Positions 1 to 64,000 of a DNA stretch of 64,000 nucleotides are shown here, piece by piece (the stretch's first letter is position 1; each line of letters starts with the position of its first letter). A program made the translations under genes and the position numbers. Where the stretch lies: the NCBI GenBank assembly GCA_026770705.1, contig JANJGN010000038.1, positions 2,232,001 to 2,296,000 of the forward strand, given 5' to 3'. The stretch comes from Isurus oxyrinchus (Eukaryota). Under the pieces are notes generated by a model, which saw nothing but the letters and a program-made list of their open reading frames with translations, did not search any database and was not told the origin of the DNA.

Positions 1-868
1 CGTGCACTTGCACACGTGCTCTGCCAAACATTTCAAAATATCTCGGAATTTGCCTCCAGTCTGTTTCCTCCTGTTTCTCAAGTATTCTTAACTCTGCTGC
101 TATTTGCCTCTCCTGGTGTTATGTGCGCCATGTTTTTCCTATCATCCTGTAGCTCACCTATTATTTGAAAATAAATAATACCTCAACTCAATGGCACTAG
201 TCCCTTTCTTGAATCAATTCACCGACCGGCACTTATAACAATAATTACGCTGGAATCTGTTTGTGTTAACGGTGAGCAGCTGCGATTTTCCTAAAATAGA
301 TATATATGAGGCAACACAAATAAGCAGATGGCAGTAAAATCGCAGCAAAACAGGCCGAATATTTATGTAAATTAGCGCAGAAATAGGGCCACAACAGAGA
401 GCTTAGTGACAAAAGAGTAACCAGAAATTCCCCACCAACCAAAACAGATTCATAATGATCAACGAATGCAAATATTACAATGAGGAACACAGATTGCTTC
501 AGTATTTGTTGATTCAATGTTTTTCTTTCCCATTAGTAAAAATGAAAAAAATGCAGGATTCTACACGGTGATAAGAGCAAAGAATCTTCTGCAAAGCATG
601 CAGTTCGACAAAACAGAAAAAAACATTTCTGCAAAAACATACCATTTCCAACATTTCTACTTAAACTGTAAGCATATTTCTGTGAATGGCCCATTTTTAA
701 TTTTACAAGAGGTAGCAAAAACTCTATTTACGCATTGATTTACTGTTTGTAGCATATAAATGATTTTTTAAACCCTGTGTTCTCCAGATTTAAAATATTT
801 CTGGGGCTACCAATTTATTATCTGTTTTTCGTTCCCTCTTCTATTCAACCATCTTCTGTTGGTACAAC

Positions 869-1750
869 AATGACCTTCCTTTCATCCTCAGGTCAGAAGT
901 GGAGATGTTCGCTGATTGCACAATGTTCAGCACCATTCGCCACTCCTCAGGTACTCAGGACAATATCCAGACTTGGGCTGACATTTGGAAATTAACATCC
1001 CCACCACACAAGTGAGAGGCAATAACCATCTCCAACAACTGAGTATCTAACCATTGCCCTTTGACGTTCAATGCATTGCCATCGCTGAAATCCCCAATGT
1101 CAAATACCTTGGGGTTACCTTTAACAATAAACTGAATTGGGCGAGCCATATACAATGTGTGACTACAAGAGCAAGTCAGAGGGTATGAATCCTGCGGCGA
1201 GTAACTCACCTTCTGACTCCCCAAAGCCTGTTCACCACCTACAAGGTACAGGTTAGGAGTGTCCCCACTTGCTGGATGAGTGCAGCTCCAACAATACTCA
1301 CGAGGCTTGACACCGTCTACGCCAAAAATGCCGCTTGATTTTCAATACATCCACAAACATTTACTCTCTCCACCACCAACAAATGTGGCAGCAGTGTGTA
1401 CCAGCTACAAGATGCTCTGCAGGAATTCACCAAGGCTCCTGAGACAGAACCTTCCAAACCCACGACCGCTACCATCTATAAAACAAGGACAGCGGACACA
1501 TTGGGACACCAGCAACTGGGAGTTGCCCTTCAAGCAACTCATCATCCTGACTTGGAAGTATATTGCTGCTCCTTCGTGTGGCTGGGTCAAAATCCTGGAA
1601 TTCCCTCCCTCACAGTTCTCTGGGTGTACCTACACCCCATGGACTGCAACAATTCATGAAGGCAGCTCACCAGCACATTGGCAAGGGCAATCAGCAATAG
1701 GCAATAAATTCTGGCCTAACCAGAGAGGCCCATACCTCATGAATGAATAA
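869..1750 (+). mobile_element. CR1/L2-group LINE, 3' RT fragment with 3' UTR (degenerate)
   Basis: Reads NDL..SEVEMFAD..TMFSTI (FADD-type RT motif), then ILGVT..KLNW..HI. Its 3' tail (gggcaat..aataaat.ctggcc) is shared with 5700-6900 and 33380-33715. Confidence 0.8.
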
Positions 1751-3974
1751 CAAAAAGCTTTCCTTTTCCTGCCTTTCCCTCTTCAATTCAAGACGGTTAT
1801 TCCTACTTCCCTTCCCCTCTCTGCTAGTCTTCAATTCAGCAATTCAATTCTCCTTCCCTCTCTTTCCATGATCCATTGATGAATATAAGTCACTTTTCTC
1901 TCTTTCTCACTTCAATTGAACAAATTACCTTTTTTTTCAATTTCTAACCGTTTTACTTTTCTATTCCATTGATGAGAGTTAGATCTCTTTGTCATATCTC
2001 AGTCAGAACCTCCTTCCACAATCAGTTAACATGTTTGACCACACATCAACAGACTTGCACTCATTGGCTCTCTGTCGACCCACCAATCGGTCAGGCTGAA
2101 ACCATTCAGCATGGCCTCCTATCAATGATTACCCTTATCACCCATCACAATGCCCCTGCAGGATTCTTTAAGCAGTTGCTCGCCCTTTCTCTTACTGAAG
2201 TACCCCCTTTCCCGCATCTATTGCTCTCCCTGGCCTTTGGTTAACACGTCTGTTGAAATTAGTTTGAGAACAATTTAACCTGCCTCTTCCACTGAGATTT
2301 CAGCCCTTTGTTGCCGTTGAGAATTCTGATGGATTGTTCTCCCTAAAAGTTAACTAATTGGCCAGCACCAAAGTTGAGCGTTTGTGGCAGGGACTTATTC
2401 TGATCTGATTTGTTCTGTTTATTACGTAAAACATTTTTATTTTCAGCTTACACTTGCAGTAACATGGTGAAGTTTCATGTACATCAGGCCTTTATACATA
2501 TTGCCTTCTACATGCACTATTCAACCATGGACTGAAGAATATGGGGTATGTCACCCATTTGTGTACAGATTGTGGATCTAATTAATCGTGCTGCAAATGA
2601 ATGCACACAGCACCTGATGATGCACAGTCTGGACCGTCAGAACTCCCGCACATAACATGGTGAAGGTGAAAAATGCAGGTTGTAAGGAGACGTCAAAAAT
2701 GGATAGGCAATCATTTCATCATCAGAACCATTCACTGGCCACAGTTGCAAAATGCCAATGTAGGAAGATGTGTGGCTGAAAAGAATAGGTTTATGACAAA
2801 ACATTTCAATCCAGTCATTTCCTTGGGTTAGCCCATCAGCTGAGGCAGGCCCGGTCTAACATTGTAAAGCCTGGTTCAGAATGCTGGCTCAGATGTGGTG
2901 GCAATACAGAATAGCACTTGATCCTATCAGCCTTTCCACTAAAGGCTGTTCCACGTGTTAGAACACATATTCGATGATGCAATGGGTGTAGATTGTGCTC
3001 AGGTGGAGGTTTCCCTTTTCTCGTTGAAAACGAAACAACGGGGTTTATGGAATCTGGAGCCGGAAGACAAATAGCTGAGGACCACGGCAGGCCTGGTGCC
3101 AATTCAGATGGTCGTGTGTTGGCAATGATGGGACACTTGTATAGATGGCGATGAGGAGCCTGCTTATTGACTATCTGTCAAATGAGCATAATTTACATTA
3201 TATAATATGGGAAATGGGGCTGAAACATATGATAGCAGATAATTCCACTTGAAGAGATTGCGTCAGCGTGTTCTAGTGAAATAGCGACCCCATGTGGCTA
3301 TGAGTGATATAACTCGAACGTTGCACGAACATAACTGTATTGTTCGAATTTATTTTCCTTAGCAACACAACACTGTGAGACTAAATTGTAATGAAACAAC
3401 TTCCCAATGCATTCACTTCCAAGACTTTCCCCGTTTCTGTTCTGAGTCAGATGGAATTCAAACTGAGGACCCTAGGGAAGCTCATGCTTTGCTGTTGTGG
3501 CAAATTAATCGATAATTGTAAAATTCTTTACTTAGATAATCAATAATCCTAACTGCTAAAAATCAAATACCAAATCTTTAAGTGTAAATTTGCCTGGTAT
3601 AAGTCCCAGAAAGTATTTGAGTGTAGGTTACGGGGTTTAACTGCAATTCATCAACTAATTCATTCCATTAATGGAATTACCACTATTTCCATTAATGCCA
3701 CAATCTCCCACTTCAGATTCCTGGGGCATTGGGATGATTTGGGAGAAAGAAAGACCTTCAAATGCCGATGGGCTGCAACTCAAAGGCTCCAAAATAAATA
3801 TCCTGGCATGATTGTTTGCTGGTGTTTTTGGAAATGGTTTTAATTATCTTGGCCGGACGATGAGAATCTGAACGTCCACTTGGATTGGATAGAAGCACAG
3901 CTTGAAATTTTAGGCAGATAATTAAAAGGCCCTAACGATAGACAGGGGAAGCAAAGATTTGAATTTAGGCAACA

Positions 3975-4630
3975 CGATCGAAAGAAATGGGAGCAGGAGT
4001 GGGCCATTTGCTCTCGAGCCTACTCGGCCATTTAACAAGATCATGGCTGACCTGATTGTGACATTAACTCTACTTTCCCGCCTGCCGTCATAACCTGTGG
4101 CTCCCTTGTAGATAAAAATTCTGTCTCATTCAGCCTTGAACATATTCAATTACCCAACCCCCACCTCTCCCTGGGGAAAATAATTCCAAAGACTGACGAC
4201 CATCTGAGAGAAGAATTTCGTTTTAGCCCCCGTCCTAAAAGGGTGAGCCCTTATTATTGTACAATGACAATACTAAAATACTAAAAGGGAAAGGCAGGGT
4301 AGATGCAGGTCAGATGTTGGTCCATGCCGGGGAGTCTAGAACCAGGTACACAAGTTCAAAATAAGGTAGAATCCACTTAGGACAGATGAGGGTTGCTTTT
4401 TTTTTCCCAGAGGTTTGTGAATCTTTGGGATTCTCTAACCCAGAGGGCTGTAGAAGCTTAGCCATTGAGTATGTTTAAAGTAGAGGTCGACATATCTCTA
4501 AATACCAATGACATAAAAGGGATTTGGGAATAATGTGGGGAAAAGTATTGAAGTAGATGACCAGACACGATAGTATTGCATGGCGGGGCAGGCTGGACAT
4601 GAGCAATGGCTCACTCCCCCTCTTATGTTC
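3975..4630. mobile_element. Two CR1 LINE 3'-end fragments (about 3975-4265 minus, 4270-4630 plus)
   Basis: Typical CR1 3' ORF2/UTR text (ggggagtctagaaccagg, gtgaatctttgg..ttctcta, ggccatt..ctcgagcct). Confidence 0.65.
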
Positions 4631-5699
4631 CTGTGGATCCTCTCTCTCTCTCTGCTTCATGCCCTCTGACAATCTCTTCCTCTACTGACTGATTATCATC
4701 CCAGGGATTTCTCTCCATCCCCTTCATCGTCACGTCAGAGATCCCTTCAGAGTCTCCAGGTTATGGGAATAGCAACATATTTCTGTTCACATTCCAGGAT
4801 CTTCCAAAATTATATCTCTGGTGCGCAGTCACTTTCCCACGAAGCAAACTAGAGTAAAGGCTCAAGGTCATTTGTTATTGAATATCATAACGTAAAGGGA
4901 GGGAATAATTAACAACCCTTCTGAAATCCTCAGACTTATATGCAGCAATTCATGTTGGTGTCTTAACTCTTTCTCTGTCCTAATCTCCCCACCACCACCG
5001 CTCCCTACCACGTTACTGTTGAGGACGAGCTTCCTCCCTAATCGGCTTTCGTGCTTAACCACTGCCTCAGTTCTTTCCAGTTTCCCTGCCCTTTATAGCG
5101 TTGGACAGACTCACTACCGTTGAGATGCCAAGGGCTCTCTCCCTCGGGGTCATAACCCTGAGTCAGGAGTCACAGGCGGAACAAACTTCACCACTGGACA
5201 GAGGTTGGAACCGGCCATGATCCCTGCTCCTGAATCAATGCGGGTAACAACCAAGCACAGTGATGTGACATCATCAATGCAGGGTCAATCAGCGACAGGC
5301 ACGTCTGTGTGACGTCAAAGCCCTGCCCATACCTGCCGTTTATTGTAAAGAGCAGTTCGATTGAAACTGACTTCAATTCTCATCAAAATCCTCATTCCTC
5401 AATCCTCATTCAATGTTAACACTCATTGGACCATGAAATGCAATGACTCTGCCAGTTTACTTTGTTTGCATCCTGTGTCTTAGCGCCTCAATTTGTATAT
5501 AGTCCTTGTTCTTCATATACCATTGTATGCAGCGTAGCTTCATGACAGAAAGATATTTCCTGAAAGCTGCAGCTCTCACCAGTGGCACCGGTCAATTGGC
5601 AGCTCTGTAAGTTTAAGCAAAGATGGGGGACCTCAAATGGAATTATTTCATGGGAGATCTCAAATGGAAACTGCGACTGTAAATTAAAATATTGACGAA

Positions 5700-6900
5700 T
5701 ATGCCTGGGTTATCATCAGTAAAGTGTTGGAAGGGGTCATTAACAGTGCAAACAAAAGGCATTTATTTATCAATAACCTGCTCCCTGAGGCTCAGTTTCG
5801 GTTCCGCCAGTGTCGCTCAGCTCATGATCTCATTACAGCCTTAGTTCAAATAAGGCCAGTACAGCTGAACTCCCGAGTTGATGTGAGATTGACTGCCCAT
5901 GAGGTTAAGGCCACATTTGACTGAGTGTTGCATCAAGCAGCCCAAGCAAAGCTTGAATCAATGGGATCGGGGAAAAAACACTTCACTGGTTGCAGTCATA
6001 ACGAGCACAAAGGAAGAAGGTTGTGGTTGTTTGACATCAATCATCTCAGTTCCAGGATATCACTGCAGGAGCTCGTCAGGATCCTGCCTTAGGCCCAACC
6101 ATCTTCAGCTCCTCCATCAATGACCTTCCTTCCATCATAAGGTCAGAAGTGGAGATGTTTGCTGATGATTGCACAACGCCCAGCATCATTGACGACTCCT
6201 CAGATACTAAAGCAGTCCATATCCAAATGCAGCAGGGCCTGGACAATATCCAGGCTTGGGCTGACAAGTGGTAAGGAACATTCACACCACGGAATTACCA
6301 TCTCCAACAAGAAAAAATCTAACCATCGCTCCTTGACAATCCACCCACTCCACCCCACCCCACCTCCCACCGTCTATATCTTGGGGGTTACCGTTGGCCA
6401 GAAACTGAACCGGAGTAGACATATAAATGCTGTGGCTACAAGGGCACGTCAGGCACTAGGAATCCTATGGCAAGTAACTCACTTCCTGACTCCCTAAAGC
6501 TTGCCTACCATCTACAAGGCCCAAGTCAGGAATGTGACGGTGTACTCTCCCCTTGCCTGGATGAATGTGTAGCTCCAACAAGGCCCAGGAAGATAAACAA
6601 TATGCAGGAAAAAGCAACTAGTATGATTGGCAACTCACCCACAAACGATAGACGGGGGTGCCACGGCCGGAGAGATCCCCTCCAATCTACTTACCATCCT
6701 AACTTGGAAATATATCACTGTTCCTTCACTGTCATTGGGTCAAATTCCTGGAACTCCCTCCGTAGCCACACAGTTGCCACATCACAGGAAGTGCTGCAGT
6801 TCAAGAAGGCTACTCACCACCACCCTCTCAAGGCCAATTAGGGATGGGCACTAAATGCTGGCCCAGCCAGCGAAGCCCACATCCCATAAATCAACAATAA
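5700..6900 (+). mobile_element. CR1/L2-group LINE RT fragment (degenerate)
   Basis: Frameshifted RT: LLPEAQFRFRQ..SA.DL, KATFD, CLRPNHL, NDLPSIIRSEVEMFADDCT, LDNIQAWADKW. Same family as 869-1750. Confidence 0.85.
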
Positions 6901-7221
6901 AACTGATTATGGTGTTATTGTTTTGATCTTATTATTGCTGCAATTGATGCCCTTTGGCTACGGTTTCTATGTAATATTGATTTTGAGATTATTTGGCTCT
7001 GTTTTTTTTTGAATGCCCAAGTCACAACCTTTTCAGTGAAACAGATGGACTTCATTTAAATAATTTCACAATGATGAGGCTCGGCTGTTGGTTTCATCAG
7101 AATAAATTGTTGCGATATTACTAATTATCAAATAATGGAACCAAAAATGATTAAGTCTGTAAATTAAGGGTGATTAATATTTTGTTATTGAAGGTTAGTC
7201 AGCATTTTGGGTCAAACATGG

Positions 7222-7752
7222 TTATGTGTGTTTTGTGTGTGTGTTACTGTGGGTGTGTGTGATTGTGTTGGTCTGCGTATTTGTGCGTCTATGTATGCGT
7301 GTATTTGTGTGAGTGTGTGTTTCTACATATGTATGTATGTGTCCATTTGTGTATGTATATGTGTGTGTTCGTGTGTTTGTATGTATTCGTGTGTGGTTGT
7401 GTGTTTCTGTGTGTGTGTGTGTGTGTGCGTGTGTTTGTGTTTACTTGTACATATCTGTGCATATGTGTGTGTCTGTATACATCTTTGTTTCTGTGCGTGC
7501 TTTTCTATGCGTATGTGTCCGTTTGTGTATGCAAGCATAGGTGTCCGTGTGTGTGCATGTGTGTTTGTGTTTGTGTGTGTTTATCCGTGAATGTGCTTCT
7601 GTGTGTGTGTGTGCACGTGTGCTATTGTGTACCTGCATATTTGTGAGCATACGTGTGTGTCTGTGTTTGCGTGTATAAGTGCATCTGTGTTTGTGTGACT
7701 GTGTCTGTGCTTTCTTGTGCACCTTTGTGTCTTTGTGTGCATGTGTTCGTGT
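7222..7752. repeat. Degenerate (TG)n microsatellite, about 530 bp
   Basis: TG-dinucleotide tract; explains the Cys/Val and His/Thr ORFs in the track. Confidence 0.95.
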
Positions 7753-8431
7753 GATCCTCAGTTTGATTTCCATCAGATCGATGTATCAATCAAGCCTATC
7801 AATCTGGAACAACGTGAGATACATACCAAGGAAAATCACCCTTAACAGTGTCCCGCAAACCCCTCCAGTTCAGATACGTAACTGAAGAGAGACGGAGTAA
7901 AGCTACCTTCACACTTTACATTGAAAGATTCCAAGTTCAGGCAGGTCACTGACAAAATGCACGGTTCTGGATGGATCAGGAGTCATTACGCCTGAAAATG
8001 GGTAATAGATCAGCATTCACTTTGGAATAATGAGACATATTATTTCATTTCATTAAATTACTCTGACCATTTATTTCACATGTTACCTTTATATTTCCTT
8101 GGTGTCACACTCATTTCTCAGATTGATGTGTTATTTGTCTCTTTTGTCCGATGAAAAGTGAATTCTTGCGCATTCTCCTCACGTCTTTCTTCTACCACTT
8201 GTCTCTAGACTGTAGCACAGCACAACATCGGACAGCCAATTCTTGTTAGTAGGTAATTTAAAAGAAATGCGAAATAGCGTTGGCATTCCTCTTCATGATG
8301 CATTAGTATCTAAAATTAAGCCACATCACAGGGGCAGTTGGCAGAGTAAGAAGATAATTAACATAATGATACGTACGAGGGGAATTACATGTATTATTTG
8401 TAGATATAGATGGCATCAATAAATTTATCAG

Positions 8432-8435
8432 TCTA

Positions 8436-8469
<34 letters not shown>

Positions 8470-8512
8470 CATTGATCGATCTATCGGACTTCTGTCTGTC
8501 CATCCATCCATC
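8432..8512. repeat. (TCTG)n/(TCTA)n/(TCCA)n compound microsatellite
   Basis: Directly visible tetranucleotide runs. Confidence 0.85.
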
Positions 8513-9964
8513 AACTCTCGCTGCACTCTGATCCTGAAAGTTCCTCGACCTAAAATATTAACACTGTTCGTATCCCCACAAACGCTGCCTGGACTATTGT
8601 TTCAAGATAATTGCGAATGTGTGTCCTGTTGAGCATTTCCGCATTTTGTTTTTAATTCATTTACCTGCTGTGGCCACAGGATGGTGCACCAGCATCCCAG
8701 TCTTGTTAAAAACCCGCGGACCTGCCGGTTCAATGGCTTCACAGGTGACAGCTGGGATTTCAGGAAACACAACGGTGTCCTAAAATCTTGCACGGTGGCT
8801 TGTTTAGGGCAGGAAACTATTAATAAGTTTAAGTGTCACGTTATGGAAAAATGTGACATTAAAATCTCGGGTATATTGCATTGCATGGTCCAATCTGTTG
8901 TCCGTAAAAAGAATAAAACATCCTCAATCCAAAATGATTTTTTAACGTCTCATTAATAGACAGACAGAAAATTGCTTCTAGCTTTCATGAGTGGATAAGC
9001 ATTGACCACACCTTGAAATTTTCTATAAACAGCTTGGACGTCCAAATTCCTTCACCATTGCACAAGACTCAGTGTGATAACATTTCCGGCCAGGAAAGAA
9101 GCATTCTTGTCTTTCTGTGTGAAGGCAATACAAAGGAAGATAATATTTCTGTTCGATTTCAAATAGGTAGCCTTACACGTGTGAAAAATACGCGATAAGC
9201 AATCCATTACAGAAACACACCACAGCAAACAACATGGAGGAACAGCCAAAATTTTAAATAGTGCAGGCTTGACGCACACCGGAACCTTTTTTATTTTCCC
9301 TTTAGGAATCATGTTCGAGAACGAGGTATTAGGAAGGTTGCAGAATTTGGTCCAAGAAATTGTATTACAACATTACAACGTGCTAGGCCATTCGGCAATT
9401 GTACCGAGTCCGGATCTTTGAAACAGCTGTCAAATTAGTCCCGCTTCTTGCCTTTTTTCCCCATTACCCTGCAATTCTCCCGTTCAAGCAATTATACAAT
9501 TCTCCATTGAAACTCGTGAGTTAAGAAAAAACGTTATGGACAGTTGTGCAGGAGCCTTTGCAGTTTCGATGCAATGTGCTTGACATTTGCTGGAGTTCCC
9601 CTACCCAAAAACACTGCAAGTTCAATTCGGGATTCTGAATCCGTCTTGAAAATTTATTATTGTAGAACTGATTCCCAATCGAATTTGATCAATACTTATT
9701 CCGATCAAACAAGGCTTTGCTTTACTGAGTCGTTTCACATTAACTATGAAATTGGACACTATCGGGCTGTATGAGTTGCGGAACGTTTTGCTACAGCTAT
9801 AGAAAACTGGGTTAGATTACATCGGTTCGATACACACAGTAGAAAAACTGAAGATCTTTATTATAAGCATAAACAGAGACAGCTCGAAATTGTAGCAATC
9901 AACAAAATTCTATGGATTTTGGAATGGCCCCAGCGTGTAGGAAAACCAGAAAAGTAGAAAGCAG

Positions 9965-11170
9965 GACGATAGCTCTGTTCGTCTAACATCTGTCACAGGG
10001 AAAATGCTTGAGACATTATTCCGGAGACAACATCAGGGCATACAGAAACTCATAATACAACCAGCCAAAGTCAAAAATGTTTTGTGAAAGGGCCATAAAG
10101 GTGCTTGACCAAAGTATTCAAGGTCCTTGAGGAGGTAAAAAGCAGGGTGTATAATGGAGAATGAACAGATACTGTGTATTTAGGTTTCCAAAAAGGCAGT
10201 CAAAAAGGTGCCACCGAAAGTCTTGCTAAGCAAGGTAGGAGATACTGAGGGTAACACATTAAACTGGATACAGGACTGCTTACCTAACAGTAAGCAGAGA
10301 GCCCACAAAATGGATCACTTTCAGGATGACAAACTAACTAAAGGAGTGCAACGGGTCTCAGTGCTGGGGTATGAACTCTTTATGATATGTATCAATGACC
10401 TGGAGGGAGGGACTGAGAATAGGGTGACTAAATTTGCTGACGACACAAAAATATCAGTGATAGCAAGTTGTGAGCAGCACAGCAAAAGCCTGTAAAAAGA
10501 TATGCATAGTTAGTGGGCAGAAAAGTGACAGGCGGAGAATAATGTAGGAAATAGTGATATTGACCACTTTGACAGGAACAAAGGAAAAGCAGATTAGGAT
10601 ATAAATGGAGAGTCTGCAGCAATCTGTGTTACAGAACGATATGGGTTTATTGTTACATGAATCACTAAAAGCTAGTTTGCAGATGCAGTAAGTATTTGGG
10701 AAGTTAAATGGAAAGTTGACATTTATTGGATAGGGAGTGAGCCGTATAATGAAGGCAATGTTTCAATAAATATACAGGCCCTTAGTGAGACTGCGTTTTG
10801 AGCATTGTGTGCAGTTTTGACCTCCTGACTTAAGGAGTGATATAATTACTTTGGAAGGAGTTGAGAGAAGGTTCACGAGGCTGATTCCTGAGGTGAAGTG
10901 TTTGCCAGATCAGAAAAGCTTGAGAAGGTTTGGCCTTTAAGCGTTAGAGTTTAGCAAAATGAAAGGTGACCTTATTGAAACATAAACGATTCTTTGAGGC
11001 TTTGGCCGGGTGCATCCAGGGAGGACGTTTCCCCTTATAATGGAGTCAAGGACTAGGGGGTGCATAGTTAAAATTGGGGTTTCCAATTTGAGATGAATAT
11101 GAGGAGGTTCAGTAGACTTTTGAATTCTCTTCCTCGGGAAAAGAGAGGCAGCTGGGGCATTGATTTGGAA
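9965..11170 (+). mobile_element. CR1 LINE ORF2 RT fragment (degenerate)
   Basis: SLTSVTGKMLE, VYLGFQK, WIQDCL...KQR, GVQRVSVLG..LF.ICINDL, KFADDTKI, followed by CR1 3' region. Confidence 0.85.
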
Positions 11171-12320
11171 ATGGAACTGGTAAAACAGCTATTTCCTGTA
11201 ATTTATGCAAACAGGAAATGCACAATATATGTCAACTCCTGCAGGAGAATACTGCCTGACATGGAGGAGAGTAGAAAAATAGACTTGCTGTGGCTGCCCA
11301 TCTCTGGGTCAAACTGATTCTCTCCACTTCTGTAGGATCAGAGTCTGCTGTGGGATCTACTTGCCAGGAGAATTTTTCTGACTGTCACAGTATCGAGCAG
11401 TAAAATCAGGAGGAAGAAGAGGCATGGAGTTAGAATACAATCCAGCCAGTCAAACATTCTCCATGGAACTGAAATATAAAATGCCAATGTTATGCTCCAG
11501 AGACAGACTACATTATTAAAGATATACATAGGTTAATTTATGAAATAAAAAGTGATGTTTATCAAAGAAACCAGCATCCAGACCATTGCTTAAATTACAG
11601 CTGCTGTTTTTTCAGTGCAGCATTTCATTTTCAACTCCAGGTGACAAATGGCTAGAAAGCGGTAAAAGGTGAAAGCGAAAGTTAACCAGAGGGAGCAGTC
11701 TCTGGAAGGGAAGCTTAGAGCAACAATAAGACGACAGGTGAGAGTGGTGGACATAAAACTGTCTGGAAAATAAACAGCCAGAAACAGCTTAATACCAGTG
11801 TATTGATAATCACAAGGAGATCTGTCACTGCCATGGATACCAGATACTTGGCATCTGGAGAGACCACATCGTCCTCGGAAAGGGTCACGATCGTGAGAAA
11901 GTTAGCTGTAAGGCAGAGAGAAAGAGAGAGAGTTGGAGAGAGAAGGACGGAATTAGTGCTGAAATTCCCAGCTACAACATCAGTTTGGTGGTATGGCGGA
12001 ATGATATGGAATATGGATCATCAATACTTGATTCAACGGTGGAACTGATAAGTTTACCAATGTAAAGATAGTACACTAGGCTACAGAGAGAAGACACTTG
12101 CCCCCTGTAAAAGCCATTACCCAGACAAGCAACCACAGAGACATAGCTCGGCCATCTTGAGGACACAAAGGGTTGAGTTCTGAGAGAATTCCTTTTAAAA
12201 GTTAAGAGAAAGGCACACTATACTATTAAGAAATTGTACTGGATCGTAAGTACTTAACTTCTTCAAATCAATATTTGTTCGAAAATCAAGATTGTTCAAT
12301 AACATGGATTTAAAATTTTA

Positions 12321-14682
12321 AAACAAAAACAGAATTACCTGGAAAAACTCAGCAGGTCTGGCAGCATCGGCAGAGAAGAAAAGAGTTGACGTTTTGAGTC
12401 CTCATGACCCTTCGACAGAACTTGATTTCGAGTCCAAGAAAGAGTTGAAATATAAGCTGGTTTAAGGTGTGTGTGTGGGGGGCGGAGAGATAGAGAGAGA
12501 GAGGTGGTTGTGTAGACAAACAAGCAGTGATAGAAGCAGATCATCAAAAGATGTCAGCGACAATGGTACAAAAGAACACATAGGTGTTAAAGTTAAAGTT
12601 GGTGATATTATCTAAACGAATGTGCTAATTAAGAATGGATGGTAGGGCACTCAAGGTACAGTTCTAGTGGGGGTGGAGGGAGCATAAAAGATTTTAAAAT
12701 ATTTAAAAATAATGGAAATAGGTGGGAAAAGAAAAATCTATAAAATTTATAGAGAAAAAAAAGGAAAAAGGGGGAAACAGAAAGGGGGTGGGGATGGGGG
12801 AGGGAGCTCACGACCTAAAGTTGTTGAATTCAATATTCAGACCGGAAGGCTGTAAGGTGCCTAGTCGGAAGATGAGGTGTTGTTCCTCCAGTTTGCGTTG
12901 GGCTTCACTGGAACAATGCAGCAAGCCAAGGACAGACATGTGGGCAAGAGAGCAGGGTGGAGTGTTAAAATGGCAAGCGACAGGGAGGTTTGGGTCATTC
13001 TTGCGGACAGACCGCAGGTGTTCTGCAAAGCGGTCGCCCAGTTTACGTTTGGTCTCTCCAATGTAGAGGAGACCACATTGGGAGCAACGAATGCAGTAGA
13101 CTAAGTTGGGGGAAATGCAAGTGAAATGCTGCTTCACTTGAAAGGAATGTTTGGGCCCTTGGACGGTGAGGAGAGAGGAAGTGAAGGGGCAGGTGTTACA
13201 TCTTTTGCGTGGGCATGGGGTGGTGCCATAGGAGGGGGCTGAGGAGTAGGGGGTGATGGAGGAGTGGACCAGGGTGTCCCGGAGGGAGCGATCCCTACGG
13301 AATGCCGATAAGGGGGGTGAAGGGAAGATGTGTTTGGTGGTGGCATCATGCTGGAGCTGGCGGAAATGGCGGAGGATGATCCTTTGAATGCGGAGGCTGG
13401 TGGGGTGATAAGTGAGGACAAGGGGGACCCTATCATGTTTCTGGGAGGGAGGAGAAGGCGTGAGGGCGGATGCGCGGGAGATGGGCCGGACACGGTTGAG
13501 GGCCCTGTCAACGACCGTGGGTGGAAAACCTCGGTTAAGGAAGAAGGAGGACATGTCAGAGGAACCGTTTTTGAAGGTAGCATCATCGGAACAGATGCGA
13601 CGAAGGCGAAGGAACTGGGAGAATGGGATGGAGTCCTTACAGGAAGCGGGGTGTAAGGAGCTGTAGTCGAGGTAGTTGTGGGAGTCGGTGGGTTTGTAAT
13701 GGATATTGGTGGACAGTCTATCACCAGAGATTGAGACAGAGAGGTCAAGGAAGGGAAGGGAAGTGTCAGAGATGGACCAGGTGAAAATGATGGAGGGGTG
13801 GAGATTGGAAGCAAAATTAATAAATTTTTCCAAGTCCCGACGAGAGCATGAAGCGGCACCGAAGTAATCATCGATGTACCGGAGAAAAAGTTGTGGAAGG
13901 GGGCCGGAGTAGGACTGCAACAAGGAATGTTCCACATACCCCATAAAGAGACAGGCATAGCTGGGGCCCATGCGGGTACCCATAGCCACACCTTTTATTT
14001 GGAGAAAGTGAGAGGAGTTGAAGGAGAAATTGTTCAACGTGAGAACAAGTTCAGCCAGACGGAGGAGAGTAGTGGTGGATGGGGATTGTTCGGGCCTCTG
14101 TTCGAGGAAGAAGCTAAGGGCCCTCAGACCATCCTGGTGGGGGATGGAGGTGTAGAGGGATTGGACGTCCATGGTGAAGAGGAAGCGGTTGGAGCCAGGG
14201 AACTGGAAATTGTTGATGTGACGTAAGGTGTCAGAGGAATCACGGATGTAGGTGGGAAGGGACTGGACAAGGGGAGAGAGAAGGGAGTCAAGATAACGAG
14301 AAATGAGTTCTGTGGGGCAGGAGCAAGCTGAGACGATCGGTCTACCGGGGCAGTTCTGTTTGTGGATTTTGGGTAGGAGATAGAAGCGGGCCGTCCGAGG
14401 TTGGGCGACTATCAGGTTGGAAGCTGTGGGAGGGAGATCCCCAGAGGAGATGAGGTCAGTGACAGTCCTGGAAACAATGGCTTGATGTTCAGTGGTGGGG
14501 TCATGGTCCAGGGAGAGGTAGGAGGAAGTGTCTGCGAGTTGACACTCAGCCTCCGCGAGGTAGAGGTCAGTGTGCCAGACAACAACAGCACCACCCTTGT
14601 CAGCGGGTTTGATGACAATGTCAGGGTTGAACCTGAGAGAATGGAGTGCAGTAAGTTCAGAGAGAGACAGGTTAGAATGGGT
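12321..14682 (-). mobile_element. Penelope-like retroelement (Neptune clade), 5'-truncated, with 3' pseudo-LTR
   Basis: RT plus GIY-YIG ORF followed by a pLTR (about 12321-12807) shared with four other copies. Possible 8-bp TSD AAATTTTA at 12313-12320 and 14683-14690. Confidence 0.95.
12808..14682 (-). CDS. Penelope RT + zinc knuckle + GIY-YIG endonuclease, open for about 625 codons (N-terminus missing)
   Basis: Manual translation upstream of the tracked Met 14172 stays open (IKPADKGGAVVV, FYLLPKIHK, PGRPIVS). Downstream motifs: MDVQSLYT, GVAMG, RYIDD, CPRKRCNTC linker, LVYCIRCSQCGLLYIGET. Confidence 0.92.
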   Translation of the reverse strand, partial: THSNLSLSELTALHSLRFNPDIVIKPADKGGAVVVWHTDLYLAEAECQLADTSSYLSLDHDPTTEHQAIVSRTVTDLISSGDLPPTASNLIVAQPRTARFYLLPKIHKQNCPGRPIVSACSCPTELISRYLDSLLSPLVQSLPTYIRDSSDTLRHINNFQFPGSNRFLFTMDVQSLYTSIPHQDGLRALSFFLEQRPEQSPSTTTLLRLAELVLTLNNFSFNSSHFLQIKGVAMGTRMGPSYACLFMGYVEHSLLQSYSGPLPQLFLRYIDDYFGAASCSRRDLEKFINFASNLHPSIIFTWSISDTSLPFLDLSVSISGDRLSTNIHYKPTDSHNYLDYSSLHPASCKDSIPFSQFLRLRRICSDDATFKNGSSDMSSFFLNRGFPPTVVDRALNRVRPISRASALTPSPPSQKHDRVPLVLTYHPTSLRIQRIILRHFRQLQHDATTKHIFPSPPLSAFRRDRSLRDTLVHSSITPYSSAPSYGTTPCPRKRCNTCPFTSSLLTVQGPKHSFQVKQHFTCISPNLVYCIRCSQCGLLYIGETKRKLGDRFAEHLRSVRKNDPNLPVACHFNTPPCSLAHMSVLGLLHCSSEAQRKLEEQHLIFRLGTLQPSGLNIEFNNFRS

Positions 14683-15178
14683 AAATTTTATACTATTTCA
14701 CTTATTCATAAGTAATTAATCAAAAGCTGTCGCCTCACACTGAAATCCTCACGAATCCACATATTGATAACAATATTTACCCTAGAATAAGCAAGCTCTT
14801 CTAAGTGCTGGTAGTGGTAAACTTGAAAAGAGCTTCTTTCACAGAATAATATGCCTTTAGTTATATTCTACTCTGATTTAATTTTACTGGTTCGACAACT
14901 CCTAGGAGTGAAGCTATTTAATTTCAGGACAGAGCTTTTAGAAGGTAAAGTTGACTAGGTTATTTTAACGAACTTTTTCTCTTAGTTGATGTTATAAGCT
15001 AAAATTAAGTTTGAGTGGGTAGGTTTACCATTCCATGTGGAAAAGATTGTATAATCATAAACAGATAGGCATAAAACCTCCTGCCAATTTCTTTATAATC
15101 TACTTTACTTCATCCTCCAATGTCAATATCTGCTTCATTAATTCTTCTTCCTAAAGATACGGTTCTAACTGGAGCTGA

Positions 15179-15217
15179 GGTTTTTGTACGGCGCTGTCGC
15201 CCCTTACTACACGTGTG
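15179..15217 (-). promoter_or_regulatory. 23-bp-spacer recombination signal sequence (RSS)
   Basis: Minus strand reads CACACGT (15217-15211), exactly 23 nt, then the consensus nonamer ACAAAAACC (15187-15179), directly after the codons TTC TGT GCT GTA. Confidence 0.85.
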
Positions 15218-15465
15218 TACAGCACAGAAGTGTCTGTGAGACTCAAAGCTGAGATAGTCAGGGGGCTGCTTTTATCCAAGCTTCAACTGACGGCTCTAAA
15301 TCGACCTTTTTGTTCACCGTTTGTTGACGCCATTATCAGCAACTTTGGGCTCTGATTTGGAGGCTTAACGTACCAATATATCACAGGGAATGGGATGGTT
15401 GTGCGGCAGTGCATCAATATCATTTTCTGTTCAGCCGGAGTCTCTGATGGATAAGTTTGTATAAC

Positions 15466-16523
15466 AAAAACAGAATTACCTGGAAAACCTCAGCAGGTCT
15501 GGCAGCATCGGCGGAGAAGAAAAGAGTTGACGTTTCGAGTCCTCATGACCCTTCGACAGAACTTGATTTCGAGTCCAAGAAAGAGTTGAAATATAAGCTG
15601 GTTTAAGGTGTGTGTGTGGGGCGGAGAGAGAGAGAGAGAGGTGGTTGTGTAGACAAACAAGCAGTGATAGAAGCAGATCATCAAAAGATGTCAGCGACAA
15701 TAGTACAAAAGAACACATAGGTGTTAAAGTTAAAGTTGGTGATATTATCTAAACGAATGTGCTAATTAAGAATGGATGGTAGGGCACTCAAGGTACAGAT
15801 CTAGTGGGGGTGGAGGGAGCATAAAAGATTTTAAAATATTTAAAAATAATGGAAATAGGTGGGAAAAGAAAAATCTATAAAATTTATAGGGAAAAAAAAG
15901 GGGAAAAGGGGGAAACAGAAAGGGGGTGGGCATGGGGGAGGGAGCTCACGACCTAAAGTTGTTGAACTCAATATTCAGACCAGAAGGCTGTAAGGTGCCT
16001 AGTCGGAAGATGAGGTGTTGTTCCTCCCCACCCCCTTTCTGTTTCCCCCTTTTCCCCTTTTTTCTCCCTATAAATTTTATAGATTTTTCTTTTCCCACCT
16101 ATTTCCATTATTTTTAAATATTTTAAAATCTTTTATGCTCCCTCCACCCCCACTAGAGCTGTACCTTGAGTGCCCTACCATCCATTCTTAATTAGCACAT
16201 TCGTTTAGATAATATCACCAACTTTATCTTTAACACCTATGTGTTCTTTTGTACCATTGTCGCTGACATCTTTTGATGATCTGCTTCTATCACTGCTTGT
16301 TTGTCTACACAACCACCTCTCTCTCTCCGCCCCACACACACACCTTAAACCAGCTTATATTTCAACTCTTTCTTGGACTCGAAATCAAGTTCTGTCGAAG
16401 GGTCATGAGGACTCGAAACGTCAACTCTTTTCTTCTCCGCCGATGCTGCCAGACCTGCTGAGTTTTTCCAGGTAATTCTGTTTTTCTTTTGGATTTCCAG
16501 CATCCGCAGTTTTGTTTTGTTTT
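15466..16523. mobile_element. Fold-back Penelope insertion: inverted pLTR plus ORF end (15466-16026) joined to a forward pLTR with tail (16027-16523)
   Basis: Arms are near-perfect reverse complements. Exact 14-bp TSD TAAGTTTGTATAAC at 15452-15465 and 16524-16537. Confidence 0.95.
16388..16426 (+). ncRNA. Minimal hammerhead-ribozyme-like motif in the pLTR (non-canonical core CUGUCGA)
   Basis: agtt CTGTCGA A GGGTC atgag GACTC GAAAC GTC aact gives stem I, stem II, GAAA and a GUC site. Other copies: 12384-12422(-), 15525-15563(-), 20344-20382(-), 23446-23484(+). Confidence 0.7.
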
Positions 16524-18020
16524 TAAGTTTGTATAACGTCTGTTTAACCTGCAAGACACAAAGTGAGCACTAGAGCAAAGCCACCAGCTCTAATCATGCC
16601 CAACAGGTAACTCCGAAATATAGGAGCAGGTGGATGACTTTCAACTCTTCAGCCCTGCTCCAAATTCATCTAGTTCTCAATTGGTCTGAAGCCTAAATTT
16701 ATTTATCCTCCTTAGCCCAATATACCATGATACAATTGTGCTTAGCTAAGGAACATCTTGAAAATATAGTGAAAAGGTACAAAGAGCACAAACATATATA
16801 ATAATGAGGCAAGATACCCCTTGAAAAATTAGAGTCTAAATGTGGCAGGGAACAAGGGGGTCTACAGTGACTGGTGCAAGTTCCGTAGCGACAGAGTTTA
16901 TCCACGCAATTTGACACACACAACAAAAACTGAGTTTCATTTCTAAAGGGAGGAAACTGAAAATCAGAAAAGTTGCATTACTGTTACATTGAGACCCGTT
17001 GGATCACACGTGAGAATCTCCAACCACAGTTCTAGTCTTCATTTCGATAAATTTGTTTTTACTCGCATGACAAGAAATTTGAGATCATAATGGCTAGATA
17101 TCTTGCAGACGCTGTGTCTCTTATCTCGAGAAATGAGTAAAGTGGGTTACACCCTGATAAATATTTTTGGGTTACAGAAGTGTTTGTTAAAATATATATA
17201 GGGCAAACGTATCAACTTGTGGGAATTACTAGAAGTGGTTGTATCAATATAAGATAGATGAAGAGTTATTGGGGCATTCTCTTGCTTAGCGTAATCAGCC
17301 GCACAGACCTGCTGGGCTGAGTGCCCTGTTTCTGTGCTGTATATCCTGTAATTCTACTTAATGCTTTGAATGAATCAAATCCAAATACTTTGGAGGCAAG
17401 AGCTTCGGATTCATAACCCTCTGCATGGAAGAAATTCAGTTTCTCCTCAAATATAGCCTACCTCTAATTGTAATATTATACACCCTCATCCTTTATTCTC
17501 CGAAAGAAGAATTATTTTTCTGTCAAATAGTTTAACACTAAATCACCTCGAACAGACCTCCTTTCAATATTCTATAGTCAATGGAATAAACTGACAATTC
17601 TGCAACCTCTCCACACAATTTAATATTCTGTCCCTAGTATCCTGCAGGTCAATCTGTGCTGTATTAACTCGGAAGCAACTTTATGTTGCCTGTGGTGAGG
17701 AGCACAGAGCTGAATGCATTCATGTAGATACCGTCTGAGCAGACTACTGATGCCTAACTTTTGCCGCTACCTGTCCCAGTTATCTTCCAATAAGGACTTA
17801 CCTCCTTTCGCCATTCCGATTGTATTTTCTTCACCTCTACACGATTTCAATGATTGTAAAAGAGGACAATTTAGTATCATTAAAATCCTTCTTTTCTCCG
17901 TGGTTAAAGTTTGAAGATTCAAGGTGAATGCCCTCACACCTGCCCACAGTAAGCTCAATCTGCCACATTGTCTCTATTCATTTATTTTATCAACTTCCTT
18001 CTTACATCTACATACATAAT

Positions 18021-18555
18021 TGTTGCGGAAAAACCGAGTGAACACTCAGACCCAGGAGGTTTGTCTCGGAAGCCTTTTATTATAATCGTGATATCACAGA
18101 GAGCCCAACAGCATAGAACAGAGCTAGCCGGCACTCTAACTAACACCGCTTTACACACATAACTATAGCAAAAGGTTCGTGACAGAAACTTGGGCAATTA
18201 CAATAGTTTCAAATGGTTTCAAAGGATAGCGATCAGTGTTAATGATTTAACGATTAGACACGACAATGTCAATGGTTTAGCAAATAGAGAGGACAATGTC
18301 GATGGTTCAACAAATAGATAGTGTTAATGGTTACATATCCTGGGCAATGCACACACAATAGTTTTTTTCTCTTAGATTTTGCCACCGTATCTGACATCCG
18401 GAGCCCCTTTGTCTGGGAAGGTAGCACTGGCTCTTTGATTTGCTAATTTATGTGCTGGCTGTGTGACTGTTTGGGGACATTCTACAGTAATTTCATTATA
18501 CATGTATTTTTAGTTTTTTTCTCTCATAAGTATAGATGTATTTTATTCTTCAACA
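18021..18555 (-). mobile_element. ERV 3' LTR (535 bp)
   Basis: TGTTG...CAACA termini, polypurine tract AAGGAGGGAT immediately upstream on minus (18556-18565), AATAAA on minus at 18076-18081. Confidence 0.85.
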
Positions 18556-18599
18556 ATCCCTCCTTGTTAATCTTTTAGATTAAACACATCTTCATCATC

Positions 18600-19580
18600 A
18601 AAAGGGGGCTCATAACCATAAGGAAAAGGCCAATCACTGGCAGGGTAAACTTTTTCTCCCCACCAGGGGTTTCACTGGGGCCAGTGCGTATCAATTGAGG
18701 GACAAAGGGAGCTCCTCCTAATCCAGTGGTGACTCCAGTCATAGCTCCATTAATACATGGGTACAGCAAATCCTCATAGTAGCACATGCACAACACCCTA
18801 TAACACCTAATAAAACTAACCCAATTAAAACATCAGCAGCTAACTTTCCCAACTGGCGAACCACCCCGTTACTGTAGCCCGCCAGGAATCCTTGTTATAA
18901 ACACTGCTCAACCTTTCCCCAACTTTCTTTATTTCTCACACTTTATCCATAACATGCTGTTCCAGGTCAATAATATTCTCAGAAACATCAGGCACATAGG
19001 CGCAGCATTCTGAGCCTATTATGGCACAAGTGCCACCTTTTTCAGCTAGGAGGAAATCAAGGGCCATTCTATTTTGTTGAGCTGTCAGCCGTAGGGCTAA
19101 CATTTCAGCAGTGGTGTCTGAAATCTGTTTCTGGGTCTCAATAAAAGCATTTTCCGTTGAATTGGCAAATTTTTCAAGCGCAGCTGCCAGGTTGATAACC
19201 TCTCGGGAGTTACGCACAGTTCCACAAGAGGGGATAGCAATCATCCAGCATCGTTCAGATTTTGAGATGTTACGACGATGGAGACGCAGATGCGGGTGAA
19301 TATCTGATGCTACAGGGCTGCCAGACAACGAGTGGCTTGGACCCAATCTTCCTTCCCTTTAATCTTCAGGGCTGTACGAGTTGTTAGCAGCACCAGATAG
19401 GGTCCTTTCCACTCTCTCATGCAATTCAGCTGTTGTTTTGCATTGAGGAAAATGAGTACAAATCCAACATTCAGTCCGATGAACTTGCAAGGCTACGGCC
19501 TGTATTTGTTGAACCACAGAATTGGTATTCCATGCCCCTGCAAGGACCATGCAGGACAGGATCCAAATCATTCCGATGGC
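18600..19580 (-). pseudogene. env: Gamma-type retroviral env (frameshifted, short)
   Basis: Signal peptide MIWILSCMVLAGA, SU CWIC motif, basic cleavage site RLHRR, immunosuppressive domain QQNRMALDFLLAEKGG, CX6CC (CAIIGSECC), hydrophobic TM near 18780-18840. Confidence 0.9.
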
Positions 19581-19617
19581 TCAGTTAAAGTTCTTGCACA
19601 AGCACTTCCGTCCGAGG

Positions 19618-20290
19618 TCAGCGTCTGTTTGACGTGCGATGTGTGGATCCACAAGTGCATCCTTCAATCTTCATGGCTGTATGGGTGGTGAGCAGGACTT
19701 GGAAAGGTTCTTCCCATCGAGGTTCCAAACAGTTCTTTCTACTGAAGGTCTTTACCAGGACTAGGTCCCCGGGCTGGTATTGATGGCAGTCTTCAGTGGT
19801 GGGCTTTTTCTGAGCTTCTACTACCTGTATATGTGAGCTCTTGAGACAGTTACTGTGAGAGCGCATAGTCATGAGCGCCAAGGGTAGAGCTTCAGGCCCT
19901 TTCAAACTGGTTTCTTCACATAATTTAGATAGTTTGTTTTTCAGAATACTATTTTGTCCTGCCATCGCTCCAGTAGACCGGGGGTGGTATGGGCAGGAAA
20001 GGTGATGGTTGCATTGTAAGGCCTTCAACAGTTCCTTTATCACTTCAGCAGTAAAATGAACAATTTTACAACAACAGCATCATTGCATTGGGTGGGATAC
20101 GCCTCCACCCATCGCAAGAACAAACACACTAGAATTAAAACATATTTATATCCCATACATTTAGGCATTTGTATAAAGTCCATTTGTAGGTGTGCAAATG
20201 GGCCCCATGGCTGGGGTCCCGTACCAGCAGTCACTGTGGGCGTCTTACCTGGGTTATGTCATTGACATAGGTATGACAGGTATTACTAAT
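19618..20290 (-). pseudogene. pol: Class I ERV integrase remnant
   Basis: PFAHLQMDFIQMPKC.GYKYVL..VC.F.RWVEAYPT, CPYHPRSTG..AGQNSILK, YQPGDLVLVK, LEPRWEEPFQVLLTT.TA.K. Confidence 0.92.
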
Positions 20291-20292
20291 AT

Positions 20293-23200
20293 AATTACCT
20301 GGAAAAACTCAGCAGGTCTGGCAGCATTGGCGGAGAAGAAAAGAGTTGATGTTTCGAGTCCTCATGACCCTTCGACAGAACTTGAGTTTGAATCCAAGAA
20401 AGAGTTGAAATATAAGCTGGTTTAAGGTGTGTGGGGGGGGGGGGGGAGAGAGAAAGAGAGAGACAGAGGTGGAGTGGGGTGTGGTTGTAGGGACAAACAA
20501 GCAGTGATAGAAGCAGATCATCAAAAGATGTCAACAACATAGGTGTTAAAGTTAAAGTTGGTGATATTATCTAAACAAATGTGCTAATTAAGAATGGATT
20601 TCTCGGACTGCTGTTCCCGTCACATTCTGAAATCCACACTCAGTGCCATGCGGCGCCATATGAACACACTCGACCTCTCCCTCCAGCAGCACCGCCGTAC
20701 CCTTTTTCAAAGCTGCACGTGCCCCCAGTTTCATTTTATCCTTCGGCTCATCCGACGCCTCAACAAGAAACTTTTTCTCTTTCTCCCAAGTGCTAAGGAA
20801 CACAAGCTCCAACAACTCATTGACACCAACACCCATCTAGTACCCCCCACCCCGGCCTGTCCCTCCGTCCCCACCCCATCTTCCAATCCCAACACCAGCC
20901 ATGTATTCACTATACCCCCTGACCTTCCCCTCTCCGATGCTGAACGTTCAGTGCTCAGCAAAGGACTTAGTTTCATACCCTTACGCCCTCACCTCAATGA
21001 ATTTCGGGCTCGGCACGATGCTGAACTCTTCTTCTGCCGTCTTCGTCTCCAGGCTCACTTCTTTGGGCAGGAGTCCTCTCCCAGTTCAACGGATCCTTTG
21101 ACCCATCTCCAATATTCTCCCTCCACCTGGACCCCTCCTTCTGGATTCTTACCTTCTCTTGATCTTTTCATTGAGAACTAGCAGCACGACATTAGTTGTC
21201 TCAATTTCTCCGCTCCTCTCACCCATTCTAACCTGTCTCTCTCTGAACTTACTGCACTCCATGCTTTCAGGTCCAACCCTGACATTGTCATCAAACCCAC
21301 TGACAAGGGTGGTGCTGTTGTTGTCTGGCGCACTGACCTCTACCTTGCGGAGGCTGAGCGTCAACTCACAGACACTTCCTCCTACCCCTCCCTGGACCAT
21401 GACCCCACCACTGAACATCAAGCCATTGTTTCCAGGACTGTCACTGACCTCATCTCCTCTGGGAATCTCCCTCCCACAGCTTCCAACCTGATAGTCGCCC
21501 AACCTCGGATGGCCCGCTTCTATCTCCTACGCAAAATCCACAAACAGAACTGCCCCGGTAGACCGATCGTCTCAGCTTGCTCCTGCCCCACAGAACTCAT
21601 TTCTCGTTATCTTGACTCCCTTCTCTCTCCCCTTGTCCAGTCCCTTCCCACCTACATCCGTGATTCCTCTGACACCTTACGTCACATCAACAATTTCCAG
21701 TTCCCTGGCCCCAACCGCTTCCTCTTCACGATGGACGTCCAATCCCTCTACACCTCCATCCCCCACCAGGATGATCTGAGGGCCCTTAGCTTCTTCCTCG
21801 AACAGAGGCCTGAAAAATCCCCATCCGCAAACTACTCTCCTCCGTCTGGCTGAACTTGTTCTCACGCTGAACAATTTCTCCTTCAACTCCTCTCACTTCC
21901 TCCAAATAAAAGGTGTGGCTATGGGTACCCACATGGGCCCCAGCTACACCTGTCTCTTTATGGGGTACGTGGAACATTCCTTGTTCCAGTCCTCCTCCGG
22001 CCCCCTTCCACAACTCTTTCTCCGGTACATCGATGATTACTTCAGTGCTGCTTCATCCTCTCGTCGGGACTTAGAAAAATTTATTGATTTTGCTTCCAAT
22101 CTCCACCCCTCCATCATTTTCACGTGGTCCATCTCTGACACTTCCCTTCCCTTCCTTGACCTCTCTGTCTCAATCTCTGGTGATAGACTGTCCACCAATA
22201 TTCATTACAAACCCACCGACTCCCACAGCTACCTCGACTACAGCTCTTCACACCCCGCTTCCTGTAAGGACTCCATCCCATTCTCTCAGTTCCTTCGCCT
22301 CCGTTGCATCTGTTCTGATGATGCTACCTTCAAAAACAGTTCCTCTGACATGTCCTCCTTCTTCCTTAACCGAGGCTTTCCACCCACAGTCGTTGATAGG
22401 GCCCTCAACCGTGTCCGGCCCATCTCCCGTGAATCTGCCCTCATGCCTTCTCCTTCCTCCCAGAAACATAATATGCTCCCCCTTGTCCTCACTTATCACC
22501 CCACCAGCCTCCGCATTCAAAGGATCATCTCCGCCATTTCCAGCATGATGCCACCACCAAATACATCTTCCCTGCACCCCCCCGGCGGCATTCCGTAGGG
22601 ATCATTCCCTCCGGGACACCCTGGTCCACTCCTCCATCACCCCCTACTCCTCAACCCCCTCCTTTGGCACCTCCCCATGCCCACGCAAAAGATGCAACAC
22701 CTGCCCCTTCACTTCCTCTCTCCTCACTATCCAAGGGCCCAAACAATCCTTTCAAGTGAAGCAGCATTTCACTTGCATTTCCCCCAACTTAGTCTACTGC
22801 ATTCGTTGCTCCCAATGTGGTCTCCTCTACATTGGAGAGACCAAACGTAAACTGGGCGACCACTTTGCAGAACACCTACGGTCTGTCCGCAAGAATGACC
22901 CAAACCTCCCTGTTGCTTGCCATTTTAACACTCCACCCTGCTCTCTTGCCCACATGTCTGTCCTCGGTTTGTTGCATTGTTCCAGTGAAGCCCAACGCAA
23001 ACTGGAGGAACAGCATCTCATCTTCCGACTAGGCACTTTACAGCCTTCCGGACTGAATATTGAATTCAACAACTTTAGATCTTGTCCACCCTCATCCATC
23101 CCCACCCCCTTTCTGTTTCTTCCCCCTTCCTTTTGTTTTTTCCAATAATTTATACAGACTTTTCTTTTCCCAAGTATTTCCATTATTTTTAAATCTTTTA

Positions 23201-23548
23201 TGCCCCCCCACCACCACTAGAGCTATACTTTGGGTGCCCTACCATCCATTCTTAATCAGCACATTCGTTTAGATAATATCACCAACCTCAACACCTCTGT
23301 GTGCTTTTGTTCTTCAGTCTGTGACATCTTTTGATTATCTGCTCCTATCACTGCTTGCTTGTCCCTGCAACCACACCACCCCTCCACTTCTCCCCCCCCC
23401 CACCTTAAACCATCTTATATTTCACCCGTCTTCTTGGATTCAACCAGTACTGCTGAAGGGTCCCGAGGACTCGAAACGTCAACTTTTTTCTTCTCCGTCA
23501 ATGCTGCCAGACCTGCTGAATTTTTCCAGGTAATTCTGTTATTGTTTA
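20293..23548 (+). mobile_element. Longer Neptune Penelope copy: inverted pLTR (20293-20600), disrupted ORF (about 20600-23100), forward pLTR
   Basis: LSDAERSVLSKGLSFIP N-terminal motif, RT (RYIDD) and GIY-YIG in several frames. Stop at about 21179 and frameshifts near 21830 and 22540-22590. Confidence 0.95.
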
Positions 23549-24090
23549 GCATTTATTACCCATCCCCAGGTAAGGGCAGCAGGTTTCCCTCCGTAAAGGA
23601 CATTAGTGACCCAGATGGGTTTTTACAACAATCTCCAATAGTTTCATGGTCACCATTGGACTTTTAATTCCAGATTTTTATATTACATTCAAAATCAATA
23701 ACATTGTGGATCCTGTCAAAGTCCTGGTTCAGTTGTAAATATATAAAATCCCTCTCCTTCCTCCTGCACTTCCCACCCACTCCCCACTCCCCCCCCAACC
23801 CCCGCCAACCCCTCCACCGCCCACCCACAGCCTCCCTCTCTCTCTCTCTGCCTCTCTACATAGAGGCCAGGGTCTCATGTAGGCCTTGACTGGGTTGCAG
23901 GTTCCCTTCCCTGAAGGACATTAGTGAACCAGCTGTTTATTTATGACAATCCAGCAGTTTTCATGGTCACTTTTTCCTCGTGCCGGCCCCACAAATGACC
24001 AGATTCATTCAGCTCAATTTCACAACCTGCCTTTGTGTTTTTGTGGGTTCTCTCTCACTCCCTTTTTTCTGTTTTAAATCAGTTTCACAG

Positions 24091-25144
<1,054 letters not shown>

Positions 25145-27689
25145 TCCCAGCCCAGTTATAGGGGTTAAATTATGTTATTGAAGCGCTTTGTGTTAAACAG
25201 CATATTGATTTTTTTTAGTATCTCTGATACAAGTTAGTGTCCTTCGAAGGGCTCTCCCTCTCCCCTGTCTCCTCCATCCTCACCTCCAACAACAAGTGTG
25301 AGGAGCTCATGGAGCTTCTTTGTCACTAAGATTGAGACAATCTGATCAGCTGCCTCTGCTGCTTCTCTCCCTCCCACTAGCCCACTGGGACAAACTGTCT
25401 CTAAAGATCTGCCCTCTCATCTTGAACTCACACCTTCCTTTAGGTTTTTCTCCATTACACCATTACACCCCTCCGTCTTCTCAATGCTCACCTTGTCCAT
25501 GAGACCTGCTCTATTGACCCTATTTCCAATAAACTGCTATCAGTGAGAAGAATGTTGGATGAAGGTTTATGAAGGGTGGAAGATGGGCGACCAGCCAGAG
25601 GAGCATAGGAGTAGTCGACTCTGGAGGTAAGAGGGGCATGGATGACGATTTCAGCAGGAAATTCACTAAAGGGTGTTGGGGAGAACTGATATTCCAGAGG
25701 TGGATGGAGGTGATCTCCCTGATGGAGAGGATGTGTAGTCAGTAACTCAGCCCTCAGTTTAGGGTCTAATAGGAAACTGAGGCTGCAATTGGTCTGGATT
25801 AGCCACAGACCATAGGCAGGGAGAAGGGTGGAGACAGTGATGAAAGAAACAGATTTTATGATGGGGAGATTTGTGAGCTGGATCATTAATCCATCTCCTT
25901 GACTGTAGTTGTGTGGACCTGAGCATTAATTCACCTCTGCCGTAAAGGACTACATGACAGAAACAGTCATTCAATTCAATCGCAATGTGTTCATGAAAAT
26001 TTCCACTCACCAATTGGACTTTCAAGGATGATGATAATTTTCCACGTGACAGAATGTGCCCTGTCAATGACCACAGGAGCCCAGTGAGCATGTGCAGCAC
26101 TGGGTTGTCCTCTGAGCATGTGCAGTGGGGGAGATGAGCAGCATTGCAGAGAGGAAAATGGAGAAGAGGATTGGTGCGATGTCACAGCCTCATTTGACCC
26201 CACTTTTCACTGAGATAGGGGAATGGTTCTTTTAGCAAATTCAGCGGACATGGGAAAGTTGGATGGTCAGTATTGAGTAGGAATAGGGTGGATGGAGCAG
26301 GAGTTGGGTCCCATGGGCAAGATCAGCCCTGAGAGGGCAGGAGGGAGATTGGAGAGAAACTAAAGGAAGATATGGGTTCACGTGGATGTGGAACATCAAG
26401 ATCAGGAGCCAGTAGAAGATTATTTATTGAATAACAGAGAATATAAAGTCCGGAATAAGACCATTTTGTTCAACGAGTTTGTGCTGGTGTTTATATTTCA
26501 CCCACGTTTCCTTCCATTCCATCTGCCTCCTCCCAGCCTTTCAGCTTCTCCTCCTCATGCCTTTTCTCTCATTCACTCATCCCGTTTCCTTTTGAAAACA
26601 TCGAAGCTGTTTCACCTCACCCACCTCCTGTGGCAGTGCATTTCACATTTACTCTGAGTAAAGACACTTCCCCTTGTTTCCCTGTTGGATTTAGTAGCAA
26701 CTATCCTGTATTTATGGCCCTAGGTTTTGATTCTCCCACAAGTGGAAACATTGGCTCCACATCTACCATATACATTCCATCATCATTGAAAAGGCCTCTT
26801 TATGTCACCTCTAAGTCTTCTCTTGTCGAAAGAGAAAAGCCCCAACCAGTTCAATCTTTCCCAATAACTGTAATCTCTCATTTCTGATATCATCCTTGTC
26901 TATCATGTATCCTTGCATCATGTAAATCACCATTGCAAAGTTTATTGCACTTTCGCCAGTGATTATACAGAGTCCAGAGCTTTGCACTGACTCCTATACA
27001 CATTGAACATAACTTTACTGTTTCTGAATTCCATTCTCGTAATAAATCCCAGTCCTTTGAGTATTTTAGTTCAATTGTTGATTTGCCATCATTTTTAACA
27101 TTATTTGTTCATGATATCCTGAGGTTGCCTTGCTTTTCTACCCCATTCATTCTCTTTTTCTCTAAGGTGTAGGAGATGTTTGTCCTCCTCATACCAAAGT
27201 ACATCATTGCACATTATCCATGTTAAAGTTTATTTACCACTTGACTGCACAGACTGCAGGTTTTCTAATGTTGTTTTGTATTATGTTCATCCTTCCTCGG
27301 TGTTGGATACACAGCCTCCAGTTTGTTATCAGCTAAAGATTCACATTGAGTCCCAATCATGAATGTACATTATGACTAACAGTGGACCCAGCACTGATCC
27401 TTATGGATCACCACTTTCAACCTGTTTCCAATCTGAAATTGGTGGGGGGTGGGAGTGAATTGCATGGAATTCGAATCAGGAAGTGAATAAGATAGATGCA
27501 TTTCAGGGGAAAATAGACAGGTCTATGAGGAAAAAGGGAATAGATGGTTACATTGGTAGATGTAGATGAAAAAAGATGGGAGAAGGCTCGAGTGGAGTGT
27601 AAACACCAGCATGGACTGTTTGAGCTGAATGACCTGATTCTGTGCTGTATATCCCCTTTGTAATCTAGCTCTAAATCCACTGTATTATT

Positions 27690-28090
27690 TCTGTCTGGAA
27701 GCAACATGGCATTAAAACTAAAATCAAACTTTACCAGGCCATTATCCTGACCACCCTGTTGTATGGAGCAGAATTCTGGATCTGCTCTTGCAGCCACATT
27801 AAAGCTCTGGAACACGTCCATCAAAGACACCCGAGGTCCATCCTGAGAATTAGATGGCAGGACAACAATCACAAATAACGAGATTCTCCATCACGCTGGG
27901 TTCAACAGCTTGGAGACCACCCTCCAGACAATTCAGCTCCGATGGCCAGGCCATGTTTCCCACATGGACAATCACAGAATTCCCAAGCTGATCTTCCATG
28001 GGGAAGTGTCTCAGGGCAAACATCAAGGTGGTCAGTACAACCAATACAAGGTCACACTAAAAAAGAGCCTCACAAAGTCCTGCGTTGCAG
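27690..28090 (+). mobile_element. RTE-clade LINE 3' fragment
   Basis: TKIKLYQAIILTTLLYGAE.W, ILRIRWQD..TN.EIL, QLRW.GHV..MDNHRIPK.IF.GE. Confidence 0.85.
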
Positions 28091-28119
28091 ACTGCCTCTC
28101 CTCGGAAAACACTGCAGTC

Positions 28120-28680
28120 GGCCGGCTGAGTTCTGGTCACTACATTATAGGAAGGATGTGATAGCACTGGAGAGAATGCAGAGGAGATTTACCAGGATAC
28201 AGCCCGGGCTGGAGTGTCTGAGCTATGAGGAAAGATTGGATAGGCTGGGTTTTATTTCCTTCGAGTAGCAAAAGGGACCTGATAGATGTGGTTTAAGATT
28301 ATGAGGGGCATAGTATGATGGATAGGAAGGCACTTTTTCCATTAGTAGAGGGGTCAATTAACTAGGAGGGGGAGGGCAGGGGGGGCGGATGGGAGCATAG
28401 ATTTAAGGTAAGAGGTAGAAGGCTAAGAGGGGAGTTAAGGAGAATTGATTTTTTTTTTCACCCAGAGGGTGGTGGGAGCCTGGAACTCGCGGCCTGAAAG
28501 GGTGGTTGTGTCAGAAACGCTTGTAACATTTAAGAAGCGTTTAGATATTCACTTGCATTGCTTTAGCCTCCAGGGCTTTGGGCCAAGCGCTGGAAAATGG
28601 GACTGGTGTAGTCAGATCTTTGTGAGCAGCATGGGCACAATGGGCTGAATGGCCTTCTCCTGTGCTGTAAATATCTATGA
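28120..28680 (+). mobile_element. CR1 LINE 3' end
   Basis: FWSLHYRKDVIALERMQRRFTR..PGL..LSYEERLDRLG and FFTQRVVGAWN, then 3' UTR. Confidence 0.9.
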
Positions 28681-28859
28681 GTGTAGAAGTGGAGGCAAGC
28701 ACTGAAATTTTATTCAGCGTGTTTTGAGGACCATCTACATCAAACTCAACATCTGACATGCCCAGAGGAAGGTCAGAGGTGGCACAGGTGCAGAAGTTCA
28801 CCCAAGCACCACCAACAACAATATGAAAGGCCAGTTCTGTGGATGTCCATGCTGATCCC

Positions 28860-29815
28860 ACACCGAACTCTTCAGTCAGGACAGGATCCACAGAAAATGA
28901 TTAAATCATTTACAGTTTGGACACAATGGAACAATGAGCAGTTCATCACAATATTATCCCTGTTGTCCAGATCAGGGGACGATATTTGTCTGTATTATTG
29001 CAGTGCTGTTAGTAAAATCAGTGTGAGACAATCTTTTGTTGTGAGATTGATTATCTGGTGTCACAAACCACAAGATTCAACATTTAGAGTCAACAAGATG
29101 AACAAGGGAACACCAATTGTCCAGCTCAATGTTCACAGGAAAAAGTCTGTTTTCTAATACCTCGAGTGGACAGAATAGAGAAAGATTCCAACTGTAAGAA
29201 ACCCTCGAATCATTTGTAAATATCTTTCAAATGTTGACAAGTTCCAGCTGTCAGACTCCATCACATTGAAGTTAATGGAAGGTGAGAGAGCAGTTATTCG
29301 AGAGCTTTAAAAAACACTAGTTAGAGCACAGCTAGAGTATTGAGTCCAGTTGTAGTCAGCAAATTACAGGAAGGATGTGATCACACAGGAGAGAGCACAG
29401 GAGAAGAGATTTATCTGGATGTTGCCAGGACTGGAGAATTTTAACTCTGAGGTAAGATCGGATCAGCTGGGGTTGTTTTCTTTGGGACAGGGGAGGAAGA
29501 GAGGAGATTTAACTGAGGTATATAAAATTATGAGGGTCCCAGGTGGAGTGGATAAGAAGGACCTATTTCATTTACAGAGCGGTCAGAACCAAGAGGACAG
29601 AGATTGAAAGTAATTGGTGGAAGATTAGAGGGGAGTTCAATAATGACTTTACTTAGAGGGTGATGGATCTTGGAACTTACTGACTGAAAGGCTGATAGGG
29701 GCAGAAATACACAGATTTAAAAGGTACTGGGATATACACTGGATGTGCTGTAACCTACAGGATTACGGACCAAGAGCTGGAAAGTGGATTAGACTGGATT
29801 GCTCATTTTCGGCTG
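28860..29815 (+). repeat. Segmental duplicate (unknown module plus CR1 3' end); inverted partner at about 48690-49660
   Basis: caccgaactcttcagtcagg...gttaatggaaggtgagag, the CR1 tail and ggatgtgctgtaacctacagg all recur on the minus strand. Confidence 0.85.
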
Positions 29816-30130
29816 GTAGAAGCTCCTCTGCAGCCGGCGAGGATTTGGATACGCGCCGGGAGCAATGGAGCCGGCGGCTGGTCGGGAAGGTTTTTAAACA
29901 CCCGGTGAAGGCCTCAAACCCCGAACAGAGACCTGCAGGTCCTGGGTTTGCAGCTCCAGGGCTTTTAACCGAGACTAGACCCAGATGAACGGCCGCCATC
30001 TTGTTTCAGAGGGGAGCAGGGCGCATGGGCGCAGGGCTTGATGACGCCACAGTGGGCGGGGCTTCAGCGTGCCTGTTCCCAGCCAGGTCCAAGTGCCCGG
30101 TCGGTGCATAAATCTGGAAAACAGGTTTTC
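29815..30130. promoter_or_regulatory. CpG-rich ZNF promoter module
   Basis: Locally CpG-dense. YY1 motif GGCCGCCATCTT near 29991, GC box near 30052, and an aatggagccgg...aaacacccggtg block shared with 45365 and 52450(-). Candidate intron 30320-30741 (gtaagt...ttttacag). Confidence 0.65.
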
Positions 30131-30912
30131 CCACAGCTTTGCCCACTTTCAGGCTGCAGGTGATCTTTGAAGCGGAGAGGAGTTCACGGGCCTTGTATAT
30201 ATTCAGAGTGAGAGGTTGCAGCCCCTGTGTGGTTACCTGAAGGGGATGATCCTCAACCTTTGGTGACACTGCTGTCCCATTCTTTGAATCTTTGTCTGAC
30301 CAGTGTGGAGGGGGAGTGGGTAAGTCAGAGAATCTTCTCCTGAAACTGTTCATGGGCCAGGTTAAAACATGAATTTGCAGATCCAGGATGGGTGACACAC
30401 ATGGGGGTGGTCACACTGGCTGACGACCTCTCTTCCGTGGTCTTGTCCGTGCCTGGGTGTCCCTGGAGAGGGAACATGCGGTGTCCATCGGTACGCTTGA
30501 TACCTTCCATAACCAGTGGGCACCTCAGGGTACAGAGTGTCTCATAGACACTGGAAACAACATTCTGCTTTAGTTAGGGAGGTTCCCTTTGCTTTTTTGG
30601 GACTTTGTTGCTGATTTGAGCTTCTTTTAGTTTGATTGGACCACATGTTTGGGGAAAGAATGTCCCAAAGAAACTTGAATTGTCTGTTTTGAATTTCTAT
30701 CCTGTACTTACAGTGATGGTTTTTGTAAACTCCTTTTACAGGGGAGAAGAGGGAGATGATTTGCAGACGGGAAACTCAAACCAAACATCACAACAAGATC
30801 TGACCGCATCACTCGATTCATCAAGACCTAAATATCATTGGACATTGACTGTGAAAGGAGGTATATTTGTCTGTTCTGTCTGTGGGCAAAGATTTGAAAC
30901 ATCAGTGTGACT

Positions 30913-31053
30913 NNNNNNNNNNNNNNNNNNNNNNNNNNNNNNNNNNNNNNNNNNNNNNNNNNNNNNNNNNNNNNNNNNNNNNNNNNNNNNNNNNNNNNNN
31001 NNNNNNNNNNNNNNNNNNNNNNNNNNNNNNNNNNNNNNNNNNNNNNNNNNNNN
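30913..31053. other. Assembly gap (141 N)
   Basis: Run of n. Confidence 1.
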
Positions 31054-31199
31054 TGATTGTAGAAGGAGCTTTAACCTGTTATACCACCTGAAACAAAGAT
31101 TTCACCATGCACAGCGGGGAGAAACTGTGCAAGTGTACTGTGTGTGGACAAGAATTCAACTGATTATCCAACCTGGAGAGGCACAGGAACATCGACACC

Positions 31200-31928
31200 A
31201 TGGAGAAACCGTGGAACTGCGGGGATTGTGGGAAGAGATTCAGATCCCCCTCTGAGCTGGAAACTCATGGACGCATTCACACTGGGGAGAGACCGTTTAT
31301 CTGTTGCGATTGTGGGAAGGGATTCGCTCGACTAACTAACCTCACTTCACACCAACTTGTTCATTCAGACATGAGACCTTTTAAATGTTGTGACTGTGAG
31401 AAGAGCTTTAAAAGCAAAAAGAATCTGCTAATACACCAGCGAGTTCACACTGGGGAGAGGCCATTCACCTGCTTTGACTGTGGGAAGGGATTCGCTCAGT
31501 TATCCAACCTGCTGCGACACCAGAGAGTTCACACTGGAGAGAGGCCATTCACCTGCTTTGACTGTGGGAAGGGATTCGCTCAGTTATCCAACCTGCTGCG
31601 ACACCAGAGAGTTCACACTGGAGAGAGGCCATTCACCTGCTTTGACTGTGGGAAGGGATTCACTCAGTTATCCAACCTGCTACGACACCAGAGAGTTCAC
31701 ACTGGAGAGAGGCCATTCACCTGCTCCAAGTGTGGGAAGGGATTCACTCAGTTAAGTACCCTCACTTCACATCAACTTGTTCACTCTGACAAGAGACCTT
31801 TTAAATGTTCTGATTGTGAAAAGTGCTTTAAAAGCAGAAAGATTCTGCTGACACACCAGCAAGTTCACACTGGGCAGAAACCATTCAACTACTCCAAGTG
31901 TGGGAAGAGGTTCATTCAACTAACCTAG
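31200..31928 (+). CDS. KRAB-less C2H2 zinc-finger protein, 242 aa, 8 intact fingers; the ancestral frame continues to 32210 past an in-frame TAG
   Basis: Strong ACCATGG start, CxxC-x12-HxxxH repeats with TGERPF linkers, shared ZNF 3' UTR and AATAAA near 32356. Confidence 0.8.
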   Translation: MEKPWNCGDCGKRFRSPSELETHGRIHTGERPFICCDCGKGFARLTNLTSHQLVHSDMRPFKCCDCEKSFKSKKNLLIHQRVHTGERPFTCFDCGKGFAQLSNLLRHQRVHTGERPFTCFDCGKGFAQLSNLLRHQRVHTGERPFTCFDCGKGFTQLSNLLRHQRVHTGERPFTCSKCGKGFTQLSTLTSHQLVHSDKRPFKCSDCEKCFKSRKILLTHQQVHTGQKPFNYSKCGKRFIQLT

Positions 31929-32394
31929 CTCACTTCACATCAACGTGTTCACTCTGAAATGAGACCTTTTAAGCATGCCGACTGTGTGAAAAGCTATAAA
32001 AGCAAAATGCATCTGCTAACACACCAGCGAGTTCACACTGGAGAATGGTCATTGACCTGCTCTGTGTGTGGGAAGGGATTCATTCACACATCCCTCCGGC
32101 TGAAACACCAGCGAGTTCACACTGGAGAGAGACTGTTCACCTGCTCCGTGTGTGGGAAGGGATTCAGTCATTCATCCACCCTGCAGACACACCAGTGTAT
32201 TCACAAGTGACTCCTGGGGTTGGATTCTGCTGTTATTGCTGCTGTTAATCACATCCAGGACTGAACCATGTTCATTCTGACAGTTGGGGTTTGTTTCTGC
32301 TAATGTTAATAATCCCTGTAACTGGGCTGGAATTTAATACTCTGGATAAAGGTTAAATAAATCAGCTTTGTGTCAAACATTGTCGACATATTAG

Positions 32395-32930
32395 TCAAGG
32401 CATTGAATGCAAGAGCAGGGACGTTATGATGGAGCAGTATAAAGCATTAGTTAGGCCACATTTGGAGTACTCTGTGCATTGCTGTTTGCCACACTATAGG
32501 AAGGATGTGATTGCACTGGAGAGGGTGCAGAGGAGATTCACTCAGGATGTTGACTGGGCTGGAGCATTTCAGCTATGAAGAGAGACTAGAAAGGCTACTT
32601 AGTTCTGTTGAACAGTCATATGGACTCGAAATGTTAAATATGTTCCTCTCCGCAGATGCTGCCAGACGTGCTGAGTTTTTCCAGGTACTTTTATTTTTGT
32701 TCTAGAGAGGCTGGGGTTGTTTTCCTCAGAGCAGAGAAGGCTGAGGGGGGACCTGATGGTGGTGCACAAAATTATGAAGGGCATAGATAGGGTGGATAGG
32801 AAGAAATTTTTCTCTTTAATGGAGGGGTCAATACTCAGGGGGCATAGATTTAAGGTAAGGGGCAGAAGGTTTAGAGAGAATTTGAGGATTTTCTTTTCAC
32901 CCAGAGGGTGGGGGCTATCTGGAACCTGCC
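32395..32930 (+). mobile_element. CR1 LINE 3' fragment with nested Penelope pLTR piece (about 32600-32700)
   Basis: The CR1 frame FSYEERLERL / FSSEQRRLRGDL is interrupted by gttctgttgaacagtcatatggactcgaaatg...tttttccaggt. Confidence 0.8.
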
Positions 32931-34591
32931 AGCGAAGCCTACATCCCGTGAATGAATTTAAAAAGACAACACTTTCATCCCAGGAATGAACCGAGTGAAC
33001 CTTCCCTGAAATGCCTCTTATACAACTCCATCCATCCTCAAGATTATCCCATAACTATGTTATCATAAGGTACGAATGGTACGAGCTGGAACTTGGTATT
33101 TCTTATTTTTCAATCCATTTGCTAACAGAATCTCCCCCTCCCATCCCCAGATTCAGACAATGATTAACTGAGACTCAGTCTCTAATGACGGCCTTAAAAG
33201 TGGATAAATCCCCAGGCCCTGGTGAAATGTTGAACTCAGTACCTGGGGGAGTGGTAGAGGCAGGAACTCTCACAACATTTAAGAAGTACTTAGATGAACA
33301 CTTGAAATACCACAGCTAACAGGGCTTTGGGCCAAGTGGTGGAAAATGGATGAGAGGAGATGGGGTTTGATGACAGGCACTGCAAGAATTCACCAAGGCT
33401 CCTTCAACAGCACCATCCAAACCCATGATCACTACCATCTAGAAGGACAAGGGCAGCAGACAGATGGGAACACTACCACCTGGAAATTCCCCTCCAAGTC
33501 GCTCACCATCCTGATATGGGAATATATTGCCATTCCTTCACTGTCGTTGGGTCAAAATCCTGGAACTCCCTTCCTAACAGCACTGTGGGTGTACCTACAC
33601 TACATGGACTGCAGCGGTTCAAGAAGGCCGCTCATCACCACCTTCCCAAACGCAACATGGGATGGGCAACAAATGCTGGCCCAGCCAGTGAAGCCCATAT
33701 CCCATGAATGAATAAAAAAAAAACAGAACATGAGTGGTTAGTGTGGCAAGTAGAATAAAACAACGTTTTAAATTATCAAAACATCAATACATATTCCACA
33801 GAAAAGTTGTCTCTCAAACATTTAGGAAAGAATTAAACACATTGAATCTAACAAAGTGAACCAAATTAATTTGAAGAGGGGAATAGAATCTGGATTTAGA
33901 AAATATCCACAAGGTGGATGAAGGTGAACACAGAGGTAGAGAATCTTTAAAGTCCGTGCATGAACTTTTGAACCAGATGTATTTACGACATGTCTATAAT
34001 TTAGATTGTGTGAGATGATGGACAGGTGGAGAGGATGAATATAAGTCGATAGTTATCACATTTAGTGGAAAAGTTTTGACATTTATTCTTGGTAGCAGCT
34101 CAAGTGCTGGTGTTGCTGATTCTGATCATTCTAGTTGGTTTAGCATGTTATCTATGGTTTGTCATCAAGAAATTAGGAAAACAAGCTCGGAGCTTAGAAA
34201 TAGTGACGTTAGTCAGAAATCAGTTGTGAGAAGTCAATAAGGTTATTCCCTTCTCAAACTGGGGAGATCTGTGAGAAATCACTGCCTAATTAACCTTATA
34301 AAATCTTCAGAAATTTATTCAACATAACAGAAATAGCTCTCTCTCTCTCTCTCTCCCTTGTTTAGGAAGAAAGATTCCTGGCTTGATAAACATCGGACAA
34401 TGTACCCCTATGATAACTCATTGGGATGGTCTCAGTAGTTACGGGATGGAATTTGTAGTAGTGATTGAAGACAATGGCTTTTGTCTCCAATTTTTAATTG
34501 GAAGAACTTTCTGCTCATCCAGTACTGGGTGTGGGATAAGCAGTTGGATAATTTCGTAACAGTGGAGGAATGGAAAGGGATGGTGGCGAGG

Positions 34592-35395
34592 TAGACCCTC
34601 CGGGACACCCTGGTCCACTCCTCAATCACCCCCTACATCTCAAGCCCCTCCCACGGCACCTTCCCATGCAACCACAGAGGGTACAACACCTGCCCCTTTA
34701 CTTCCCCCCTCCTCACCATCCAAGGGCCCAAACACTTCTTTCAAGTGAAGCAGCATTTCAGTTGCACTTCCCTCAGCTTAGTCTACTGCATTCGTTGCTC
34801 CCAATGCAGTTTCCTCTACATTGCAGAGACCAAACGCAGACTGGGTGACCGCTTTGCAGAACACCTTCGGTCTGTCCACAAGCATTACCCAGACCTCCCT
34901 GTCGCTTGCCATTTCAACAGTCCATCCTGCTCTCATGCCCACATGTCCGTCCTTGGCTTGTTGCATTGTTCCAGTGAAGCTCAACGCAAACCGGAGGAAC
35001 AGCACCTCATCTTCCAACTAGGCACTTCACTGTCTTCCAGTCCGAATATTGACTTCAACAATTTTAGATCATGAACTCTCTCCTCCATCCCCACCCTCTT
35101 TCTGATTTCCCCCCTTTTATTTTCAATAATTTATATAGATTTTTCTTTTCCCACCTATTTCCATTATTTTTAAATGTATTTCCATCCATTATTTTATCTC
35201 TGCCTTTTAGCCTTTTTTGATTCCTTCACGCCACACTCACTAGGGCTATCTGTACCTGGCTTGTCCTGCTTTCTAACCTTAATTAGCACATTCCTTAGAT
35301 AATATCATCACCTTCAACACCTCTTTGTCCTTTTGTCTGTGACATCTTTTGGTTATCTCCAACTATCACTGGCCCTCTATCCAGCTCTACTTGCA
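34592..35395 (+). mobile_element. Neptune Penelope 3' fragment (GIY-YIG plus partial pLTR), older subfamily
   Basis: LVYCIRCSQCSFLYIAETKRRLGDRFAEH...VACHFN. Confidence 0.92.
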
Positions 35396-36239
35396 GGTGT
35401 ATGTGAACACCATCATCTCCAAGATCCCTTCCAAGTCACACACCATCCTGACTTGTCTGGATCAACAGAAATTTCCTCTGTTTAAATATTGGGAAGACTG
35501 AAGCCATTGTCTTCAGTCCCCACTACAAATTCCACTCCCTGACCACCGGCTCCATCCCTTTTACTGACAACTGTGTGAGGCTGAACCAGACTGTGTATAG
35601 GAACATAGGAGCAGGAGTAGGCCATTCAGCCCATTCTGCTCCACCATTCAATCTGTTCGAAGTCTTTTCCCACACTATCCACATATCCCTTTATGTAACT
35701 GCTCAACCTGTCATCCATTCCTTTGTTCTGTCTAAAGTTAACTATCAGAACACACTCCCAGCCGGCCTCCCACATTTAGCCTCCATGTAATCCAAAACTC
35801 TGCTTCCTCGCACCAAGTCTTGTTCATCCATCACCCCTGTATTCACCGACTTACAAAGCCTCTGGGTTAAGGAGAACCTCAATTTTAAATTTCTCATCCT
35901 TGTTTTCAAATCTCTCCATGGTCTCTCCCTCCCTACCTCTATAATCTCTTTCAGACTCACAACCCTCCGAGGTTTCTACACTTCTCCAATTCCGACCTGC
36001 TCAGCATTCCTGATTTTAACTGCACCACTTTTGGGTCTCCTCCAGCAGCTGCCAAGACCACAAGCTCTGGAATTGCCCCGCTAAACCTCTCCAGTTCACT
36101 TTCCTCCCTTAAGATAATCCATAACGCCTACCTCTTTGAGTAAACTTTTGTCCATGTGGCTCCGTGTCAAATGTTGCTTTCTAACACTCCTGTGAAACAC
36201 CTTGGTACCATTATACAACAGAATTAATTAATTACCATT

Positions 36240-37345
36240 TCAGGGTGGGCAGAATTTGATGGTCAACACAGGCGCTAAAGCGGAAGAGAAATGGACTATA
36301 GCGCAGGGAAAACGATTCCTGAAAGATACTGTGGGAAGATAAAGCTGGTGAGCCAGCAGCACATGGTCGGGGGATGGACAGCAATGCAAATCTCATTTAG
36401 ACACAGTTGGCAGAAGAAATATTAAAATCCTAAACATAGTTAAAATACACCCCTTATTAGAGATAGAGAAAGTTAGACAATGGCAGAGAGGTGATCAGGA
36501 AGGGCAAAGGATGAAACAGAGCAATAGATGGACATGGATTCAGATCCTCAGTAAAGGAGTCACACCAGCCCCAGAGCCATGAAACCTCTCATAGATAACA
36601 GAGTACAGCACTAAAAGCTTTAAACTGTTGATGAATAGTCAAATATCCTCAACTCTGAAACAATTACAGTTTTCAAATTTAAAATCTCCTGCTGGTTCCT
36701 GCAGCTGGAAAGATATCAGAGGCACTGGAGTCAGAGAAAAATCTCCCAGTTCAGGAGCGGGATGATGTCACCGTGTAATTGTCGATGTGTGATGATGTCA
36801 CCGTGTAATTGTCGATGTGTGATGATGTCACGGTGTAATTATCAATGTGTGATGATGTCACACACACAGACACATAACATCTGGGTCTATGCAGACCAGT
36901 GATCACCACACATTATGAAGAATGTGAGAGGGTGCGGAGGAGATTTACCAAAATGGGTAAGGGATGAGGGATTTTAGTTGTAAGGTTAGTTTGGAGAAAC
37001 TGGGGATATTCGCCTTGGAGCAAAGTGGATTGAGGGGAGATTTTATGGAGGTGTACAAGTTTATGATAGGTTGAGATAAGATAAAGATGTTCACATTAGT
37101 TAATCATTAAAGGATTACAGACATAAATTTAAGATTTGAGGCAATACAGACAGGGGGCCTGTGAGGAAATAAAAATTACCCAATGAGTGATTACGCTCAG
37201 AGGCTGATAATATTCAGGTCCTGATGAATCGAATGACTCTGTCAGGTCTTGATGTGATGTTGGTTTCAGTTTCCCGTCTGCAAATCCTTCCCATTCAATA
37301 TCCTGTAAAAAGGAGATTATAAAAATACTCATCACTGTCAGTCCA
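36240..37345. repeat. Duplicated module of about 1.1 kb (direct partner about 51060-52170) with a 30-bp TGATGTCA tandem repeat and a minus-strand orphan ZNF exon start
   Basis: Shared gaatttgatggtcaa...gaaagatactgtgggaagataaagctgg, gatgatgtcaccgtgtaattgtcgatgtgt repeats, CR1 piece and atattcaggtcctg. Confidence 0.85.
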
Positions 37346-38844
37346 GTATACAAGTTGCGAAGAGACACATCCACACCCTTGCCCCACATTGCTGCTGATT
37401 TTCCTCCTTCCCGTCTTCCCTTTTCAAGGCTGCAATTCATTCTGTCTGCACCATCGTATTAGGCAGTGATTTCCAATACATCACTTTCCATTTTAAACAA
37501 AACACCTTATTGCCTCTGGTACATCAGATTCTCATCTTAAATCAGTGCCATCTGGTTATCGACCCTTCCTCCATTGGAAGCAGTTTCTCTTTAATTTCTC
37601 TATCTGAACCTTTCATGATTTTAATCAGCTCGATCACAATTCCTGTTTTTCCTTCTCAGCTTTCAGGCACTGTTATCATCAGCCTGTTATGTACCTTACA
37701 TAAGAAAATAAGAACTAGGAGCAGGAGTAGGCAATTCAGCCCCTCCAGCCTGCCCTGCCATTCAATACAACCATGCCTCATCTCATTTCGGCCTCAATCT
37801 CTCCTGGTTCCATTCTTCTCTATCTAATCATAGCCAGAGATTCACTTGGAATGTCTTCCCTTCCCACTCCCACAGTTCCCTCTGGTGACCCCCAGAGGAT
37901 CCAGCCTTGGTCACCTCTTATTTCCCATCAGCATGTTCCCCACAACGACATCATCTGAAGACACAATGTCAGTTATCAAGTGTACACTGACTGTGCCCAG
38001 CGCTACCTCACCACCACCTCTCTCCACTTTTGTTAAATTATCAGACTGTTGTCTGATATCCAATGGTAAATGTGCAGAAATTTCCTCCAATTAAGTATTG
38101 GGAAGACTGAAGCCATTGTTTTCATTCCCGAGCTACCAGCTCCATTCCTCTTCCTCACAACTGTCTGAATCTAAACCAGACTTTTTGCACACTTGATGTC
38201 AGATTTGACCCCGAGATGCGATTCCAACTCGTGTGTGTGTGTATCCCGCTGATTTTCCAGTCACACTGATGATTTAAATATTTCCACACAGACAGAACAG
38301 ACAAACAATTCTCCTTCCATAATCAGAGGCTGATCAGATATGAATTCAGTGATTTTATAAGATCTTGCAAGATTTTTGATTTGAGTTTCCCATCTGAAAA
38401 TGCTCTCCCTCTAATCCCCTGTAAACAGAGTTGACAAAAGCCATCACTATCAGTACAGTATAGAAATTCAGAACAGACTATTCTAGTTTCTATGGAACAT
38501 TCTTTCTCCTTTCATTCCCCCAAATCTATAAATCTCTGTCCCACACACTCCTGCCCCTCTCTGCTCATTGTTCCAGATACAGTGCCCAGTCACCTACTAA
38601 TTCTTTCCCCCTCTCCAAATTCTCTCTCTTCCTGTCCTTAAAGTGGTGGGTCAGTCTGTGGGTCAATCCCACTCCTTCACTCTAATTCTACCAAATAATT
38701 CAACTCAAAACAACAAATCATCTTTAATAACTTGCTTCGTCATTTGGATGTTTGGAAAGAATCAGCTTTTTCTCAACTGTGGAGAACAGAAAATCCAGTG
38801 ATTAATTCAGAGCTTCCTTCTCCCCTGATCTGTTCCAACAAGAT

Positions 38845-39135
38845 GTGTCTATCCAAGTTACATTGATACAGACTCACTCACTCAGGAAGTGATCAGATCT
38901 CACTGAACTATGACACAACCTGAGTCTATCTGAGTTATGCTGATACTGACCCACTCACGCAGTAAGTAATCAGGTCTCACTGAACTATGACACAAGCTGT
39001 TTCTATCCAAATTACATTCATACTGACCCACTCACTCAGTAAGTGATGAGGTCTCACTGAACTATGCCACAAAATGTGTCATCTGAGTTACACTGATACA
39101 GACTCAATAAGTGATCAGGTCTGACTGAAATACGA
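38845..39135. repeat. Tandem repeat of about 76 bp, about 4 diverged copies
   Basis: Recurrent actcactcag.aagtgatcag.tctcactgaactatgacacaa. Confidence 0.85.
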
Positions 39136-39409
39136 CAACAAATGCCACAACTTATATTTATATCGAGCTTCTAACGTGATACATTGTCCCAAGAATTTTC
39201 ACAGGGGCATAAGGACATATTAGGTCAGATGACCAACTGCTTGGTCAAGGAGGTTAGTTATAAGGAGTTTCTGAAAGGGGGAAAGTGAATTACACAGGTG
39301 GAGAGGTTTAGGGAGGAAATTCCAGAGCTGAGGGCCCAGCAGTTGAAGGCCCGGGCACCAATAGATTAAAATCGGGGATGAAGGTAATGATGTATGTGAG
39401 CCCCATAGT

Positions 39410-39930
39410 CCAGGCTCAAGGCCCAATGCTGAACTTTGGGTCATAGTTTGACCGTCCCAGGTCTCAGAGAAAAACAATTCCCCAAACAAACATCTTGTTG
39501 GATCTTGGTTTATTGATACCATAAGAAGTTTGGACCAGTTGAGTCCTCCTGTGTACTCGATGGGGATTGACTTTAACAGAGTTAATATCCTCTGGATTTC
39601 AGTGTCAGAACATGTTTTAGCAAAGCTAAAAAGTATATAAATACTGAAATACTGAACAGAACAAACACAGCAGGTCAATCACCATTAGAAAATGATAAGT
39701 TAATAGTCACTGTTTCAGGTGGGACTCCTTCAGAATGAACACTTCCCACCACCAGCACCAACCCCCTCCCCCCATCCCCCTCCCTATGAACTGAACATTC
39801 CTCCACCCACTCATCCACCAATGGCTCCCAGCTTGGATTGACATTCAGCATGAACCCAGTGAGAGAGCGAGCTGGCCCATGGGATGTCAGAATGGACAAG
39901 AGCTGGAAATGGTCGCAATCAATGTGTTTT
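39410..39930. repeat. Duplicated module (direct partner 63453-64000)
   Basis: High-identity match including accagttgagtcctcctgtgtactcgatggggattgactttaacagagtt. Confidence 0.9.
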
Positions 39931-40080
39931 ATGTGTCATTGTTCAAAATAGGAAACGTAATATTTTGTCAAGCCCCCATGTGCACATCCTTGGTGCATTA
40001 CAATTTCTCACCCAGTCCTTTCCTCTGGTTTCAACATGGTGCATCCTGTGTGGGTTCAGCAGAGGTTGAGGCAGACTGCT

Positions 40081-40490
40081 CGGGAGATGGGGGCAGTGTG
40101 TCGGGGGTTGGGCAGAGTGTCGGGAGATGGGGGCAGAGTGTCGGGAGATGGGGGCAGAGTGTCGGAAGATGGGGGCAGAGTGTCGGGAGATGGGGGCAGA
40201 GTGTCGGGAGATGGGGGCAGAGTGTCAGGGGATGGGGGCAGAGTGTCGGGAGATGGGGGCAGAGTGTCGGGAGATGGGGGCAGAGTGTCGGGAGATGGGG
40301 CAGAGTGTTGGGAGATGGGGGCAGAGTGTCGGGAGATGGGGCAGAGTGTCGGGAGATGGGGGCAGAGTGTCGGGACATGGGGGCAGAGTGTCGGGACATG
40401 GGGGCAGAGTGTCGGGAGATGGGGACAGAGTGTCAGGAGATGGGGACAGAGTGTCGGGAGATGGGGGCAGAGTGTCGGGAGATGGGGGCA
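40081..40490 (+). repeat. 21-bp G-rich minisatellite (CGGGAGATGGGGGCAGAGTGT), about 19 copies
   Basis: Directly visible; explains the 7-aa-period ORFs in all six frames. Confidence 0.97.
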
Positions 40491-40683
40491 GCTTTTTGGG
40501 AGACGGGACATGTATACTGTACACGTTCTTCTTCATAATCCACAACACTATTCCTGATGTTCTTGAGCTGCCTCACTTTCTTTCCCATTCACTCCATTTG
40601 CTGATCTATCAGTAATGGACTTGCTGCCATCTCGAACAAAACTGTTTTCACCACTAAGGCTTCGCTGGTATGTAATAGTCTTC

Positions 40684-40812
40684 ATGACATCATCGCGCTG
40701 GGACTGGATGACATCATCGCACTGGGACTGGATGACATCATCGCACTGGGACTGGATGACATCATCACACTGGGACTGGATGACATCATCGCACTGGGAC
40801 TGGATGACATCA
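40684..40812 (+). repeat. 24-bp tandem repeat (ATGACATCATCGCACTGGGACTGG), about 5.4 copies
   Basis: Directly visible. Confidence 0.95.
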
Positions 40813-41387
40813 TAAGAGTCCATTGTTTCTTAATGATCCACATCAATAACAAGAGGAAATATTAAAAAACCTGAGCACATTATCTAGGCTGACACTCCAG
40901 GGTGACATTGAGGGACTGCTGCACTGTCAGAGACAGCATCCTTCACATGGAACTTGTGGAGGCTCTGGTCACAATCTTCCAATCCTCCTTATACAGTAGT
41001 GGTGTCAAAGCACTGACAGATTGTAAATGTTACACCCCTGTTCAAAAACACAGCAATTCCAGGACAATCAGCTTCACATCAGTGGTGAGGAAAGGCTGGA
41101 GACAATAATCTGGGAGAAAATCAGTTGACACTTGGAAAAGTATTGGTTATTTCCAGCATTATCTGTTTTTAATACTGATACTTCCCTGGATCCCAAGGCT
41201 CTCTGGGAGGTTTGGGGAGTTGGGACTTATCCATGAGAGTAACCAAAGGTCTGAGAACTGAAAGAACCAAGGGTTAGAAAGGAGAAAAGAACCAAAAATG
41301 GAGCAGTTGGGAAAAGGACATCGATTCGTCTCCTCTTATCCCGGAGAAATCAAGGACTCGACATCCTGAGAGTTTGAAACAAAGCTG

Positions 41388-42985
41388 ATTTATTTAACAG
41401 ACATCAAGATATTAAACTTCAGCCAAGTTACAGGGATTATTAACATCAGCAGAAACAAACCACAACTATCAGAATGAACATGGTTCAGTTCTGGGTGTGA
41501 TTAACAACAGCAATAACAGCAGAATCCAACCCCTGCAGACACTTGTGAACTCGCTGGTGTCTGAGCAGGTGGGATGAGCAAGTGAATCCCTGCCTCCATT
41601 CGGAGAATGTGAACAGCCTCTCCCCAGTGTGAACTCGCTGGTGTCTCAACAGGTTGGATAAATGAGTGAATCCCTTTCCACACTCGGAGCAGGTGGATGG
41701 TCTCTCTCCAATGTGAATTCACTGGTGTACACTGAGGTGGAATGAAGGCTGAATCCCTTTTCCACAGGAAGTACAGGTGAACGGCCTCTCCATGTGTGAA
41801 TTCGCTGGTGTTTCAGCAGGTGGGATGACTGAGTGAATCCCTTCCCACGCTCAGAGCAAGTGAACGGTCTCTCCCCAGTGTGAATTCGCTGGTGCACTTT
41901 GAGGTTGAATAAAGTCCTGAATCTCTTTCCACAGGAAGTACAACTAAATGGCCTTTCCTCAGTGTGAATTAGGTTAGAAGAGCCAGTGAATCCCTTCCCA
42001 CATACCATGCAGATGAATGCTCTCTCTCCAGTGTGAACTTGCTGGTGTCTCAGCAGGTGGGATGACCGAGTGAATCCCTTCCCACACTGGGAGCAGGTGA
42101 ATGGTCTCTCTCCAGTGTGAACTTGCTGGTGTGTCAACAGATGGGATGACCGAGTGAATCCCTCCCCACACTCGGAGCAGGTGAATGGTCTCTCTCCATT
42201 GTGAACGTGCTGGTGTATCAGCAGGTGGGATGACCGAGTGAATCCCTTCCCACACTTGGAGCAGGTGAATGGTCTCTCTCCAAAGTGAATTCGCTGGTGT
42301 GTCAGCAGGAGGGATGACTGAGTGAATCCCTTCCCACAATCGGAGCAAGTGAATGGTCTCTCTCCAGTGTGAACTCGCTGGTGTGTCAGCAGGTGGGATG
42401 ACCGAGTGAATCCCTTCCTACACTGGGAGCAGGTGAATGGTCTCTCTCCAGTGTGAACTTGCTGGTGTTTCAGCAGGAGGGATGACTGAGTGAATCCCTT
42501 CCCACAATCGGAGCAGGTGAACAGCCTTTCCCCAGTGTGACTGCGTCGATGGATTTCCAGTTAGGATGGACAATTGAATCCTTGCCCACAGTCCTCACAT
42601 TTCCACGGTTTCTCCATGGTGCAGGTGTCCCTGTGTCTCTCCAAGTTTGATGATCAGTTGAAGCCTCGTCCACACAGAGAACACGTGTAGTTTCTCCCCG
42701 CTGTGAATGGTGTGATGCTATTTCAGGCTTTATAACTGGTTAAAGCTCTTTCCACAGTCAGTTCACTGGAACACTCTCACTCGGGTGTGTGTGTGTCTCG
42801 GTGCTTTTCCAGTTACACTGATGTTTGAAATATTTTCCCACAGACAGAACAGACAAACATTTCTCCCTCCACATTCAAAGGTGATGATATTCAGGTCCTG
42901 ATGAATCGAGTGACTCTGTCAGATCTTGATGTGATGTTTGGTTTGAGTTTCCTGCCTGAAAATCTTCCCCTTCTAATTCTCTGTA
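41388..42985 (-). pseudogene. C2H2 zinc-finger pseudogene (about 12-13 fingers)
   Basis: Acceptor near 42983, ACCATGG start at 42617 ([11 protein letters not shown]), TAA at codon 19 (42561-42563), open finger array to about 41790 then a frameshift, shared 3' UTR and AATAAA near 41390. Confidence 0.9.
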
Positions 42986-44129
42986 AAAGGAGTTTACAAG
43001 AGTCATCACTGTAAGGACAGGATAGAAATTCAGAACAGACAATTCTAGTTTCTACAGAACTTTTTTTCCTCTCTTGTTCCCTGAAAGCTGCAAATCCCCA
43101 TCCCACACACTCTCCCTCCTCCCTGTGCTGAAATCCAAACAGAGTTTTGGGCAATTCTTTCTGTATCTTTTTAACAAATTTCTACAACTGAAGGTGACAA
43201 TATATCTGATCATTCACTTCAGTGATTAATCGTGACAAAACATTAATCTGAAACCCTCTGACTGACCAGGCAGAATAGCAGATGTTAACCTTGCGTCCAA
43301 AACTTACTGTGTGGAGACTTAATGAGTGATCGTGTAGGTGGTTTCTCCAAACGTCCCAAGGTTTCCTTCCTTCTCTCCCTCTCTAACTGAGTTAAACCTG
43401 GGATCAGTCTCATGACACATTCTGGTTCCTGTTTCTCTTCCTGATGATTAATTAACTCCAATTAAACACTGAGAAGACTGAAGACACAGTTTTCAGCCCC
43501 TGCTCCAATCTCCAGTTCCCAGATATCAACTCCATCCCTCTCCCTGAGAACAGTCTGAGATTAAACCAGTCTGTTCACAACCTCGGTGTCACATTTGATC
43601 TCAAAATGAGTTGCTGACCTCATGTCTGTGCTATCACTAAGATTGCCTGTTTCCACCTCCGTAATATCACCTGACCTCACCCCTGTCTCAGGAGTGTCTC
43701 ATTTGCTGCTGAAACCCTCATCACTGCCATTTTTAACTCCAGACTCAACCATTCCAACACACTCCTGGTTGGTCTCCAACATTCTACCCTCCGTAACCTT
43801 GAAGACATCCATATTTTTCCTGTCTGTGTCTTCACTCACAGCTTGGCCCACTCCCTGACCTTTCTTGGCTCCCGTTCAAGCAGCAACTTGATTTTAAAAT
43901 TCTCAGTCTTGTTTTCAAATCCTCTCATGGCCTCCTCTCTCCCAATCTCTGCAATCTCCTGCACAACCCGTTATGATATCTGCACAGCTCTAATTCTAGC
44001 ATCCCTGTTTTAATTGCTCCACCATTAGCATCTGTGCCTTCAGTTCCCTTGACCCCAAGCTTTGAATTTCTCTTCCTAGGTCTACCACACTTTTCCCCTT
44101 TAAGACAATTGAGTATTAATAAAAAAAGA

Positions 44130-44510
44130 CATTTTGTCAAAACGTTTTATCTTGTACTCATCAGGATAGAGGGAAGAATATCAAATTTCAAAAATTATCA
44201 GTCGGGCTCATAATGTGGCTCATTTACACTTGCTAGAAGCTACATATGTTTATCCACAGGGGCCTGTCCTCTGCAGGCAGAAGGAACAAGTCCAGGCATG
44301 GGGTCTATTGTGGAACTAAACAAAAGCACAGAGGATGACAGCTCCTTGTTGTGTTCTCCATGACAACAACCAATCAGAGCTGACGGGCCAGCAATCTGCA
44401 CCCTTTTCTCATACAGTAGAAGTTGTTGTTCCCTTTGAACTTTGGGATTCCTGTGTCTGTCCTGGTGAGTGCAAGTCGAAAAGCTTTGACAGCTTGTCTC
44501 TTTTTTCAGT
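44130..44510. mobile_element. Old Penelope-type pLTR remnants of a second family with two oppositely oriented degenerate hammerhead motifs
   Basis: Minus 44135-44168 CTGATGA GTACAAGAT AAAACGTT; plus 44458-44491 tgtc CTGGTGA GTGCAAGTC GAAA AGCT TT gaca. Confidence 0.55.
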
Positions 44511-44759
44511 AATGATCAAATTTTTTACAAGCAAGCGACTGTTTAAGTATTTTGGACACCTCTTTCTGTGTCTGGATGTCACACTTTGTTTTATAATTTC
44601 CCTGTGAAGCTCACTGGGATGATGTATGATGTTAATAGAAGTTGTTGTTGTTTCTGACTGTGACCCTGATCTCCTGTTTTACAACAACCCATTGACTTCA
44701 CACCAAACTCTATCTCTGATTTATTGTCCCTCCTGCTGGTCATTCATCCGGGTCTGCAG

Positions 44760-45480
44760 CCTCTGTAAAGATGGCGGCCACGCATGCTCCCTGTTGGACA
44801 TTGCCCCCTACAAATATGGTGACTGCACATGCGCTGTGCGCTGTTTGCCCCCTACAAATATGGTGACTGCACATGCGCTCTGCGCTGCTTGCCCCGACAA
44901 AATGGCAGCCGTTATCTCGGGCCTACTTCCGGAGAAACAGCCTAATCTGTGGTTGGACGGACGGTTCCTTATTGAGGGTTTAGGACAGAGACCGTGAATC
45001 CATAAAGCCTCCCGACTTACCCGCCGACCCTATCTATGCTCACGGGTTTTTTTTCCCCGTCCTCAGTCCACACTCGGTCTTTGTAAATCCCACATTTCAA
45101 ATCCGCTCGTTCGAGCTCTCCTCACGTCTGACTTCACACTCTGCACATGCTCCAGCTCACAATGATTGACGGCGGCTCCGGACCAATAGGATGAGGGGGC
45201 GGGCCTGGAGCATAGAGCGCGAGCGGCTGGTTCTCCGACCAATCGGAGTGAATGAGGGGCGTGGCCGGTCTTGCATTGAAGCATGCGCAGTATCAGTGCA
45301 GAACTAGGATGAAGGCGGTCGGGTGACAGTCCAGCGCAGGAGAAAGGGCCGAGTGCAGGAGAGGAATGGAGCCGGAGGGTGGACTGGGAGGGTTCACAAA
45401 CACCCGGTGTAGGACTCCAAACCCGGGTTAGAAACTCCCGGAGCCGAGTTTACACCGAGTGTTTGGAAACTCCTTTTCCA
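44760..45480. promoter_or_regulatory. CpG island, probable bidirectional ZNF promoter
   Basis: AAGATGGCGGC (YY1) near 44768 plus decayed tandem copies, GCATGCGC (NRF1-like) near 45281, CCAAT boxes near 45183 and 45239, GC boxes, minus-strand donor cgg|gtaagt at 45020. Confidence 0.75.
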
Positions 45481-45781
45481 GTGGGTTAGAAGGGGAGGAT
45501 TTACATTCAGCAAACTCAAACCCAGAGAAATATTTGTTTCACCTCAGTTTCTCCCCCTGACTGACAGGGAATTTTTTAATAATCTTTTTACAGGATTTCC
45601 AATGGGAAGGATTTACAGATGGGGAAACTCAAACCAAACATCATATCAAGGTCGGACAGGTCACTTGAGTCATCAGGATCTAATGACTTTGACTGTGGAA
45701 GGAAAAAGGTTTGTCTGTTGTGTTTGTGGGAAAAGCACCGAGATTTTCAAAATCCTGGTTAGACTGCACCTAAACCACTGT

Positions 45782-45881
45782 AAAAAAAATAAAAACTGCT
45801 GGAAGTGCTCAGCAGGTCTGGCAGCATCTGTGGAGAGAAACATAGTTAACGTTTCAGGTCAACATGATCTTTCATCAGAAC
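45782..45881 (-). mobile_element. Penelope pLTR remnant with canonical hammerhead core
   Basis: Minus strand gtt CTGATGA A AGATC atgtt GACCT GAAAC GTT aact. Similar remnants near 8525, 50690, 53625, 55405, 56935 and 61430. Confidence 0.7.
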
Positions 45882-47394
45882 AGGAATACTGTGTTCAGTT
45901 CTGGGCAGCACCTTAGGAAGGATTAACTATATTGGCCTTAGTGGGAGAGCAGTGCAGATGTACCTGAATAACACTTGGATTCCAAGGGTTAAATTATGAG
46001 AGGTCAAACAAATGCATCAGAATCATTGCAGCACAGAAAGAAGCCATTCAGCCCACTGAGTCCATGCCAGCTCTCTGTAGAGCAATCCAGTCTGTCTCAT
46101 TGCCCCGCTGTGTCTTCAACTCCCTGCATGTTTATTTCTCTTAAATGCTGGTCCAATTTAATTTTAAAGTGTTGATCATGTCCGCTTCCAGCCTGCTCAT
46201 AGGCGAGAGTTCGGGGTTATTACCACTTGTTGTGTAAAATGTTCCTCCCTGCATTTGCCCTGTATCTATTGCCCATAACCTTCAATCTGTGTCCCCCTAA
46301 TCCTTGTACCATCACCAAATGGAAACATTTTCTTTGTCCACCTTATCTGAACCTGTCACAATCTTGTTCACCTCTAACAAATCTCCCCTCAACTCTGTAA
46401 CTCCAAGAAGAACAACTTCAGTTTCTCCAATCTCACTTTGTAACCGAATTCCCTTTTTTCCTGGAACCATTCTGGTAAATCTCCTCCGCATCCTCTCAAG
46501 GACCCTCACCCCTTTCCTAAAGTGTGGAGACCAGAACTGGATGCAATACTCCTGTTGTGACCTAACCAGAGCTTTATAACGGGTCAGCTATTTTCCCCTG
46601 TGTTTATACAGATTAAATCTGCTTATGAAACCCAGGATCTCATATATTTTGCGAACTGCTCTCTCATTATGTCCTTTCACCTCCAAATGTGCATGCACAT
46701 TAACCCCCTGGTTCCCCCCAGTCCCTACACACTCTTTTGGACTGTACCATTGAGTGCCCTATTCATTCTGCCAATATTCATCATCTCACTGTGAGGTTTG
46801 TATTCCCTTGAATTTAGAAGATTGCGGAGGATTTTCTCGCAGTTTTCATGATATTAATTGGAAATGGTGTGGTAGATAGTGGGGAACTATTTCCATTGGT
46901 TGGGGAATCCAGGACTGAGGAACATGGTCTAAAAATTAGAACCAGACCTTTCAGGAGTGAGATTAGGAAAATCTTCTCCAGGGAAAGTTGGGAATTCTCC
47001 TCCTGAATTAGCAGTTCATGCTTGATCAATGTTCAGTTTCAATCTGGCATTGATAGATCCTTCCTAACACAAGGTATAAATTAAAGGACATAAGATGAAG
47101 GGTCACAGGTCAGCCGTGATCTGATTGCATGGTGGGACAGACTCGAGGGGCTAAATGGCCAACTCCCAGAATCATCGAAAGGTAGAGCACAGAAGGAGGC
47201 CATTCAACCCTTTGTGCTTGTGCTGCCTCTTTGAAAGAGCTGCCATGTTTAGTCCCACACACCCACTTTCTGTTTGTAACCCTGTAAGTTCCTCAATCCC
47301 AAATCCCTGTCAACTCCCTTTTAAAATTCATGATAGAGTCAGGTTCCAGCACCTTTTCAGGTAGAATGTTCCAGATCCTGAAAACTCTCTGTTG

Positions 47395-47705
47395 ATGCAG
47401 AAACTGCTGAACTCGATGTTCAGTCCGGAAGGTTGTAAAGTGCTGAATTGAAAGATGAGCTGCTGTTCCTCGAGCACTGATGGAGCTTCATTGAAACAGT
47501 GCAGGAGGCCAAGGACAGAGAGGTCAGAGTGGGAGTGAGGCGGAAAATTAAAATGACAAGTCAGGATTAAGCTCACAGACTGAATGGAGGTTGTTCCACA
47601 AAGTGATCACCCAATCTGTGTTGGTCTCCCCAATGTAGAGCAGACCGCATCATCAGCAGTGAATACAGTAACTAAACTGCAAGAAGTACAAATAAATCAC
47701 TGTTT
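47395..47705 (-). mobile_element. Penelope GIY-YIG 3' fragment (old)
   Basis: CHFNFPPHSHSDLSVLGLLHC...LEEQQLIF...LQPSGLNIEFS. Confidence 0.88.
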
Positions 47706-47781
47706 GGTTTCATCTTGCACAACCTTGAGAACAGCCTGAAGAAAGATACTTTACCTGAAGAATAAAGGTTAAAATATAATT

Positions 47782-48396
47782 ACATTGTCTATCTCAGGGT
47801 GTAATCCAAGAACAACACCTTGTATTTACACAGAGGGTTGTGGGGCTGGAGGAGGTTACAGAGACACTGAGGATTCGGTTGACATTGTCTATCTCAGGGT
47901 GTAATCCAAGAACAGCACTTTGTATTTACAGGAAGGGTTGTGGGGCTGGAGGAGGTTACAGAGATACTGAGGATCCGGTTGACATTGTCTATCTCAGGGT
48001 GTAATCCAAGAACAACACCTTGTATTTACACAGAGGGTTGTGGGGCTGGAGGAGGTTACAGAGACACTGAGGATTCGGTTGACATTGTCTATCTCAGGGT
48101 GTAATCCAAGAACAGCACTTTGTATTTACAGGAAGGGTTGTGGGGCTGGAGGAGGTTACAGAGATACTGAGGATCCGGTTGACATTGTCTATCTCAGGGT
48201 GTAATCCAAGAACAACACCTTGTATTTACACAGAGGGTTGTGGGGCTGGAGGAGGTTACAGAGACACTGAGGATCCGGTTGACATTGTCTATCTCAGGGT
48301 GTAATCCAAGAACAGCACCTTGTATTTACAGGAAGGGTTGTGGGGCTGGAGGAGGTTACAGAGATACTGAGGATCCGGTTGACATTGTCTATCTCA
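47782..48396 (+). repeat. 100-bp tandem repeat, 6 copies, with alternating A/B variants (200-bp higher-order repeat)
   Basis: Units start at 47782, 47882 ... 48382; cagagggttg alternates with ggaagggttg. Confidence 0.97.
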
Positions 48397-61928: not shown

Positions 61929-62673
61929 TCAGAGTTTCTCCAATGTTATTTTGCTGACTGCGGTTCTTATTATTCCCGATTTTGACCAACAGAATTAGTT
62001 ATCGGGTAAATAGAATCGAACAAAAACTCCCGCGCTTTCTTATTTCCATTCATCTGCAAGGATTTGCGAAATCTGCAGATGGAAATGGAACAAAATTGAG
62101 CGAGTTTGGTGATATCCTTTCTATCTGGGTGGTTGTCTCTCCTTAGGCCTCTGTCCCTCTCGGTGGACATGTCTGTGTGTGTTCCGCTGTGTATGTCAAT
62201 GTGCTTCAGTTCCTCATTTTTAGCAATCCCCACTTGATTCACCTTAGTTGTTTGACTTCATTTTAAAATCGTACAGAGAGAATAAAAACCGGTTTAGGAG
62301 GAATTTTCTTCCTGTATTTCTGAGTGGAGACTGTTCAGTTACTAAGTGTCCGTATGTTACAAAGCGGAGGGAGATTGAAATTTTCACTGAGCAACATTTA
62401 AACAGACACCGAGTCCTTGTGGTGGATTAGTTAAGGCAATGGACACATCAAGAGAATTAATTTGTAAATACATATAGTCCAAACTGAAATCTCTCGGACA
62501 TTAGGAACTGTATTTCTTCTCGAAGCTGTTTCACGTGTGACATTTGCAGCTCTGATGTGAAATTTCAATTCTCACTCCACTGATTCGAGCGGAGCTGTTG
62601 TGCGTTTTCCGTTTTCAATCAATAAGTAAATCAGGCCTGTTTTAACAGTTTGTACCAGATCAATAAACCTTCA

Positions 62674-62745
62674 TTGCCTGGTCGGGAATCGAGCCTGGGC
62701 CACGGCGGTGAAAGGGCCGAATCCTTATCTCTAAGTCACGAAGAA
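62674..62745 (-). pseudogene. tRNA-Glu(TTC) pseudogene
   Basis: Minus strand aggattcggccctttcaccgccgtggcccaggctcgattcccgaccagg; 5' half decayed. Confidence 0.75.
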
Positions 62746-63339
62746 AGCTGTCTATAACTCTTGCAACATGCTTTATCTGGGCCACATTTGCCCTTTTTCA
62801 GACACTTTCACCAGAGGTGTTTTTAAGGGGTAGCTGCAGTGAAGGATTGGCACCAATACAGTGTCGTTCAACTGGTCTGGTTCCAAATCCTGCTCAGGAA
62901 TTTAAGAAAAACTCTGAGTTTGCTCAATGTCTTGACTTCAAAAGCGAGAATGTAAGAAAGTACATTCCCCCAAGCGTGTAATAAAATGTCGGAATAACTG
63001 GGAAATTATGCTGGGAAACATAAAATTATAGACAGTTCCAGCAAAGAAAGAGGCCATTCGGCCTGGTGCGCTGCTTTCAAAGAGCAGTTGTGCTTGATTG
63101 GTCAGGAGTGATATTTGTGTCAGTGTACACATGCGGCAGTAAAATCTCTCACATCACCGCGGCCGACATTCATCACTGGAAGCAACTGACACACGTCAAA
63201 TTCTGCCGCTTTCATGTCGCATCTCGAACTTCCTGTTCTACCTTTCAGACATTTCCAGGTCCATCAAATATCATCCATACAGAACGTTGTCCTGTTACTC
63301 GTTCCACCAGAGACTTACTGTGAGGGGTAAAAAGTAAGC

Positions 63340-63413
63340 GGCTCCATAGCTCAGTGGTTTAGAGCACTGGTCTTGTAAACCAGGGGTTGTGAGTTCAATT
63401 CTCACTGGGGCCT
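63340..63413 (+). tRNA. tRNA-Thr(TGT)
   Basis: GGCTCCATAGCTCAGTGGTTTAGAGCACTGGTCTTGTAAACCAGGGGTTGTGAGTTCAATTCTCACTGGGGCCT; stems pair, one extra T in the D loop, T5 at 63422-63426. Confidence 0.93.
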
Positions 63414-64000
63414 GTGGTCGATTTTTATGTAATTTGGTAGGAAGGTAACCTTGGGCTCATGGCCCAAATCTGAACTTTGGGAGAGAGTTTGACCATCCGT
63501 CGTCTCAGAGAAAAACAATTCCCCAAATAAACATCTTGGAGGATTTTTATTGATACCATAAGAAGTTTGAACCAGTTGAGTCCTCCTGTGTACTCGATGG
63601 GGATTGACTTTAACAGAGTTAAAATCCTCTGGATTTCAGTGTCAGAACAAGAACATGTTTCAGCAAAAATAAAAATATATAAATACTGAAAAACTGAACA
63701 GAACAAACCTGGGGAAATACACAGCAGGTCAATAACCATTAGAAAGTGATAAGTTAATAGTCACTGTTTCAGGTGGGACTCCTTCAGAATGAACACTTCC
63801 CACCACAAGCGCCAACCCCCGTCCCCCATCCCCCTCCCTGTGAACTGAACATTCCTCCAACCACTCAACCACCCATTGCACAGCCACCCAATGGCTCCCA
63901 GCCTGGATTGACATTCAGCATGAACCCAGTGAGAGGGTGAGCTGGCCCACGGGATGTCAGAATGGACAAGAGCTGGAAGTGGTTCCAATCAATGCGTTTT

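Follow-up and report, generated by a model that had tools for sequence, protein, structure and literature searches.

The minus strand of the window (the whole stretch of 64 kb that was analysed) carries an antigen-receptor V gene segment, now a pseudogene, to which a recombination signal sequence (RSS) with a 23-nt spacer is attached. The explanation that best accounts for the whole, and that we consider quite probable, is a lone and long-dead V of TCR alpha/delta-like type with its RSS, which was later split by a Penelope-type insertion. The locus is a genomic fossil, neither a working gene nor a new type of gene.

The interrupted V-set exon and its relatives

Reading of the window revealed a V-set exon on the minus strand that is interrupted by an insertion of 1058 bp (15466-16523). 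From 15465 the minus strand reads VIQTYPSETPAEQKMILMHCRTTIPFPVIYWYVKPPNQSPKLLIMASTNGEQKGRFRAVS, then a TGA stop, then SLDKSSPLTISALSLTDT. On the far side the flank reads ...ACA GAC followed by GTT ATA CAA ACT TA (T D V I Q T Y), in a frame which agrees with that of the near flank, and the T-D codons that precede the start of the V (16538-16543, minus strand) match the ...VTD of the catshark relative described below. The V-set body occupies 15286-15465 (minus strand) and comprises 60 codons from FR1 to the start of FR3, including the first Cys and the conserved Trp, as recognized from the translation, from Pfam and from the catshark match. The remainder of FR3, the SLDKSSPLTISALSLTDT stretch (15229-15282, minus strand), leads up to a 3n+1 deletion at about 15229 which takes out the A-x-Y codons directly ahead of F-C-A-V (15218-15229, minus strand), and the second Cys is legible in the shifted frame only. 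The 60-aa piece matches the Pfam V-set model with an E-value of 8e-4; the homology searches were run with the separate pieces of the V, each by reference. The domain agrees with the V-set hallmarks of an antigen-receptor V gene, namely a first Cys, a conserved Trp, a hydrophobic position 89 and a second Cys.

The split V segment proposed in the earlier note was thus recovered, with a V-set frame on either side of a retroelement of inverted repeats flanked by a target site duplication (TSD), and with matches both to Pfam and to the catshark protein. The combination of a split V-set exon and an RSS is far beyond chance. The same note held that excision of the insertion restores a single frame. 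The two flanks are in frame across the insertion. The gene is more decayed than the note stated, which mentioned neither the in-frame TAA, nor the in-frame TGA, nor that the heptamer agrees with the consensus in only 4 of 7 positions.

The closest relative is an intact V of the catshark Scyliorhinus torazame, GCB75380.1 (P0002; hypothetical protein scyTo_0018210; UniRef A0A401PQI7), which shows 68.7% identity to the V over 83 aa (tblastn, E 2.6e-38) and 70% identity to the 60-aa piece (E 4e-32). The unnamed Logan ORF P0004 has 56% identity to the V. Both proteins score well above the Pfam V-set cut-off of 26 bits (45 bits for P0002 and 51 bits for P0004). No rearranged V-J-C transcript of this V family was found in homologue searches with P0002, the V region of P0018 and a family profile, run against databases that hold few shark receptor chains; these searches re-found P0002 and P0004 only, both as unrearranged read-through ORFs.

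The Penelope-like insertion

The insertion lies at codons 5-6 of the V region and is bordered by an exact 14-bp direct repeat, TAAGTTTGTATAAC. One copy of this TSD (16524-16537) supplies the codons V I Q T Y- and the other is at 15452-15465. The two copies enclose inverted arms with a complementarity of 99%. According to the repeat comparison each arm is a 5'-truncated Penelope-like 3' end, one on the plus strand (16027-16488) and the other on the minus strand (15466-16026), this last containing the final ORF codons ...LIFRLGTLQPSGLNIEFNNFRS-stop. Past the inverted repeat, at one of the insertion's ends, there is a tail of 35 nt (16489-16523, plus strand), identified by repeat comparison and described for such elements (PMC8557442).

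Over its 3' end, a Penelope copy situated at 12321-14682 shares 96-97% identity with the arms. The ORF of this copy (12808-14172, minus strand) encodes an RVT_1 and a GIY-YIG domain, and its last codons give the identical LIFRLGTLQPSGLNIEFNNFRS. Judged by these sequence features the insertion belongs to the Penelope-like elements (PLEs; reverse transcriptase plus GIY-YIG endonuclease) and has their typical fold-back form. Tandem or inverted insertions, 5' truncation, a one-sided tail of 30-40 bp and a TSD of variable length are all known for PLEs (Craig et al. 2021, PMC8557442). The palindromic retroelement of the earlier note is therefore an ordinary Penelope-like fold-back, made of two inverted 5'-truncated 3' ends and a 35-nt tail. 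Sub-threshold Rfam matches of the hairpin to miRNAs and snoRNAs were discarded as artefacts that any long inverted repeat produces. For annotation purposes, V segments that young Penelope fold-backs conceal become recoverable once the insertion is excised at the TSD.

Order of events

The V copy bears four lesions, namely a TAA in the leader, a change of Arg to TGA, the 3n+1 deletion and a degraded heptamer. The TAA (16544-16546, minus strand) is in frame and falls in the last leader codons, at the L-PART2 position, and the TGA (15283-15285, minus strand), also in frame, has arisen by CGA to TGA at a codon which is Arg in both relatives. Both stops are common to a sister species, referred to here as species B, whose contigs over 15073-15393 and 16524-16654 show the stops, the frameshift and the RSS all unchanged. 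Since the leader TAA, the TGA and the 3n+1 deletion are common to both species, the V died before two closely related shark-type species diverged.

The insertion would have come later and only in the lineage leading to the species sequenced. Contigs of species A continue into the insertion at either edge. In species B a contig of 188 nt, found in two samples, ends exactly at 16524 and includes 57 further letters. Species B appears to lack the insertion, the empty site being inferred from the end of this contig, with no 15451-to-16524 joint among the joints listed. Because species B appears to be without it, the insertion is probably lineage-specific and recent. About 5 of 460 positions, together with a 6-bp GA indel, distinguish its two arms. 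The locus thus offers a dated order of events, in which the death of the gene came first and the insertion followed the split of the species, and it would have no present function.

The leader and a possible origin by retro-copying

A hydrophobic, leader-like ORF that begins with ATG, MIRAGGFALVLTLCLAG, is found at 16547-16597 (minus strand), where it adjoins the V exon without a gap and in the same frame. The earlier note had placed a leader at 16760-16815, which was rejected, as it has neither an ATG nor a phase-1 donor, while the better ATG leader stands in frame directly upstream of the V. Up to a CAG|GT junction this ORF measures 49 nt, the canonical length of L-PART1. A separate L-PART1 exon was not found within 1.7 kb. 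These readings suggest that the V locus may lack the canonical leader intron.

Such an arrangement could be explained if a germline (sterile) V transcript extending across the RSS had been spliced and then retro-copied to give this copy, or the whole small family; this would account both for the missing leader intron and for the orphan location. The ATG leader, of 16 codons and 1 nt, meets the remaining part of the leader at CAG|GT, which is the usual site of the phase-1 intron, and the join is in frame. Moreover, a Met-hydrophobic leader stands 18-25 residues before V.QT.PS in the catshark model as well as in two unspliced Logan ORFs, P0004 and P0019. A split leader is described as canonical in all antigen-receptor genes (PMC12227049), and the search of 1.7 kb gave no other leader exon. 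Against this, the same leader bases also make up a polypyrimidine 3' splice site (CTCACTTTGTGTCTTGCAG|GT), an excellent one, followed by a canonical L-PART2 of 11 nt, and the upstream ATG ORF could have arisen by chance (about 5-10% by our own rough estimate). In addition, neither a poly(A) tract nor a flanking TSD is present downstream of the RSS. On balance we regard a processed origin as possible but rather unlikely.

The broader proposal, that the V described here, GCB75380.1 and P0004 form a family of RSS-bearing V segments without a split leader, possibly generated by retro-copying that included the RSS, is one that we put forward as plainly doubtful. If it were true, RAG-recognisable V segments would have been seeded outside the receptor loci by way of RNA, with the present copy as a dead example and the catshark copy as an open one. 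Should the catshark relative likewise be without a leader intron, the unit of V plus RSS would have been moved or remodelled through an RNA copy. This would bear on the spread of orphon V segments and of cryptic RAG targets. The apparently unsplit leader is the sole point of wider interest in this locus.

Class of the V segment and its surroundings

By similarity and motifs a TCR alpha/delta type is favoured for the V. In comparisons made against tetrapod and gar sequences and motifs, the per-domain scores of GCB75380.1 were 31-38 bits for TRAV-like sequences, 20-28 bits for kappa and 23 bits for lambda, which puts the TRAV-like sequences about 10 bits ahead. Over the full span of the 60-aa piece, TCR alpha chains give the best PDB matches, the named matches include 'T-cell receptor alpha chain V region', and the top clusters of the ESM Atlas are TCR-alpha V (TVA11, TRAV41). 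The motif KGRF...SL.IS.L..TD, the FCAV end and the 23-nt spacer fit this class as well.

The V could also be what remains of an immunoglobulin light-chain mini-cluster (a lambda or sigma-like V with a 23-RSS), and part of the evidence points in this direction. FR2 (WYV.PPNQ.PKLLI) and 'LTISSL' are also light-chain-like, and one of the matches is named IGKV4-1. In the PDB searches with the catshark relative and with the family profile, two-domain scFv chains dominate, with kappa domains that equal TCR alpha in score. The assignment to TCR alpha/delta made in the earlier note accordingly keeps the TRAV-like scores, the Atlas clusters and the motifs on its side, but the PDB searches rank kappa equally. 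Moreover, shark antigen-receptor regions contain V exons that are 'intermediate in sequence between TCR and Ig' (Flajnik et al. 2025, PMC12227049). Nevertheless FR3 reads KGRF-R-A-V...K-S-S, unlike the RFSGS of light chains, the end reads FCAV/FCVV/YYCAV, and the advantage of the TRAV-like scores over kappa and lambda was obtained per domain. In a shark IgL cluster J and C are expected within about 0.5 kb downstream of the V. Neither is present within that distance, though the Penelope copy now fills 12321-14682. A light-chain origin is in our opinion improbable, and the TCR alpha/delta type is retained as the favoured one.

The surroundings in the window consist of ZNF genes, transposons and three tRNA genes. 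Scans for RSSs and for FGxG J, V and C1-set motifs detected no further V, J or C in the 64 kb, and no other Ig or TCR element was detected by phmmer (six V proteins against the six frames) or by Pfam (141 open segments). The suggestion that this is an orphan pseudogene next to ZNF and tRNA genes is in keeping with these results, whereas the further V, J and C segments that the earlier note had advised looking for in the flanks did not appear within the window. TCR alpha/delta-type V exons scattered outside the main array are known in elasmobranchs (Flajnik et al. 2025, PMC12227049), and the present V would be one more isolated fossil of TCR alpha/delta-like type among these dispersed exons.

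The recombination signal sequence

Downstream of the V the minus strand reads CACACGT, a 23-nt spacer and ACAAAAACC (15217-15179). The heptamer (15211-15217, minus strand) agrees with the consensus CACAGTG in 4 of 7 positions; it retains only the CACA, with the CAC kept, and positions 5-7 deviate. By comparison with the relatives it has apparently been shortened by a small deletion. The spacer (15188-15210, minus strand) is taken from the reading of the sequence, and the nonamer (15179-15187, minus strand) agrees with the consensus in 9 of 9 positions. A 23-RSS with intact CAC and nonamer, as noted earlier, was therefore confirmed in all these respects, with a heptamer that is otherwise poor.

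The ORFs of both relatives (P0002 and P0004) continue through ...C(V/A)V..TQC...(Y/Q)K(N)L, the translation of a heptamer of CACAGTG type and of the nonamer ACAAAAAC. As these ORFs read through the heptamer and nonamer, the RSS is a trait of the family. With the Pfam match of the V-set body, this agrees with the earlier proposal of a V-set domain joined to an RSS.

It is very unlikely that RAG still acts on this RSS in lymphocytes, whether as a cryptic substrate or as one for trans-rearrangement, and the statement of the earlier note that it could still be a RAG substrate goes too far, the heptamer being degenerate beside that encoded by the relatives. The CAC and the perfect nonamer at a spacing of exactly 23 nt speak for it; the RSS is also unchanged in species B, an observation without weight at a divergence of 1-2%. 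The deviating heptamer positions speak against it, as does the window, in which the RSS and motif scans found no 12-RSS partner, J or D and the motif scan found no CTCF-type motif close to the V, the counts of this motif being at chance level. The leftover RSS would be at most a cryptic, weakened candidate target of RAG, no partner signal being within its reach. As regards transcription, a run labelled 'RNA?' was set aside, its depth being about 2 over the non-genic flank and the V alike.

That the V is an IgSF V domain which does not rearrange, and that the RSS-like sequence beside it is due to chance, a reading for which nothing speaks except that no J or C is nearby, is scarcely credible and effectively refuted by the family-wide RSS, given that relatives from other species retain the read-through of heptamer and nonamer at the same position and that merely two perfect ACAAAAACC nonamers, one of them that of the V segment, occur on both strands of the window (128 kb of sequence).

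Comparison with known systems

The insertion resembles the EN+ PLEs of the Neptune/Penelope/Poseidon type, in that the long copies in this region have a reverse transcriptase with a C-terminal GIY-YIG domain and the insertion itself is an inverted, strongly 5'-truncated fold-back of pLTR-type structure with a 35-nt tail at one end and a 14-bp TSD. It differs from them in that the Rfam scan (12000-17200, E up to 1), which a degenerate motif may escape, gave no match to a hammerhead ribozyme.

With TRAV/TRDV segments, pseudogenes and orphons the V shares the first Cys, the Trp and the second Cys, a KGRF-type FR3, the C-A-V end and a 23-spacer RSS straight after the end of the coding part; stops and a frameshift are likewise found in many V segments. 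Unlike them it stands alone amid ZNF genes, transposons and tRNA genes with no further V, J or C in 64 kb, its leader is apparently contiguous with the V exon, and its FR2 is light-chain-like.

The nearest likeness is to GCB75380.1 and the Logan ORFs P0004, P0018 and P0019. These are open, whereas the V described here has its four lesions, a transposon and a shortened heptamer; all belong to the same V family (52-70% identity), with the same FR motifs and the same read-through of heptamer and nonamer.

Structure and identity of the V segment

The minus strand of the window between 14900 and 17100 contains an exact 14-bp direct repeat (15452-15465 and 16524-16537), and the 1058 bp between its two copies consist of two inverted arms which are 99% complementary. 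From 15465 a single open run of 60 codons, VIQTYPSETPAEQKMILMHCRTTIPFPVIYWYVKPPNQSPKLLIMASTNGEQKGRFRAVS, extends on this strand to a TGA, after which SLDKSSPLTISALSLTDT can be read. Further 3' the residues F-C-A-V appear in a frame other than that of the 60-codon run, immediately followed by a recombination signal sequence (RSS) at 15217-15179, composed of CACACGT, 23 nt and ACAAAAACC. On the far flank of the insertion ACA GAC (T D) precedes the repeat, with a frame that is continuous with V I Q T Y. The V exon split by an inverted-arm insertion and ending in a 23-nt-spacer RSS, described in the earlier note, was thus found again.

Homology searches were queried with the separate pieces of the V segment. 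The 60-aa piece matched Pfam V-set (E 8e-4), and an exhaustive search among 1.84 billion representatives returned two close relatives, both of which pass the V-set threshold (45 and 51 bits). The first, P0002, is the hypothetical protein scyTo_0018210 of the catshark Scyliorhinus torazame (GCB75380.1), with 70% identity to the 60-aa piece and, by tblastn against the window, 68.7% over 83 aa (E 2.6e-38). The second, P0004, is an ORF from a Logan contig and, together with the similar ORFs P0018 and P0019, presents 52-56% identity to the V segment. The P0002 and P0004 ORFs extend past the second Cys as FCVVSPTQCCMERQSPYKNL and YYCAVHTQCQRAPETVQKL, and a CACAGTG-type heptamer and a ACAAAAAC nonamer at about the right spacing would translate into their T-Q-C and (Y/Q)-K-(N)-L. 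Moreover, the nonamer region of the V segment aligns with the relatives as APYKNL in a third frame (tblastn on the window), and only two perfect nonamers occur on both strands of the window. Because the ORFs of the relatives read through an equivalent heptamer and nonamer, the RSS is inherited with its family and is not a chance match. The split exon with its RSS is an antigen-receptor V gene segment.

Lesions and leader

Not counting the transposon, the V segment carries four lesions, all on the minus strand. In-frame reading gives a TAA stop in the final leader codons (16546-16544). Comparison with the relatives reveals a TGA stop at 15285-15283, a CGA-to-TGA change where both relatives have Arg, and a 3n+1 loss at about 15229 which removed the A-x-Y codons before F-C. 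The fourth is the degenerate heptamer (15217-15211), in which CACA alone is left of CACAGTG and which lacks one codon present in P0004 (CAVHT-C vs CAVHTQC).

The leader-like stretch proposed previously at about 16760-16815 has neither an ATG nor a phase-1 donor and is not supported. An ATG at 16597 (minus strand) starts MIRAGGFALVLTLCLAG, which directly adjoins the V sequence and shares its frame, and the leader ORF reaches its end at CAG|GT after 49 nt. This is the usual length of L-PART1, the first part of a split leader, and the phase-1 leader intron usually sits at such a CAG|GT point. Two readings remain, because the bases at the leader end would serve equally as a good 3' splice site with an L-PART2 of 11 nt behind it: either the V segment has no leader intron, or the ATG ORF at 16597 is due to chance and the true L-PART1 has been lost. 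In the catshark model, as in the unspliced Logan ORFs, there is likewise a Met-hydrophobic leader, which precedes V.QT.PS by 18-25 residues.

Class of the V segment

The assignment to TCR alpha/delta made in the earlier note is favoured, with some reserve. In the PDB the 60-aa piece is matched best over its full length by mouse TCR alpha chains, light chains aligning with it only in the WY..P.QSPKLLI stretch, and TCR-alpha V clusters rank first in the ESM Atlas by features and by structure. The named matches include entries for a 'T-cell receptor alpha chain V region' as well as a single 'IGKV4-1'. In addition, the FR3 (KGRF-R-A-V...K-S-S-.L-T-I-S), the C-A-V end and the 23-nt spacer all fit TRAV/TRDV. 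A light-chain-type V would agree with the FR2, which is similar to that of light chains, and with PDB searches by P0002 or the family profile, which did not separate kappa from TCR alpha, but it is unlikely given that P0002 scores 31-38 bits per domain against TRAV-like domains (hamster, gar, turtles) vs 20-28 for kappa and 23 for lambda domains.

The insertion and its age

The insertion consists of a minus-oriented 3' end of 561 nt (16026 to 15466), a plus-oriented 3' end of 462 nt (16027-16488) and a 35-nt tail on one side only (16489-16523), the 14-bp repeat being its target site duplication (TSD). The arms share 96-97% identity with the 3' end of the 5'-truncated element at 12321-14682 (minus strand) and about 81% with the longer copy at 20293-23547 (plus strand). 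These two long Penelope-like elements are 92% identical to one another; the former has a 629-codon open stretch at 12811-14697, its ORF containing RVT_1 and GIY-YIG domains, whereas the ORF of the latter is broken. The end of the former ORF, LIFRLGTLQPSGLNIEFNNFRS, is found as an identical tail at the centre of the insertion. No hammerhead was detected by Rfam scan of 12000-17200. Penelope-like elements are characterized by 5' truncation, an adjoining copy in inverted orientation, a tail of 30-40 bp on a single side and a TSD whose length varies (PMC8557442). The palindromic retroelement of the earlier note shares all of these and is, by structure, Penelope-like. A small hairpin at 61696-61943 is made up of the terminal ~100 nt of this Penelope family, with the tail included, and is 97-99% identical to the insertion ends; it resembles a fold-back insertion of very short length.

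Contigs from four public runs were aligned to 14690-17100. Organism A is the species of the window, and its contigs represent another haplotype or individual since they differ from the window at a few sites; they cover 14690-15478 and 16499-16860, entering the insertion at both edges. Organism B, a closely related species about 1-2% diverged, has contigs over 15073-15393 and 16524-16654 in which the TGA, the frameshift and the TAA are all as in the window and the RSS is identical. The V gene was therefore already dead when A and B split. A 188-nt contig from two B samples (16524-16654) aligns precisely as far as the TSD edge and has 57 letters beyond it, as an empty site would give, and judging from this contig end the insertion most likely came after the split. 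The arms differ at about 5/460 positions and by a 6-bp GA indel.

Genomic surroundings

Within the window the V segment stands alone among zinc-finger and tRNA genes, as had been supposed: RSS and motif scans, phmmer with six V proteins in all frames and Pfam on 141 open segments detected no other V, J or C signature there. The window contains, besides the Penelope copies, C2H2 zinc-finger ORFs, a retroviral fragment and three tRNA genes. Two C2H2 arrays of 8 or more fingers (31164-31928, plus strand; 41649-42560, minus strand) are apparently KZNF-like genes; a run of 141 N (30913-31053) lies directly upstream of the first. The endogenous gammaretrovirus-like fragment at 18936-20079 (minus strand) has one ORF that matches the TM part of env (TLV_coat, E 7e-7) and another that matches the C-terminal domain of MLV integrase (E 4e-13). 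The tRNA genes Lys-CTT (55316-55389), Asn-GTT (57912-57987) and Thr-TGT (63340-63413) are all on the plus strand. A GC-rich minisatellite at 39795-40615, open in several frames on both strands (repeats such as GQSVGRW and GAECREM), is probably not coding.

The suggestion that the V segment could still be a RAG substrate seems weakened, because the heptamer is degenerate and a partner signal is lacking in the window. No CTCF-type motif was found near the RSS by motif scan; the spacer (15188-15210, minus strand) contains AGTAAGGGGCGACAG, whose loose likeness to the CTCF core failed a 2-mismatch scan and is probably due to chance.

Comparison with known systems

Both the V segment and the insertion belong to known kinds. 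In elasmobranchs, TCR alpha/delta-type V exons have been reported to lie scattered in antigen-receptor regions, which also contain V domains 'intermediate in sequence' (Flajnik et al. 2025, PMC12227049). The sole unusual feature of the V segment, and the one that carries most of its interest, is the possible lack of a leader intron, the split leader being canonical for all antigen-receptor genes (PMC12227049).
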